NCBI GenBank assembly: GCA_045611705.1
Contig: JAZKXR010000007.1
Location: 248,662-312,661, forward strand
DNA: 64,000 nt
From: Alphaproteobacteria bacterium
Lineage (GTDB): Bacteria; Pseudomonadota; Alphaproteobacteria; CAAHEQ01; UBA3637
Direction: 5' to 3'
The notes under the pieces are model-generated. The model was not told where the DNA came from. It searched no databases and saw nothing but the letters and a program-made list of their open reading frames with translations. Shown here one piece after another: positions 1-64,000 of the stretch (within the stretch, counting starts at the first letter, position 1; the number at the start of each line of letters is the position of its first letter). The position numbers and the translations under genes were made by a program.

Positions 1-10120: not shown

Positions 10121-11319
10121 TTGAAAAATCCTATTGCTTTTTGAAGGGCTGAAATAAATGCATCCACATCCTGTTTATCATTATATAAACCAAGGGATAC
10201 GCGAATACTAGCACTGTTACCGAAGAATTGATGTATCGGCATTGCACAGTGATGACCAATACGAACACAAACATTTTGTTTGGCCAAAATCATACTGATA
10301 TCATTGGGATGAATGTCTTTTATATTAAAGGATACCAAACCAAGTTTTAAATCCGGATTTCCTAAAAATTGAATATCTTTAATCTCTTTTAAGCATTGAA
10401 TCAGATAATCAAAGACTTGTTTTTCCTGTTTTTGAATTTCATCCATCGTGATGTTTTGAATAAACTCTATGGCAGATTTCAAACCTATTGCTTCTGCAAT
10501 AGGCGGTGTACCCGCCTCTAATCTGGCTGGCAAATCAGCAAAGGTTGTTTTATCGGGATAAACCTCCTTTATCATATCCCCGCCAAATTGATACGGCGGA
10601 AAAACGTCCAATGCTTCCTTAACACCATATAACACACCAATTCCGGTCGGACCGTAAATTTTATGACCGGAAAATACAAAATAATCACAATTCATATCTT
10701 TCACATCCGTTTGGATATGACAGATACTTTGTGCACCATCAACCAAAACCTTTGCACCAACCTGATGGGATAATTTGATAACTTCCTTTACAGGATTAAT
10801 AACACCCAAAACGTTGGACATAGCCGATATGGCCACAATTTTGGTATTCTTATTTAACTTGGCTTTAAAATCATCTAAATCCCAGGAACCATCTTTTTTT
10901 ACATTAAAAATACAAAACTTTGCCCCTGTTTTTAAACAAGCTTGCTGCCAAGGAACAAAATTGGCATGGTGTTCAGCAACAGATACCAACACCTCATCAT
11001 TTGGCTTTAACAGTTGTTCATAACCTGACGCAACAATATTGATTGCCTCAGTTGCTCCTTTCGTGAAAACAATTTCCTTTTCATCTGCCTCAATAAATTC
11101 AGCAATCTTTTTTCGGGATGATTCATACATTCTTGTTGCACGATTGGCCAATTCACAGCTCCCACGATGAACATTTGAATAATCCTTTAAATAAAAATTA
11201 GATAACGCCTCAACAACCATTTTTGGTTTTTGTGCAGATGCGGCTGAATCCAAATAAATTAAAGAATTATCAAAAATCGGAAAATCTTTTTTAAACATTT
11301 TCATCCATCCATTTTTCAA
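10117..11319 (-). CDS. sufS: Cysteine desulfurase SufS
   Basis: 400 aa class-V aminotransferase with the PLP-Lys region FSGHKIYGPTGIGVLY and a catalytic Cys region (RIGHHCAMP). Confidence 0.9.
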   Translation of the reverse strand: MKNGWMKMFKKDFPIFDNSLIYLDSAASAQKPKMVVEALSNFYLKDYSNVHRGSCELANRATRMYESSRKKIAEFIEADEKEIVFTKGATEAINIVASGYEQLLKPNDEVLVSVAEHHANFVPWQQACLKTGAKFCIFNVKKDGSWDLDDFKAKLNKNTKIVAISAMSNVLGVINPVKEVIKLSHQVGAKVLVDGAQSICHIQTDVKDMNCDYFVFSGHKIYGPTGIGVLYGVKEALDVFPPYQFGGDMIKEVYPDKTTFADLPARLEAGTPPIAEAIGLKSAIEFIQNITMDEIQKQEKQVFDYLIQCLKEIKDIQFLGNPDLKLGLVSFNIKDIHPNDISMILAKQNVCVRIGHHCAMPIHQFFGNSASIRVSLGLYNDKQDVDAFISALQKAIGFFK

Positions 11320-11908
11320 TTATCGCTTCAAAATCTGGGGGCATTACATCCGACATAAAAGAACGCAATAACAAACGGCGGGCATCTGATTCATTCAAAC
11401 CTCTTGCCTGTAAATAAAACAGCTGTTCTTTATCCAAAGGCCCGACCGCCGAGCCATGAGCACATTGAACATCATCGGCCCAAATTTCCAACTGAGGCAC
11501 CGCCGAAACGATTGCTTTTGGCGACAATAAAACCGCCCGATGATTTTGGCGACCATCACATTTTTGGCTGTCATAGGGAATTTTAATTGTTCCATTGAAT
11601 TGAACAAAGGCATTATCCGTCACCAAACCCTTTATTTGTTGATTTGATGTTGTATTTTTTACATTATGCAAAACTTTAATATCTATATTTAACCTATTGT
11701 TTTTATTTGATAAGTATGCACAATTTATTTCAGATTTTGCCCCTTCCCCATTTAACAAAACCAAAACATCCAAATTTCCATCCGTTTGCAAAAAATCAAC
11801 CGTCAAAACACCATCTTTTTGAACATCAAAAACCCATCTATAAGGTTCTGGATTTTGAACAATTGTATTTGTTTGGCAACGAATCAAAAAAGGATTAGAA
11901 TTTGTCAT
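11291..11908 (-). CDS. sufD: Fe-S cluster assembly protein SufD (unusually short, ~205 aa)
   Basis: Conserved SufD C-terminal region CAHGSAVGPLDKEQLFYLQARGLNESDARRLL. Probable start MTNSN at ATG 11908, overlapping the sufC 3' end by 14 nt. The longest ORF runs to 11971. Confidence 0.65.
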   Translation of the reverse strand: MTNSNPFLIRCQTNTIVQNPEPYRWVFDVQKDGVLTVDFLQTDGNLDVLVLLNGEGAKSEINCAYLSNKNNRLNIDIKVLHNVKNTTSNQQIKGLVTDNAFVQFNGTIKIPYDSQKCDGRQNHRAVLLSPKAIVSAVPQLEIWADDVQCAHGSAVGPLDKEQLFYLQARGLNESDARRLLLRSFMSDVMPPDFEAIIEKWMDENV

Positions 11909-12635
11909 AGCCTTTTTCCTCAATTTCACGAACCAAATCCGCTCCACCCGTTGTAATGACCTGCCCATCACGCATTACAGATACTTTATCCGGTTGTACA
12001 TATTGCAATAAATCATCATGGTGAGTAATAATCATAAAACTGCGTTTACCTTCACGCATTACAGAAACAGCCTGACCAACTACCTTTAAAGCATCCACAT
12101 CCAAACCGGAATCCATTTCATCCAAAATACAAAAATCAGGTTCCAACATGGCCATTTGAAAGGTTTCCAAACGTTTTTTTTCACCACCTGAAAAACCGAC
12201 ATTAACCGGTCTTTTCAACATATCATTTTTAATTCCCAAAGCCGTGGCACGCAAATTCATATACTTCATAAACTGAACTGCATCCATTGGATCTTGACCC
12301 AAAAATTTACGTTTGGCATTCAAGGCTGTTTTTAAAAATTGAGCCAAACCAACCCCTGGCAATTCCACAGGGTGCTGAAAGGCCAAAAACACACCACTGT
12401 TTGCTCTTTCATCTGGTGTCATTTTCAACAAATCCTGACCTTTAAACAAAATTTCACCTTCTGTTACGGTATAAGCCGGATTTCCCGCAATAACAGCCGA
12501 TAAAGTACTTTTACCACAACCGTTAGGCCCCATAATGGCATGAACTTGACCTTCTTCTATTGTCAGATTCAGACCTTTTAAAATTTCCTTATCACCAACA
12601 GAGGCATGCAAATTCTTAATTTCTAACAATGTCAT
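11895..12635 (-). CDS. sufC: Fe-S cluster assembly ATPase SufC
   Basis: Walker A GPNGCGKST, ABC signature and D-loop. Canonical start MTLLEIKNLHASV at 12635 preceded by GGAGAA. The ORF-track N-terminal extension (to 12740) overlaps sufB and is probably not translated. Confidence 0.85.
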   Translation of the reverse strand: MTLLEIKNLHASVGDKEILKGLNLTIEEGQVHAIMGPNGCGKSTLSAVIAGNPAYTVTEGEILFKGQDLLKMTPDERANSGVFLAFQHPVELPGVGLAQFLKTALNAKRKFLGQDPMDAVQFMKYMNLRATALGIKNDMLKRPVNVGFSGGEKKRLETFQMAMLEPDFCILDEMDSGLDVDALKVVGQAVSVMREGKRSFMIITHHDDLLQYVQPDKVSVMRDGQVITTGGADLVREIEEKGYDKF

Positions 12636-12649
12636 TTTCTTCTCCATTA

Positions 12650-14101
12650 TTATCCGATACTTCCTTCTAACTGAATACCAATCAGCTTTTGTGCTTCTAT
12701 GGCAAATTCCAACGGCAAACGTTGCATCACTTCCCGGCAAAAACCATTAACAATTAAGCCAACCGCTTCTTCGGATGAAAGACCACGTTGCATGGTATAA
12801 AAAAGCTGTTCTTCGCTAATTTTACTGGTTGTAGCTTCGTGTTCAATTACAGCTGTTTCGTTAGCACACACCATAACCGGAATTGTATGAGCACCACATT
12901 TATCACCAATCAATAAGCTGTCACACTTACTGACGTTTTTGGCATTATCGGCCGTTGATGCCATTTTAACCAAACCACGATAGGTATTAGATGACAAACC
13001 TGCCGAAATTCCTTTTGATATAATTGTTGATGTTGTATTTTTACCCAAGTGAATCATTTTTGTGCCCGTATCGGCCTGTTGGCGGTTATTTGTCAAAGCC
13101 ACCGAATAAAACTCTCCAACAGCGTTATCACCTTTCAAAATACAACTGGGATATTTCCAGGTAATAGCCGAACCTGTTTCAACCTGAGTCCATGAAAGTT
13201 TAGCATCATCCAAAACCAAACCACGTTTTGTCACAAAATTATAAATACCACCCTTACCTTCTTTATCACCGGGATACCAGTTTTGAACAGTGGAATATTT
13301 AACATTTGCTTTGTTTTTAACCACAATTTCCACAATAGCCGCATGCAATTGATTTTCATCACGTTGAGGAGCCGTACAACCTTCCAAATAGCTGAGCGAT
13401 GATTCATCATCTGCAATAATCAAAGTTCTTTCAAACTGACCGGCATTTTTGGCATTGATTCTGAAATAACTGGACAATTCCATTGGGCATTGAACACCTT
13501 TTGGAATATAAACAAAAGAACCATCGGAAAAAACAGCACTGTTTAAACAGGCAAAAAAATTGTCCGTATATGGCACAACTGTTCCCAAGTATTCCTTTAC
13601 CAATTCAGGATATTCACGAACAGCTTCCCCAAACGAACAAAATAAAATGCCCCGTTTTTTCAACTCAGCCGAATAAGTTGTTGTAATTGAGGTACTGTCA
13701 AAAATCGCATCTACGGCAACGCCAGCCAATTGTTCTTGTTCCTTTAACGGAATCCCCAATTTTTCATAGGTCTTTAAAATTTCCGGATCAACTTCATCCA
13801 ATGATTTTGGAGCTTCTTTATGTGGTGCAGAATAATAATACAAATCCTGATAATCAATTGCCGGATATTCGGCCTTTATCCAATGTGGTTCCGACATTGT
13901 CAGAAAATGCCGATAAGCCTTTAAACGAAAATCTAAAAGCCATACAGGTTCATTTTTCTTTTTTGAAATAAAACGAATAACTTCCTCATTCAACCCTTTG
14001 GGTGAATATTCGCTATCTACATTTGTTTCAAACCCCTCTTTGTACGGGGTATTTACAACATCCAAAATTTGCGACTGTTTTTCCATAACATAAATATGCA
14101 C
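12650..14101 (-). CDS. sufB: Fe-S cluster assembly scaffold SufB
   Basis: 483 aa with SufB-family conserved blocks (e.g. [39 protein letters not shown]). Confidence 0.9.
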
Positions 14102-14190
14102 TATTTTTCAAAAAAAGTCAAGAAAAAGCATTTTTTTACTTGCATACTTTTCAAAAAAAATGTAGTGTTTTAAAAACGGGAGAAAATAAA

Positions 14191-15204
14191 ATGAATATAG
14201 TTTCTTTTTTATCTATGTTAAGTCTGTCTTTATTTATCGTTACGATTACTTTATCTTTTATTTATTTAGTTCGTTTACAGACTTTAAATAAAAAAATTGT
14301 TTTTTTAAAAAATCAAAATATAAAAAACTCAAAAAAATTGGAAAGTTTTAACAAAAAAAACGAAACCCCTTTGGGGCCATGGTTATCTTCTTGTGGAAAA
14401 AGCTATACGCTTTATTTAAACAAAAACGGCATCATTACAAACGTTGATGAAAATTTTTTACAATTAATGGGATACAACAAAAAAGAGTTAATTGGTAAAA
14501 ACATTTACGGAACATTAAAAAATAAAATTTCAAATAAAGAGCCTTTAGAAAATAACATTGTCAAAAAGATTTTTAAAAATCCAAAACTGTATACGGAACA
14601 CGAAACTGAATTAAAGACAAAAACAGGAAAAAAAGTTTGGATAACCTGGACAAACAAAATTGTTTTTGACAAAAATAAAAAACCCATTGAATTAAGATCT
14701 GTTGGCTTTGATGTTACAAAAAGGAAAGATCTGGAAGCTGAATTACAATTTTTAGCTTCAACAGATCCTCAAACGGGAGTCTTAAACAAAAAATCACTGC
14801 TGGAAATCGGCACTCGCGAATTAAAAAGAAGTATCCGTTACAAACATCCTTTTTCTGTTTTAACATTAAAATTATTTTTAAAAAACGATTCTATTTTGGA
14901 CAGAAAACTCAGTGATTTTATATTAAAAGATATCGTTTCTTTATGTCGTCATACTATTCGTGATGTTGACTATTTGGGACGAATTGGTGAAACCGAATTT
15001 TGCATGCTTTTGCCTGAAACACCGGAAGATCAAGTCATTTATTTACAAAAACGCATAGAACAAAAAGTTGAGCTTTTTAATAAAAATAATCCAAATAAAA
15101 TAACCATTTTCTTTGGCATTTCTGGCTATTTAGAAACAGATGATTCATTAGACTGTATCATTATACGTGCTTTACAAAAATCAAATAAAAAAGGAAAAAA
15201 ATGA
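14191..15204 (+). CDS. Membrane-anchored PAS sensor with a degenerate GGDEF domain (GGDEF motif replaced by GETEF)
   Basis: N-terminal TM helix (start MNIVSF at 14191, GGGAG RBS), a PAS-like region, then a GGDEF-domain region LASTDPQTGVLNKKSL...YLGRIGETEFCMLLPET. The catalytic-site motif reads RIGETEF rather than RYGGEEF. Confidence 0.65.
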   Translation: MNIVSFLSMLSLSLFIVTITLSFIYLVRLQTLNKKIVFLKNQNIKNSKKLESFNKKNETPLGPWLSSCGKSYTLYLNKNGIITNVDENFLQLMGYNKKELIGKNIYGTLKNKISNKEPLENNIVKKIFKNPKLYTEHETELKTKTGKKVWITWTNKIVFDKNKKPIELRSVGFDVTKRKDLEAELQFLASTDPQTGVLNKKSLLEIGTRELKRSIRYKHPFSVLTLKLFLKNDSILDRKLSDFILKDIVSLCRHTIRDVDYLGRIGETEFCMLLPETPEDQVIYLQKRIEQKVELFNKNNPNKITIFFGISGYLETDDSLDCIIIRALQKSNKKGKK

Positions 15205-16073
15205 CTCAGATAATTTTAAAAAACAATAAAATTTCTGTGGGAATTTTACCTGAATGTGGTGGTTCCCTTTCGTTCTTAAAATATATGAATCTGGATATAT
15301 TACGCACAACAAACGAAAAACAATCCGATCCAAATCAATCATCCTTGTTTGTTATGATTCCTTATGCCAGTTTTATTTCAAACGGCAAATTTCCCTATTT
15401 TGGCATTACGCGTTCTCTTGTTGCCAATTCAAATATTTCTTCATATCCAATTCATGGAGATGTTTGGCAAAAAAAATTGCAACTTATTCAACAAAGCGAT
15501 AACTTAGTTGAATTAACGTTAGTGCACAAAAAAGAAGAAGGTTTTCCCTATAATTATACAGCAGGAATTATTTATGAATTGCAAGATGAAAAACTCTTAA
15601 TAACCTTAAAATTAAAAAACGATACACCTTTACCAATGCCATATGGTTTAGGCATTCATCCTTTTTTTAAAAACACCCCAAAAACAAAAATTCAATATAA
15701 TTCAAAAAATATATGGTATCAAGACGATGATCCAATTATGGGACATCCCTATCCCATTTCAAAAGATTTAAACTTTAACGACCCAAAACCTTTACCCCGA
15801 ACAGGATTGAATATTAGTGTTGATAATTGGGATGGCATTGCCAAAATCATTCAAGATAATTATTCTGTCACCATTCAGGCCGATAATTCGTTTGGTCATT
15901 TAACGCTTTACGCACCACGGGGAAAAGATTTTTTCTGTTTAGAACCTGTTTCCCATACTCCGGATGCATTTAATTTGGCAGCACAAGGTATTGTCGGAAC
16001 AGGAATTCAAACACTTGGGCCAAATGAAAGCACATCAAATACAATTACTTTTATACTGAAAGGAAAACAATGA
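15201..16073 (+). CDS. Aldose 1-epimerase family protein (hexose or hexose-phosphate mutarotase-like)
   Basis: 290 aa resembling the galactose-mutarotase-like fold (ISVGILPECGGSLSFLKY...HGDVWQKK...GIHPFF). Overlaps pyk start (ATGA). Confidence 0.5.
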   Translation: MTQIILKNNKISVGILPECGGSLSFLKYMNLDILRTTNEKQSDPNQSSLFVMIPYASFISNGKFPYFGITRSLVANSNISSYPIHGDVWQKKLQLIQQSDNLVELTLVHKKEEGFPYNYTAGIIYELQDEKLLITLKLKNDTPLPMPYGLGIHPFFKNTPKTKIQYNSKNIWYQDDDPIMGHPYPISKDLNFNDPKPLPRTGLNISVDNWDGIAKIIQDNYSVTIQADNSFGHLTLYAPRGKDFFCLEPVSHTPDAFNLAAQGIVGTGIQTLGPNESTSNTITFILKGKQ

Positions 16074-17479
16074 TACCTTTAACAAAGATTATTGCCACAT
16101 TGGGACCAGCCACTTCATCACCAAAAATGATTGAAAATCTAGCCAAAGCCGGTGCCAACGTTTTTCGTTTAAATTTCAGCCATGGCACTTATTCAGAACA
16201 TTTGGAACGCATCCAAATTATACGTAATTTGGCAAACAAAAATAAAACACATTATACTATTTTGGCAGATATGCAGGGTCCTAAATTGCGTGTTGGAAGT
16301 TTTGAAAATAAATCTATTATATTAAAAAACGGTCAAACTTTTATACTGGACACAAATAAAACCTTAGGTAACGAAAAACGTGTTCAATTACCCCATCCTG
16401 AAATTTTTAAAGTAATTAAAAAGAAAATGAATCTGCTGTTAAATGATGGTAAAATCGTTTTAAGCGTTCAAAAAGTTTCCCCAAAACAAATTCTTACAAA
16501 AGTTTTGGTTGGAGGAGAATTGTCCGATCATAAAGGTGTCAATGTTCCTGATGTTATTTTACCGATTTCATCTTTAACGACGAAAGATAAAAAAGATTTA
16601 AAATTTGCTATGAATGCCGGTGTTGATTGGATTTGCTTGTCTTTTGTACAAACAGCCCAAGATATTATATCTGCCAAACGATTAATAGGAGACAAAACTC
16701 CTGTTTTGGCAAAAATAGAAAAGCCAGCCGCTATTCAAAACATTTCAGAAATCGTTTCAAAAGCTGATGCCATAATGGTTGCGCGTGGTGATTTAGGGGT
16801 AGAATGCCCAATTGCTTCTGTTCCCGGATTACAACGAAAAATTATGGCAGCTTGCCGTTTAGCAGGGAAACCTGTTGTTGTTGCAACCCAAATGTTAGAA
16901 AGCATGATAGAAGCACCTGTTCCAACACGAGCAGAAGTTTCCGATATTGCAACAGCCGTTTATGAAGGAGCCGATGCGGTTATGTTATCGGCTGAAACTG
17001 CCGCAGGAAAATATCCGATTCAGGCAGTTCAAACGATGCACGATGTTATTTTAAAAACACAAGCGGATCCAGATTATCAAATACGTTTATCGGCTTTACG
17101 TTTGCCTTTGGATGGCACAATTGCCTGCGCTATAACCTCTTCCATGCGACGAATGATTCAATCTTTATCCCATCCTGGATGTATTGCTACTTATTCTGTT
17201 TCAGGACGTACAACCTTACGCGTTGCCCGTGAACGTGCTATCGTTCCCATTTTGGGTATGACAACTTCTGAAAAAACAGCCAATCAAATGGGATTGGTTT
17301 GGGGGGTCGTTCCCGTTTGGATTAAAACGGTTAAACATATTGGTGAGGTAGCTCCTTTAGCAATTGAAAACGCCCAAAAACATCACTTAGCCAAACGTGG
17401 TGAGCAAATGATTATTACAGCCGGCTATCCTTTTGGCAACCAAGGCAATACAAATATTCTGTATATTGTGGATATTTAA
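16070..17479 (+). CDS. pyk: Pyruvate kinase
   Basis: 469 aa with strong PK signatures (KIIATLGPAT, FRLNFSHG, MVARGDLGVE). Confidence 0.95.
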   Translation: MIPLTKIIATLGPATSSPKMIENLAKAGANVFRLNFSHGTYSEHLERIQIIRNLANKNKTHYTILADMQGPKLRVGSFENKSIILKNGQTFILDTNKTLGNEKRVQLPHPEIFKVIKKKMNLLLNDGKIVLSVQKVSPKQILTKVLVGGELSDHKGVNVPDVILPISSLTTKDKKDLKFAMNAGVDWICLSFVQTAQDIISAKRLIGDKTPVLAKIEKPAAIQNISEIVSKADAIMVARGDLGVECPIASVPGLQRKIMAACRLAGKPVVVATQMLESMIEAPVPTRAEVSDIATAVYEGADAVMLSAETAAGKYPIQAVQTMHDVILKTQADPDYQIRLSALRLPLDGTIACAITSSMRRMIQSLSHPGCIATYSVSGRTTLRVARERAIVPILGMTTSEKTANQMGLVWGVVPVWIKTVKHIGEVAPLAIENAQKHHLAKRGEQMIITAGYPFGNQGNTNILYIVDI

Positions 17480-17504
17480 GGGTTGTTTTTATAAAACAAT
17501 AAAA

Positions 17505-17538
17505 AACACCGCCTTTTTCGGGCGGTGTTTCAGTTTAC
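17505..17538. terminator. Bidirectional rho-independent terminator between convergent pyk and pgk
   Basis: AAACACCGCC(TTTTTCG)GGCGGTGTTT hairpin with flanking T/A runs on both strands. Confidence 0.7.
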
Positions 17539-17548
17539 TTTTAGATGC

Positions 17549-18733
17549 TTATTTTTCCAAAATGGCGACACCCGGCAATGTTTTGCCTTCCATCCATTCC
17601 AAGAAAGCACCACCGGCCGCTGACACATAGGTCATATCAGCCTTAACACCTGCTTTCTTTAATGCAGAAACAGTATCGCCACCACCAGCAACGGATGTCA
17701 ACAAACCAGCCTTGGTTTGTTCGGCAACCACTTTGGCGATTTCATTTGTTCCTTTATCAAAAGGTTTGATTTCAAAACAACCCACAGGACCATTCCAAAT
17801 CAAGGTTTTGGCATTTTTAATCACATCACAGAAAGCCTGAACGGATTTTTCACCAATATCCATCAACACTTTACCAGCCGGCACTTTATCGGCATCGGAT
17901 GTGTGGGCTTCTTGACCTTCACCAAAAGCATCAGCCCAAACCAAATCGGTCGGCACAACAATTTTGCAATTACCGGCATTGGCCAAAATGTTTTTGGCTG
18001 TATCAATCATATCGGGTTCAACCAAAGAACCTTCACCCATCGGGATACCTTGGGCAGCCAAGAATGTATGGGCCATACCCCCACCAATCAACAAATAGTC
18101 AACTTTTTTCACTAAGTTGCCTAATAAATCCAATTTTGTGGAAACTTTACTGCCACCCACCAAAGCAACAGCCGGATGAACAGGATTTCCCAAAGCTTTA
18201 TCCAAAGCTTCCAATTCTTCCTGCATCAAGCGACCGGCTCCACGGGGCAATAAATGGGCCATACCTTCTGTGGAAGCATGAGCACGGTGAGCCGTTGAAA
18301 AAGCATCATTGATATAGATATCAATGCCATGGGCCAAATTTTCGGCAAATTCACGGTCATTTTTTTCTTCACCCGCATAAAAACGCAGGTTTTCCAACAA
18401 CAAAACATCACCGTTTTGCATGGCACGAACGGCTTCATCACGACCTTCGCCAATGCAATCGTCCACAAATTTAACTTTCAAGCCCGAGGCTTTTTCCAAA
18501 GCGGGTGCCAAAAAGGCCAATGAAAATTCGGGATTCTTTTGTCCTTTGGGACGACCAAAGTGGCTGGCCACAACGGCTTTGCCACCATGTTCCACAACAT
18601 ACTTTAATGTTGGAACGAAACGGTCAATACGGGTTGTATCGGAAATTTGTCCATCTTTGGCCGGCACATTTAAATCAGCACGAATAAAAACGGTTTTTCC
18701 GTTAAAATCAAAATCATCAAGTGTTTTAAACAT
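17549..18733 (-). CDS. pgk: Phosphoglycerate kinase
   Basis: 394 aa. N-terminal substrate-binding motif RADLNVP and C-terminal GGGD. Confidence 0.95.
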   Translation of the reverse strand: MFKTLDDFDFNGKTVFIRADLNVPAKDGQISDTTRIDRFVPTLKYVVEHGGKAVVASHFGRPKGQKNPEFSLAFLAPALEKASGLKVKFVDDCIGEGRDEAVRAMQNGDVLLLENLRFYAGEEKNDREFAENLAHGIDIYINDAFSTAHRAHASTEGMAHLLPRGAGRLMQEELEALDKALGNPVHPAVALVGGSKVSTKLDLLGNLVKKVDYLLIGGGMAHTFLAAQGIPMGEGSLVEPDMIDTAKNILANAGNCKIVVPTDLVWADAFGEGQEAHTSDADKVPAGKVLMDIGEKSVQAFCDVIKNAKTLIWNGPVGCFEIKPFDKGTNEIAKVVAEQTKAGLLTSVAGGGDTVSALKKAGVKADMTYVSAAGGAFLEWMEGKTLPGVAILEK

Positions 18734-18859
18734 TTTTTCTCCTTTTGTAAAACGTTATTTTGATACTCTTTTTCAAAGATTTTGTCAAGCGAAAATTTTA
18801 CTTGCAAAAGGCGATTCTTTTTGCTAAATTACCCCCATATTAAAACAAAAGGATATAAA

Positions 18860-19315
18860 ATGAAATTGATTGTAGAATATTTAGAAAATTATGATAAAAA
18901 CTGGGGGTTGTTATCCTATAAACACGCCGATGATTCAGGGTTTGATATGCGTGCAGCCATCAAAGAAACCATGACATTGAAACCAGGCCAACATGCGGTT
19001 ATTCCAAATGGTATCAAATTAAAAATTGAATCCCAAGATAACGCCTTTGAAATTCAGGCACGTCCCCGTTCGGGATTGGCCGCCAAATTCGGCATTTCCG
19101 TGGTCAATACCCCAGGCACCATTGATTACGGTTATCGTGGTGAAGTTATGACAATTTTAATCAACCTGGGAACAGAAGATTTTGTCATCAACCCAGGTGA
19201 CAGAATTTCCCAAGCTGTTATTTGTCCAATTATTCGTCCAACGATTGAAGAAGGTATTGTGGACGACATTACAACACGCAGTGCCGGCGGTTTTGGTTCA
19301 ACAGGGGTAAAATAA
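18860..19315 (+). CDS. dut: dUTP diphosphatase (dUTPase)
   Basis: 152 aa from ATG 18860 (RBS AAAGGA). dUTPase motifs are present (SGFDMRAA, RPRSGLAAKFG, IDYGYRGE, RSAGGFGSTG). The ORF-track N-terminal extension has no RBS. Confidence 0.9.
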   Translation: MKLIVEYLENYDKNWGLLSYKHADDSGFDMRAAIKETMTLKPGQHAVIPNGIKLKIESQDNAFEIQARPRSGLAAKFGISVVNTPGTIDYGYRGEVMTILINLGTEDFVINPGDRISQAVICPIIRPTIEEGIVDDITTRSAGGFGSTGVK

Positions 19316-20280
19316 TGACAAAAACTGTTAAAGTTGGCTTTTGTGCTTTTGGAAAAGATTTTAATTATAAAGAATTTTTGCCAATAAAACTCTTATCAGA
19401 TAAATATGATTTTCAACTTTCAGACAATCCTGATTATCTGTTTTATACACCTGCCGATAATACACATCATAATTTTGATTGCATTCGTATTTTCTGGACA
19501 GGCGAAAACATTATTCCTAACTTTAACTATTGCGATTATGCCATTGGTTTTTCAACTCTTTCATTTGATGACAGATATATGCGTTTGCCGTTATGGGCAA
19601 CCTATAAGACAGCATTGGAAAAAACAATCAATCGGCAAAATATAATCACAAAAGAACAAGCCTTAAATCGTTCTTTTTGTGCAACCGTTATTTCCAATTC
19701 CAAACAAACCGACGGTGTTCGTGAAAAAATGTTTGAAAATTTGTCATCTTATAAGTCGGTTGCCTCGGGCGGTAAATGGAAAAACTCAGTCGGTGGGCCT
19801 GTACCCGATAAAATTGAATTTCAAAAAAATTATAAATTCTGCTTATGTGCCGAAAATACATACGCACCAGGTTATACCACCGAAAAAATACTGGAAGCTT
19901 TTGCCAGTAATTGTATCCCCATTTATTACGGCGACCCACTGGCGGTTCAAGACTTTAATCCAAAAGCTTTTATCAATGCCCACGATTTTCCAGATATGGC
20001 CAGCCTGTTGGAACGGGTTAAAGAAATTGATTCAAATGATGAATTATATTGGCAAATTTTACAAGAATCACCATTTTTACCAAACACCTTGGAAAAGTAT
20101 TCAGATAAAAAAGTGGCTGAATTTTTCGATCGCATATTTTCTCAACCTTTAAACAAAGCCAAAAGGCGCTTTTATTTCAAACCCTATCAGGATTTTGATT
20201 ATCGGAATTTAAAGGTTCGGGATATAAAACTGATTTTGAAACACTTTTTTCTGAGCAGATTTAAACGCAAAAAGCATTAA
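19315..20280 (+). CDS. Glycosyltransferase family 10 (alpha-1,3/4-fucosyltransferase-like)
   Basis: 321 aa containing the GT10 motif FCLCAENTYAPGYTTEKILEAFASNCIPIYYGDP (compare Helicobacter FucT FxLxFENS..GYxTEK..IPIYWG). Its start overlaps the dut stop (TAATG). Confidence 0.8.
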   Translation: MTKTVKVGFCAFGKDFNYKEFLPIKLLSDKYDFQLSDNPDYLFYTPADNTHHNFDCIRIFWTGENIIPNFNYCDYAIGFSTLSFDDRYMRLPLWATYKTALEKTINRQNIITKEQALNRSFCATVISNSKQTDGVREKMFENLSSYKSVASGGKWKNSVGGPVPDKIEFQKNYKFCLCAENTYAPGYTTEKILEAFASNCIPIYYGDPLAVQDFNPKAFINAHDFPDMASLLERVKEIDSNDELYWQILQESPFLPNTLEKYSDKKVAEFFDRIFSQPLNKAKRRFYFKPYQDFDYRNLKVRDIKLILKHFFLSRFKRKKH

Positions 20281-20284
20281 AACC

Positions 20285-20313
20285 TTGACTTTTTGGGGTT
20301 GTTCGGTTAGAAC
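20285..20313 (+). promoter_or_regulatory. Orphan copy (R1) of a duplicated sigma70 promoter module (TTGACT-17-TAGAAC)
   Basis: A ~58-bp repeat (20281-20340) nearly identical to the ettA promoter region at 21204-21262. It lies downstream of the fucosyltransferase stop and points into a ~60-nt region that ends at a terminator hairpin. Confidence 0.45.
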
Positions 20314-20319
20314 ACCCCC

Positions 20320-20400
20320 TATTTTTATTTTAAAGAAAAGATAGGAATAACTATCCGTTTTAAAAATAAATAAAAGCCCCAAAGTTGGGGCTTTTATTTT
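20320..20400 (+). ncRNA. Candidate small RNA (~80 nt) driven by the R1 promoter and ended by the 20372-20400 hairpin
   Basis: No ORF. Internal hairpin GATAG-G-AATAA-CTATC, then AAAGCCCCAAAGTTGGGGCTTTTATTTTT terminator. Confidence 0.3.
20372..20400. terminator. Bidirectional terminator hairpin (AAAGCCCC-AAAGTT-GGGGCTTT) flanked by T/A runs
   Basis: Perfect 8-bp stem with U-runs on both strands. Serves the convergent 20400..20885 gene and the R1 transcript. Confidence 0.65.
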
Positions 20401-20885
20401 TAGGAACGGGCTCCTCTTCCTCTTACAGGAGAGGCTGTTTCCATAATAATTTCCTCAGCATCTGTTATATGAACACCTGAGTTACGAGGAATAGAAAATT
20501 CCTTCTTCGGCATTGGTTTACCTTCAAATTTCAAACCCTTTTCACTATGTTCAACCAAAACAACCCCTGGTGCAATAGAATATGGAGTTGCTCGTGGCCC
20601 AATCGTAACTGAATTATCACCGGTTTGATGTTCACAAACACTTCTACCTGTATGCCTGTTTTTTATATAATCCAAAACATAGTCTTTATTAACAGAGGTA
20701 ACCCCCAAAGGAAGCATGATAGTTTGTGTCATCATCCCTTCTGATGCATTTACAATGACCGTTCCCAATGTGTTTCTTGTGGTTGCCTGTCCTCTGTGGC
20801 GAATAGCACGTCCACCCAATTGAATGTATAAATCATCGTGTTTAACCGCTGTCATACCATTTTTAAATATTTTATTAAGAGCCAT
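20400..20885 (-). CDS. Hypothetical protein (161 aa)
   Basis: ORF preceded by the conserved leader A ending in RBS AAAGGAAAATAAA-ATG. No recognisable domain. Confidence 0.55.
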   Translation of the reverse strand: MALNKIFKNGMTAVKHDDLYIQLGGRAIRHRGQATTRNTLGTVIVNASEGMMTQTIMLPLGVTSVNKDYVLDYIKNRHTGRSVCEHQTGDNSVTIGPRATPYSIAPGVVLVEHSEKGLKFEGKPMPKKEFSIPRNSGVHITDAEEIIMETASPVRGRGARS

Positions 20886-21120
20886 TTTATTTTCCTTTCA
20901 GTTATAAAAAAACACCGATGGGGTTATCCCATTGGTGGTGGTTATCAAAAATTTTGTAAAATTACAGATTAGCTTTCTTGGCAATACCCCCCCCTCACGC
21001 ACAAAAAATCCTTATTTTTCAAAGGCTTATTTTGTGATATTGAAGTTGTATAGTATTGCATTTTTATCCTTTCACGTACCCACTTTTGCATATTTTTGAG
21101 GGTATGTCAAGTAATTTTTT
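20886..21120 (-). promoter_or_regulatory. Leader/sRNA-like element copy A (~235 nt): TTGACA box, conserved blocks, G8 tract, terminator hairpin plus U7, then RBS
   Basis: About 80% identical to 23601-23860. The 3' 50 nt are identical and include CACCAAUGGG-AUAA-CCCAUCGGUG followed by UUUUUUU, then AAAGGAAAAUAAAAUGGC. Contains a G8 run (C8 on the plus strand near 20984-20991). Confidence 0.55.
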
Positions 21121-21206
21121 ATTTTTTTGTCATCCTGAGTGGGTGTAGCCCCGAAGTATCCCATGGATTCTTCACCTATAAAGGGTTCCAAATGAGATAA
21201 AAGCTC

Positions 21207-21235
21207 TTGACTTTTTGGGGTTGTTCGGTTAGAAT
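21207..21235 (+). promoter_or_regulatory. Sigma70 promoter R2 (TTGACT-17-TAGAAT) for ettA
   Basis: -35 at 21207-21212, 17-nt spacer, -10 TAGAAT at 21230-21235, about 35 nt before ATG 21271. Duplicate of the R1 module. Confidence 0.55.
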
Positions 21236-21270
21236 AACCCCAATTTTTAATTTAAAGAAAGGATTTCAAT

Positions 21271-22947
21271 ATGGCATCATATCAATATATTTATGTAATG
21301 AAAGATTTATGTAAAACTTTCCCCGGCGGAAAAGAAGTTTTAAAGCATATTTGGCTGAGCTTTTTCCCCGGAGCTAAAATCGGCGTTATCGGTCCAAACG
21401 GTGCCGGTAAATCCACATTGATGAAGATTATGGCGGGCTTGGATGACAACTTTACAGGTGAAGCTTGGCCGGCCGAAGGTGTCAAAGTTGGCTATTTACC
21501 CCAAGAACCGCAACTGGATGCTTCCAAAAACGTGATTGAAAACATCATGGACGGCGTTGGCGAAGTCAGGGATTTGATGAAACGTTGGGAAGAAGTCAAC
21601 AATGCCTTTGCCGATCCCGATGCCGATATGGATAAACTGTTGGCCGAACAGGCTGAATTACAGGAAAAAATTGATGCCGTGGGTGGTTGGGATTTTGAAC
21701 GAAACGTAGAAATCGCCATGGATGCTTTGCGTTGTCCGCCGGCCGATGCCGATGTCACAAAGTTATCCGGTGGTGAAAAACGCCGTGTGGCCTTATGTCG
21801 TTTGTTGTTATCCAAACCTGATATGTTATTATTGGATGAACCGACCAACCATTTGGATGCCGAATCCGTTGCTTGGTTGCAGGTCTTTTTAAAGAACTTC
21901 CCAAATACCGTTGTGATGATTACACACGACCGTTATTTCTTGGATAATGTGACAGGGTGGATTTTGGAAATGGATCGTGGCGAAGGTATTCCATACGAAG
22001 GCAACTATACCAAATGGTTGGAAGCCAAAGAAAAACGTTTGCAAATTGAAAAGAATGCCGAAGATAAACGCCAAAAAACATTGAAAGAAGAATTGGAATG
22101 GGTGCGTTCCAGTCCCAAAGCACGCCAAGCAAAATCAAAGGCTCGTATCACGGCATATGAAGAATTATTGAAAAAATCAAATGAAAAAGTCCCCGATATT
22201 GCCCAGATTGTCATTCCGGCCGGTCCACGCTTGGGTGATTTGGTTTTGAAGGCAGAAGGCCTGAGCAAAGCCTTTGGCGACAAATTGTTATTTGAAGATT
22301 TAAGTTTCAACCTGCCCGCCGGTGGTATCGTGGGCGTTATTGGTCCCAATGGTGCCGGTAAAACAACTTTGATGCGTATCATTACAGGTCAAGAAACACC
22401 TGATTCAGGCACTTTCCGTGTGGGTGAAACGGTAAAACTCGGCTATGTGGATCAAAGCCGTGATTCCTTAAACGACAACAATACCGTATGGCAGGAAATT
22501 TCCGATGGTAACGACATGCTGACTTTGGGCAAGCGTGAAGTTTCCAGTCGTGCCTATGTGGCTCAATTTAACTTTAAAGGCGGAGATCAACAAAAGAAAA
22601 TCGGCATGTTGTCCGGTGGTGAACGCAACCGTGTCCACATGGCCAAAATGTTAAAATCAGGTGCCAATGTCTTATTATTGGACGAACCGACAAACGATTT
22701 GGATGTTGATACCTTGCGTGCATTGGAAGAAGCCCTGATGGACTTCCCAGGATGTGCGGTTATTACATCACACGACCGTTGGTTTTTGGACAGATTGGCA
22801 ACACATATTTTGGCCTTTGAAGGCGACAGTAAAGTCGTTTGGTTTGAAGGCAACTATGCCGAATATGAAGCCGATCGCAAACGCCGTTTGGGTATTGATG
22901 CCGATACACCACATCGCATTAAATACAAGCCGATAGAGAGGAAGTAA
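21271..22947 (+). CDS. ettA: ABC-F family ATPase EttA (energy-dependent translational throttle)
   Basis: 558 aa with two ABC domains. The N-terminus ([51 protein letters not shown]) is collinear with EttA/YjjK. Confidence 0.9.
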
Positions 22948-22949
22948 TA

Positions 22950-23600
22950 TTATACGTCCATATCTGGTCCACCTTTTAATTTATTTAAAATCATAGCACG
23001 ATCAATAGGAGATGAGCTACGACGCGGGACAAGCGCTTTTTCAGAATGAAACTTATCTAATATATCTAGTTTTTCTTCTCTTGAATTTGCTTTTAAAATC
23101 GCTTTTAATGTGGATTGACGAGCTTCTTTATCAACTTCTTTTTGATATTTTAATCCTTCCGTTTTACCGCCAGTTTCATCGCTTATACCAACAAAACGGC
23201 CTTTTTTAAAAACTGTGTAACGATCAGAAATATAACCATCTTTTTCATAAAAACGTATAACCCCATCTTTATAACCGTTTTTATAATTCCCCTCTTCTGT
23301 CAGGTATCTAAATACAGTCTTTCCATCAGGGGTTGTTCCTATTTTTACTTGGTGCTTTTGTAATTTATGATTTGTTGCAGCATACCCAAACTCCTGATAT
23401 TTCCCTTGAGCTCTCCCCTTCCCATCTACCATATATTTTCCTGTTAAAGAATTCTCAAAAGAACAATTGGCCCTTTCTGCGTAGCGATGATCATTTGTTA
23501 AAAGAGATGTTCCATCAGACATTGGCACATGATACACAGTAGACACCTTGGACTTTTCAGCCAATTCTTCCTTTTTTCTTAAAAAATCAAAAATTGCCAT
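22950..23600 (-). CDS. Hypothetical protein with MORN-like Gly/Tyr-rich repeats (216 aa)
   Basis: Repeats such as GKYMVDGKGRAQGKYQEFGY and GYKDGVIRFYEKDGYISDRY. Preceded by leader copy B with an identical RBS and start context. Confidence 0.55.
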   Translation of the reverse strand: MAIFDFLRKKEELAEKSKVSTVYHVPMSDGTSLLTNDHRYAERANCSFENSLTGKYMVDGKGRAQGKYQEFGYAATNHKLQKHQVKIGTTPDGKTVFRYLTEEGNYKNGYKDGVIRFYEKDGYISDRYTVFKKGRFVGISDETGGKTEGLKYQKEVDKEARQSTLKAILKANSREEKLDILDKFHSEKALVPRRSSSPIDRAMILNKLKGGPDMDV

Positions 23601-23860
23601 TTTATTTTCCTTTCAGTTATAAAAAAACACCGATGGGATGAACCCATTGGTGATGGTCGTTAAAAATTTTGTTAAGTTATGGATTATTTTTTCTAGGCAA
23701 TACCCCCCCCCACATTCGTAAAAAGTCCTTGTTTTTCAAAGACTTATTTTTATGAGTTGAAGTGGTATAATGTTTCATTTTTATCCTTTTATACCACGAC
23801 TTTTGCATATTTTACGGGGAATGTCAAGAACTTTTTTAAGTAAACTAAAAGCCCCGATTT
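23601..23860 (-). promoter_or_regulatory. Leader/sRNA-like element copy B (~245 nt) with G9 tract and terminator hairpin before the RBS
   Basis: Paralogue of 20886-21120. TTGACA near 23822-23827 (minus strand), a G9 run (C9 on plus near 23703-23711), and the same terminator/RBS 3' end. Confidence 0.55.
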
Positions 23861-23874
23861 TCGGGGCTTTTTAT

Positions 23875-24297
23875 TTATCTTTGAGATTGTTGTTGAACAA
23901 CTTTTGCATTTGATACCGTTTTTTGCACTGGTCTTGATTGTTGGGCCAAATTTATATCCGCACCACGATTAAAACCTTTTGCTAAATCCGCCTTTAAGTG
24001 ACCATGAACATTGTTTTTTTGTTGTGTTTTTGTTTGGCTATGCTCAATTGATTTTCCCCTCATTTTATCATACAGTTTTTTGCCATATTTAATCGCCAAA
24101 GGCGTTAAACCCAATGCAACCAACCCCAAACCGCCAACACCGGCAAGAGGAGCTACAATAGCCCCAATCTGAGCCGCATCAGCCAAAAATTCAGTTGCTG
24201 CCGGGGCAGAAGCGGCATGCATCGCAACACCACCGGCCGCTGCAATTGCAGTTCCCCCGGCCACCATACAGGCATTTTTAAAATCTTTTTTATCCAT
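23875..24297 (-). CDS. Hypothetical Gly/Ala-rich protein (140 aa), probably membrane-associated
   Basis: Gly/Ala-rich hydrophobic stretches (AGGTAIAAAGGVAMHAASAPAA...LAGVGGLGLVALGL). Followed by a hairpin terminator at about 23847-23872. Confidence 0.5.
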   Translation of the reverse strand: MDKKDFKNACMVAGGTAIAAAGGVAMHAASAPAATEFLADAAQIGAIVAPLAGVGGLGLVALGLTPLAIKYGKKLYDKMRGKSIEHSQTKTQQKNNVHGHLKADLAKGFNRGADINLAQQSRPVQKTVSNAKVVQQQSQR

Positions 24298-24307
24298 TTG
24301 ATATCCT

Positions 24308-25228
24308 TTAAAAACTAAATCTTAAACCCGCTGATATTGAATGAGATGTTAAATCTTTAACTTCGGTTTTGTCTGTTCTATGAGCACCAGCAGGTTTGAT
24401 AGTCGGATCCCAACCATCAAAGTATTGTAGTTTTACCTTGCCATAATGGGTATAACGATAACCAAAGTCCACGTTTGTATTACGATTTAAGGCATAGGAA
24501 ATACCAGCCCCAATTTGCCATGCAAAATTGATATTGTTATGGTTTTCTGTATACGGATCACAATCGTCTATATCCACATTTTTAATTTCACCCTTCACAT
24601 GTGCCAGACCTACACCAGCACCAATAAAAGGCGTCAATTGTGTTCCGGTTGGGATATCATAATAAAGATTGAATAAGAGCGTTCTGGCTGTTACATAACC
24701 TTTTGTTGAATTAAAATCATTATTTGTTGGCGTAAAATCCAAATCCGATTCAGCATCAGTATATAAAGATCCTTCCAATTCACCACGCCATGAATTTAAT
24801 TTCACACCGAAGGCCAAAGCTCCTGAAAAAGCCTCACCTTCAAAATCTTTGTTCCATGTTCGATGGCCGATACCACGAATATGATCCTTATATTCACCTT
24901 CTCCTTCCATCATATTCACACCCACACGGGCGGCAATATACGGCACAGGGCGGGCACCTGTGTATTCATGATGAGAACGATACGGTGTCGGCGTTTGATA
25001 ACTGGGTGCAATAACAGGTTGCGAATAAACAACGGGTGCCGCAGTATCCACATAACCATAAGCATATCTGGATGATTGTGCGGGTATCGTACACGATCCT
25101 GTTGAACAATTACAAACTGCCCCAGTTACACAACGACCGGCACAGGCACAATACCCCGCCTCAGCCGTTGACACGCCAAAAACAGCCGTCAAACAAAAAA
25201 CAGTTGAAAACAAAAGACTTTTCTTCAT
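24308..25228 (-). CDS. Outer-membrane beta-barrel protein (Omp25/Omp31/OmpA-like) with Cys-rich N-terminal segment
   Basis: Signal peptide MKKSLLFSTVFCLTAVFGVSTAEA from ATG 25228. Alternating amphipathic beta-strand pattern and C-terminal ...GLRFSF. Cys cluster CACAGRCVTGAVCNCSTGSC after the signal. Confidence 0.7.
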   Translation of the reverse strand: MKKSLLFSTVFCLTAVFGVSTAEAGYCACAGRCVTGAVCNCSTGSCTIPAQSSRYAYGYVDTAAPVVYSQPVIAPSYQTPTPYRSHHEYTGARPVPYIAARVGVNMMEGEGEYKDHIRGIGHRTWNKDFEGEAFSGALAFGVKLNSWRGELEGSLYTDAESDLDFTPTNNDFNSTKGYVTARTLLFNLYYDIPTGTQLTPFIGAGVGLAHVKGEIKNVDIDDCDPYTENHNNINFAWQIGAGISYALNRNTNVDFGYRYTHYGKVKLQYFDGWDPTIKPAGAHRTDKTEVKDLTSHSISAGLRFSF

Positions 25229-25327
25229 CCTAATCCCCTTTCGTATGGGCATTTCCCCTTTTAATAGCATCAGTTTAAACAATAAAAAAATGAATTGCAA
25301 GCACTTTTTTTGTTTTCTTAACTTTTT

Positions 25328-26077
25328 TTATCGCATTCTTAAACGATTGACCAAAATATTTTTTTTGACACCATCAAATAAAAGCGTTTGTGTTTTATGG
25401 GTCGCCTGACGAACAACAGCTCTTGAAATATGATCTATAGCCAATTTTGAATCGCATTCAATACGTGCCGGTCTTTTTTGATTTTGACGTGAAGCAACCG
25501 CTACAACCGTATCCGCCGGAACAACTGCAGAAAAAGGCTCGGCCGAGTTATTGCTGTGAATTGCCAACATATTTTGACCTTTTGGCATTTGAGGACCACC
25601 CGCTGATTTTAAATAAGCATTAGCCCCCATCGGCGTGGCAATCATAGCACCATCGCCAAATATATTATATCGTGAATCATTGATTAAAAGATCTAAATCC
25701 AACGCTTGCATGGACGGACCACGAAAGAACGAAACCTCATTAAAGGCATAAGCTTTTACCCTTTGACCAGAGCTCGCCAAAGTCGTTTCCACCTGTAACG
25801 GCGGAACCATTATTTTTTCAGCACGTGAAATTCTTTCGGGTAAATGCCGCCAATCTTTATCATTAGTTAAATAACCAACCTTGCCGTAATTTAATGCAAA
25901 AATAGGAATAGACGTATCTTTTTTAACCTGATCATGCAAATCATCCAAAACAGAACCGTCACCACCCAGAACAACGTGAACATCCGAATTAAACCAATCA
26001 GCCTGACCATATTTGGATATACAGGATTCAAAATCATTTTTAGCATTTTCTTTTTGACAAATAAAATGTATTTTCAA
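25328..26077 (-). CDS. nadK: NAD+ kinase
   Basis: GGDGS motif (VVLGGDGSVL) and NadK C-terminal region (NDSRYNIFGDGAMIATPMGANAY). Likely TTG start at 26077 (MKIHFIC...) with AAGGAG 6 nt upstream. The ORF-track form extends to 26152 and would overlap the atp promoter. Confidence 0.7.
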   Translation of the reverse strand: MKIHFICQKENAKNDFESCISKYGQADWFNSDVHVVLGGDGSVLDDLHDQVKKDTSIPIFALNYGKVGYLTNDKDWRHLPERISRAEKIMVPPLQVETTLASSGQRVKAYAFNEVSFFRGPSMQALDLDLLINDSRYNIFGDGAMIATPMGANAYLKSAGGPQMPKGQNMLAIHSNNSAEPFSAVVPADTVVAVASRQNQKRPARIECDSKLAIDHISRAVVRQATHKTQTLLFDGVKKNILVNRLRMR

Positions 26078-26145
26078 GCATGACTCCTTGGCTGATATAA
26101 TTATACACCCGAAAGTCTTTTTTGTCAAATTTCGTATTTTTTTGC

Positions 26146-27976
<1,831 letters not shown>

Positions 27977-27990
<14 letters not shown>

Positions 27991-28291
27991 AAAACAACTG
28001 AACAAGACCGCCAAACAATTGATTAAAAAGGCCGATAACCGTCAAAAAAGAGGTCAAATCAAAATAACCTATAATGCTGGAATTATCAGCATTTACGGAT
28101 GGCAAGTAGCCGTTCCCGTCATCTTGTGTTTGCTTTTGGGGCGTTTATTGGATCGTTTATATCCGACAGAGCAAATATCATGGACTTTAAACCTGATTAT
28201 CATCGGTTTTATTTTGGGCTTTATCAACGCCAACATTTGGTTAAAAAAATCTTATCAAGTTAAGAAAGGAAGTAAAAATGGAAAATTTTAA
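27977..28291 (+). CDS. atpQ: N-ATPase accessory membrane protein AtpQ (AtpI/AtpZ-like)
   Basis: 104 aa with two predicted TM helices. Its position between epsilon and AtpR is diagnostic of N-ATPase operons. Confidence 0.65.
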
Positions 28292-28571
28292 ACTTCCGAT
28301 AGATATGGTTTTGGAATCTTTGTTGTGCGGTGTTCTGCTCAGCTTGGTTTATTTTTCTTTGCTGTGGTATTCATTAAAAGTATTACCCAACATGAAACGC
28401 AAAGGGCTATTTTTATTCGTTACATCCCTTATTCGACTGGTTATTTTTTTGGTGGTTGCCATTTTATTGGCAAAGGACGGACACATGAAGCTGATATGGA
28501 TGTTTTTAGCCTTTATCGTTACACGTTTATGCTTGGTCAAATTTTTAAAAAACAGGGGGCAACATGCTTGA
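28278..28571 (+). CDS. atpR: N-ATPase accessory membrane protein AtpR
   Basis: 97 aa with three hydrophobic helices. Immediately upstream of the a-subunit. Confidence 0.65.
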   Translation: MENFKLPIDMVLESLLCGVLLSLVYFSLLWYSLKVLPNMKRKGLFLFVTSLIRLVIFLVVAILLAKDGHMKLIWMFLAFIVTRLCLVKFLKNRGQHA

Positions 28572-29262
28572 AAATTTAGACCAAATAATTGTTTTTAGAT
28601 TGGGTCCAATTTCCATAAATGCCACCATTTTTTATACGTGGATTGTGATGGGGATTTTGGTTGGACTTTCCGTTTTTATGACACGAAATTTAAAAGTACA
28701 CGGCCAAATCGGAAAGGTTCAGATTATCATGGAAATGCTGGTTCAGGCTATTCAAGGACAAATTAAAGACGTATCCGGCGATAATCCAAAAAAATATCTG
28801 TCTATTATCGGAACATTTTTCTTGTTTATCGCCATGGCTAATCTTCTCAGCATTATCCCTTGGTTCAAAGTTCCAACGACCAGCTTGACCACAACGGTTG
28901 CATTTGCCTCATGCGTCTTTTTTGCCATTCCTTATTATGGAGTTAAAAATGCCGGTTGGAAAGGATATTTTAAAAAATTTATTGAACCGACACCGGTGAT
29001 GTTACCCATGAATATTATCAGCGATTTTTCATCCACATTTTCTTTGGCTTTTCGTTTATACGGAAATATGCTCAGCGGTGCCGTTATCGGATCCGTTTTA
29101 ATCATGTTGGTTCCTTTTATTGTTCCCCTGCCCATGCAATTATTGGGATTATTAACCGGAACGATTCAGGCTTACATATTTGCACTCTTGGCGATTGTAT
29201 ATGTATCGGCGGTCGCCCCAAAAGAGTCATTTGTTCAATCAACCGATACAAAAGGAGAATAA
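28564..29262 (+). CDS. atpB: N-type ATPase a subunit
   Basis: 232 aa. Conserved Arg in the penultimate helix (AFRLYGNMLSG) and multiple TM helices. Confidence 0.85.
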   Translation: MLENLDQIIVFRLGPISINATIFYTWIVMGILVGLSVFMTRNLKVHGQIGKVQIIMEMLVQAIQGQIKDVSGDNPKKYLSIIGTFFLFIAMANLLSIIPWFKVPTTSLTTTVAFASCVFFAIPYYGVKNAGWKGYFKKFIEPTPVMLPMNIISDFSSTFSLAFRLYGNMLSGAVIGSVLIMLVPFIVPLPMQLLGLLTGTIQAYIFALLAIVYVSAVAPKESFVQSTDTKGE

Positions 29263-29265
29263 AAA

Positions 29266-29547
29266 ATGGAAGCAATTACTTTAATCGGTGCAATGTCAAT
29301 TATTTCGGCTGCTTTATGTATCGCCATCGGCGGTGTTGGACCGGCCATTGGTGAAGCAAATGCGGCAGCAAATGCCCTGCGTTCCATGGCACAACAACCG
29401 GATGAATCTTCCACCATTACACGTACCTTGTTCGTTTCAATGGCCATGATTGAATCCACCGCCATTTATGCGTTCGTGATTACCATTTTAATTTTATACG
29501 CCAATCCGTTTTGGAATTATGTCGTTGAACAGGCCGCCACCAAATAA
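29266..29547 (+). CDS. atpE: N-type ATPase c subunit (Na+-binding type)
   Basis: 93 aa collinear with the Ilyobacter tartaricus c-subunit. Ligands present: E in helix 1 (AIGEANAA, equivalent to Q32), then ESTAIY (E65, S66, T67, Y70 equivalents) and LILYANPF. Confidence 0.85.
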   Translation: MEAITLIGAMSIISAALCIAIGGVGPAIGEANAAANALRSMAQQPDESSTITRTLFVSMAMIESTAIYAFVITILILYANPFWNYVVEQAATK

Positions 29548-29561
29548 AAGGATAAAAAATC

Positions 29562-30326
29562 ATGCAAATTGATTGGATTACCTTTGTTGCCCAGATTGTC
29601 AATCTGTTCGTATTGGTTTGGTTGTTAAAACGTTTTTTATACAAACCGGTTTTGGATGTTGTTGAAAAACGCCGCAACGAAATCAACGAAAAAATTGATT
29701 CAGCAACCGCTTTGCAACGTCAGGCTGAATCGGAATTTCAAGCTTTAAAATCCGAAAAAGCAACTTTTGAAAAATCATTACAAAAACAACGCAATGATTT
29801 AGCAAAAGAATTAACCCAACAACGCAAAGAAGGTTTGGAAAACATCAAACAAGAGGCAAGCCAATTAAAGTTGCAATTGCATGAGCAAATTAAAACCCAA
29901 AACGAAAACTTAAAATCGGAATTGGAAAACTTTATCAGTCATGATTTTTTGAATGTTGCCGGCAAAATCATCACAGATTTAACAGATGCAACCCCCATTG
30001 AACGAGTATTAAATCTGTTTTATAAAAGATTGATAACTCTGACAAAATCAGAAAAAACAAAAATAGATAAAATAATTAAAAATCAAAAAGTTATTTTTGT
30101 TAATTCATCTGAAGCTTTATCAGAAAACCACAAACAGGACATGAACCGTTTTTTACGTGATTATTTTGAAATTTCCCCAAAAACACAAATCAGATATCAC
30201 ACTGAATCAACTTTGGTATTGGGGATAGAAATCCGCTTTGCCGACAATAGTATTGATTGGACGATTAAAAATTATCTGGACGAACTGGAACAAGGTTTGG
30301 AACAGGTTCTAAAACATAAAAAATAG
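29562..30326 (+). CDS. atpF: N-type ATPase b subunit (long form; no delta gene in operon)
   Basis: 254 aa with an N-terminal TM helix and a long charged helical region. Sits between c and alpha. Confidence 0.75.
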   Translation: MQIDWITFVAQIVNLFVLVWLLKRFLYKPVLDVVEKRRNEINEKIDSATALQRQAESEFQALKSEKATFEKSLQKQRNDLAKELTQQRKEGLENIKQEASQLKLQLHEQIKTQNENLKSELENFISHDFLNVAGKIITDLTDATPIERVLNLFYKRLITLTKSEKTKIDKIIKNQKVIFVNSSEALSENHKQDMNRFLRDYFEISPKTQIRYHTESTLVLGIEIRFADNSIDWTIKNYLDELEQGLEQVLKHKK

Positions 30327-30334
30327 GAGAAAAG

Positions 30335-31861
30335 ATGTCAAACTCAGTTGCCACAAAAGCACGGAAAAATGCCGAAAAGGTTTTGAAAAAATCTGATTTT
30401 CAGTTACGTGTCAAAGAAATAAACACCATTGAATCAATGTCGGCAGGAACAGCCATTGTTTCAGGTTTGACTCACGCCAAAATCAACGAGCTTTTAAGTT
30501 TTAAAAACGGCGTTATCGGTATGGTTCACAGTTTGTCCGATAAAGGTGCCGGGGTTATCTTTTTAACCAATGCTGATAGCTTAAAGGCTGGCGACAGAGC
30601 CTCTCAAACAAATCAAGTTTTGGATGTTCCTGTGGGTAATGAATTATTGGGACGTGTTATCAATCCTTTGGGGCAACCATTGGATGATAAAGGTATAATC
30701 AGTGCGAAACAAAGCCTGCCTATTGAACGGGACGCTCCATCCATTATGGCACGATTGCCCGTTGATACACCTTTACAAACCGGTATCAAGGCCATTGATT
30801 GCTTTACCCCCATTGGTCGTGGTCAGCGTGAATTGATTTTGGGCGATCGTCAAACAGGTAAAACAGCCATTGCCGTTGATACAATTTTGAATCAAAAAGA
30901 TTCAGGTGTTATTTGTATTTACTGTGCCATCGGACAACGACTTTCCGATACTGCCCGCGTCATCAATACCTTAAACAAATATGATATGATGAAAAATTGC
31001 GTGGTTGTAATTGCCAGCGGTGAAGACGAAGCAGGATTACAATATATTGCGCCCTATTCTGCCACATCTATCGGTGAATATTTCATGAGTAAAGGTAAAG
31101 ATGTTTTGGTTGTTTATGATGATTTAACAGCCCACGCCCGAGCCTATCGTCAAATGTCATTATTGTTGCGTACTCCACCAGGACGTGAAGCTTATCCGGG
31201 TGATATTTTTTATTTGCATTCACGTTTATTGGAACGTGCCACACATTTGCGCCCCAAATTCGGTGGCGGTTCTTTAACAGCTTTACCAATTGTATCCACA
31301 GAGGCCGGCAACATATCCGCCTATATTCCCACAAATGTGATTTCAATTACTGATGGACAAATCTATCTGTCCAACAGTTTGTATCAAAAAGGTCATATGC
31401 CGGCCATTGACACGGGGCGTTCTGTTTCCCGTGTGGGCAGTGCTGCCCAATTACCGGCTTATCGTTCTTTGGTAGCACCATTGAAACTGTTTTATTCCCA
31501 ATTTGAGGAGTTGGAATCTTTTTCAAAATTCGGTGTTCAAATGGAAGGCGATACCTTAGCACGATTAAAACGAGGTCGGACCATCCGAAACGTTTTACAA
31601 CAACGCCAATATCAATTAATGGATGCACCTTCTCAAATCGGTGTCTTTTTAGCCTTAAACAACGGTTTATTGGATAATGTTGAAGAAAGCAAAATTTCCC
31701 AAGCCCAAGATGTTATTCAACAAGTGTTAAGAAATAACTTTACTCATCTTTTAAAACAATGGACAGAAAAAAGGGAAAAATTGTCCGAAAAAGATAAAGA
31801 CACTTTGATTAAAACATTCCAACAGGCTTTGATTAAAAAAGGAATTATTAGCACAAAATGA
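30335..31861 (+). CDS. atpA: N-type ATPase alpha subunit
   Basis: 508 aa with Walker A GDRQTGKT and F1-alpha conserved blocks. Confidence 0.9.
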   Translation: MSNSVATKARKNAEKVLKKSDFQLRVKEINTIESMSAGTAIVSGLTHAKINELLSFKNGVIGMVHSLSDKGAGVIFLTNADSLKAGDRASQTNQVLDVPVGNELLGRVINPLGQPLDDKGIISAKQSLPIERDAPSIMARLPVDTPLQTGIKAIDCFTPIGRGQRELILGDRQTGKTAIAVDTILNQKDSGVICIYCAIGQRLSDTARVINTLNKYDMMKNCVVVIASGEDEAGLQYIAPYSATSIGEYFMSKGKDVLVVYDDLTAHARAYRQMSLLLRTPPGREAYPGDIFYLHSRLLERATHLRPKFGGGSLTALPIVSTEAGNISAYIPTNVISITDGQIYLSNSLYQKGHMPAIDTGRSVSRVGSAAQLPAYRSLVAPLKLFYSQFEELESFSKFGVQMEGDTLARLKRGRTIRNVLQQRQYQLMDAPSQIGVFLALNNGLLDNVEESKISQAQDVIQQVLRNNFTHLLKQWTEKREKLSEKDKDTLIKTFQQALIKKGIISTK

Positions 31862-32736
31862 CACAAGAAACACTGAATAAACGAATTAAAACAACAACAG
31901 ATTTGCGTGGTATCGTCAGCACCATGAAAATGTTGTCGTCTGTTTCTGTGGGACAATTTGAACGTGCTTTAAAATCATTAAATCAATATACGGAAAACAT
32001 TCAAAATGCCTTTCGTGGACTTTTTGCACAAGAATCTTTTCAATATACCCCCCCTGCTATACGTGCCAAAAACAAAAAGATTTTAGCCGTTCTAATTGGT
32101 TCTGACAATGGATTGGTTGGGCGTTTTAATCGTGATATTTTGGATAATATGAAAAAAACATTAATACCGATGACAGATAAAAATCAAATTAAGATTATCA
32201 GTATCGGCAAAAGATTATCCGCCATCATCCAAACAAACGGATTTCACTTATTGGCCCATTATAACAATTCAAACACGACCAAAGAGGTTTCAGCTTTGGC
32301 TGGTGCCCTTTTAACAAAAATACACCAATTGGTCAGCAAAGAACAATTTGATTGCGTTTGGTTGTTTTATACTACACGTCAAGATACCAAAACATCCATT
32401 ATCGGCGAACAACTTATCCCTTTCCAACAAAATTTATTGGATACGATTAAATCCAAAAAATGGGATGGACGAACTTTACCTTTAATCACGGCAGAACATG
32501 ATGAACTATTTTCCGCCTTGATTCGTGAACACTTTATCGTATCGCTGTCCCATGCATTGACGGCCTCTTTAGCAACCGAACATTATACTCGTATGATCCA
32601 TATGCAGCAAGCCGAAAAAAACATCGATGAAAAGTTGGCTGAATTGGAATTGATCTATCAACAAGAACGCCAAAATCAAATTACAAACGAACTGATTGAC
32701 ATTGTTTCAGGTGCAGAAGCCATCAATAAAAGTTAA
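31858..32736 (+). CDS. atpG: N-type ATPase gamma subunit
   Basis: 292 aa. Conserved gamma N- and C-terminal helices (...ITNELIDIVSGAEA). Overlaps the alpha stop. Confidence 0.85.
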   Translation: MTQETLNKRIKTTTDLRGIVSTMKMLSSVSVGQFERALKSLNQYTENIQNAFRGLFAQESFQYTPPAIRAKNKKILAVLIGSDNGLVGRFNRDILDNMKKTLIPMTDKNQIKIISIGKRLSAIIQTNGFHLLAHYNNSNTTKEVSALAGALLTKIHQLVSKEQFDCVWLFYTTRQDTKTSIIGEQLIPFQQNLLDTIKSKKWDGRTLPLITAEHDELFSALIREHFIVSLSHALTASLATEHYTRMIHMQQAEKNIDEKLAELELIYQQERQNQITNELIDIVSGAEAINKS

Positions 32737-32793
32737 AAAAACGCTTGACAAATATAGAAAAAATACATAAACTACCCCAAAAAAGGAGTTAAA

Positions 32794-33075
32794 ATGATAA
32801 AATCAGAATTAATTGAACGTTTGGCACAAGAAAGCCGTTTAAATAACGCAGATGCAAAAGTTGTTGTTGACACAATTTTTGATACAATCGTTCAAACATT
32901 AGCCAATGGCGGACGAGTAGAATTACGTAATTTTGGCATTTTATCATTAAAAACACGAAAAGCACGGATGGGCCGCAATCCAAAAACCGGTGAACAGGTA
33001 TTTGTGGGGGAAAAACGTATACCCTATTTTAAGCCTGGAAAAGCTGTCTTAAACGCATTGAATGGAAAAAAATGA
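32794..33075 (+). CDS. ihfB: Integration host factor beta subunit
   Basis: 93 aa collinear with E. coli HimD (MIKSELIERLA...GRNPKTGEQV...PYFKPGK). Confidence 0.9.
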   Translation: MIKSELIERLAQESRLNNADAKVVVDTIFDTIVQTLANGGRVELRNFGILSLKTRKARMGRNPKTGEQVFVGEKRIPYFKPGKAVLNALNGKK

Positions 33076-33917
33076 GTTGGATTTCCAATTTAACCAGACC
33101 AACTGTTAAAAAAATAGGTATCAGCAAGGATATCCCTGATAATTTTTGGGACAGATGCCCTAAATGTGGGGCTATGTTATTTCACAGCGAAATGACGAAG
33201 TCGTATTTTGTGTGCCCACATTGTGATTACCATTTTCGCTTACCCATTAAAGAAAGATTAAATCTTTTATTTGATAAAGCCGAATACAATATCATCCATT
33301 TGCCCAAAACAACAGAAGATCCATTGCATTTTCATGACATCAAAAAATATACCGACCGATTAAAAGATGCCCAAAAGAAGACAAATCAGGACGATGCAAT
33401 CACTGTGGCTCATGGTTTGATTGGTGGCAAACGTGCTGTCGTCGGTATATTCAATTTTGATTTTATGGGAGGTTCCATGGGAACAGCCGTAGGACAAGCC
33501 ATTATTACCGCATCAAAATTAGCCGAAATACAACAGGCTGCATTGATTTTAATCCCTGCCAGTGGCGGTGCCAGAATGCAAGAAGGCATTCTGTCTTTGA
33601 TGCAAATGGCACGTACAACCGTTGCTGTAAAAGAACTCAACAAAAAGAAAATTCCATACATTGCTGTTTTGACAAACCCGACAACAGGTGGTGTAACGGC
33701 TTCTTTTGCTATGTTGGCCGACATTACATTAGCCGAACCTGGTGCGGTCATTGGTTTTGCTGGGTCTCGTGTAATTGAACAAACAATTCATGAAACTTTA
33801 CCGCCAAACTTCCAAAAATCCGAATATCTGTTAGAACATGGTATGATTGATCAGGTTGTCAGCCGAAAGAATCTGCGTGATAAACTGATTCAAATTTTAA
33901 GCTTCTTTGACTTGTAA
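33072..33917 (+). CDS. accD: Acetyl-CoA carboxylase carboxyltransferase beta subunit
   Basis: 281 aa with an N-terminal Zn-ribbon CPKCGAMLFHSEMTKSYFVCPHCDYH and a carboxyltransferase domain. Confidence 0.9.
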   Translation: MSWISNLTRPTVKKIGISKDIPDNFWDRCPKCGAMLFHSEMTKSYFVCPHCDYHFRLPIKERLNLLFDKAEYNIIHLPKTTEDPLHFHDIKKYTDRLKDAQKKTNQDDAITVAHGLIGGKRAVVGIFNFDFMGGSMGTAVGQAIITASKLAEIQQAALILIPASGGARMQEGILSLMQMARTTVAVKELNKKKIPYIAVLTNPTTGGVTASFAMLADITLAEPGAVIGFAGSRVIEQTIHETLPPNFQKSEYLLEHGMIDQVVSRKNLRDKLIQILSFFDL

Positions 33918-33957
33918 TTTTCGTTTTATTCCCCATATATTCATGAAGGGGGAACAA

Positions 33958-34965
33958 ATGAAACGAATATTATTTTTTGATGCGGATGAAGATTTAAAAA
34001 AATTTGCCCAAAATTGCAAAATTGACGGCATTCAATACATCTTTTTTGATGAGCCGTTTTACAGTATCAAACCCAAGAAATTGGAAAAATTTTCAGATTC
34101 TGAAATCATTTCAGTTTTCACACATTCTTCACACATTCCCAATGAAAAACTGGATTTGTTTAAAAAGTTAAAACTGATAACAACTCGATCCACCGGCGTT
34201 AATCACATTGATTTAGATTATTGTAAAAAAAGAAAAATTTCCGTTTGTAACGTTCCCAACTATGGTGCGATTACTGTTGCCGAATTTGCCTTTGGTTTGT
34301 TGTTATCATTGACACGAAAGATTCCCAAAGCCAGCTTTGACATGCGTCAAGGCAATGTCTTTTTACCCAATTATACAGGTATAGATTTAAATGGCAAAAC
34401 CATCGGGGTTATCGGAACAGGCTCCATCGGGCGACATATTATTCAATTGGCAAAAGGTTTTGGCATGAAGGTCATTGCCTATGATTTATACCAAAATCCA
34501 TCTTTAAAAGAATTATACACGAATTCATTAAATCAGCTTTATCAAAAAAGCGATATAATTTCGTTAAATATACCATCCACGCCAGAAAATAGGCATTTTT
34601 TAAATAAAGAAGCCTTTTCAAAAATGAAAAAAGGTGTTTATATCATCAACACGGCACGTGGCGATTTAATTGATGCCGAGGCTTTATATCAAGCCATACG
34701 CAAAAAAATAGTGGCCGGTGCCGGCTTGGATGTGTTGGAAAATGAAGATTTTTTGTTGCATGATGAAGCGGAAACTTCCCCTAACCTGAAAAATTCGGAT
34801 TTTTTATTGACATCAGCCATTAATTTAAAATTGTTACAATGTCCCAATGTGATTGCCACACCACATATCGCCTTTAACACACATGATGCCATTTGCCGAA
34901 TCAACGCTACCACATGCGAAAATATCCGTGCATTTTTAAATAAAAACCCAATCAATTTGGTGTAA
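33958..34965 (+). CDS. D-isomer-specific 2-hydroxyacid dehydrogenase (LdhA/SerA-like)
   Basis: 335 aa from ATG 33958 (RBS AAGGGGGAA). NAD-binding motif GVIGTGSIGRHIIQLAKGFGMKVIAYD, and catalytic R/E/H region (ARGDLID, HIAFNT). Confidence 0.8.
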   Translation: MKRILFFDADEDLKKFAQNCKIDGIQYIFFDEPFYSIKPKKLEKFSDSEIISVFTHSSHIPNEKLDLFKKLKLITTRSTGVNHIDLDYCKKRKISVCNVPNYGAITVAEFAFGLLLSLTRKIPKASFDMRQGNVFLPNYTGIDLNGKTIGVIGTGSIGRHIIQLAKGFGMKVIAYDLYQNPSLKELYTNSLNQLYQKSDIISLNIPSTPENRHFLNKEAFSKMKKGVYIINTARGDLIDAEALYQAIRKKIVAGAGLDVLENEDFLLHDEAETSPNLKNSDFLLTSAINLKLLQCPNVIATPHIAFNTHDAICRINATTCENIRAFLNKNPINLV

Positions 34966-34970
34966 AAAAA

Positions 34971-35000
34971 GCCCCTTGAAATAAGGGGCTGATTTTATAA
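34971..35000 (+). terminator. Rho-independent terminator after the dehydrogenase gene
   Basis: AAGCCCCTT(GAAAT)AAGGGGCT followed by GATTTT. Confidence 0.65.
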
Positions 35001-35007
35001 TCTTTTT

Positions 35008-35298
35008 CTAACGACCTTCTCTTTTCATTTTATTCATGAGTGCTGTGTTTTCAGAGTTTTTCGGTTCAGATTCTCTTAAATTTTGATTAATTTGCATACT
35101 ATCATTATTTTTTCCATCCAAGGAAGCAGCCCTTAAACGTTGCGCCAGTGTTGATATTTTAGCAAGCCCTTTTTGTCTATCTACAACTTCGGTATGCAAT
35201 TGTTGCCATTGTTCCTCTGTAAGCTTTGCTTTGGGGTCTATGCCATGCCTCTTTCGAAATTCTGCGGTTTGTTTTGTTGTTATGAATGCTAATGCCAT
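35008..35298 (-). CDS. Hypothetical small protein (96 aa)
   Basis: ORF with a GGAG RBS context (AAAGGAGTAAAAAATG). No identifiable motif. Confidence 0.45.
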   Translation of the reverse strand: MALAFITTKQTAEFRKRHGIDPKAKLTEEQWQQLHTEVVDRQKGLAKISTLAQRLRAASLDGKNNDSMQINQNLRESEPKNSENTALMNKMKREGR

Positions 35299-35406
35299 TT
35301 TTTACTCCTTTGTTAATTGTTTGACATTATTTAAACGCAATTAAACCCACTGTAATCATACAGTGGGTTTATTATGCCAAGGCATAACTTAATTTGCAAA
35401 ACTACT

Positions 35407-35427
35407 TGTGTGTGTGTGTGTGTGTGT
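35407..35427. repeat. (TG)10 dinucleotide microsatellite, flanked by ~40-bp imperfect direct repeats (35321-35361 and 35443-35482) and a 10-bp-stem hairpin (35346-35371)
   Basis: Read directly: tgtgtgtgtgtgtgtgtgtgt. Direct repeats ttgacattatttaaacgcaattaaacccactgtaatcatac and ttgaccttTaacgcaatttaaacacattgtaatctgatc. Confidence 0.85.
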
Positions 35428-35552
35428 ACAAAATCCTTTTATTTTGACCTTTAACGCAATTTAAACACATTGTAATCTGATCTCCTTTCTTATGCCTTAT
35501 CCCCATACTAGCCAACTTTTCACCCTTTGTCAAGAGATTTATTCGGATTTTT

Positions 35553-35981
35553 TTAATCTTCAATTTCCATATCGGTTGTTTCAACTTCTTCGTTATCCGG
35601 CTCCGGTGATGGTAATACCTCTTCGGATATTGCTGGCGTTTCATGAACACATGAAACCACCCAAACATCATAGACCGCATCTTCCATGGCCGATATCGCC
35701 GGATTAGAAGAAAACATCCAACCCGAAAAAAGTTCTTTATCTTCTTGTACAATTCTTAAAAAAGCGGCATTTTCAGGTGTTTCTTCGGGTGTTTTTGTCA
35801 AACATTTATCCACCGTAATGGTCAATTCACCAAAATCAATGCTGGAACCAACGGGTAATGAAAGTTCTTTTACCCGACCAGTTACCTTATCCATCCCTTG
35901 TAAAATAACAGCATCAGTCGGAATTGTTGCTCCCAACACAGGAAACACCCATAAAATCAAAAGAAAAAACAGTTTTTTCAT
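35553..35981 (-). CDS. Secreted hypothetical protein with acidic C-terminus (142 aa)
   Basis: Signal peptide MKKLFFLLILWVFPVLGA and C-terminal run PSPEPDNEEVETTDMEIED. Last gene of the hprK-manX-ptsH-mce-mce string. Confidence 0.55.
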   Translation of the reverse strand: MKKLFFLLILWVFPVLGATIPTDAVILQGMDKVTGRVKELSLPVGSSIDFGELTITVDKCLTKTPEETPENAAFLRIVQEDKELFSGWMFSSNPAISAMEDAVYDVWVVSCVHETPAISEEVLPSPEPDNEEVETTDMEIED

Positions 35982-35987
35982 ATCGTC

Positions 35988-36431
35988 CTACTTTGTGGAT
36001 AAAAAGATAAATTCAGAAACATTGTCTTCCAAAGATTTATAGTTTTTGGTATTCAACATTTTATCACCGTCTTTTAATAAAGCACGGCTTTTGCCCGGTT
36101 CCAAACGCACATATTTATCCCCCATTAAGCCAGCATCGGCAATGGCCGCCACCGTATCAATAGGCAACGAAATACTGGAATCAATGCTTAACAAAACATC
36201 GGCCGTATAATCATCCTGATTTAATTGGGTTTTCATAACAGTGCCAACCTTTATGCCCGAAATCATCACGTCAGATCCAACCTGTAACCCTCCAATTTTT
36301 GAAAAATTAGCCAATACATGATATCCTTGTACTTGACGGGTATCCACCCTGCCCGCTGCATAAAACATAAACACAACAGCAAATGCCAACACACAAAAAC
36401 CTAAAATTGTTTCAATAGGATTCTTCTTCAT
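35988..36431 (-). CDS. MCE-domain protein (MlaD-like), paralogue 2
   Basis: N-terminal TM helix plus MCE fold sequence (GLQVGSDVMISGIKVGTV...LSIDSSISLPIDT). Confidence 0.7.
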   Translation of the reverse strand: MKKNPIETILGFCVLAFAVVFMFYAAGRVDTRQVQGYHVLANFSKIGGLQVGSDVMISGIKVGTVMKTQLNQDDYTADVLLSIDSSISLPIDTVAAIADAGLMGDKYVRLEPGKSRALLKDGDKMLNTKNYKSLEDNVSEFIFLSTK

Positions 36432-36906
36432 TTAATTCTCCTTTTTCTTCATTTTTATTTTTTTTGTTCGCCATAAAGGCATTCAGCTTTTCTAACAATT
36501 CATCCAATAACAATGCGTCTTGGGCATACGCAATTGTATCACCTGTCAACAGCAATTCTTCATCTCCACCTGGTATTAATTCAATATGTTTGGAACCAAA
36601 AATGCCGTCTGTTTCAATGGATACCGACGTATCAATCGGAAAATCAAATTTTTTATCAAATGCCAATGTAGCACGAACCAAATATTCTTCACCAAAATCC
36701 ATAGCAAAAACACGACCAATCGGCAAGCCAGATAAACGCACAGGTGCTCCTAGATTTAAACCATCCGTTTTTGAAAAATAAGCATATAAAATAAAATCTT
36801 GTTTTTTTTGTTGCTTGATAGAGCTGTTATGAGCCCAAACCAACCACACACCCAACAGGCATATCAAAAGGAAACCTACCAATATTTTTTGCCATTTATC
36901 CGTCAT
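36412..36906 (-). CDS. MCE-domain protein (MlaD-like), paralogue 1
   Basis: N-terminal TM helix plus MCE fold (GLNLGAPVRLSGLPIGRV...FDFPIDTSVSIETDGIFG). Its start overlaps the ptsH stop (ATGA). Confidence 0.7.
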   Translation of the reverse strand: MTDKWQKILVGFLLICLLGVWLVWAHNSSIKQQKKQDFILYAYFSKTDGLNLGAPVRLSGLPIGRVFAMDFGEEYLVRATLAFDKKFDFPIDTSVSIETDGIFGSKHIELIPGGDEELLLTGDTIAYAQDALLLDELLEKLNAFMANKKNKNEEKGELNEEESY

Positions 36907-37181
36907 GCATCTTCCCCAAATTTATTATTGACCAAATCTATCAATTTTTCCAAAATTTCATCCGAAGATTCACCTTCGGCTTCAATGGTTAAAGTTGTCC
37001 CCATAGAAGCCCCCAACATCAATAATCCCATAATTGATTTTCCGTTGACACGCAAACCTTGTTCATTGGTCACATACACTTCACCCGAAAAATTATCAGC
37101 CAATTTTACAAACTCAGCCGTTGCCCGAGCATGTAAGCCTCGCACATTTTGAATTTTAACTGTTTTTTGCTTTGTTGTCAT
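36903..37181 (-). CDS. ptsH: Phosphocarrier protein HPr
   Basis: 92 aa with the HPr active-site region NVRGLHARATAEFV (His15 equivalent) and Ser46 region. Confidence 0.85.
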   Translation of the reverse strand: MTTKQKTVKIQNVRGLHARATAEFVKLADNFSGEVYVTNEQGLRVNGKSIMGLLMLGASMGTTLTIEAEGESSDEILEKLIDLVNNKFGEDA

Positions 37182-37578
37182 TTTTCTTTCCTAAAAATTG
37201 AGAAGCAACCATTATATAATGTTGTCCAGATTCAGATGATTGTTGTACAGCATCCATTAGTTTTTTCTTGCGCATACGAACCAACTTTACAATCATTGGT
37301 ATATTCATTCCTGAAATCACTTCCACCCGACCTTCTTGCATCAAGGATATAGCTAAATTTGAAGGTGTTCCACCAAACATATCCGTCAACAAAACAACGC
37401 CTTTACCTTTATCAACCTGATTTATTTTTCGGGCAATTTCCTGACGTTTTTCTTCAATATCATCCATCGGATTAACCGAAACGCAGGCAACATCGGGCAA
37501 AGGACCGACAACATGTTCAGCAACCGATTTCATTGATTCGGCTAATTGGTTATGTCCCACCAATACGACACCTAGCAT
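37156..37578 (-). CDS. manX: PTS EIIA component, mannose/fructose family (ManX-like)
   Basis: 140 aa EIIA-Man fold, MLGVVLVGHNQLAESM with an active-site His. Confidence 0.8.
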   Translation of the reverse strand: MLGVVLVGHNQLAESMKSVAEHVVGPLPDVACVSVNPMDDIEEKRQEIARKINQVDKGKGVVLLTDMFGGTPSNLAISLMQEGRVEVISGMNIPMIVKLVRMRKKKLMDAVQQSSESGQHYIMVASQFLGKKNDNKAKNS

Positions 37579-37581
37579 AAC

Positions 37582-38013
37582 TTACTCCTTTAACAGGGTT
37601 AAATCTTTATTTAATACTTTCAATGCATATAATACTTGAATAAAATTTGTTTCGCAAGCATAAAAATCAAAAACAGGTATTTTTTTCCCCATTAAATCTG
37701 TTGTTTGAAATTCAGGCAGACGCTCTGTTTTTTGGGGATGCAGGCGAATTTGACAAGCAATTTTTGTGGCACCTTTTACCTTTAAACCGGCAACCAAACC
37801 CAAACCTCTCACCTCAACAACACCTTTAAGTCTTTCTTTAGCTTTACAATATAATTGATTGTTTTTTATAAAAATTTCAACAACATCGTCACCTATCAAT
37901 CTTGCCCCGTTTTCAATCAAACGCAAAGCCAATGTTGTTTTACCAATACCAGCAGGACCTGTAATTAAAACAGCCTGATTTTTATATGAAACAGCTGTTG
38001 ATTGAAAATCCAA
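37582..38013 (-). CDS. hprK: HPr kinase/phosphorylase, short alphaproteobacterial form (C-terminal kinase domain only)
   Basis: P-loop GPAGIGKTTLALRLIENGARLIGDD and VEVRGLG motifs. Probable TTG start near 38013 with GGAG upstream. The ORF-track N-terminus (MGSNPAE..., to 38061) is the antisense of the tRNA-Arg T-arm and is not believable. Confidence 0.7.
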   Translation of the reverse strand: MDFQSTAVSYKNQAVLITGPAGIGKTTLALRLIENGARLIGDDVVEIFIKNNQLYCKAKERLKGVVEVRGLGLVAGLKVKGATKIACQIRLHPQKTERLPEFQTTDLMGKKIPVFDFYACETNFIQVLYALKVLNKDLTLLKE

Positions 38014-38036
38014 ATCCTTAACTCCATAAAAGATGC

Positions 38037-38110
<74 letters not shown>

Positions 38111-38115
38111 AATTT

Positions 38116-38373
38116 TTATTTACGCCCACTGGCCACCAGATATTCGCAAAACATCCGAAGCAGAGCAAATTCAGCAAAAATACCTATCAGGGCGAGCACA
38201 AATTCAGATATTTCCAATTCATACAACAAATACAAAGCACCCAATGTAGCCAATATCAAAATCACCAAACCAATAATATAAATCAATCGAGCAAAAGGCG
38301 TTAAACTGGGAGCCAATTTCTTTGTCAAAATCGGTTCGTCCAAATTCATCAGATTTTTAAAAAGTTCTTTCAT
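38116..38373 (-). CDS. Small membrane protein (85 aa), hypothetical
   Basis: Two hydrophobic helices (LIYIIGLVILILATLGALYLLY; FVLALIGIFAEFALL). RBS AAGGAGGG before ATG. Confidence 0.5.
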   Translation of the reverse strand: MKELFKNLMNLDEPILTKKLAPSLTPFARLIYIIGLVILILATLGALYLLYELEISEFVLALIGIFAEFALLRMFCEYLVASGRK

Positions 38374-38439
38374 AATATTTCCCTCCTTTATTTAAATAGT
38401 AATGAATATCTTTTTTTCAAAATCTTATCAGATGATAAA

Positions 38440-39918
38440 TTATTTTTTCCGCATCGTCGGGAAAGCCAACACATCACGGATGGATGTATTTCCCGTCAAG
38501 AACATCACCAAACGGTCAATACCGATACCCATACCACCGGTTGGAGGCAAACCATGTTCCAAAGCTTGAACAAAATCATCATCCATCATATCAGCTTCTT
38601 CATCACCGGCTTCACGGGCGGCAACCTGTTCTTCAAAACGTTCACGTTGATCCAATGGGTTTGTCAATTCGGAATAAGCATTTCCCATTTCTTTACCATT
38701 GATATAAGGTTCAAACTGTTCCACCAAGCGTGGCTCAGTACGGTGAGTTTTGCACAAAGGATTCAATGATTTGGGATGATCCATCACAATAGTCGGCTGA
38801 ATCAAATATTCTTCACATTTTTCTTCAAAAACAGCCGCCATACAATGCCCCCAATCATCTGTTTCATCCACATGAACGCCCAATTTTTCGGCTTCAATTC
38901 TGGCTTGCTCATCTGTTTCAATGGCCATAAAATCAACGCCAGCATATTTTTTAATCATATCATTCATGGTAACACGGGCAAAAGGTTGAGATAAATCAAA
39001 TTGTTTACCATCATATTCCAATTGCAAAGAACCATTGACATCCAAACATGCCTTACGAACAATTTCTTCAAATAAGTCGGCCATATCATTATAATCCATG
39101 TAAGGAATATACAATTCTAATCCCGTAAATTCAGGATTGTGCGTTGTATCCATACCTTCATTACGGAAGTTTCTGGCAAATTCAAAAACACCGGGCATAC
39201 CACCGACAATCAAACGTTTTAAGAATAATTCCGGGGCCACACGCAAGAACAATTCCATATCCAAGCTGTTGTGATGTGTAATAAAGGGCTTAGCTGTTGC
39301 ACCGCCTTTAATTGTTTGTAAAACAGGTGTTTCAACCTCAAACAAACCTTTTTCACGCAACAATTGACGGATAGATTCAATAATCTGACTGCGCTTAATC
39401 AAGGTCTGAATTGTTTCAGGATTCATAATCATATCCAATTCACGGTGGCGATACTTTGTATCCGTATCCGTCAAACCGTGGAATTTTTCGGGAAGTGGCA
39501 ACAAAGCCTTTGCTAACATGGTAATTTGTTGGGTATTGACGGACAACTCACCACGTTTTGTTCTGCGAACTGTTCCTTGGATACCAATCATATCCCCGAT
39601 ATCAATCATATCCAACATTTCCAAAACAGCCGAATCTGAATGTTCTTTGGAAGTATAAATTTGGACTTTTCCGGTTACATCGTAAACATCCATAAACATA
39701 CCGGAGTTACGAATGGCACGCACACGACCAGCCACCTGAACAACATCTTCTGTTTGTGTATCTGGCGCTAAATCAGCGTATTTCTTTGCCAAAGAAGCAC
39801 TGGTTGCTGTTGGTTTAAAAGTATGTGGATACGGATTTATTCCTTTATTTTCCAAAGCACGCAGTTTATTCAAACGAACCTGACGTTGTTCATGTCCCAA
39901 ATTTTCTTCCATTGCCAT
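38440..39918 (-). CDS. lysS: Lysine--tRNA ligase (class II)
   Basis: 492 aa with class II motifs 1-3 (FLEVETPVL; ...RNEGMDTTHNPEFT...; GGMGIGIDRLVM). Confidence 0.95.
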   Translation of the reverse strand: MAMEENLGHEQRQVRLNKLRALENKGINPYPHTFKPTATSASLAKKYADLAPDTQTEDVVQVAGRVRAIRNSGMFMDVYDVTGKVQIYTSKEHSDSAVLEMLDMIDIGDMIGIQGTVRRTKRGELSVNTQQITMLAKALLPLPEKFHGLTDTDTKYRHRELDMIMNPETIQTLIKRSQIIESIRQLLREKGLFEVETPVLQTIKGGATAKPFITHHNSLDMELFLRVAPELFLKRLIVGGMPGVFEFARNFRNEGMDTTHNPEFTGLELYIPYMDYNDMADLFEEIVRKACLDVNGSLQLEYDGKQFDLSQPFARVTMNDMIKKYAGVDFMAIETDEQARIEAEKLGVHVDETDDWGHCMAAVFEEKCEEYLIQPTIVMDHPKSLNPLCKTHRTEPRLVEQFEPYINGKEMGNAYSELTNPLDQRERFEEQVAAREAGDEEADMMDDDFVQALEHGLPPTGGMGIGIDRLVMFLTGNTSIRDVLAFPTMRKK

Positions 39919-40062
39919 TTTATATCCTTTCTGTTATTATAATGGTATAGAATACATATTTTCAAACTAAATGTCAAATATTATTAGATAAAAATCTTTT
40001 TATTTTACTGGACAACGTTTTTATTTTATGCTAGATTATCTTTCATCAGAAAGGAAAACCAA

Positions 40063-40884
40063 ATGAATGATATAAACTCAAACATACAAGAAAACATCTT
40101 ATCCTCAGACGAAAAACGCATTCGCCAAGAAAAAATTGATGCATTAAATCGCCGACTGTTACGCGAAGAAAAAGAACGCAAAAGCGGATGGAAGGGAATT
40201 TTTTGGACTGTTATTGTTGCATTAGCTATTCGTTCTTTGGTTTTTGAACCATATAATATTCCATCCAGTTCAATGGTTCCGACCTTGTTGGTTGGGGATT
40301 ATTTGTTTATCACAAAGTTTGATTATGGGTATTCACGACACTCTTTTCCTTTTTCAATTCCTTTAATTCCTTTCGGTCGGATATTTTATAACGAACCAAA
40401 ACAAGGTGACGTTGCCGTTTTCAAGAAACCACCAGAAAATAAAACGGATTATGTCAAACGTATCATAGGTATGCCGGGTGATACAATTCAAATGCGTGCA
40501 GGACGGTTGTATATCAACGATCAAATGGTTCCGCGTGAATTTAAAGGCCAAGAATTATGGAATACAGAATTGGGCGAACAACTTTACACACGTTACACAG
40601 AAACATTACCTAATGGTGTAGTCCACGATATTTATGAATTAACCGATGAAAATAAATATGATGACACCCCTAAAATTGAAGTTCCGCCAGATTCATTTTT
40701 TATGATGGGTGACAATCGCGATAATTCTTTGGACAGTCGAGAATTTGGACCTGTTTCCGCTACAAACCTAGAAGGAAAATCCCGTTTAATTTTCTATTCT
40801 ACCGATGGGAACGGCTGGTTCTTCCAATTTTGGCGTTGGAAAGAATTCTTGCGTTTAGAACGTTTCTTTACGGATATCAAATAG
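40063..40884 (+). CDS. lepB: Signal peptidase I
   Basis: 273 aa with the SPase I catalytic Ser box (IPSSSMVPTLLVGDYLF), Lys box (YVKRIIGMPGD) and GDNRDNSLDSR box. Confidence 0.95.
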   Translation: MNDINSNIQENILSSDEKRIRQEKIDALNRRLLREEKERKSGWKGIFWTVIVALAIRSLVFEPYNIPSSSMVPTLLVGDYLFITKFDYGYSRHSFPFSIPLIPFGRIFYNEPKQGDVAVFKKPPENKTDYVKRIIGMPGDTIQMRAGRLYINDQMVPREFKGQELWNTELGEQLYTRYTETLPNGVVHDIYELTDENKYDDTPKIEVPPDSFFMMGDNRDNSLDSREFGPVSATNLEGKSRLIFYSTDGNGWFFQFWRWKEFLRLERFFTDIK

Positions 40885-40893
40885 GAAATAAGA

Positions 40894-41529
40894 ATGGATA
40901 AAATTATTTCTCTTTTCAAAAATAAAGATTTATATTATCAAGCTACAAAATTAGCTTTAAACGGTCAAAAATCAGGTTATGAAAGATTGGAATTTTTGGG
41001 TGACCGTGTTTTGGGAATAGTTGTGGCCGAAATGCTTTATAACGCCTATCCAAATGAAGCCGAAGGATTACTGGCAAAACGATTTGTTGCTTTAACATGC
41101 GGAAAAACACTGGCAAAAGTAACAAAAACATGGGATTTAGAAAGTTTTAGTGAAAAATCAGCCCATTGTATTCGACATAATAAATCTATTTTATCAGATG
41201 TCTGCGAATCCGTTATTGGGGCACTTTATTTGGATCAAGGCTTACAGGTCGTCAAAGACTTCATCGTTCCAATTTGGGAACCTTTGATGCTTTCCTATGA
41301 ACATGCCCCGCAGGATTCAAAATCCCACTTACAAGAATATTGTCAAAAAAATTTCGGTGTCCTACCCACTTATACCTTGATAGAACAACATGGCCAGGCC
41401 CACGCACCAGAATTTCTTGTAAAATTACAGGCTGGTCCTTATATAAAAATGGCCAAAGGAAGCTCTATCAAAAAAGCAGAACAGGAAGCCGCCTATTTAA
41501 CTTTACAGGAAATAGAACATGACAACTAA
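40894..41529 (+). CDS. rnc: Ribonuclease III
   Basis: 211 aa with the RNase III signature ERLEFLGDRVL and a C-terminal dsRBD. Confidence 0.95.
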   Translation: MDKIISLFKNKDLYYQATKLALNGQKSGYERLEFLGDRVLGIVVAEMLYNAYPNEAEGLLAKRFVALTCGKTLAKVTKTWDLESFSEKSAHCIRHNKSILSDVCESVIGALYLDQGLQVVKDFIVPIWEPLMLSYEHAPQDSKSHLQEYCQKNFGVLPTYTLIEQHGQAHAPEFLVKLQAGPYIKMAKGSSIKKAEQEAAYLTLQEIEHDN

Positions 41530-42400
41530 ATTCGCCTTTGTGGCCATAATAGGAAAGACAAACGTCGGTAAATCAACCCTTATCAATCGCTTGATTGGGG
41601 AAAAGATAAGCATTGTTTCACCAAAGGTTCAAACAACACGTTCCCGCGTACGCGGTATTTTAACCGAAAATAAAACTCAATTGGTGTTGGTGGATACACC
41701 GGGTATTTTCAAACCCCAACGCAGATTGGACAGAGCTATGTTGGATTGTGCTTGGACAGAATCCGCCGATTCCGATTTACAAATGATGGTTATGGATGCC
41801 AAAAAAGGCCTGACAGAAACGGATATTTCCATCTTACAAAAAATAAAGGGATCTGTTATTTTAGTCTTTAATAAAATTGACTTAGTTCAAAAAGACGAAC
41901 TAATCAAAAAATTGACCGATTTAAATAATATAAAAAACATCAAAACTGTTTTTTGTGTATCCGCCCAAACAGGCGAAGGGGTTAAGGATTTAAAAGATTA
42001 TTTATTAGAAAATGCACCCAATGGGCCTTGGATGTTTTCCGATGAAGAGTTAACCGATTTGCCCGATAAACTTTTTTGTGCCGAAATTACACGAGAAAAG
42101 CTGTTTTTATATTTAAGAGAAGAACTACCCTATCAACTAACAGTAGAACCTGTTTCCTTTAAAGAACAAAAACAATCCATCCGGATTGAACAAAATATTA
42201 TTGTATCCCGTACTGCCCACAAATCCATTATTTTAGGAGCTGGAGGGAAAATGATAAAAAAAATCGGCGAAGCAGCCCGTATGGAAATGACACGTCAATT
42301 GGGCAAAAAAGTTAATTTATTCTTATTTGTAAAGGTTCGCCAAGATTGGGTGGATGATGTCAACCAATATCAACAATGGGGATTAAATTTTAATGCCTGA
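41519..42400 (+). CDS. era: GTPase Era
   Basis: 293 aa with G1 GKTNVGKST, G3 DTPG, G4 NKID, and a KH domain C-terminus. Confidence 0.95.
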   Translation: MTTKFAFVAIIGKTNVGKSTLINRLIGEKISIVSPKVQTTRSRVRGILTENKTQLVLVDTPGIFKPQRRLDRAMLDCAWTESADSDLQMMVMDAKKGLTETDISILQKIKGSVILVFNKIDLVQKDELIKKLTDLNNIKNIKTVFCVSAQTGEGVKDLKDYLLENAPNGPWMFSDEELTDLPDKLFCAEITREKLFLYLREELPYQLTVEPVSFKEQKQSIRIEQNIIVSRTAHKSIILGAGGKMIKKIGEAARMEMTRQLGKKVNLFLFVKVRQDWVDDVNQYQQWGLNFNA

Positions 42401-43085
42401 ACAAAAGTACCATAATGCGATTGTTTTGGGGGCTAAAAAGCTGGGAGAAAAATCTTTTATCGTTTCTTTACTAACGAAAGAAAACGGACGTTATTTGGGG
42501 GTTTATAAAGGAAAATCCGCCCCCCAACCTGCTGATGTCGTTAATGCCCGATGGCAAGCCAGACTAAGTGAACAATTAGGTAGATTTTATTTGGAAAATT
42601 TAAAATCAACCTCTGGTTTTTACATGGATGATTGGCCACGCCTTTGTTGTATCAGATCTATTTGTGAATTATTAAATAAAACTTTACCAGAACGTCAATC
42701 TTATTCTAATTTATATGATGAAGTTTTTATTTTAATCAACAATTTAAATAACGAAGATTATGTAAAACATTATATCATTTTTGAATTAAATTTGTTACAG
42801 GAGTTGGGCTTTGGATTGGATTTTTCGGATTGCGCCGGTGGTGGCGACAAAAACAACTTGGCTTTTGTATCCCCTAAAACCGGACGAGCCGTCAGCTATG
42901 AAAAAGGATTGCCTTATCGTGATAAATTAATACACCTGCCCCGATTTTTATGGCAAAAAAACACAGAACCCATCAAAACAACCGACTTAAAAGACGGACT
43001 TTTTTTAACCGGATTCTTTTTACAAAAAAACGCCCTAAACGGATCTTTGCCTGATGGACGAAATTATTTATTGAAAAATAAATAA
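42393..43085 (+). CDS. recO: DNA repair protein RecO
   Basis: 230 aa in the conserved position after era. Has an OB-fold N-terminal region and a Cys cluster. Confidence 0.75.
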   Translation: MPEQKYHNAIVLGAKKLGEKSFIVSLLTKENGRYLGVYKGKSAPQPADVVNARWQARLSEQLGRFYLENLKSTSGFYMDDWPRLCCIRSICELLNKTLPERQSYSNLYDEVFILINNLNNEDYVKHYIIFELNLLQELGFGLDFSDCAGGGDKNNLAFVSPKTGRAVSYEKGLPYRDKLIHLPRFLWQKNTEPIKTTDLKDGLFLTGFFLQKNALNGSLPDGRNYLLKNK

Positions 43086-43120
43086 AATTAGATTATACTG
43101 ATAAAAAACGGAGAATAAAA

Positions 43121-43531
43121 ATGACAAAAGAAACAGATTTAGCAAAACATATCCACAATTTAAAGGTAATTGTAAAAACCGCACAAGAGCCAAAGCTTTT
43201 ATGGGAAGAAATGCAGATTTTGGCCCCAAAAGCCTTTAAATTACAGGAAAAAATAGAAAAATTATTAACTGAGTTGGAAGAAACCGCCACCGAAATTACA
43301 GCCGTTCAAATGTTGGCTGAAACGCGTGAAATGATGTGGGATTTAATGACTTTATTGGCTGAACGTGAATTACAATTAAAAACTTTACCACATCCGACAG
43401 CCTGTCAACATTCGCACCATAAATGTTGTTGTCATCATGAAGATAGCGAAGAACATCATCATTGTTGTTGCCACGAAGAACCGAAAGCTAAAAAATGTTG
43501 CAAAGGAAAGAAAAAATGTCAGAAAAAATAA
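43121..43531 (+). CDS. Hypothetical protein with His/Cys-rich metal-binding tail
   Basis: 136 aa. The C-terminal 45 aa read HSHHKCCCHHEDSEEHHHCCCHEEPKAKKCCKGKKKCQKK (13 Cys, 9 His). Confidence 0.6.
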   Translation: MTKETDLAKHIHNLKVIVKTAQEPKLLWEEMQILAPKAFKLQEKIEKLLTELEETATEITAVQMLAETREMMWDLMTLLAERELQLKTLPHPTACQHSHHKCCCHHEDSEEHHHCCCHEEPKAKKCCKGKKKCQKK

Positions 43532-43752
43532 GCGAACTTTCTTTTGAACAGGCCTTAGAAAAATTGGAAAACATTGTTTCACAACTGGAATCCGGTCAAA
43601 TAAAATTAGAAGATGCGGTCAAAGTATACGAAGAAGGCAACCAATTAAAAAAGATTTGTGAAGAAAAATTAAAAAATGCACAAATGAAAGTTGAAAAGCT
43701 GCTCTTGGATAAACAGGACAAACCTGTATCCACTGAGCCTTTGGACGAATAA
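43516..43752 (+). CDS. xseB: Exodeoxyribonuclease VII small subunit
   Basis: About 78 aa from ATG 43516 (RBS AAGGAAAG): MSEKISELSFEQALEKLENIVSQLESGQIKLEDAVKVYEEG. Confidence 0.8.
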   Translation: MSEKISELSFEQALEKLENIVSQLESGQIKLEDAVKVYEEGNQLKKICEEKLKNAQMKVEKLLLDKQDKPVSTEPLDE

Positions 43753-43772
43753 AAACAAAAAAGGGGGATAAA

Positions 43773-44417
43773 ATGCGCCTGATGAACGAACAAGAACGTC
43801 TGATTTTTTTTGAGGCATTACATCAGCAATATCCCAACCCAAAATGTGAATTAAATTGGTCAAATCCTTGGGAATTGATGATGGCTATTATTTTGTCCGC
43901 ACAATCAACCGATAAAAACGTCAACAAGACAACACCCGAACTTTTCAAAGTGGCAAACACACCTGAAAAAGCATTAAAATTAGGCATTAACGGTATTACA
44001 CCTTTGGTAAAAAGTATCAATTATTTTAACAATAAAACAAAAGCCATTGTTAATTTAGCAAATGAAATTGTCAATAATTATAACGGAGAAATTCCAACCG
44101 ACTTTGAAACGCTGATAACTTTACCGGGTATTGGCAAAAAAACTGCCAGCGTCTTTTTAAACGTGGCCTATAATAAACCTTATATCGGTGTTGATACCCA
44201 TGTTTTTCGTTTAGCACACAGATTAAAAATATGTACAGGAAAAAATCCACAGGAAGTTCAAACAAAACTGGAAAAAATAGTTCCTGAAAAATACAAACCA
44301 ACTTTTGCCCTTGGAACCGTTTTGTTGGGGCGTTACATTTGTACAGCCCGAAAACCAAAATGTTATGAATGTCCGTTGTATGATGTTTGCTTATCCGATG
44401 AAAAGGAGAAAAGATGA
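43773..44417 (+). CDS. nth: Endonuclease III
   Basis: 214 aa with HhH-GPD (LPGIGKKTASV) and the 4Fe-4S cluster loop C-x6-C-x2-C-x5-C (CTARKPKCYECPLYDVC). Confidence 0.9.
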   Translation: MRLMNEQERLIFFEALHQQYPNPKCELNWSNPWELMMAIILSAQSTDKNVNKTTPELFKVANTPEKALKLGINGITPLVKSINYFNNKTKAIVNLANEIVNNYNGEIPTDFETLITLPGIGKKTASVFLNVAYNKPYIGVDTHVFRLAHRLKICTGKNPQEVQTKLEKIVPEKYKPTFALGTVLLGRYICTARKPKCYECPLYDVCLSDEKEKR

Positions 44418-45655
44418 AAAAACTGATTTTCCTTTTATGCTTTTTGATCTTTCCGCTTTTAGCACAAGAAGTCAACAACAATACTTTTAATGAAAATAAC
44501 CCAAATCTGATTTATGATAATGTAGCCAAAAAATATTCCGGCGGATCGTTTGTTTATATTCAAGGAATCTCGGACAAGCCACAACCTAAAACATGGATAG
44601 ACAATGCAAAAATATATTTATTCGGCTCTATGGAAATTCCAAAAGAACCTGATGCTCCCCATTTAAGTGATTCCCCTTCCTTTGATAACTCACAAAATGA
44701 AATTGGCATACCTGTCAATACTTTTTTTGGAAAAAACAAAGAACTTAAATATACCCCCCATACCAGTGATTGGGACTTTATTATTCAATTAATGGGGGGG
44801 CAAAATATATATATTAAGGAACATTTGCAGTTTTTAACAACACAAGATGCCCCCATTATTCGTTCATGGCCGATTAATTCTGATCATTTCTTTTTAATCA
44901 GTGCAAAAATTAACGGCCAAAACATTAAACAATTTTTGGAAAAAAGAAGTGATTTAACTTCGTTAAAGCTCCCTTCAATTCCAAAGGGAACACATAAAAT
45001 AATGTTAGAATATGTTTTATCTAACCAAACGAACGCAAATGAAATATCATTACCTTTAACTGCTTCAAATTGGCCGCTGGAAGTGGACAACATGTCTGGT
45101 ATTATTTTAACAGATCAAAGCCAATTAGAAAATACAAAATTCTTATTTGGTCAAAATAAATTGGAAATACCTTCCAATTTTACCATTCAAAAAGACAATA
45201 AAGGCAACACTTTTTTTAAAAACAATCATCTCATACCGGCTTTTGCCCAAATCCAATTAAATGCAAAACATACAAAGCAACAAAGAGAAGACAATGCATT
45301 GGGGAAGCTATCACCATTTGCTTTATTTTTAATCTCCTTTATTGTTATTCTTCTTTATCTAATTCTATCTGGATATGAAATATTCAGCCAATCTTTGTTG
45401 TTTCAATTAAAACGTTTTAAAAGACACAACAATAATATTTTTATCAATTGGATTTACAGAATGGGAGAAATTATTATTGGTATTTTTATTTTATTGATTT
45501 TAACTCTTCTCATCTCCTTATTTTTAAAAATCAACCTGTCTTTGCTTTGGATTTTATTATTGACTATATCTGTTTTGGGTATTATTTTATTAGACATATT
45601 TATTTTCCATCCAAAACAAAAGGAAATTTTTAAAATTCATAAAAAACAACAGTAA
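44414..45655 (+). CDS. Membrane-anchored secreted protein, DUF2207-like architecture
   Basis: 413 aa with a signal peptide, a ~290-aa extracytoplasmic domain, and a C-terminal cluster of 3 or more TM helices. Confidence 0.5.
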   Translation: MKKLIFLLCFLIFPLLAQEVNNNTFNENNPNLIYDNVAKKYSGGSFVYIQGISDKPQPKTWIDNAKIYLFGSMEIPKEPDAPHLSDSPSFDNSQNEIGIPVNTFFGKNKELKYTPHTSDWDFIIQLMGGQNIYIKEHLQFLTTQDAPIIRSWPINSDHFFLISAKINGQNIKQFLEKRSDLTSLKLPSIPKGTHKIMLEYVLSNQTNANEISLPLTASNWPLEVDNMSGIILTDQSQLENTKFLFGQNKLEIPSNFTIQKDNKGNTFFKNNHLIPAFAQIQLNAKHTKQQREDNALGKLSPFALFLISFIVILLYLILSGYEIFSQSLLFQLKRFKRHNNNIFINWIYRMGEIIIGIFILLILTLLISLFLKINLSLLWILLLTISVLGIILLDIFIFHPKQKEIFKIHKKQQ

Positions 45656-45664
45656 GGAAACAGT

Positions 45665-46453
45665 ATGAAAAAATGGATTATCTTAATTTTATTTTTATGC
45701 ACCTGTTCTGCTTTACATGCATCAGAAAATATACCAATCAACAAAATTCAGATACATCGGCAACATATAATCAACCGTCAAGACGAATTGTTGGATTTTT
45801 TGTTAAAAATTCCTTTTGAAAAACGTCAATATATTTTCCCAATGCTTTCAGAACAAAAAAATATACCCAAAAAAATAAAAACTCATCCGGATATTTTGGT
45901 TTGGAAAAACAAACGACCGACAAGGATTGCAAAAAGATTCCAAAATGATCCAGAATTATTGGAGTTTTTACCGGCTCAATTTTATCATTTTTTGGCCCCA
46001 GAGATGTGGCCAAACGAACAGATATCATCAGAAGAAGCAAATATGAACCAGCTTTTTATGAATTTAATACAAAACAATTTAAATGAAACAGATTCAGCAA
46101 AACCAACCGAATTAATAGAATTAAAAAATGGATTAAAAATTATCAATAATCATTTAAGAAAAGATCAAAAAGAACAATTAAAAAACAATCGAAACATCAG
46201 TTTAAATCAACTGGTTTTATTTAATACGCCTCAAATGGAAAGGGAAATTAAAGAACTTGGCTATCCATCCGTTCACGACTTTACCCAAAAAGCCGATAAA
46301 ATAGCCTTTGTATATCGCCAATATAAAAGAGGACAGAATCCCATTCCTTCAGATGAGCAGATTTTGGTAAAAAATTATATGTCTTTAATTCCGTTTGTTT
46401 TTAAAGAAGTCGGTTTTGAATCTTTATTGGACACAAACCTTCATTCAGATTGA
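45665..46453 (+). CDS. Secreted hypothetical protein (262 aa)
   Basis: Signal peptide MKKWIILILFLCTCSALHA. No recognisable domain. Confidence 0.5.
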   Translation: MKKWIILILFLCTCSALHASENIPINKIQIHRQHIINRQDELLDFLLKIPFEKRQYIFPMLSEQKNIPKKIKTHPDILVWKNKRPTRIAKRFQNDPELLEFLPAQFYHFLAPEMWPNEQISSEEANMNQLFMNLIQNNLNETDSAKPTELIELKNGLKIINNHLRKDQKEQLKNNRNISLNQLVLFNTPQMEREIKELGYPSVHDFTQKADKIAFVYRQYKRGQNPIPSDEQILVKNYMSLIPFVFKEVGFESLLDTNLHSD

Positions 46454-46504
46454 CAAAAGTATTTTTTTTGGTTATAATTATGAAATAAAATAAGGAGATT
46501 TTTT

Positions 46505-46882
46505 ATGGTTTGGACAGAAGATAAAATTAAAAAATTGAAAAAGATGTGGCAGGCAGGTAAGCCAACAGCCGAAATAGCCAAAAATTTAGGAATGTCAAAA
46601 AATTCCATTATCGGAAAAGTACATCGTTTGAATTTAAAAGAACGCCCTTCTCCGATAAAAAAAGACGTAAAAAAAACAACTTCTCTTCCCAAAAAAATCG
46701 TTGAAAAAGTTCAATTGATGGATTTGAAATTGAACACATGCCGTTGGCCGATCGGAGATCCAAAAGACGAGGATTTTTGTTTTTGTGGAAAACAAACATT
46801 AATGGGGAAACCATATTGTCAACAACATTGTCAGGAAGCCTATTTAAATATGGCCCCTGAACAAAATAAAGAGAAAAAATAA
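46505..46882 (+). CDS. gcrA: Cell-cycle regulator GcrA
   Basis: N-terminus MVWTEDKIKKLKKMWQAGKPTAEIAKNLGMSKNSIIGKVHRLNL is collinear with Caulobacter GcrA. C-terminal CRWPIGDP...C..C region present. Confidence 0.85.
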   Translation: MVWTEDKIKKLKKMWQAGKPTAEIAKNLGMSKNSIIGKVHRLNLKERPSPIKKDVKKTTSLPKKIVEKVQLMDLKLNTCRWPIGDPKDEDFCFCGKQTLMGKPYCQQHCQEAYLNMAPEQNKEKK

Positions 46883-46883
46883 G

Positions 46884-49511
46884 ATGCCCATATCCGGTCA
46901 AAGCCTTTGTCTGATTGACGGTTCCGGATATATTTTTCGGGCATTTTATGCACTACCCCCTATGCACAGACCAGATGGCACACCCACCAATGCCGTTTAT
47001 GGTTTTACATCCATGATGATAAATTTGTTACAGGAAAATGCCTGTAATCAGATTTTGGTTGTCTTTGATGCAAAACGCAAAAATTTCAGAAATGACATTT
47101 ATCCTGAATATAAAGCCAATCGATTAGAAACACCCCCAGAACTGATTCCTCAATTCCCGCTGATTCGTCAGGCTTGTGACGCATTGAATATTGACAGGAT
47201 TGAAATGGAAGGCTATGAAGCCGATGATTTAATTGCCACCTATGCCCGAATTGCCACAGCACAAGGCAAAAAAGTACGCATTATTTCAGCCGATAAAGAT
47301 TTAATGCAACTGATGCAAAAAGATGTTGTTTTGCATGACCCAATGAAAAAAAAGGATTTAACCTCTCAAGATGTTATACATAAATTTGGCGTTTTGCCCA
47401 ACAAAGTGGTTGAGGTCCAATCTTTAATGGGTGATTCAACGGATAACATTCCGGGTGCATCAGGTATCGGGCCTAAAACGGCCGCCAGTTTGGTCCAACA
47501 ATTCGGCAGCATTGAGAATCTGTATGAACATTTAGAGCAAATTAAATCCGAAAAACAACGTGAAAAACTAAAACAAGACAAGGAAAAAGTTTTTATTTCC
47601 AAACAATTAGTCTCTTTGGACGCTTATGCCCCCGTGGATACCGATTTATCAAAATTTACTCAAAAAACACTTGATTGTGAAAAAGCGTTGAAATTTTTAA
47701 AGGAAAACAATTTCCCAAGCCTGATAAAAAAATTAAACATTGATTCTTTTGACATTGAAAAAAAACAACAAATGCCAGATGTTGCTGACATTTCACTTAA
47801 AGAATTAAAAGAACAGGCTGATTTTGAAACACTTATAGCCAAAACAAAGAAGGAAAAGAAGTTAGCTTTTAATATCAAAACGGATGATAAAGAATCCTTT
47901 ATAACGGATATATTTTTCGCACCTGATATAAATGAAATTTTTCATCTAAACTTAAAAAAACAAGAATCATTGGATTTATTTTCTTTTGCCCCCTGCTCTG
48001 TGGATGCAAAAACAATTCAAAATTTAAACGATTTATTTGATTTGGATATTACTTTTTTGGGCTACGACATCAAAAAAAGCATGCACTTATTGAATAATAC
48101 AGGTATTCGCTTTGGCCAAAATTTCCAAGATATACTTTTAATGCAGTACGATTATAAAGGCACAAAGTTCAATAAAATCACCGATATGATTAAACATCAT
48201 CTAAATTTAACCGATATTGATGAAAATCATTTTGCTGTCTTTTTACACCCATTATTTGAAATTATCAAAGAAAAATTAGAAAATCAAAATCTTTGGGGAA
48301 TTTATCGGGATGTTGATTTGCCATTGATTCCATGGTTGTTTCAAATGGAAAAAGCGGGTATTTTAACCGACGAAAAACAATTACAGATATTAAATCAGTC
48401 TTTTACGGAAAAATTAAACGATTTATCCAAACAAATCCATGCTATAACCGGCGAAGATTTTAACATCAACTCACCGGCTCAATTAGGGGTAATTTTATTT
48501 GAACAGCGGGGATTGGCCGGTGGCAAAAAAGGCCCGTCCGGTCATTGGATAACAGATGTTAAAGTTCTGGAAACACTGTTAGAAGAAACAGATGATGAAC
48601 TGATCCGTTTGATTTTGGAATACCGCAGTTTAAACAAATTAAAATCCACCTATATTGACGATTTGATTGAACGCAACAAAAAGGATAAACGCATTCACAC
48701 AAGCTATTCTTTGACCAGTACGAATACAGGACGTTTATCTTCATCAAATCCAAACTTGCAAAATATTCCCGTTCGCACTCAGGAAGGAAAAAATATCCGT
48801 CAGGCTTTTGTGGCAAAACCTGGTTATTCTTTGATTTCAGCCGACTATTCACAAATTGAATTACGTTTGATGGCGGATTTTGCCAATGTCCAAAAATTAA
48901 AAGATGCCTTTATCAATGGCGACGACATTCATGCCCAAACAGCCAGCCAGATTTTATCCATCCCATTAAACCAAGTCACGCCCGATCAACGCCGTCAGGC
49001 AAAAGCCGTGAACTTTGGTATTATTTATGGCATTTCCAGCTTTGGTTTGGCCCGCAATTTAGGCATTTCAAGATCTCAGGCCAAACAATATATTGATGCA
49101 TATTTCACCCAGTATCCCGAAATTAAAACATATATGGATAAAACAATCCAATTTGCCCAAAAAAACGGCTTTGTCAAAACACCCATTGGTCGACGCATTT
49201 ACATTGACGGATTTAATATCCCCGCCATGCGTCAATTTGCCAACCGTTCCGCCATCAATGCCCCCATCCAAGGCGGTGCAGCCGATATCATCAAAATGGC
49301 CATGATTCGTGTTTTCAAGGTTTTGAAAGAGTCTAAATTAGATATCACACCGCTTTTGCAAGTGCATGATGAACTTATCTTTGAAGTTGCCGAAAAAGAT
49401 ATAGAATCCGCCAAACAAATCATTAAAGAAAATATGGAAAAAGTCATCAAACTATCCATACCTTTGGTGGCCGAAATTGGCGTGGCAGATAATTGGTTGG
49501 ATGCCCATTAA
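46884..49511 (+). CDS. polA: DNA polymerase I
   Basis: 875 aa with a 5'-3' exonuclease domain, and polymerase motifs A (DYSQIELR) and B (RRQAKAVNFGIIYG). Confidence 0.95.
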   Translation: MPISGQSLCLIDGSGYIFRAFYALPPMHRPDGTPTNAVYGFTSMMINLLQENACNQILVVFDAKRKNFRNDIYPEYKANRLETPPELIPQFPLIRQACDALNIDRIEMEGYEADDLIATYARIATAQGKKVRIISADKDLMQLMQKDVVLHDPMKKKDLTSQDVIHKFGVLPNKVVEVQSLMGDSTDNIPGASGIGPKTAASLVQQFGSIENLYEHLEQIKSEKQREKLKQDKEKVFISKQLVSLDAYAPVDTDLSKFTQKTLDCEKALKFLKENNFPSLIKKLNIDSFDIEKKQQMPDVADISLKELKEQADFETLIAKTKKEKKLAFNIKTDDKESFITDIFFAPDINEIFHLNLKKQESLDLFSFAPCSVDAKTIQNLNDLFDLDITFLGYDIKKSMHLLNNTGIRFGQNFQDILLMQYDYKGTKFNKITDMIKHHLNLTDIDENHFAVFLHPLFEIIKEKLENQNLWGIYRDVDLPLIPWLFQMEKAGILTDEKQLQILNQSFTEKLNDLSKQIHAITGEDFNINSPAQLGVILFEQRGLAGGKKGPSGHWITDVKVLETLLEETDDELIRLILEYRSLNKLKSTYIDDLIERNKKDKRIHTSYSLTSTNTGRLSSSNPNLQNIPVRTQEGKNIRQAFVAKPGYSLISADYSQIELRLMADFANVQKLKDAFINGDDIHAQTASQILSIPLNQVTPDQRRQAKAVNFGIIYGISSFGLARNLGISRSQAKQYIDAYFTQYPEIKTYMDKTIQFAQKNGFVKTPIGRRIYIDGFNIPAMRQFANRSAINAPIQGGAADIIKMAMIRVFKVLKESKLDITPLLQVHDELIFEVAEKDIESAKQIIKENMEKVIKLSIPLVAEIGVADNWLDAH

Positions 49512-49580
49512 AAAAACTTGACTTTTCATTTTTCATATGCTTTTATTTTATCATTAAAGGTTATTGATAAGGAGTTTTAA

Positions 49581-50474
49581 ATGGAAAAAAACACAACAAA
49601 AGAAGAACAAATAGACCAAGTAATGGCCAAAAAAGATATCAGTAAGGAAGAAGCGCAAAAAGAGGTTGCCCAAAAAGGGATTGAAGAAATTACAGGTAAA
49701 ACAGCGAATCAAGCTTCCCAAGAAACGCGTGAAATTTTGGAAGTTTATGATGCATTGGAATCTCAAAATTCAAATGAAATAAATAAGGAAAAACAAGATA
49801 CTGATTTAAAAACGGTCAAAGAGTTTCAAGAAAAAATTGATAAAAATCCAACACTTGCAGACGATTTGGTAAAAGCAGGACTCGGATCCGAACAATTGAA
49901 CATAACTGCCGAAAAATTAGAAAATCGTATTGATAAAGTGGCCCAAGAAATGGATATCCACGGCGAAGCAAATTCAGAACAAAAAGAGGAAAATTCACAA
50001 AATATTGAAAAATCAGAACAAGAATTTTCTAATCAAGAGAATAATTCTGATGATCTTTTGCCTCCACCTATTCTCCCACAGGATCAAAATAATCAATCAG
50101 AAAATGAAAATACATCCCCACAAGAAGATCAAAATAATCAATCAGAAAATGAAAATACATCCCCTCAAGAAGATCAAAATAATACCCAAGATAATAAAAG
50201 TCAAAATAAACAAAACAATATAACAAATATTTTGATGGAAGCGTCTAAAAATGGTGCAAAATTAACACTTGATGCCATAAAAGAAGGACAAAAGCTTTCA
50301 ACAACTGTTGCAAACGCCTCGGGTGAAGTTGTCGGAACCGTTGCCCAAAAAGGCACGGAAAAAGTTTTGGGTAATGGCATTATTGGAAAAACAGGCGGAA
50401 AAATCGCAAAAGACCTCTCCTCAAAAGCTGTTTCCTCATTTATTAAAGCCCAAATAGGTAATTTGGGGAAATAG
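49581..50474 (+). CDS. Acidic, low-complexity protein with 42-bp tandem repeats (QNNQSENENTSPQED x2.3)
   Basis: 297 aa, very E/K/Q/N-rich. DNA tandem repeat at about 50080-50190. Confidence 0.5.
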   Translation: MEKNTTKEEQIDQVMAKKDISKEEAQKEVAQKGIEEITGKTANQASQETREILEVYDALESQNSNEINKEKQDTDLKTVKEFQEKIDKNPTLADDLVKAGLGSEQLNITAEKLENRIDKVAQEMDIHGEANSEQKEENSQNIEKSEQEFSNQENNSDDLLPPPILPQDQNNQSENENTSPQEDQNNQSENENTSPQEDQNNTQDNKSQNKQNNITNILMEASKNGAKLTLDAIKEGQKLSTTVANASGEVVGTVAQKGTEKVLGNGIIGKTGGKIAKDLSSKAVSSFIKAQIGNLGK

Positions 50475-50477
50475 TTT

Positions 50478-50918
50478 TCAAATAATATCCAAAATTTTCT
50501 TTTTGTGTTTTTGGGCGTATTGAACAGCCCGATAAGCGCCACCGATTTTATCGCAAATATAACAAACGATACAATCTGTGTTATCCACCACCCATTGATT
50601 GCGTTTGACAATACTGGCACGCTTTGGGGCTTTTTCAATTTCAACAGGCATAATAAAATCCGTAAAATCACATTTCATATATTGCAATTCATTCGGATAA
50701 CAAAGAACCGCAACAACTTGAATTTTTGGATAAATTCTTTTTAAATCACAGGCAATTTTTGAACACAGAATATCAAATTCCCCATGATTTCCAACATAAA
50801 AAACATCCACCCCCTGATGAATTAAATCAATGATAACAGAACGTAAAATTTTGGCAATCTGTTCAGATTTTCCAAACAAATTGGCATGACCGAAAAAAGC
50901 GCATTTTTTGCCCATCAT
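50478..50918 (-). CDS. YpsA-family SLOG-domain protein (DUF1273)
   Basis: 146 aa collinear with Bacillus YpsA: FFGHANLFG...VFYVGNHGEFDILCSKIACDLKRIYPKIQVVAVLCYPNE...KRNQWVVDNTDCIVCY (compare ITGYKPFELG...[37 protein letters not shown]...QKNQWFIDKSDGLLLLY). Confidence 0.75.
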   Translation of the reverse strand: MMGKKCAFFGHANLFGKSEQIAKILRSVIIDLIHQGVDVFYVGNHGEFDILCSKIACDLKRIYPKIQVVAVLCYPNELQYMKCDFTDFIMPVEIEKAPKRASIVKRNQWVVDNTDCIVCYICDKIGGAYRAVQYAQKHKKKILDII

Positions 50919-50940
50919 CCACCCCTTTTTTTTGTTCTAT

Positions 50941-51170
50941 TTAACAATTCGCCCACCTTATTCAGGTGGGTGGATGTTAGTAACTATAGGTCGTTAGAAG
51001 AATAGTCCTGCCTTATTGGGGTGGATACCTTATTCGGCAGGCATCCACCCATGAACTATACGCATCTTCGGCATATCCAAGGCGGATGCCGACAGAATTT
51101 TCTTCTGCCCTAACAACCTATCAGACTACTAAATCCTAGCTTGAGGGGCATTTCACCCAAGCAAATGTAT
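50941..51170. ncRNA. GC-rich, ORF-free structured intergenic block. Candidate structured RNA (leader of the YpsA-like gene or independent ncRNA), strand unresolved.
   Basis: Hairpin CCCACC-TTATTC-AGGTGGG. Interleaved pairings CCTGCC(51008)/GGCAGG(51036) and GGTGGAT(51021)/ATCCACC(51043) give a pseudoknot-like topology. Further hairpin at 51065-51095. The TTATTC loop motif recurs. Confidence 0.3.
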
Positions 51171-51220
51171 TATAAAGAAAAAATTTTCAAAAGGCAATTA
51201 AAAAAATTAAATCTAAAACC

Positions 51221-51245
51221 TTATAGCAAAAAACCGCCCTTACGG
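51221..51245 (-). terminator. Rho-independent terminator after the TIM-barrel gene
   Basis: Minus strand reads GCCGTCCGTAAGGGCGG followed by TTTTTTGC. Confidence 0.6.
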
Positions 51246-51298
51246 ACGGCTTAAAAAAATGGTGAGGGGTATCTTGCCCAACGCGAGCCAACCAAAGA

Positions 51299-52060
51299 TT
51301 ATTTTGCGTTCTTTTTTAAAAATTCTATGGCATCCTCTGCAGCAACTGTTGCTGACTCAACAGCTAAAATTGCTTTTGGACAATGTTGTTTGACCAATTT
51401 TATCACTTTTTTAAAATCAATTGTCCCATCATCAAAACCATTATGCTCATCATTATTCGTGCGATTCAATTTTCCATGATTGTTATGCAAATGCATATAA
51501 CCAATACGTTTATTTAACGTTTTAATCCAATCATAAACAGACATATCGGAATTACCATGGGCATGCCCAACATCAAGACAAACCTTTAAACGCTTATCAT
51601 TAACAGCATCAATTTCTTGTATCATAACAGAGCTGTCCAATTCCAACATATTCTCAATCATTATTGTAATGGAATCATCTTTATCGGCAAAAAATTCTTC
51701 CCAAAAAGTTTTAGCTCTTTTAACCCAGTTAGGAATATGTGAAGTAAAGGGAACATATCCGTCATGAACAACAATACTATCACAACCTAATTCTTTTGCG
51801 ATTTTATAAGCGTAATTAAACCATTTCATTGTCTCTTTGCGAATACTTGGCATCGCTGAACCCAAATTTAAATCCCAAAAAGGTGCATGAAGTGATTTGT
51901 GCTTAATGTTTTTTGTTTGCTCTTTTTGATATGCAATTTGCTTTTTTACATTTTTCAAAAGTGGATCGGCAAATAACTGCAACTCTATCCCAATCTTTTG
52001 ACGTTTTACAATCTCAAAAGCTGGTTCGAATTTTCCATGATCGCATAATCTTATGTCCAT
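51299..52060 (-). CDS. Xylose-isomerase-like TIM-barrel protein (sugar phosphate isomerase/epimerase; endonuclease IV-related fold)
   Basis: 253 aa with metal-ligand blocks VVHDGY, CLDVGHAHGN, MHLHNNHG and DEHNGFDDGTIDF. Confidence 0.65.
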   Translation of the reverse strand: MDIRLCDHGKFEPAFEIVKRQKIGIELQLFADPLLKNVKKQIAYQKEQTKNIKHKSLHAPFWDLNLGSAMPSIRKETMKWFNYAYKIAKELGCDSIVVHDGYVPFTSHIPNWVKRAKTFWEEFFADKDDSITIMIENMLELDSSVMIQEIDAVNDKRLKVCLDVGHAHGNSDMSVYDWIKTLNKRIGYMHLHNNHGKLNRTNNDEHNGFDDGTIDFKKVIKLVKQHCPKAILAVESATVAAEDAIEFLKKNAK

Positions 52061-52290
52061 CGTTATGACCTCCCTTTTTGTATTTTGCTATTGTACAGAA
52101 TTGTTTTGTAAAACGCAATGATTTTTTTGTTTTAATATCTCCAAAAGTTCGAATGTTTCAGAGGCTGTCAAAAAGCGTTAAAAATATGAAATGCAATAAA
52201 ATCAAGCGCTTTTGAGATAATGAGTTCGATTGCCCGCGAAAATAGGTGCTTTTTGTGTTGAGTCCAATCAAACCAGCTTAAATGCTTGTA

Positions 52291-52318
52291 AATAAAAGAA
52301 AAAGTCGCCTTTTCAGAC
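52291..52318 (-). terminator. Rho-independent terminator after the small membrane-protein gene
   Basis: Minus strand reads GTCGTCTGAAAAGGCGAC followed by TTTTTC. The terminator is immediately preceded by AATACCCCTCACCA. Confidence 0.6.
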
Positions 52319-52367
52319 GACTTAAAAAAATGGTGAGGGGTATTTTGCAAAACGAGGGCTAATATTG

Positions 52368-52619
52368 CTATTTCTGAAGTTCCATTTGTTTGTTCTTCAT
52401 TAATGCGGGAGAAATCTGTTCTTGTTTGGCAATTTGCTTTTTATGATTTTTTAAATGATTAGATGCATATACACACCCACCTGCAACGGCAGATATACAG
52501 ATTCCTAAAATCATAATTCCCATCAATGTTTCCCAAGTATCGGTTTTAGCATCTTTAGAATCGGCCATTTTCATAACCTCTTTAATTTGTTCTGGTGTCA
52601 AATGTTCTTTTATATCCAT
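52368..52619 (-). CDS. Small membrane protein (~83 aa), hypothetical
   Basis: Start MDIKEHLTPEQ at about 52619 with RBS AAAGGAGAAAAG. One TM helix (LMGIMILGICISAVAGGCVYA). The longer ORF-track form (to 52814) has no RBS. Confidence 0.5.
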   Translation of the reverse strand: MDIKEHLTPEQIKEVMKMADSKDAKTDTWETLMGIMILGICISAVAGGCVYASNHLKNHKKQIAKQEQISPALMKNKQMELQK

Positions 52620-52834
52620 AACTTTTCTCCTTTTTATAGCGCAAAATATATCATATTTATGGATACTTGTAAAGTTTTTATGAAATAAGATTAGTCTTTT
52701 CAATTTATCCCTTATTCCTCGGGGCCGCCTGAAAAGGCGTCTACTCGGCAAGGCCTTGTATCGAACATGGGTTCGTCCACCTCGGCACCCGCTATTTACA
52801 AAAAAACGCCCCAAACAGGGCGCTTTTTATAAAA

Positions 52835-52910
52835 TGGTGAGCGCGGAGGGATTCGAACCCTCGGCCACCTGATTAAAAGTCAGGTGCTCTACCAGCTGAG
52901 CTACGCACTC
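52835..52910 (-). tRNA. tRNA-Lys (anticodon TTT)
   Basis: Reverse complement GAGTGCGTAGCTCAGCTGGTAGAGCACCTGACTTTTAATCAGGTGGCCGAGGGTTCGAATCCCTCCGCGCTCACCA. Cloverleaf with anticodon loop CTTTTAA and encoded CCA, followed by hairpin terminator GCGCCCTGTTTGGGGCGTTTTTTT. Confidence 0.9.
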
Positions 52911-52968
52911 AATAGGGAGTATTATACGATATGTATTTTAGAATGTCAATCATTTTTTTATATTTTTT

Positions 52969-55014
52969 TTATTTTTCTTTAATTTCTTCAAAAACAAGTA
53001 CACTCCAAGCCGGAATTTTGGCTTTTTTATCGTCCATTTCAATCGGTTCTAATGTGCTGTTTAACACCAATTCCCAATGAAAGCCTTTTTTGTTTTTAGG
53101 TAATTGCCATTCAATATCCGCCTGATACGCATTAAAAACAAAGAACAAATCTCCCTGTTTTTGGCGAATACAATACGACAAGCTGCGTACATAATAGGCC
53201 CAATCCATATCTGACATCAATTTGCCATCCGGTTTATACCATATCAGTTTTTCCTTTTTGAAAAAGTCATAGTATGACATTATCGGATGATTACGACGAA
53301 ATGCCATCAGCTGACGCACGAAAGCCAACATCTTTTGGCCCGATTCAGAAACATCTGACCAATCAATCCAAGAGGTTTTATTATCCTGAGCATATAAATT
53401 GTTATTTCCCTGATGTGATTGCATTATTTCATCACCAGCACAAAGCATGGGCGTCCCAAAGGATAGCAACAAAGACGCCATCATAGAACGAGCCCGTCTA
53501 TCACGATTTAACAAAACATCAGGATTGTCTGTATCCCCTTCCTGACCGCTGTTCCATGAAAAATTCGCATTTGAACCATCACGATTATCTTCTTGATTTT
53601 TTTCGTTATGCTTATTATTATAACTGACCAAATCCGCCAAAGAAAACCCATCGTGTGCTGTGATAAAATTGATTGATTCCCATGGTTTGCGACCGTTTTG
53701 TTGATATAAATCAGCCGAACCGGTCATCCGTTGGGCAAAATCACCAGCCATTCCCTCATCTCCACGCCAAAAACGACGAACGGTATCACGAAACTTATCA
53801 TTCCATTCAGCCCAACCGGGTCTGAATTTACCAACTTGATATCCGCCATTACCCAAATCCCAAGGCTCGGCAATCAATTTTAAGCGTTGTAATACGGGAT
53901 CTTGTTGGACAACACCCAAAAAATCGCCATTACGAGTAAAAGTGTTATCATCGTCACGGGCTAAAGTGGTCGCTAAATCAAAGCGAAAACCATCAATCTG
54001 CATATTTTCCGCCCAATAACGCAACGAATCCATAACCAACTGCAAAACCCTTGGATGTCCTAAATTAAAGCTGGCCCCACAACCGGTTGTATCTTCATAA
54101 TAACGTGGATTTTGTGGGTTTGTACGATAGTAAACCGTATTATCAATCCCACGATAGCACAAAGTCGGACCTAATTGATTGCCTTCGGCCGTATGATTAA
54201 AAACAACATCCAAAATAACCTCAATCCCTGCTTCATGCAAAGTACGAATAGCGTTTTTTAATTCCGAAGTACTGCCATTATACATATAAGGTGCATAAGG
54301 ACACATAAACAAAACGGGATCATATCCCCAATAGTTGGTCAACCCCTTTTGGGCCAAATGCCCCGGAGTCATAAAAGTAGCAATTGGTAATAATTCCACA
54401 GCCGAAATTTGCAAAGATTTTAAATACTGTATAATCTTGGGATGTGTCAATCCTTTAAATGTACCACGAAATGCTTTATCAATTTCGGGATTCAATGCTG
54501 TAAATCCCTTTAAATGCGTTTCATAGATAACCTCTTCGTCCCAATTATGTCGTGGTTTTTGCGAATTACCCCATTGAAAATAAGTATCATCCAAAACAAC
54601 GCACTTGGGAACATAATCCGCATCATCCTTTTTCGAAAAAGACAAATCTAATTTTGAAGATCTGAGATTATACCCTAATTGAGAATTGTGTGCTTTGATA
54701 GGACCTGTTAATTTTTTTGCATAAGGGTCTAACAACAACTTATTCGGATTAAAACGAAACCCCTTTTCCGGTTCATAAGGACCATGAACACGATAAGCGT
54801 ACCTTTGTCCCCAGCGCAAGCCTTTTATATAACCGTGCCAAACTTCATCAGTATAACGGGGCAAATCGATTCGTTTTTCGTTTTTGCCGTCTGCATCAAA
54901 TAAACACAATTGAACCCGAGTAGCATTTTTGGAAAACAATGCGAAATTCACACCATTTCCATCATAATTTGCCCCCAGTGGATACGGTAAGCCCGGTAAA
55001 ACTTCTAAATTCAT
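52969..55014 (-). CDS. glgX: Glycogen debranching enzyme GlgX
   Basis: 681 aa GH13 with a CBM48 N-terminus, GlgX-type blocks (YWGYDP, GFRFDLA, EPWD) and catalytic D/E/D residues. Confidence 0.9.
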   Translation of the reverse strand: MNLEVLPGLPYPLGANYDGNGVNFALFSKNATRVQLCLFDADGKNEKRIDLPRYTDEVWHGYIKGLRWGQRYAYRVHGPYEPEKGFRFNPNKLLLDPYAKKLTGPIKAHNSQLGYNLRSSKLDLSFSKKDDADYVPKCVVLDDTYFQWGNSQKPRHNWDEEVIYETHLKGFTALNPEIDKAFRGTFKGLTHPKIIQYLKSLQISAVELLPIATFMTPGHLAQKGLTNYWGYDPVLFMCPYAPYMYNGSTSELKNAIRTLHEAGIEVILDVVFNHTAEGNQLGPTLCYRGIDNTVYYRTNPQNPRYYEDTTGCGASFNLGHPRVLQLVMDSLRYWAENMQIDGFRFDLATTLARDDDNTFTRNGDFLGVVQQDPVLQRLKLIAEPWDLGNGGYQVGKFRPGWAEWNDKFRDTVRRFWRGDEGMAGDFAQRMTGSADLYQQNGRKPWESINFITAHDGFSLADLVSYNNKHNEKNQEDNRDGSNANFSWNSGQEGDTDNPDVLLNRDRRARSMMASLLLSFGTPMLCAGDEIMQSHQGNNNLYAQDNKTSWIDWSDVSESGQKMLAFVRQLMAFRRNHPIMSYYDFFKKEKLIWYKPDGKLMSDMDWAYYVRSLSYCIRQKQGDLFFVFNAYQADIEWQLPKNKKGFHWELVLNSTLEPIEMDDKKAKIPAWSVLVFEEIKEK

Positions 55015-55105
55015 TTTTTCTCCCTTTTAAAAAATATAATTAAAATTAAAATAAAATGCAAAGGAAATATTGATTTTTTTATATTTTTTTTGATAATATA
55101 ATCTT

Positions 55106-55864
55106 ATGTTAAGAAGATATTTAAGACAAATTTGGACATTATGCTTAATCTCTCCTGGCTTTATGTTTAAGGCCATTTGTGGTGGTATTATTATTTTTTG
55201 TTTAACTAATCATTTTTTAAAAAGGCCTATTTATCAAAAACTTTATGGAAAACCAGATAATCAAGTTTTACAAATCGCAGAACATGATTCCTTTATTGAT
55301 ATCACTGAACAAAAAATCATACCTTTAAACATTAATGGATATGAGATTGAAATTCAACCTATCAAACACTTCAAGACAACAACACGAATTGTTTATATGG
55401 ATCGTTATTCTGCTTTAGGAACTTGGTACCGTTCTCATGAAGGTGCCTCTTTATACGATACCATCGTCCCTCAGGATATATCCACCGCAACTGGTTTAAG
55501 CGGGAAGAATCCCCATTGTTTTACTTTTGATCATGAATACAGATGTTTGCTCTCAAAATATCACATAAAATCTTGTTCCCCAGAAATATTCAAAACAGCA
55601 GACTTAGATATAAATAACAACCACTCTATTGCTGCCAATAAAAAAATACAACGAGGCATTGATATTTTAAAAGTTGGTGATATTGCATATATTGAAGGTT
55701 ATTTGGTTTATTGGAACGGAACAGGAAATTTAGAGTACCAACGTTTTGAATCTGCCGTCACACTTGGTCAGGTTTCTAAGCAACTTTATGGTGGTCAAAA
55801 ATCCGGACTTTGTCGACAATTATTGATTACAAAACTAAGCTTTGATGGCTATACATTTGAGTGA
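55106..55864 (+). CDS. Hypothetical membrane-anchored protein (252 aa)
   Basis: N-terminal hydrophobic segment. No identifiable domain. Divergent from glgX. Confidence 0.45.
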   Translation: MLRRYLRQIWTLCLISPGFMFKAICGGIIIFCLTNHFLKRPIYQKLYGKPDNQVLQIAEHDSFIDITEQKIIPLNINGYEIEIQPIKHFKTTTRIVYMDRYSALGTWYRSHEGASLYDTIVPQDISTATGLSGKNPHCFTFDHEYRCLLSKYHIKSCSPEIFKTADLDINNNHSIAANKKIQRGIDILKVGDIAYIEGYLVYWNGTGNLEYQRFESAVTLGQVSKQLYGGQKSGLCRQLLITKLSFDGYTFE

Positions 55865-55875
55865 TTATTCTTTTG

Positions 55876-58071
55876 TCACTTTTCCTTTATTTGAAAACAC
55901 ACCATTGAAAGCGGAGGTAAAACAACCTTTATTTGATAGGGTTTAAAATCCCAACCGGGTTCCAAAGTATAGATTTTATCCAAATTATGCACCCCACTGC
56001 CACCGTATATTTCAGAATCAGTATTAAAAACCTCGGAGTAAACACCCGACTGATTCACACCGATTTTATAATCATATCGGGGTATTGGGGTCAAATTCAT
56101 CGCCACAATTAAAGCGTTTCCTTTTTTATCTTTACGCATAAAGGTTAAACATGAATTTTCGCTATCGGATCCATTAATCCATTCAAAACCACCCTCTTCT
56201 TCATCCATTTGATAAAGTTCCGGATGAGTGGCATAAAATCGATTTAAATCTTTAACCAATTTTTGAACACCGCTGTGAACCGGATATTGTAATAAATCCC
56301 ATTGTAATTGTGTGGCATAATTCCATTCTTTGGTTGATCCCCACTCTTGGCCCATAAACAATAACTTTTTCCCCGGATGCATATACATATAACCGTAATA
56401 TGCCCTTAAATTAGCAAATCTTTGCCATTCATCACCGGGCATACGCCCCAAAATCGTCCCTTTACCATGAACAACTTCATCATGGGATAATGGCAAAACA
56501 AAATTTTCTGTAAATGCGTATAAAAAGCTGAAAGTCAATTCGTTTTGATGAAATTTACGATATAGTGGATTTTGGGACATATAATTTAATGTATCATGCA
56601 TCCAGCCCATATTCCATTTATATCCAAACCCAAGACCGCCCATATAAACAGGTCTGGACACCATTGGCCAAGCGGTTGATTCTTCGGCAATTGTAATGGC
56701 ACCTGAATTTTCACCATAAACTAATTCATTTAGACGGCGTAAAAATGCAATGGATTCCAAATTTTCATGACCACCATATTGATTGGGCAACCACTCCCCA
56801 GGTTTTCGGGAATAATCCAAATAAAGCATACTGGCCACAGCATCTACCCGCAATCCATCCACATGATAAACACGCAACCAGAACAAAGCGTTTGCCAACA
56901 AAAAGTTAGCAACTTCGTTACGACCGTAATTATAAATTTTTGTTCCCCAATCTTTATGTTCACCTTTACGGGGGTCTTCATGTTCATACAGGGCCGTTCC
57001 GTCAAAATTGATTAAACCGAAAGCATCTTTTGGGAAATGCCCCGGCACCCAATCAATAATCACACCGATTCCCGCTTGATGCAGACAATCAATCAGATAT
57101 TTAAAATCCCCCGGTGTTCCATAGCGTGAGCTGGGCGCATACATACCAACAACCTGATATCCCCAACTGCCATCAAAGGGAAATTCCGAAACGGGCAAAA
57201 ATTCAACGTGCGTATACCCCATTTCTTTAAGATAGCGTGGCAATTCTTCGGCCATTTCCAAGTATGTCATAAAGCGATTGTTTTCTTTACGTCTCCAGGA
57301 TCCCAAATGAACCTCATAAATACTCATCGGTTTATCACGGGATTGAGAATCGTTTTTACGATTTTGCATCCAAACATTATCATGCCATTGATAGGTGGCG
57401 TTATTATAAACCAAGCTGCCTGTCTTTGGGCGGACTTCTGAAACGAAAGCAAAAGGGTCCGCCTTCAAAGGCAATAAGCAACCATCCTTGTCCAACAATT
57501 CGTATTTATAAATATCCCATTCTTTTAAGCCTGGAATAAAAATTTCCCAAATACCGCTACTGCCCCTAGGACGCATTAAATGACGCCGACCATCCCAATT
57601 GTTAAAATTACCAACCACACTGACCCGACTTGCATTGGGTGCCCAAACGGCAAAACATACACCTTCAACCCCTTGATGTGTTATCAAATGCGCCCCTAAT
57701 TTATCATATATTTGCCAATGCGTTCCTTCGGAATATAAATACAAATCTAAATCGGATAAGATCGGCAAAAAACGATAAGCATCTTCGGTTTCATAAACTT
57801 TATCATCATACAATTTTATTTGAAAACGATATTCAAAAAAATCATCCCGATCAAAATCTATTTGAAAAACCCCTTGTCCGATACAGTGCATTTGCCCCAG
57901 ATTTTCTCCATTCACATCCAAAACAAACACTTCTTTTGCCTGAGGCTGGACTGTCCGAATAACAATTCCCTTTCCTGAACTACCTTTATGTATACCTAAA
58001 ACAGAAAAAGGATCACCCTTTAACAAACCTTTTTCTAAAACTATAATTTCATTTGAAGATAAACAGGTCAT
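55876..58071 (-). CDS. glgB: 1,4-alpha-glucan branching enzyme GlgB
   Basis: 731 aa GH13 branching-enzyme blocks (DWVPGHF, GLRVDAV, GFGYKWNMGWMHD, AIAEESTAWP). Confidence 0.95.
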   Translation of the reverse strand: MTCLSSNEIIVLEKGLLKGDPFSVLGIHKGSSGKGIVIRTVQPQAKEVFVLDVNGENLGQMHCIGQGVFQIDFDRDDFFEYRFQIKLYDDKVYETEDAYRFLPILSDLDLYLYSEGTHWQIYDKLGAHLITHQGVEGVCFAVWAPNASRVSVVGNFNNWDGRRHLMRPRGSSGIWEIFIPGLKEWDIYKYELLDKDGCLLPLKADPFAFVSEVRPKTGSLVYNNATYQWHDNVWMQNRKNDSQSRDKPMSIYEVHLGSWRRKENNRFMTYLEMAEELPRYLKEMGYTHVEFLPVSEFPFDGSWGYQVVGMYAPSSRYGTPGDFKYLIDCLHQAGIGVIIDWVPGHFPKDAFGLINFDGTALYEHEDPRKGEHKDWGTKIYNYGRNEVANFLLANALFWLRVYHVDGLRVDAVASMLYLDYSRKPGEWLPNQYGGHENLESIAFLRRLNELVYGENSGAITIAEESTAWPMVSRPVYMGGLGFGYKWNMGWMHDTLNYMSQNPLYRKFHQNELTFSFLYAFTENFVLPLSHDEVVHGKGTILGRMPGDEWQRFANLRAYYGYMYMHPGKKLLFMGQEWGSTKEWNYATQLQWDLLQYPVHSGVQKLVKDLNRFYATHPELYQMDEEEGGFEWINGSDSENSCLTFMRKDKKGNALIVAMNLTPIPRYDYKIGVNQSGVYSEVFNTDSEIYGGSGVHNLDKIYTLEPGWDFKPYQIKVVLPPLSMVCFQIKEK

Positions 58072-58192
58072 TTTTCCCCCAATTTTTTATTCAGATTTAG
58101 CATATGTTTTATAAAAAATCAAGCAAAATAAAAAGTTCTTGCTTTTTAAGTTATTTTTGTTTAAGATAGTTCAAAAATGAAAGGATATAAAA

Positions 58193-59668
58193 ATGATTTC
58201 TTTTTTTAACAAGCTCGGAAACAGTTGGATTGCAAAAATAATTTGTGCAACATTAGCTTTAAGTATGATGGCCTTTTGGGGCTTAGGCGGATTATCAGAC
58301 GGATTTTCAACAAACAATAAAGCCATCACAGTTGATTCAACAGTCATTACTGTCAATCATCTGAATCAGGCTTTGGATAGAGAACGCACAAAAATTTCAG
58401 GATTAACCGGACAGAATCTAACCGTAAAGAAAGCCATTGAAATAGGCCTTTTAGATAAAACAATTCAACAGTTGGTTGCCGATCAGATTTCTCAAAAAAT
58501 ATCGGAAAAAATCGGTTTGACCGCATCTGATGAAGCCGTTCGAAAATATGTGGAACGCCATCCGGCTTTTCAGGATGTCCAAGGCAACTTTGACACGAAT
58601 CTCTTTTATACCTATTTGGGACAATTAAGAATGAATCAGGCGGAATTAGCCGATGAATTAAAAAAAGAATTAGCGAACAAACATTTATCTATTGCCCTAT
58701 CAAAAGCAGCCACCCAAAATAAAACCATCATTGAAAATATCGCCAATATTCAAAAAGAAAAGCGTGAAATATCTGCTCTATTATTAAAAGAAAGCGACAT
58801 TTCTGTTGGTCAACCTGACGATACAACTTTAAAAGATTATTATGAAGCATATCAGGAAGAATTTACAACCCCAGAATATCGTCAAATTCAATTATTATAT
58901 ATAACGCCATCACATTTTAAGGGCGAAAAAGAAACCCTTTATGACAGAATGTACCAAGCAATTCAAGATTTGGAAGATGAATTGGGAAGCGGAACCTCTT
59001 TAAAAAAAGCGGCGGAAAAGTTAGCTTTGCCAAAACCAACTTTTGTTGTTACAGACTTTTCTGGATTAGATCAATCAGGAAAATTGGCTGATAAAACTTT
59101 GGATAAAAACCCATTGTTACAAGAAGTATTTACTCTTTCTTCTGGTGAATCAACAACAATCACCGATTTTTCCGACGGTTTTTTAGTGGCCGAAGTAAAT
59201 AAGATTATCCCACCATCTTTAAAACCATTTGAAAAAGTTAAAAATGAAGTCGTTGCTCTGTGGAAAGCAGAAGAACAAAAAACAAGATTGCCAAAAATGG
59301 TTCAAGAAACTCTCGTTGCTTTGACCGAAAAGGGAATTTGGCCAAAATCAAATCCAACAAAAGAAGTGATAGAACAAACAAAATCAAAAAACATCCCCAT
59401 GGATTTAATATCTACCATTTTTAATCAATCTGTTGGTGTTAAAAATGCAAAATCTTATCCTACAAACAATGGTACATGGATTATTGTTGTAAATAAAATT
59501 ATTCCAAATTCGGAAAAAATTTCAAAATCAGAAAAAATGAATGCTTTGGCTCTTTATACGCAAGATTTATTTGAAATAACACAACAAGCTTATGCCAAGA
59601 ATTTTGATGTAAAAGTAAATGAAAAAACAATAAATAAATTCTTCTCTGCCTATACGACAGAAGAATAA
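58193..59668 (+). CDS. Periplasmic chaperone PpiD/SurA-like (membrane-anchored, SurA N-terminal domain)
   Basis: 491 aa with an N-terminal TM anchor followed by the AKVNG-like start of a SurA_N domain. Architecture matches PpiD. Confidence 0.6.
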   Translation: MISFFNKLGNSWIAKIICATLALSMMAFWGLGGLSDGFSTNNKAITVDSTVITVNHLNQALDRERTKISGLTGQNLTVKKAIEIGLLDKTIQQLVADQISQKISEKIGLTASDEAVRKYVERHPAFQDVQGNFDTNLFYTYLGQLRMNQAELADELKKELANKHLSIALSKAATQNKTIIENIANIQKEKREISALLLKESDISVGQPDDTTLKDYYEAYQEEFTTPEYRQIQLLYITPSHFKGEKETLYDRMYQAIQDLEDELGSGTSLKKAAEKLALPKPTFVVTDFSGLDQSGKLADKTLDKNPLLQEVFTLSSGESTTITDFSDGFLVAEVNKIIPPSLKPFEKVKNEVVALWKAEEQKTRLPKMVQETLVALTEKGIWPKSNPTKEVIEQTKSKNIPMDLISTIFNQSVGVKNAKSYPTNNGTWIIVVNKIIPNSEKISKSEKMNALALYTQDLFEITQQAYAKNFDVKVNEKTINKFFSAYTTEE

Positions 59669-59688
59669 AATAAAAAAAAGGGGGGAAA

Positions 59689-60570
59689 ATGTTAAAAAAA
59701 ACAAATATTGCCAAAGTATTTTCTTTGACTGTTTTTTGTGGAATATTGTCTTGTGTCAATCCTGCTTTATCACAGGAAAGCGATTTGACAGATGAAAACA
59801 CTCTAATCAATGAAACGGGCATTACAGAATCAACAACGGTTGAAATAACCCAAAATAACCAAGAAGAAGTTGAAACAGAACCAATATTAGATAAGGCTGA
59901 AACTGATTCGCAAAACAAAGAAAACATTCAAACAGAACTTCCCGAATCAATTGCAACGGAGACACTTCAAAATAACCAAGAAGAAGGTGTTTTGGATTCT
60001 CAAACAAATGAAATTGAAACAAATTCAAATGAGGAAAATGCTATCACAGAAACCGTTGAAGAAAATAACGAATTGCAAAAAAACGAAGATACCCCCTCCT
60101 CATCCGATGAAACAGATTTTAATTATACCTGGTCCGATTTTGTTTCACAAAAAGATTGTCGCGATTTTGTTTCACAATTAAACAAAAAATCAAACTTTGA
60201 AAACTTGTCTCAAATTTTAAAGCCCTATTGTAACACAAAGAAAATGTCGGCTTGGAATAAGTGGCTTTATACTTTCCGACAAGAGAAAAAAGAACTTATT
60301 ATTTCACAAATAGTTCAAGAAAAATCAGCCGTAAAATATATAAAGGTTATACCCTACTTTTTCTTTGATATTCAAAATATGAATTCAACGGGAAATACAC
60401 CAAAGGATATTTTAAACAAAATTCAACAAGCAATCATTGAACATCAACCACAAAAAGCCATGGATTTAATTTCAAAATTGCCTGAAATTTGGCAAAAAGG
60501 TCTTAGAAAAACATCAGATTTTGGAGAAACAATTATCAAAATTAAAGATGAATTAGACAAAAATTTCTAA
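59689..60570 (+). CDS. Secreted acidic protein with internal repeats (293 aa), hypothetical
   Basis: Signal peptide MLKKTNIAKVFSLTVFCGILSCVNPALSQ. Repeated LQNNQEE/ETE blocks. Confidence 0.5.
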   Translation: MLKKTNIAKVFSLTVFCGILSCVNPALSQESDLTDENTLINETGITESTTVEITQNNQEEVETEPILDKAETDSQNKENIQTELPESIATETLQNNQEEGVLDSQTNEIETNSNEENAITETVEENNELQKNEDTPSSSDETDFNYTWSDFVSQKDCRDFVSQLNKKSNFENLSQILKPYCNTKKMSAWNKWLYTFRQEKKELIISQIVQEKSAVKYIKVIPYFFFDIQNMNSTGNTPKDILNKIQQAIIEHQPQKAMDLISKLPEIWQKGLRKTSDFGETIIKIKDELDKNF

Positions 60571-60583
60571 ACAGGGGGACAAA

Positions 60584-61759
60584 ATGATTAAACTATTTCT
60601 TTTATCAACTATCTTATTCTTTTTGGGATTTCAAATTACAAATTCCGATACAATGATGGAGATTCATTTTGAAAACTACCGCATATACGGATCAATTTTC
60701 AGTTTTGCCGGTTTGATTTGTGCCGTTTTATGGTGTTGGTATTTGTTATTTTTACCATTCCGTTTGTTTGGCTTTTTAAAAAAACGCCACCATAAAATAA
60801 AAGAACAAAAAAGACACGATTTAATTTTAACCGTATTATTAACGCTCACAAATCAAGAAATAGAAGCCTTTCCTGAATTATTGGAAAAATCCGAAAAACT
60901 TTTTGGACAAGAAAGTTATATTTATTGGACAATCCGTTGTTTATTATTGCCCGATGAAAACTCCTATCATCAATTGATGCAATTTCCCCAAACAACTTTG
61001 GGGGGAATCCGAGGTTTATTCAGAGAAGCAGACACTCAGGGCGATTTACAACAAATGCGTCTTTTGCTGGATGGTTTACCCGATAAAAAGAAAAAAACGC
61101 CTTGGGCATTGCAAGCAAACTTTCAATTAGCATGTCAGGAGAACAATTGGGAAGAAGCTCTTGAATATTTAAAGAAAATGAAACCTATTTTAACGTCCGA
61201 AGATTATAATAAACGAAGAGCGACTTGTTTATTTTTATGCGATGATTTAAAAAATGCCTATAAAACAGATCCTTTGAATCCTGCCATTGCCATTTCTTAT
61301 GCCAAACAAAATCCACAAAAAGCAGGCAAAATATTCCAAAAAATATGGCAAAAAAAACCTTGCTGGGCCATTTACGAAACCTATAAAGAATTATTAGAGT
61401 CTTTGGATAGCAAAAAACGATTTACAGCCATCAAAAATTTAGTTTCAGAAAATCCTTACGAAAGACTTTCTTTATTAGCTTTGGCCGATATCTCATTAAA
61501 TAATCAAGAACCGATTCTGGCAAAAAAATATTTGGATGAATTTTTACAAAGCTATGCCTTAACAAAGCAAGTGGCTTTAATGCAGGCCCGCGTAGAACGA
61601 GATGCATGGAATCATGAAGATAAAGCCCGTGAATGGGAAGATAAAGCCGTTGAAACGGAAGAAGACGAAACCGCTTGGGTATGTGAAACATGTGGTTATA
61701 AATCCCCTTCATGGCATGGATTATGTCCCATGTGTCATACTTTTAACGGGTTAAAATAA
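60584..61759 (+). CDS. Membrane-anchored TPR-like protein (HemY_N-like) with C-terminal Zn-ribbon
   Basis: Two N-terminal TM helices, an alpha-helical repeat body, and C-terminal CETCGYKSPSWHGLCPMCHTF. Confidence 0.45.
   Translation: MIKLFLLSTILFFLGFQITNSDTMMEIHFENYRIYGSIFSFAGLICAVLWCWYLLFLPFRLFGFLKKRHHKIKEQKRHDLILTVLLTLTNQEIEAFPELLEKSEKLFGQESYIYWTIRCLLLPDENSYHQLMQFPQTTLGGIRGLFREADTQGDLQQMRLLLDGLPDKKKKTPWALQANFQLACQENNWEEALEYLKKMKPILTSEDYNKRRATCLFLCDDLKNAYKTDPLNPAIAISYAKQNPQKAGKIFQKIWQKKPCWAIYETYKELLESLDSKKRFTAIKNLVSENPYERLSLLALADISLNNQEPILAKKYLDEFLQSYALTKQVALMQARVERDAWNHEDKAREWEDKAVETEEDETAWVCETCGYKSPSWHGLCPMCHTFNGLK

Positions 61760-64000: not shown

Follow-up and report, generated by a model that had tools for sequence, protein, structure and literature searches.

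In the 64,000-nt stretch of DNA analyzed here (hereafter, the window), two unrelated genes flanking ettA are each preceded, on the minus strand, by a copy of a leader element of ~226 nt. To judge from its sequence, this leader is most likely a portable, heritable on/off switch for cargo genes encoding surface proteins, secreted proteins or proteins of unassigned function. Leader-type copies share one plan, in which a promoter is followed by an SD and ATG, a small ORF of ~22 codons leading into a G-run, a terminator, an RBS and the cargo gene. On balance, we think that slipped-strand changes in the G-run would decide whether a ribosome passes across the terminator (ON) or halts before reaching it (OFF). 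More tentatively, we propose that the portable cassette of promoter, G-run leader ORF and terminator could make any gene behind it heritably switchable by frame-dependent, ribosome-mediated antitermination, at up to ten or more sites per genome and with cargo exchanged precisely.

The original prediction of a duplicated leader element before two dissimilar minus-strand genes was borne out. Copies A and B showed 81.7% global identity over 230 columns, compared to 44-49% in the adjoining 150 nt on either side, while the products of cargo A and cargo B were unrelated (BLASTP E = 1.5). The window contained the combined motif two times, and none of 100 shuffles contained it. The window has a GC content of 36.7%, and the G8 and G9 runs of the two copies were the sole G/C runs of at least 8 nt in the 64 kb (0.17 expected by chance). 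The original prediction did not record that the G-run sits within a small ORF that looks translated, or that the run varies in length.

On the minus strand, copy A starts with the -35 hexamer at 21110, ends at 20886 and lies immediately before a 161-aa ORF (cargo A; 20400..20885, minus strand). Its promoter (21082..21110, minus strand) comprises the -35 box TTGACA (21110..21105), a 17-nt spacer ending in TGC (extended -10) and the -10 box AAAAGT (21087..21082); it was uncalled by a consensus scanner, the -10 matching at just 3 of 6 positions. The small ORF and its SD (20969..21072, minus strand) begin with AAGGA at 21072..21067, followed by an ATG at 21061..21059 and, as assembled, a TAA at 20971..20969. 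This ORF encodes MQYYTTSISQNKPLKNKDFLCVRGGYCQES and is in an OFF frame; it contains the G8 run (20987..20994, minus strand), where the gain of one G or the loss of two would lead into the frame that crosses the hairpin to a TGA at 20900..20898. The intrinsic terminator (20906..20937, minus strand; dG -12.3 kcal/mol) consists of a stem pairing 20937..20928 with 20922..20913, with one A.C mismatch, and a U7 tract at 20912..20906. At the junction with the cargo (20883..20900, minus strand), the read-through stop is followed by the cargo RBS AAGGA (20897..20893) and ATG (20885..20883), and homology to the syntenic locus L038 stops at 20883. The 161-aa protein was not assigned a function: it had no Pfam or NCBIfam match, its AF2 model was unusable (pLDDT 33), and its family is rare, with 4 relatives in 5.8 billion proteins and 11 cluster representatives in 1.84 billion. 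Cassette A ends in a 3' terminator (20368..20399, minus strand), which marks the conserved 3' limit of the exchanged cargo, and is flanked by a 66-nt direct repeat on the plus strand (D6; 20284..20349 and 21206..21271), the second copy of which contains an ettA promoter-like site (TTGACT-17-TAGAAT).

Copy B extends from 23827 to 23601 on the minus strand, directly upstream of a 216-aa ORF (cargo B; 22950..23600, minus strand). The promoter (23799..23827, minus strand) has TTGACA at 23827..23822, a 17-nt spacer ending in TGC and AAAAGT at 23804..23799, and is insulated on its upstream side by a bidirectional terminator (23871..23847). The small ORF and SD (23677..23788, minus strand) comprise AAGGA at 23788..23784, an ATG at 23778..23776 and a TAA at 23679..23677; the ORF encodes MKHYTTSTHKNKSLKNKDFLRMWGGVLPRKNNP, again in an OFF frame, and holds the G9 run (23703..23711, minus strand). 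Loss of one G or gain of two would give the read-through frame, which ends at a TGA at 23615..23613. The intrinsic terminator (23621..23652, minus strand; dG -12.2 kcal/mol) has a stem pairing 23652..23643 with 23637..23628 and a U7 tract at 23627..23621. The cargo B protein consists of a MORN-like repeat core and a conserved C-terminal domain of ~70 aa; it matched the SET7/9 MORN domain (E = 4e-5), its homologue in L007 has MORN_2, and an exact look-up of the 216-aa sequence gave no record.

A terminator immediately before the RBS was confirmed, and the structure is kept in every family member: a hairpin followed by U6-7 was present in all copies, with stem sequences that differ between subfamilies. 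The hairpin had been described as perfect, with a 4-nt AUAA loop in both copies; instead, CACCAATGGG/CCCATCGGTG contains one A.C mismatch, and the loops are 5 nt long and different (ATAAC in A, TTCAT in B). The U7 tract, RBS and ATG are identical between the two copies, as was claimed, and the identity before the ATG spans 37 nt instead of the 50 nt given originally. That identity had been attributed to constraint on the 3' end. The identity itself is real, and recombination or gene conversion at the cassette junction is the more likely cause, rather than special constraint alone, because cargo swaps break exactly at the start codon. The distance from the U-run to the cargo ATG is only ~20 nt, and no -35/-10 pair fits there, so a promoter downstream of the hairpin is not available and the element must act as a conditional-termination leader. 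As in attenuation of the pyrBI type, the terminator lies between the leader start and the structural gene, and one of the three frames crosses it.

Beyond the window, the leader proved to be a multi-copy family. At least 24 copies were found in five gut Alphaproteobacteria MAGs, with up to 10 per genome, and others on further metagenome contigs; the additional copies were reached via cargo homologues and called leader ORFs. A metagenome scan returned 8 matches, all in unrelated sequence. The link to gene starts was always present, and the element is thus not the unlinked dispersed repeat that the original prediction had named as its refutation. Of 21 distinct copies, all with a 17-nt spacer geometry, 19 have TTGACA as the -35 box and 16 have a -10 with A2 and T6; the small-ORF ATG lies 20-22 nt past the -10 in 18 of the 21. 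The 5' halves of the leaders are unrelated between subfamilies. A block of ~50 nt, TTGAAAAAYAA..Gn..TATTGCC, is conserved at the nucleotide level across otherwise divergent leaders; it includes GGGGGTATTGCC and TTGAAAAAYAAGGAYTTTTT and occurs in both orientations.

The cargo types in the family include an autotransporter, prepilin-like proteins, Cys-rich secreted proteins and an LRR protein, along with others of unassigned function, and these types suit contingency genes. Cargo is exchanged precisely between the leader and the 3' terminator at fixed sites, including those beside ettA in strains with identical EttA. The same G-run block was also found inverted inside prepilin-like genes, where it forms a poly-C run at codons 8-12. 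These inverted copies, which come from the same lineage and carry the same block, represent a predicted plain frame switch and, as such, a textbook contingency case. No inverted repeats flanking the module were detected at five loci in an inverton test. The module is found in both orientations in different genomes.

The G-run ranges from G7 to G14 across the family and is shorter or interrupted in locked copies (5 to 14 overall), with length differences both among paralogues and among alleles of one chromosomal site. At site A, G8 was found in the window, L038, L048, L049, L050 and L051, and G9 in L005 and L047; at site B, the window, L038 and L048 have G9 and L006 has G7. These same-site alleles have otherwise near-identical leaders, in a small sample drawn entirely from MAGs or metagenome assemblies, where homopolymer length is a consensus and error-prone. 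The elements thereby combine the features expected of simple sequence repeat (SSR) contingency loci, namely a long repeat unexpected from composition, same-site length polymorphism and placement within an ORF. All leader-type copies carry the run within an SD-ATG small ORF, through which it would affect cargo expression.

Of the three frames downstream of the run, two soon meet a stop and one continues across the hairpin to the cargo RBS/ATG. Exactly one frame is open beyond the U-run in 20 of 22 copies, the remaining 2 stopping in the hairpin loop, and the stop of the long frame is no more than ~25 nt from the cargo ATG, ATGA overlaps included. As assembled, 4 copies are ON and 16 are OFF; both window copies are OFF, each one slip from ON. 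The early stops lie 5-53 nt beyond the run, which in the window copies is 24-40 nt before the hairpin. In SGB_3064-type copies one early-stop frame ends only ~6 nt before the hairpin, and the states may therefore not be cleanly binary. Among dinucleotide shuffles, 49-86% (15% for L009) had at least one frame open as far as the U-run; by this comparison the open read-through frame was not unusual (Fisher combined P = 0.93), and it was not used as statistical support for this reason. The copies with decayed runs (G5, G3AG5 and G5) are all in the read-through frame and retain the terminator, although these locked-ON copies came from called ORFs and are biased toward long frames. In one lineage, the run and the terminator were lost together while the promoter and RBS were kept.

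An SD and ATG with an ORF open to the run occurred in 0.3-1.8% of shuffles per copy (0.7% for copy A), and the small ORF is kept even in subfamilies with unrelated N-terminal halves. Its frame is stop-free in 12 of 13 representative copies, compared to 1-6 stops in the other frames. The small ORF is thus not a product of chance. As in pyrBI-type leaders it is promoter-proximal, with promoter, SD, ATG and open frame at a fixed geometry and translation predicted. Substitutions within it are flat over codon positions (18/23/21), and the peptide is accordingly not under selection, as would be expected for a regulatory leader ORF. A small-protein gene was also considered and was rejected on the same codon-position test.

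We infer that ribosomes translate the small ORF and suppress termination by their passage, and that switching of the run is frequent. Each element would then be an autonomous, insulated expression-cassette leader, in which a sigma-70-type promoter produces a transcript beginning with a short translated ORF that enters a hypermutable poly-G tract ~22 codons in. Slipped-strand gain or loss of G at replication would change the frame after the tract. In two frames (OFF) the ribosome would stop early, the terminator would fold and transcription would end before the cargo. In the third (ON) the ribosome would cross the hairpin and U-run and stop at or beside the cargo RBS/ATG, such that hairpin formation is blocked and RNA polymerase enters the cargo; the cargo SD may possibly be opened as well. 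In E. coli, insertion of a single G shifted a stop codon that had lain 28 bp ahead of an intrinsic terminator to a position 5 bp ahead of it, and termination, which is maximal beyond ~27 nt, fell from ~90% to under 10% (PMC4824070). According to the same work, ribosomes may not catch RNA polymerase within the first ~100 bp unless a pause site is present (PMC4824070). The proposed mechanism has against it that the small ORF begins only ~150 nt before the terminator, and it does not account for the conservation of the TTGAAAAAYAA..Gn..TATTGCC block in both orientations.

The original prediction had mainly read the element as a ligand-sensing riboswitch or a classical amino-acid attenuator. The position of the terminator directly before the RBS and the folding z-scores of -2.0 and -2.3 agree with such a reading, which we now regard as highly improbable. 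A covariance-model scan with Rfam 15 for known riboswitch classes gave no match on the elements at gathering thresholds or at E up to 10, the weak matches falling only on an unrelated terminator near 23850. RNAalifold on 11 alignable copies found compensatory changes in 0 of 18 consensus pairs. No conserved body structure was seen: in the SGB_3064 and SIG60 subfamilies neither the long-range pairing nor the hairpin around TTGAAAAAYAA is kept, and the 5' halves of the leaders differ entirely from one subfamily to another. By inspection, no convincing antiterminator complementary to the terminator 5' arm was found, nor pairing between G-run and terminator of the pyrG kind. Conserved alternative pairing of the trp/his type was likewise lacking, as was any cluster of regulatory codons except the Gly codons from the G-run itself. 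The element might instead, as the original prediction had allowed, be primarily a gene for a trans-acting sRNA of ~170 nt with incidental read-through, for which the Brt RNAs of Bartonella, with their Trp genes, provide an alphaproteobacterial precedent (PMC5387305). The strong promoter and terminator and the multiple copies with a conserved core are in keeping with this, and OFF-state transcripts would end at the terminator and accumulate as short RNAs of ~170 nt. However, there is no conserved structure except the terminator, the AT-rich body contains an SD, ATG and ORF, a variable G-run would be unusual in a base-pairing sRNA, and all copies lead straight into an RBS and a gene that lack a separate promoter. 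We consider a primary sRNA function improbable, and only slightly less so a protein-dependent antitermination system, in which the block including GGGGGTATTGCC would recruit, or pause polymerase for, a NusG paralogue or RNA-binding protein that permits conditional passage of the terminator. RfaH and LoaP regulons encode surface or secreted factors, as the cargo genes here do, and the ~50-nt block is conserved at the nucleotide level in divergent leaders and in both orientations; yet run lengths that vary from 5 to 14 would be incompatible with a recognition site, the analysis identified no candidate factor, and the conserved small ORF would be left unaccounted for.

Two further readings retain the G-run as the central feature. 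A hypermutable run could switch expression through the RNA or transcription (folding, spacing or polymerase pausing) and not through small-ORF translation, an effect that has been proposed for repeats in the 5' UTRs of other bacteria. This is unlikely here, even though run-length polymorphism was seen, the block around the run is conserved as nucleotides and not as peptide, in some copies the small-ORF start is paired with a portion of the run in MFE folds, and the open frame is not significant alone. The predicted pairings lack covariation and are not kept from one subfamily to another, and neither the conserved SD, ATG and frame open to the run nor the read-through-frame position of the locked copies would be accounted for. 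Non-heritable slippage of RNA polymerase or the ribosome on the run would instead produce a fixed mixture of frames, making the element a low-basal dimmer and not a heritable switch. In other systems runs of 9-14 identical bases suffice for transcriptional slippage; 21 of 25 copies were assembled OFF, yet the cargo ORFs are intact. We judge this decidedly unlikely, given that alleles of one site differ in run length, which means that DNA-level change occurs, and that the runs here are of G, G/C runs generally slipping less at the RNA level than A/T runs. Such slippage would be compatible with frame-dependent antitermination as an added layer.

If heritable, frame-dependent antitermination is correct, the leader would be a modular switch, uncoupled from the coding sequence under its control, and acquired genes would become phase-variable by landing behind it; this fits the precise cargo replacement beside ettA in strains with identical EttA. 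It would provide a handle on the host-interaction genes of an uncultured gut lineage and a compact part of ~225 nt for synthetic stochastic switches. It also carries a warning for annotation, as small ORFs called in one assembly and absent in another can be the ON and OFF states of one element.

The closest known systems each share some of these features. SSR contingency loci undergo phase variation by slipped-strand mispairing, with poly-G/C tracts in genes of Neisseria, Haemophilus, Campylobacter and Helicobacter. Like the elements described here, they have a long G/C homopolymer in an AT-rich genome, allele length differences, a tract in a reading frame where ±1 shifts the frame, and surface or secreted gene products. 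To our knowledge, the repeat in known repeat-based phase variation lies in the regulated gene or its promoter, such that each gene evolves its own switch. In contrast, the repeats of the window lie outside the regulated gene and its promoter, in a separate leader ORF before a terminator, and one leader serves many unrelated genes. The literature searched, the coverage of which was incomplete, offered no precedent for a leader ORF that contains a repeat and is coupled to a terminator. The Brt RNAs of Bartonella are 194-203 nt long and present in nine copies, each before a poorly transcribed gene (PMC5387305). Like the present leaders, they are specific to one lineage of Alphaproteobacteria and occur in multiple copies of ~200 nt, each of which carries a terminator at its 3' end and directly precedes a gene (PMC5387305). 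A single protein family, the XRE-type Trp regulators, lies behind all of them, and they are proposed to be structured RNAs or riboswitches; compared with this description of Brt, the present family has diverse, unrelated cargo with no HTH match, an SD-ATG small ORF, a variable G-run and no conserved structure past the terminator.

The cwpV gene of Clostridioides difficile shows phase variation after initiation, its leader either forming or not forming an intrinsic terminator (PMC2784873). As in our elements, the switch operates through an intrinsic terminator in the leader between promoter and ORF. In cwpV it is thrown by site-specific inversion between inverted repeats by the recombinase RecV, whereas here it is a homopolymer that varies and flanking inverted repeats were absent at five loci. 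In the pyrBI (pyrL) leader of E. coli, the leader ORF spans an intrinsic terminator, and a close ribosome blocks the hairpin and causes read-through (PMC5021804, PMC4824070). That leader senses UTP through polymerase pausing, a physiological input that is reversible within a cell; the input proposed here is a heritable G-run frameshift. The family would then be a natural counterpart of the engineered one-G insertion that switches a terminator off (PMC4824070), and would link contingency loci with translation-coupled attenuation.

Two copies of a ~226-nt leader element flank ettA (21271..22947, plus strand; TIGR03719, E = 6e-293). On the minus strand, copy A spans 21110 to 20886, directly 5' of a 161-aa ORF (20400..20885, minus), and copy B spans 23827 to 23601, directly 5' of a 216-aa ORF (22950..23600, minus). 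The original prediction of an element duplicated at about 80% identity was borne out, with 81.7% identity over 230 aligned columns and 44-49% in the 150 nt on each side. The proteins encoded behind the two copies, here termed cargo, are indeed unrelated, and neither was matched in Pfam or NCBIfam. Three finer claims needed correction: the terminator hairpin, described as perfect, contains one A.C mismatch, its loops are 5 nt long and differ between the copies, and complete identity at the 3' end covers the 37 nt before the ATG instead of 50 nt. A bidirectional terminator (23871..23847) insulates copy B upstream, and cargo A has its own 3' terminator (20399..20368, minus). Among the G/C runs of the window, only G8 and G9 reach a length of 8 or more (36.7% GC; 0.17 such runs expected); the two other longish runs are a G7 at 44794-44800 and a C7 at 32048-32054. 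It was also noted that a 64-nt repeat, 81% identical, occurs at 51228-51291 and 52299-52362 (plus strand), comprising a terminator hairpin then GGTGAGGGGTATYTTGC; on the other strand it looks like the G-run block in a decayed (C4) form, and both copies lie in the 3' regions of minus-strand genes.

Relatives of both cargo proteins were found to be very rare, and in other assemblies they carry the same leader in front. All leaders found through these relatives share two blocks, and a search pattern combining both (TTGAAAAAYAA, 12-26 nt, G7+TATT) matched 31 times, on 29 contigs, in GTDB representative genomes. Of the 31, 24 fall in five MAGs of uncultured Alphaproteobacteria recovered from gut samples (human, pig-like, yak and Hadza), with 10, 6, 4, 3 and 2 leader pattern matches per MAG; the other 7, on 6 contigs from unrelated phyla, look like chance, and a scan of the JGI metagenome collection with the leader pattern returned chance hits only. 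Two chance hits, L015 1028-1063 (a Bacteroidota MAG) and L045 773-809 (a metagenome contig), represent the same locus with G8 and G9, and this locus, whose run lies within an apparent coding region, may be an unrelated phase-variable gene. The proposed positional link to gene starts was confirmed, as 18 of the MAG copies and all copies reached via cargo homologues share one orientation and immediately precede an RBS and gene. The cargo comprises the 161-aa family, a 216-252-aa MORN-like family, an 857-aa autotransporter, prepilin-like proteins (…GRSMVEMLGVLA…), an LRR protein, Cys-rich signal-peptide proteins and several proteins of unknown function. The 216-252-aa family, including the L007 and L009 loci, combines a variable MORN-like N-terminal part with a nearly invariant C-terminal ~70 aa (EGLKY.KEVDK.ARQSTLKALLK…KLKGGPDMD; window 22950-23160). 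Short basic tails (RGRGARS, ARGGR, KAGKSR) end several unrelated cargo proteins and may act as a common signal for targeting or secretion.

The anatomy of the leader and its membership of a family can be stated with high confidence. The -35 is TTGACA in 19 of 21 distinct copies; a spacer of 17 nt separates it from a hexamer resembling a -10, in many cases preceded by an extended -10 TG. The window hexamer, AAAAGT, is too weak for a consensus scanner to detect. A Shine-Dalgarno (SD) sequence and ATG follow 20-22 nt past the -10 (18/21 distinct copies) and begin a small ORF of ~22 codons that enters the G-run in leader-type copies; the in-frame upstream ATG of the ORF list falls within the promoter itself. 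TATTGCC follows the G-run in all leader-type copies. The terminator hairpin lies 70-160 nt past the run, with U6-7 directly after it and the cargo RBS and ATG ~20 nt after the U-run; its stem (dG -10 to -21 kcal/mol) varies in sequence by subfamily, always as CAC…GTG. In two SGB_3064 copies (L010 4695-4742, L026 6669-6716), A8 abuts G10, giving two adjacent slippery tracts in the leader ORF.

An SD and ATG with an ORF open to the G-run are present in every subfamily, yet dinucleotide shuffling produces them in just 0.3-1.8% of cases for each copy. The small-ORF frame is stop-free in 12 of 13 representative copies (one stop in L019), compared with 1-6 stops in the other two frames. Because substitutions fall evenly over codon positions (18/23/21), the peptide itself is not selected, and if the small ORF matters, it is the act of translating that counts. 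The G-run ranges from 7 to 14 among copies, and its length also varies among same-site alleles whose leaders are otherwise near-identical (site A, 8 or 9; site B, 7 or 9); this variation speaks for a hypermutable G-run. Past the run, two frames hit a stop within 5-53 nt. In 20 of 22 copies, the third crosses the hairpin and U-run without a stop, and in the remaining 2 it meets one in the hairpin loop. This long frame ends at most ~25 nt from the cargo ATG, with an ATGA overlap in L011 and L022. All three registers relative to TATTGCC are used, depending on subfamily, and in the window-copy subfamilies they converge on one reading over the hairpin (…TNGxTPSVFFY…). The long frame is the assembled one in 4 copies but not in another 16, and many long-frame versions have been called as 49-80-aa proteins in other assemblies. 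Since shuffles commonly yield a frame open to the U-run (49-86% of cases; 15% for the long L009 variant), the open read-through frame was excluded as statistical evidence.

We lean slightly towards ribosome-mediated antitermination dependent on the G-run frame as the leader mechanism. The leader ORF would take its frame from the length of the G-run. With either early-stop (OFF) frame, the ribosome would leave the RNA before the hairpin, allowing the terminator to fold and silencing the cargo; the stop-to-hairpin distance is 24-40 nt in the window copies. In the read-through (ON) frame, the ribosome would pass over the hairpin, transcription would go on, and the ribosome would halt at the cargo RBS. 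Both window copies are in an OFF frame, from which a single slip would lead to ON: +1 or -2 for copy A (G8), -1 or +2 for copy B (G9). At an E. coli intrinsic terminator, a stop codon a few bp upstream nearly abolishes termination, which is maximal beyond ~27 nt, and one inserted G that shifted the stop from 28 to 5 bp reduced termination from ~90% to under 10% (PMC4824070). In the pyrBI leader, the ribosome likewise suppresses an attenuator (PMC5021804). The former study cautions that the ribosome may not reach RNA polymerase in the first ~100 nt without a pause; that the conserved block, with a hairpin and U-stretch, is a pause site is speculation. In minimum-energy folds, the terminator U-tract pairs with the cargo SD (GAAAGGA; 20891-20912 and 23606-23627, minus), and the read-through-frame UGA sits within this weak hairpin. 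A ribosome stopping at the UGA might open the SD, an element of the model to which we give low weight.

The riboswitch reading of the original prediction was not sustained: the elements had no Rfam match, either at the gathering threshold or with E relaxed to 10, compensatory change was absent from every pair that RNAalifold gave for 11 alignable copies, and the 5' halves are unrelated between leader subfamilies. Riboswitch, trp-type attenuator, inverton and Brt/Trp were each considered, and the leader fails the defining tests of each class. Three independent copies with decayed runs (G5, G3AG5, G5) retain the terminator and are all in the read-through frame, which fits the proposed antitermination, although these copies were reached through called ORFs and long frames were thereby favoured. 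Before the 161-aa-gene homologue of L002 (1350-1475; also L003 and L004), 73% identical, the promoter and RBS are kept, the G-run and terminator are both lost, and the small ORF is down to 9 codons; this variant appears to be a constitutive derivative.

The ~50-nt block (…TTGAAAAAYAA…Gn TATTGCC) also occurs reversed in the Yak and Hadza MAGs, near the 5' end of the coding sequence of prepilin-like genes (L014 4099-4138; L024 242-283; L023 1215-1258; L030 142-187; L031 4606-4650; L036 3084-3128), where codons 8-12 thereby contain a poly-C run of 10-14. The five inverted copies that could be evaluated were all assembled out of frame, one slip from the frame of …ESGRSMVEMLG…, which shows that frame switching is a use of the G-run module in this lineage. 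The block is conserved at the nucleotide level in both orientations, and no flanking inverted repeats that would explain the two orientations were found.

Behind the conserved leader at both fixed sites beside ettA, the cargo was found to be an entirely different gene in different strains. Two SIG60-lineage loci, L038 (2456-3531 and 5629-6453) and L048, are syntenic with the window (dut, FucT, leader A and gene, ettA, leader B and gene) and carry cargo of 317 or 307 aa versus 161, and 274 aa versus 216. The breaks in homology coincide exactly with the start codon of the cargo (20883) on one side and the stop codon/3' terminator (20400) on the other, and thus the leader and 3' terminator bound expression sites in which coding sequences are interchangeable. 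L047 (1-190), whose EttA is identical to that of the window, has a third cargo at site A, and L052 (1683-2573) a fourth. Cargo exchange at the leader junction probably accounts for the identical 3' end of copies A and B. A 66-nt direct repeat lies on each side of the whole of cassette A (20284-20349 and 21206-21271, plus strand); its two copies are 88% identical and hold a hairpin and an ettA promoter-like site (TTGACT-17-TAGAAT). In L009, FucT adjoins ettA with neither the cassette nor the 66-nt repeat, and cassette A therefore looks like an insertion with a 66-nt duplication.

Literature searches, of incomplete coverage and with precedent possible, returned no account of a repeat-bearing leader ORF tied to an intrinsic terminator. 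The G-run leader is similar in layout to the Bartonella Brt leaders (PMC5387305), and in outcome to the cwpV switch, where a terminator arises in the leader only when the switch is OFF (PMC2784873). In its proposed working, it would unite a contingency locus with a pyrBI-type attenuator.

Follow-up and report, generated by a model that had tools for sequence, protein, structure and literature searches.

A putative trans-mobilised array of integrase-less gene cassettes at the tRNA-Lys 3′ end of uncultured Alphaproteobacteria

The 3′ end of the tRNA-Lys(UUU) gene is best read as a hot spot of recombination among uncultured, low-GC Alphaproteobacteria that form a clade from gut and rumen. Behind this gene, the window (the whole 64-kb stretch of DNA analysed, numbered from its first letter) carries what is probably a cassette array at a tRNA attachment site, integrase-less and mobilised in trans. 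The closest relative has an empty site, other relatives have alternative cargo at the same site, the same array grammar recurs elsewhere, and left and right partners are freely exchanged at a short core sequence.

The insertion and its two cassettes

The borders of the insertion are marked by copies of an 11-nt core behind the tRNA gene:

52921–52949, minus strand: tRNA-Lys promoter, TTGACA-17-TATAAT, 12/12 matches
52835–52910, minus strand: tRNA-Lys(UUU) gene with encoded CCA, 77.7 bits, the putative attachment target
52831–52841, minus strand: core copy 1, CTCACCATTTT, in which TTTT follows the final 7 nt of tRNA-Lys; the insertion has its left joint here
52327–52337, minus strand: core copy 2
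51256–51266, minus strand: core copy 3; right joint of the insertion
51231–51252, minus strand: ancestral tRNA-Lys terminator, which in L001 stands directly behind the tRNA CCA end

The 11-mer has three minus-strand matches in the window against 0.06 expected, and three or more were reached in 0 of 100 shuffles. The first-pass annotation had described three copies of the tRNA 3′ end, each with a terminator, sharing the motif AATACCCCTCACCA. The motif is where that annotation put it, as CCCCTCACCA at 52331–52340 and 51260–51269, and a terminator hairpin indeed follows each of the three core copies. The copies are nevertheless not three tRNA 3′ ends, because what all of them have in common includes only 7 nt of the tRNA (11 nt when the T run is counted). 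The two distal copies lie within a 64-nt direct repeat (51228–51291 and 52299–52362; 81% identical, 23 nt exact) that takes in the terminator hairpin, the stems of which differ through compensatory changes. The conserved stretch to the left of the core in these copies is not of tRNA origin; rather than reiterating a tRNA end, the repeat combines a cassette arm, 29 nt long and conserved, with a core of 10–11 nt. By inspection, no T-arm/acceptor pairing fits the arm as a tRNA fragment or minihelix, and GTTCG and CTCACCA are all that it has in common with the tRNA. The tRNA-Lys gene itself stays intact, with the insert beginning after or within its last 7 nt, and the 7-nt tRNA-Lys repeat at the far border is shorter than usual for tRNA-targeted islands.

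The insertion (51267–52841, 1575 bp) comprises a 504-bp and a 1071-bp cassette, which meet at the core:

52327–52830, minus strand: cassette 1, 504 bp core-to-core; terminator, module II, promoter, small ORF, arm, core
52800–52830, minus strand: cassette 1 terminator hairpin (stem 52807–52822), directly behind the tRNA CCA end
52696–52798, minus strand: module II, a conserved GC-rich element of ~100 nt, also found after the core in L020 (twice), L021 (twice) and L022
52645–52673, minus strand: promoter-like site of the small ORF, TTTACA-17-TATATT with TG in front
52368–52619, minus strand: cargo 1, an 83-aa protein predicted to have a single TM helix, with a homologue as cargo in one of the L020 cassettes
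52331–52359, minus strand: arm copy A, GCCCTCGTTTTGCAAAATACCC + CTCACCA
51256–52326, minus strand: cassette 2, 1071 bp core-to-core; terminator, module I, promoter, TIM-barrel gene, arm, core
52302–52323, minus strand: cassette 2 terminator hairpin AAGTCGTCTGAAAAGGCGACTT, which opens most module-I cassettes in other genomes too
52137–52301, minus strand: module I, the left end of cassette 2, which is conserved and non-coding (alignment of 13 junctions)
51299–52060, minus strand: cargo 2, 253-aa xylose-isomerase-like TIM barrel (AP_endonuc_2; PF01261, E 6e-22)
51260–51288, minus strand: arm copy B, GCTCGCGTTGGGCAAGATACCC + CTCACCA

As had been proposed, each distal repeat closes a one-gene unit, the first with the 83-aa single-TM ORF, for which no Pfam family was found, and the second with the 253-aa TIM barrel. 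The promoters and terminators of both cassettes are at the expected places; the hairpin at 52807–52822 is called on the plus strand too, its T run being on the minus strand. Module I contains TTAAGCTGGTTTGATTGGACTCAA (52258–52281), a stem GGTTYGATTG/CAATCGAAC and a terminal ...CATTCGAACTTTT. Single-sequence folds of module II predict a cloverleaf-like, multi-hairpin structure, and the consensus fold of six sequences is weak, with 9 pairs and 1 compensatory change. Rfam gave no match for module II or the junction (50300–53100 at E ≤ 10; five related loci at E ≤ 0.1), and a scan of the whole window at the gathering thresholds returned two tRNAs only. A 60-aa ORF across the junction (52168–52350) was judged non-coding, because it spans the terminator hairpin and the DNA-level conservation extends to all frames. 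Superposition of cassette 1 on an L020 cassette showed a 65–95% match from core to core and background level outside.

A Pfam scan of 30 window ORFs detected no recombinase, integrase or resolvase domain, in agreement with the earlier statement that no integrase remains. No recombinase gene was seen among the cassette ORFs of the window and its relatives, and the two units of the window contain no transfer genes. As a check for foreign DNA, GC content gave no atypical signal, at 0.32–0.40 inside the region and 0.30–0.43 in the neighbouring genes.

The same site in related genomes

In the closest relative, L001, the locus likewise reads glgX–tRNA-Lys–YpsA–polA, and the YpsA-like protein is 87% identical. 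L001 lacks exactly 1575 bp (window 52841 to 51267) between flanks that are 92–97% identical; its tRNA end ...CGCGCTCACCA is directly followed by the terminator that in the window follows core copy 3. The locus is thus polymorphic for an insertion or deletion running from the tRNA end to the third repeat, with the boundary in the repeated core. Moreover, in four further loci (L013, L006, L007 and L015) the same tRNA-Lys/YpsA/polA neighbourhood carries other genes that end in the same arm, core and ancestral terminator.

In total, 18 distinct arm copies with one consensus, TAGCTCGCGTTCGGCAAGATACC (29 nt), were found at 11 loci of uncultured Alphaproteobacteria from about nine MAGs, with core-to-core distances of 169–1468 bp for the cassettes downstream of tRNA-Lys. 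The arm-pattern scan of the genome collection returned 10 loci, nine of them in Alphaproteobacteria/Pseudomonadota MAGs; tRNA-Lys lies 0.7–2.5 kb upstream on the same strand in 6 of these nine, and the tandem arrays hold up to 3 cassettes. At L017 and L018, arm copies occur with the complete tRNA-Lys gene absent from view, L018 having a ~15-nt remnant of the tRNA 3′ end. Partial tRNA-Lys ends are present in L018 and L020, the latter with a 169-bp unit that includes one. At the core junctions, all pairings of a left partner (tRNA, partial tRNA or arm) with a right partner (module I, module II or native flank) occur. The arm-bounded units have at most one gene each (two in L013), with intact promoter and terminator and common end modules, and their cargo covers seven Pfam families: TrpRS paralogue, NUDIX, hexapeptide transferase, S51 peptidase, RHH, MORN and TIM barrel. 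All comparison sequences are MAG or metagenome contigs, in which repeats can cause mis-assembly; independent assemblies agree.

A common terminator or intergenic repeat, unrelated to mobility, is a highly improbable explanation of the motif. The hairpin itself is of a generic tRNA terminator type, because it stands behind other tRNAs in related genomes, as AAGTCGTC...GGCGACTT behind tRNA-Met in L010 and L011. However, arm plus core occurs just twice in the 64 kb, both times at the tRNA-Lys locus; no similar islet is present behind the tRNA-Arg of the window, and the presence/absence polymorphism is bounded by the core. This polymorphism already largely refutes the terminator-repeat explanation.

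On the cassette-array reading, each unit runs from a Rho-independent terminator through a left module (I or II), its own promoter and one cargo gene to the 29-nt arm, and units are joined via the 10–11-nt core CTCACCATTT(T), which corresponds to the last 7 nt of the tRNA and the start of the trailer. Integration at the core would restore the tRNA end, set the cassette terminator behind the tRNA and move older sequence outward, and the original tRNA terminator is accordingly now 1.6 kb off, before the YpsA-like gene. As the cassettes are without a recombinase, a site-specific recombinase whose gene lies elsewhere may mobilise them in trans, with arm, core and left module as an attP-like site and the tRNA end plus core as attB. 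Both the arm and the T-loop of the tRNA have GTTCG 11–12 nt upstream of the core, so one enzyme could read the two. Several points stand against this. Compared to classical tRNA att sites, the identity with the tRNA is short, at 7 nt or, counting the T run, 11 nt. No circular or excised form was seen, GC content is unremarkable, arm copies of L017 and L018 have no complete tRNA-Lys gene in view, and the junction did not turn up in viral and plasmid collections. Three IMG/VR pattern scans returned chance coding matches only, and BLAST found no match to the junction in GenBank phages or PLSDB plasmids.

Homologous recombination could also exchange the cassettes, DNA from relatives replacing, adding or deleting units with no dedicated recombinase and the junction (arm, core, terminator and module I or II, >200 nt) acting as portable homology. 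For Neisseria, ordinary homologous recombination of this kind has been put forward to explain the exchange of minimal mobile elements. Between cassettes with unrelated cargo, the long junction modules are 70–95% conserved; left modules of ~200 nt and arms of ~30 nt would suffice for this process, and both the failure to find a recombinase and the unremarkable GC content are consistent with it. In addition, L046 carries the same TIM-barrel gene (98% identical) between repeats of another kind, and in L047 (85%) the gene is linked to valS and apparently native. Nevertheless, the indel between the window and L001 begins and ends exactly in the 11-nt core, and the sequences beside its two cores are unlike (tRNA and arm on the left, module II and native terminator on the right). 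The precise re-assortment of partners at the core, together with the 169-bp unit of L020, likewise argues against homologous recombination, which we consider unlikely.

The units might otherwise be decayed stumps of larger integrase-bearing islands or prophages that integrated successively at tRNA-Lys, with CIME-like decay followed by accretion. Decay and tandem accretion at tRNA genes, including tRNA-Lys, are well documented (PMC5704250), as also for tycheposon islands (10.1101/2020.12.28.424599). The first unit of L015, flanked by a 24–26-nt repeat of the tRNA-Lys 3′ end with arm-like TGTGATGC repeats at both ends, fits this history exactly, and the partial tRNA-Lys ends of L018 and L020 are in line with it. 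By contrast, the 18 arm-bounded units at 11 loci in about nine MAGs are all 0.2–1.5 kb and share the same conserved end modules, and no integrase fragments were seen in them. Genome, metagenome and viral scans and plasmid/phage BLAST revealed no larger arm-bounded parent, the other genomes being examined as 8-kb views. Decay is disfavoured, because independent decay would not give such uniformity, and we regard it as quite improbable; at least 18 uniformly tiny units with conserved ends look like a cassette family rather than independent wrecks. Of the earlier proposal of successive tRNA-site integrations leaving decayed islets, the integrations agree with the core-bounded indel and the swapped cargo, but decay leaves the uniform tiny units unexplained.

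The YpsA-like gene and its leader RNA

Beyond the insertion lies the YpsA-like gene with its upstream region:

51169–51197, minus strand: promoter-like site for leader and YpsA-like gene, TTGCCT-17-TATAAT
50919–51165, minus strand: structured 5′ leader RNA of ~250 nt, a candidate new cis-regulatory RNA
50478–50918, minus strand: YpsA-like SLOG protein, 146 aa, outside the insertion

This gene had been counted as part of the island and as of Firmicute type. It is outside the repeat-bounded insertion and present in the empty-site L001, and a Firmicute origin is contradicted by its 26 nearest homologues, which have 53–87% identity, the first Clostridia-labelled match following at 28%. These 26 are from MAG or metagenome contigs, and the one that is taxonomically labelled and all whose context was examined are alphaproteobacterial. 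Against Pfam PF06908 the protein scores 26.1 bits, below the gathering cut-off of 27.7, and 17 of 21 homologues match the family at E ≤ 0.01 (best 5.7e-8). Foldseek search with the AF2 model (pLDDT 93.8) revealed 2NX2 as the top PDB match, with an E-value of 3.4e-9 and a TM of 0.79, followed by other SLOG proteins (ShosA, DprA and LOG); a profile search also matches 2NX2 at E 0.004. Judged by these models, the protein has the YpsA/SLOG fold. In its homologous loop HGEFD, G46 is invariant and D49 nearly so, in a register that differs from the GxE motif of B. subtilis. Compared to B. subtilis YpsA (PDB 2NX2) with 181 aa, it has 146 aa. Members of the ‘YpsA proper’ clade of Firmicutes show synteny with gpsB (PMC6459960), whereas the neighbours here are tRNA-Lys and polA, and those of homologues elsewhere a prophage, tuf or a resolvase. 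The family of the window protein is found only on MAG and metagenome contigs of a gut/rumen alphaproteobacterial clade, and it occurs in mobile backgrounds (prophage, resolvase island). The gene is a module distinct from the insertion, and its structured leader RNA travels along with it.

The predicted leader consensus has 74 pairs, 23 of them changed on both sides, compared to 9.1±2.2 in shuffles (0 of 500 reach this number) and 2–6 in slid controls; 93.8% of cells are paired, with an MFE z of −5.3. The SD/AUG region (AGGGGUGGAUGAUG) is predicted to pair either with an upstream UGCCCCU or with CAUCCACCC, helix 2 being that of UGCCCCU with the SD. Rfam held no match to the leader at E ≤ 10 in 50300–53100 or at E ≤ 0.1 in five related loci, including L002, L010 and L043, and a leader pattern scan of IMG/VR found nothing. 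The leader lies between its promoter and the SD, and it probably regulates translation, with the ribosome-binding site sequestered by pairing. Standing in front of a mobile YpsA-like SLOG gene and supported by covariation, it is a candidate orphan riboswitch with putative ligand binding. Its ligand could show what the YpsA-like nucleotide-binding family senses.

Comparison with known systems

An island at a tRNA gene is normally large and comes with an integrase of its own. The locus and its relatives are the opposite extreme, with one-gene units of 0.2–1.5 kb and standardised ends behind a tRNA of little-studied gut and rumen Alphaproteobacteria. The islands of Dehalococcoides specific to ssrA or tRNA genes reportedly arise through repeated integration into a single small-RNA gene at its 3′ end, which recurs in short direct repeats; they resemble the present array in this respect but are said to be large and to carry their own recombinase. 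In practice, arm plus core provides a marker for strain-variable accessory genes in these MAGs.

The array also resembles cis-mobilizable elements (CIMEs) and tRNA accretion (ICESt1/ICESt3-type elements, and IME/ICE tandems at streptococcal tRNA-Lys) in its att-like direct repeats at a tRNA 3′ end. To our knowledge, these units have no parental ICE or IME. CIMEs are att-flanked, lack integration and transfer genes and are stacked at a tRNA-proximal site (PMC5704250); similarly, the units here are without such genes, are flanked by core copies and are tandem-stacked by successive tRNA-proximal events. However, CIMEs are kilobase-scale wrecks of ICEs and IMEs with their own histories, whereas the present units are 0.2–1.5 kb, mostly of one gene, and have a dedicated 29-nt arm and conserved left modules common across genomes. 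The tycheposons of Prochlorococcus contain a tyrosine or large serine recombinase, often replication genes, and cargo of up to 10 kbp or more, with a size similar to that of PICIs, 10–20 kbp (10.1101/2020.12.28.424599). Both systems target tRNAs in streamlined genomes and have adaptive cargo and tandem elements with partial tRNA copies between them, but the units described here are without recombinase or replication genes and are separated by a non-tRNA arm.

Integron arrays and CALINs share with this array small, mostly single-gene cassettes of diverse accessory cargo that have no recombinase of their own, each ending in a conserved recombination-site-like sequence, with new units entering proximally. 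They differ in IntI, attI and Pc, which are absent here, the head of the array being tRNA-Lys with glgX upstream. By reading of 18 junctions, the junction has neither the imperfect R″/R′ palindrome of attC nor a GTTRRRY/RYYYAAC pair, its sole palindrome being a perfect terminator hairpin with a T run. The primary site here is a tRNA 3′ end, and the cassettes bear their own promoters and terminators, with cargo on either strand. It is conceivable, if speculative, that this is integron-like gene capture, in which one chromosomal recombinase away from the array would insert, excise and shuffle promoter-bearing cassettes in trans, with the tRNA-Lys 3′ end (perhaps also other tRNAs) as the primary site, and the 29-nt arm, 10-nt core and conserved left module as the dedicated recombination site. 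If a trans-acting recombinase does drive the array, it would represent a second, independent invention of the integron principle and a compact natural system for site-specific gene stacking.

Gene order and repeated core of the tRNA-Lys locus

The tRNA-Lys locus is a hot spot of integration and holds two members of an integrase-less mini-cassette family, a 504-bp unit with a small ORF (cassette 1) and a 1071-bp unit with a TIM-barrel gene (cassette 2), each measured from core to core, where the core is the last seven nucleotides of tRNA-Lys(UUU) plus a T run.

Features of the locus in reading order (window coordinates)
Ends at 52969, minus: glgX
52910 to 52835, minus: tRNA-Lys(UUU), with a perfect TTGACA-17-TATAAT promoter in front
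Right after the encoded CCA of tRNA-Lys, minus: terminator hairpin
52798 to 52696, minus: GC-rich element of ~100 nt (module II)
Between the GC-rich element and the 83-aa ORF, minus: promoter-like site
52619 to 52368, minus: 83-aa single-TM ORF
52323 to 52302, minus: second terminator, preceded by the first distal repeat
Between the second terminator and the TIM-barrel gene, minus: non-coding stretch of ~165 nt
52060 to 51299, minus: 253-aa xylose-isomerase-like TIM-barrel gene (PF01261, E 6e-22)
51252 to 51231, minus: third terminator, preceded by the second distal repeat
5' of the YpsA-like gene, minus: promoter TTGCCT-17-TATAAT, then GC-rich leader of ~250 nt (50919-51165)
50918 to 50478, minus: YpsA-like gene (146 aa), adjoining a convergent gene for a 297-aa repeat protein, then polA

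The motif CTCACCATTTT occurs three times in the 64 kb against 0.06 expected, always at this locus and on the same strand. The two distal core copies lie inside a 64-nt repeat (81% identical, 23 nt exact) that takes in the hairpin, the two stems of which differ by compensatory changes. Both the excess over expectation and the compensatory differences between the distal copies indicate that the repeat is real. The first-pass annotation had described three copies of the tRNA 3' end; the motif is indeed present thrice, but its tRNA-derived part is CTCACCA only, and the sequence before CTCACCA in the distal copies (..GCAARATACCC) has no match to the T-arm or acceptor of tRNA-Lys.

Empty and alternatively occupied sites

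The closest relative, L001, is a 153-kb contig of MAG GCA_045631185.1 that holds the nearest YpsA-like homologue (87% identity) and has the glgX–tRNA-Lys–YpsA–polA order in common with the window. Its tRNA end ...CGCGCTCACCA is directly followed by TTTTTTTAAGCCGTCCGAAAGGGCGGTTTTTTGCTATAAGG, which is the sequence behind the third core copy of the window. Global alignment of the two loci gave one 1575-bp gap (window 52841 to 51267), the flanks on either side being 92-97% identical. Because this single gap equals the sum of the two core-to-core distances (504 + 1071), the small-ORF and TIM-barrel units are an insertion relative to L001, or were precisely lost in L001; the joint falls in the core. 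Unlike the two units, the “third” terminator and the YpsA-like gene with its leader are ancestral to the locus, and the gene, once counted as part of the island, is present at the empty site of L001.

The same tRNA-Lys/YpsA/polA site carries other cargo in the related loci L013, L006 and L007 (91-aa and 255-aa ORFs), and 239-aa and 259-aa ORFs instead in L015. All these inserts terminate in ..GCAAGATACCCCTCACCA, and the ancestral terminator comes next. One chromosomal site is found in four occupancy states (window; L001; L013, L006 and L007; L015), and the view of this stretch as inserted material held up against related genomes, with L001 lacking the 1575 bp and other relatives carrying different genes at the site.

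The neighbouring 297-aa low-complexity protein (49581-50474, plus strand), convergent with the YpsA-like gene, is encoded with 45-nt tandem repeats at 50082-50216, two copies being 98% identical and the third 62%. Its length differs between relatives, with 259 aa in L001 but 286 aa in L006, and it is missing from L013 and L015, where the YpsA-like gene directly adjoins polA.

The YpsA-like gene and its structured leader

The 146-aa protein scores 26.1 against the Pfam YpsA family, just below the cut-off of 27.7, whereas 17 of 21 homologues match it, and a profile search reaches Bacillus subtilis YpsA (2NX2) with an E of 0.004. The best structural match of the predicted model (pLDDT 93.8) is also 2NX2 (E 3e-9, TM 0.79), above ShosA, DprA and LOG. 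The protein is a short, divergent YpsA-like SLOG member. Although labelled Firmicute-type in the first-pass annotation, the gene does not seem to have been acquired recently from Firmicutes: all 26 of its close homologues lie on MAG or metagenome contigs, and the labelled one and those examined in context are alphaproteobacterial. YpsA branches outside the gpsB-linked clade of Firmicutes occur in varied contexts, conflict systems included (PMC6459960).

In another MAG lineage (L002-L005, ~7300-10600), a prophage tail region holds the gene and its leader, with tail genes (DUF1833, NlpC/P60, GpJ-like, HU) on one side and a reverse transcriptase gene (RVT_1, 349 aa) on the other, which may be a diversity-generating retroelement neighbourhood. 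The gene follows tuf in L010, and L043 (3605-6462) has a 61% identical copy, with a tRNA gene and a gene for a serine recombinase of the Resolvase family ~1.5 kb away. The upstream 250 nt always accompanies the gene, also between unrelated genomic contexts.

Positions of the ~250-nt leader
50919-51165, minus: window
7744-8009: L001
7743-8009: L002
5744-6009: L043
5776-6009: L010

Alignment of eight leaders gave a 74-pair consensus structure, with changes on both sides in 23 pairs, compared to 9.1±2.2 in column shuffles (0/500) and 2-6 pairs in a control with slid partners. The window leader folds at -97 kcal/mol (z = -5.3). In the consensus fold, the SD/AUG (AGGGGUGGAUGAUG) pairs with an upstream UGCCCCU; an alternative pairing with CAUCCACCC, in competition with GGGUGGAUG, is predicted, a layout typical of translational riboswitches. 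Rfam 15 gave no match for the leaders of the window, L002, L010 and L043, and we propose the leader as a candidate for a new, narrowly distributed cis-regulatory RNA.

A mini-cassette family and probable recombination at the core

A pattern scan for GCAANNTANCCCTCACCATTTT in one genome per GTDB species yielded 10 loci, nine in gut or rumen MAGs named “Alphaproteobacteria bacterium” or Pseudomonadota and one a chance match; a metagenome scan added one further convincing arm locus. Six loci have tRNA-Lys(UUU) on the same strand, 0.7-2.5 kb upstream, and the genes in front of this tRNA vary by genome. The arm, left of the core in distal copies, has 29 nt (consensus TAGCTCgCGtTcgGCAAGaTAtCC) and runs into the core; no two of its 18 copies are identical. 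Units span 169-1468 bp core to core and hold at most one gene each, on either strand, with the exception of L013, which has two. Right of the core stands one of a small set of conserved left modules: module I, a long terminator hairpin (GAACAAGTCGTCTGAAAAGGCGACTTGTTC) with ~200 nt of conserved non-coding sequence, or module II, a different terminator with the GC-rich element, or the native flank. Any left partner (tRNA, partial tRNA or arm) is found with any of these right partners, as predicted by recombination at the core. Homology between cassette 1 and a cassette of L020 spans core to core, with none beyond. The cargo is varied and comprises a TrpRS paralogue, NUDIX, hexapeptide transferase, S51 peptidases, RHH, MORN repeats and proteins without known family.

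The cassette at L014 4039-5034, in an array that terminates beside tRNA-Tyr and a TyrRS-like gene, has a cargo unusual for mobile DNA: it encodes a complete class I aminoacyl-tRNA synthetase resembling TrpRS (PF00579, E 5e-68). Two arm positions covary (L014-L022, L029 and window), with ..AAGATACCC in nine copies, ..AAGGTATCC in six and three exceptions, which could reflect two sub-families or a recognition-site constraint. On two contigs of one MAG (L017 1282-1700, L018 3085-3480), arm and core precede the same RHH_4-gene unit; neither has a complete tRNA-Lys gene in view, and L018 has a ~15-nt tRNA 3'-end remnant upstream of an S51 cassette, which suggests arrays or copies located away from the tRNA-Lys gene. 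Module II (window 52696-52798, minus; L020 6123-6233 and 6292-6396; L021 6726-6842; L022 5531-5647) sits directly behind the tRNA-Lys terminator and gives multi-hairpin, cloverleaf-like single-sequence folds. One L020 copy makes a gene-less 169-bp unit closing in a 19-nt tRNA-Lys 3' end; the module could be an sRNA, a recombination arm or other.

The TIM-barrel protein has homologues (70-98% identity) in several genomic settings. As a one-gene insert, 70-80% identical, the gene is found behind tRNA-Leu in L037 (~9660-11000), where ~18 nt of the tRNA end are repeated (TTCTTCGGGGCACCAGAT), and in L040 (~9850-11000) between ~75-nt direct repeats beside tRNA-fMet that close in its last 6 nt. In addition, L046 has a 98% identical gene on a 1.2-kb contig between other junction-like repeats, and L047 an 85% identical one directly after valS, apparently fixed. 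Judged from these settings, the cargo gene itself is footloose, and the clade may generally have mini-inserts at the 3' ends of its tRNAs. Many of the closest relatives of the TIM-barrel protein lie on ~1.0-1.6-kb contigs, about one cassette long, which would fit assembly breaks at variable junctions, in a collection with a median of ~1 kb where most contigs are short anyway.

The reported absence of an integrase was upheld: the cassettes encode no recombinase, and a Pfam scan of 30 suitably sized window ORFs found housekeeping domains or none, with no integrase or resolvase domain. The junction was not found in IMG/VR by pattern scans, nor in GenBank phages or PLSDB by BLAST. Most simply, an enzyme supplied in trans would carry out site-specific recombination at the core. 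Arm, core and left module would form the attP-like site of a cassette, and tRNA end and core the attB. Each integration would restore the last tRNA nucleotides and bring a new terminator behind the tRNA, so that the tRNA stays functional, and would displace older units outward. Both the arm and the T-loop-to-CCA segment of the tRNA contain GTTCG at -16 or -17 as well as CTCACCA, by which one enzyme could read both sites. The main rival, less probable but still plausible, is that the cassettes move by homologous recombination, with the long conserved junctions serving as homology.

The decayed islets proposed at first pass suit well the tRNA-proximal unit of L015 (726-1905), which is of a different, classical type: on either side it has a 24-26-nt repeat of the tRNA-Lys 3' end, with no integrase and with TGTGATGC-like repeats near both ends that may be integrase arm-type sites; however, the arm-bounded units are too uniform for such decay. 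The earlier observation is confirmed and its interpretation partly supported.

Accretion at integration sites has been set out for CIMEs and ICEs (PMC5704250), and likewise for tycheposon islands (10.1101/2020.12.28.424599). The units here would follow the same logic, but are integron-sized and retain their own promoters. Altogether, accretion at tRNA sites is already known, whereas this mini-cassette family was previously unnoticed and combines it with integron-like features.
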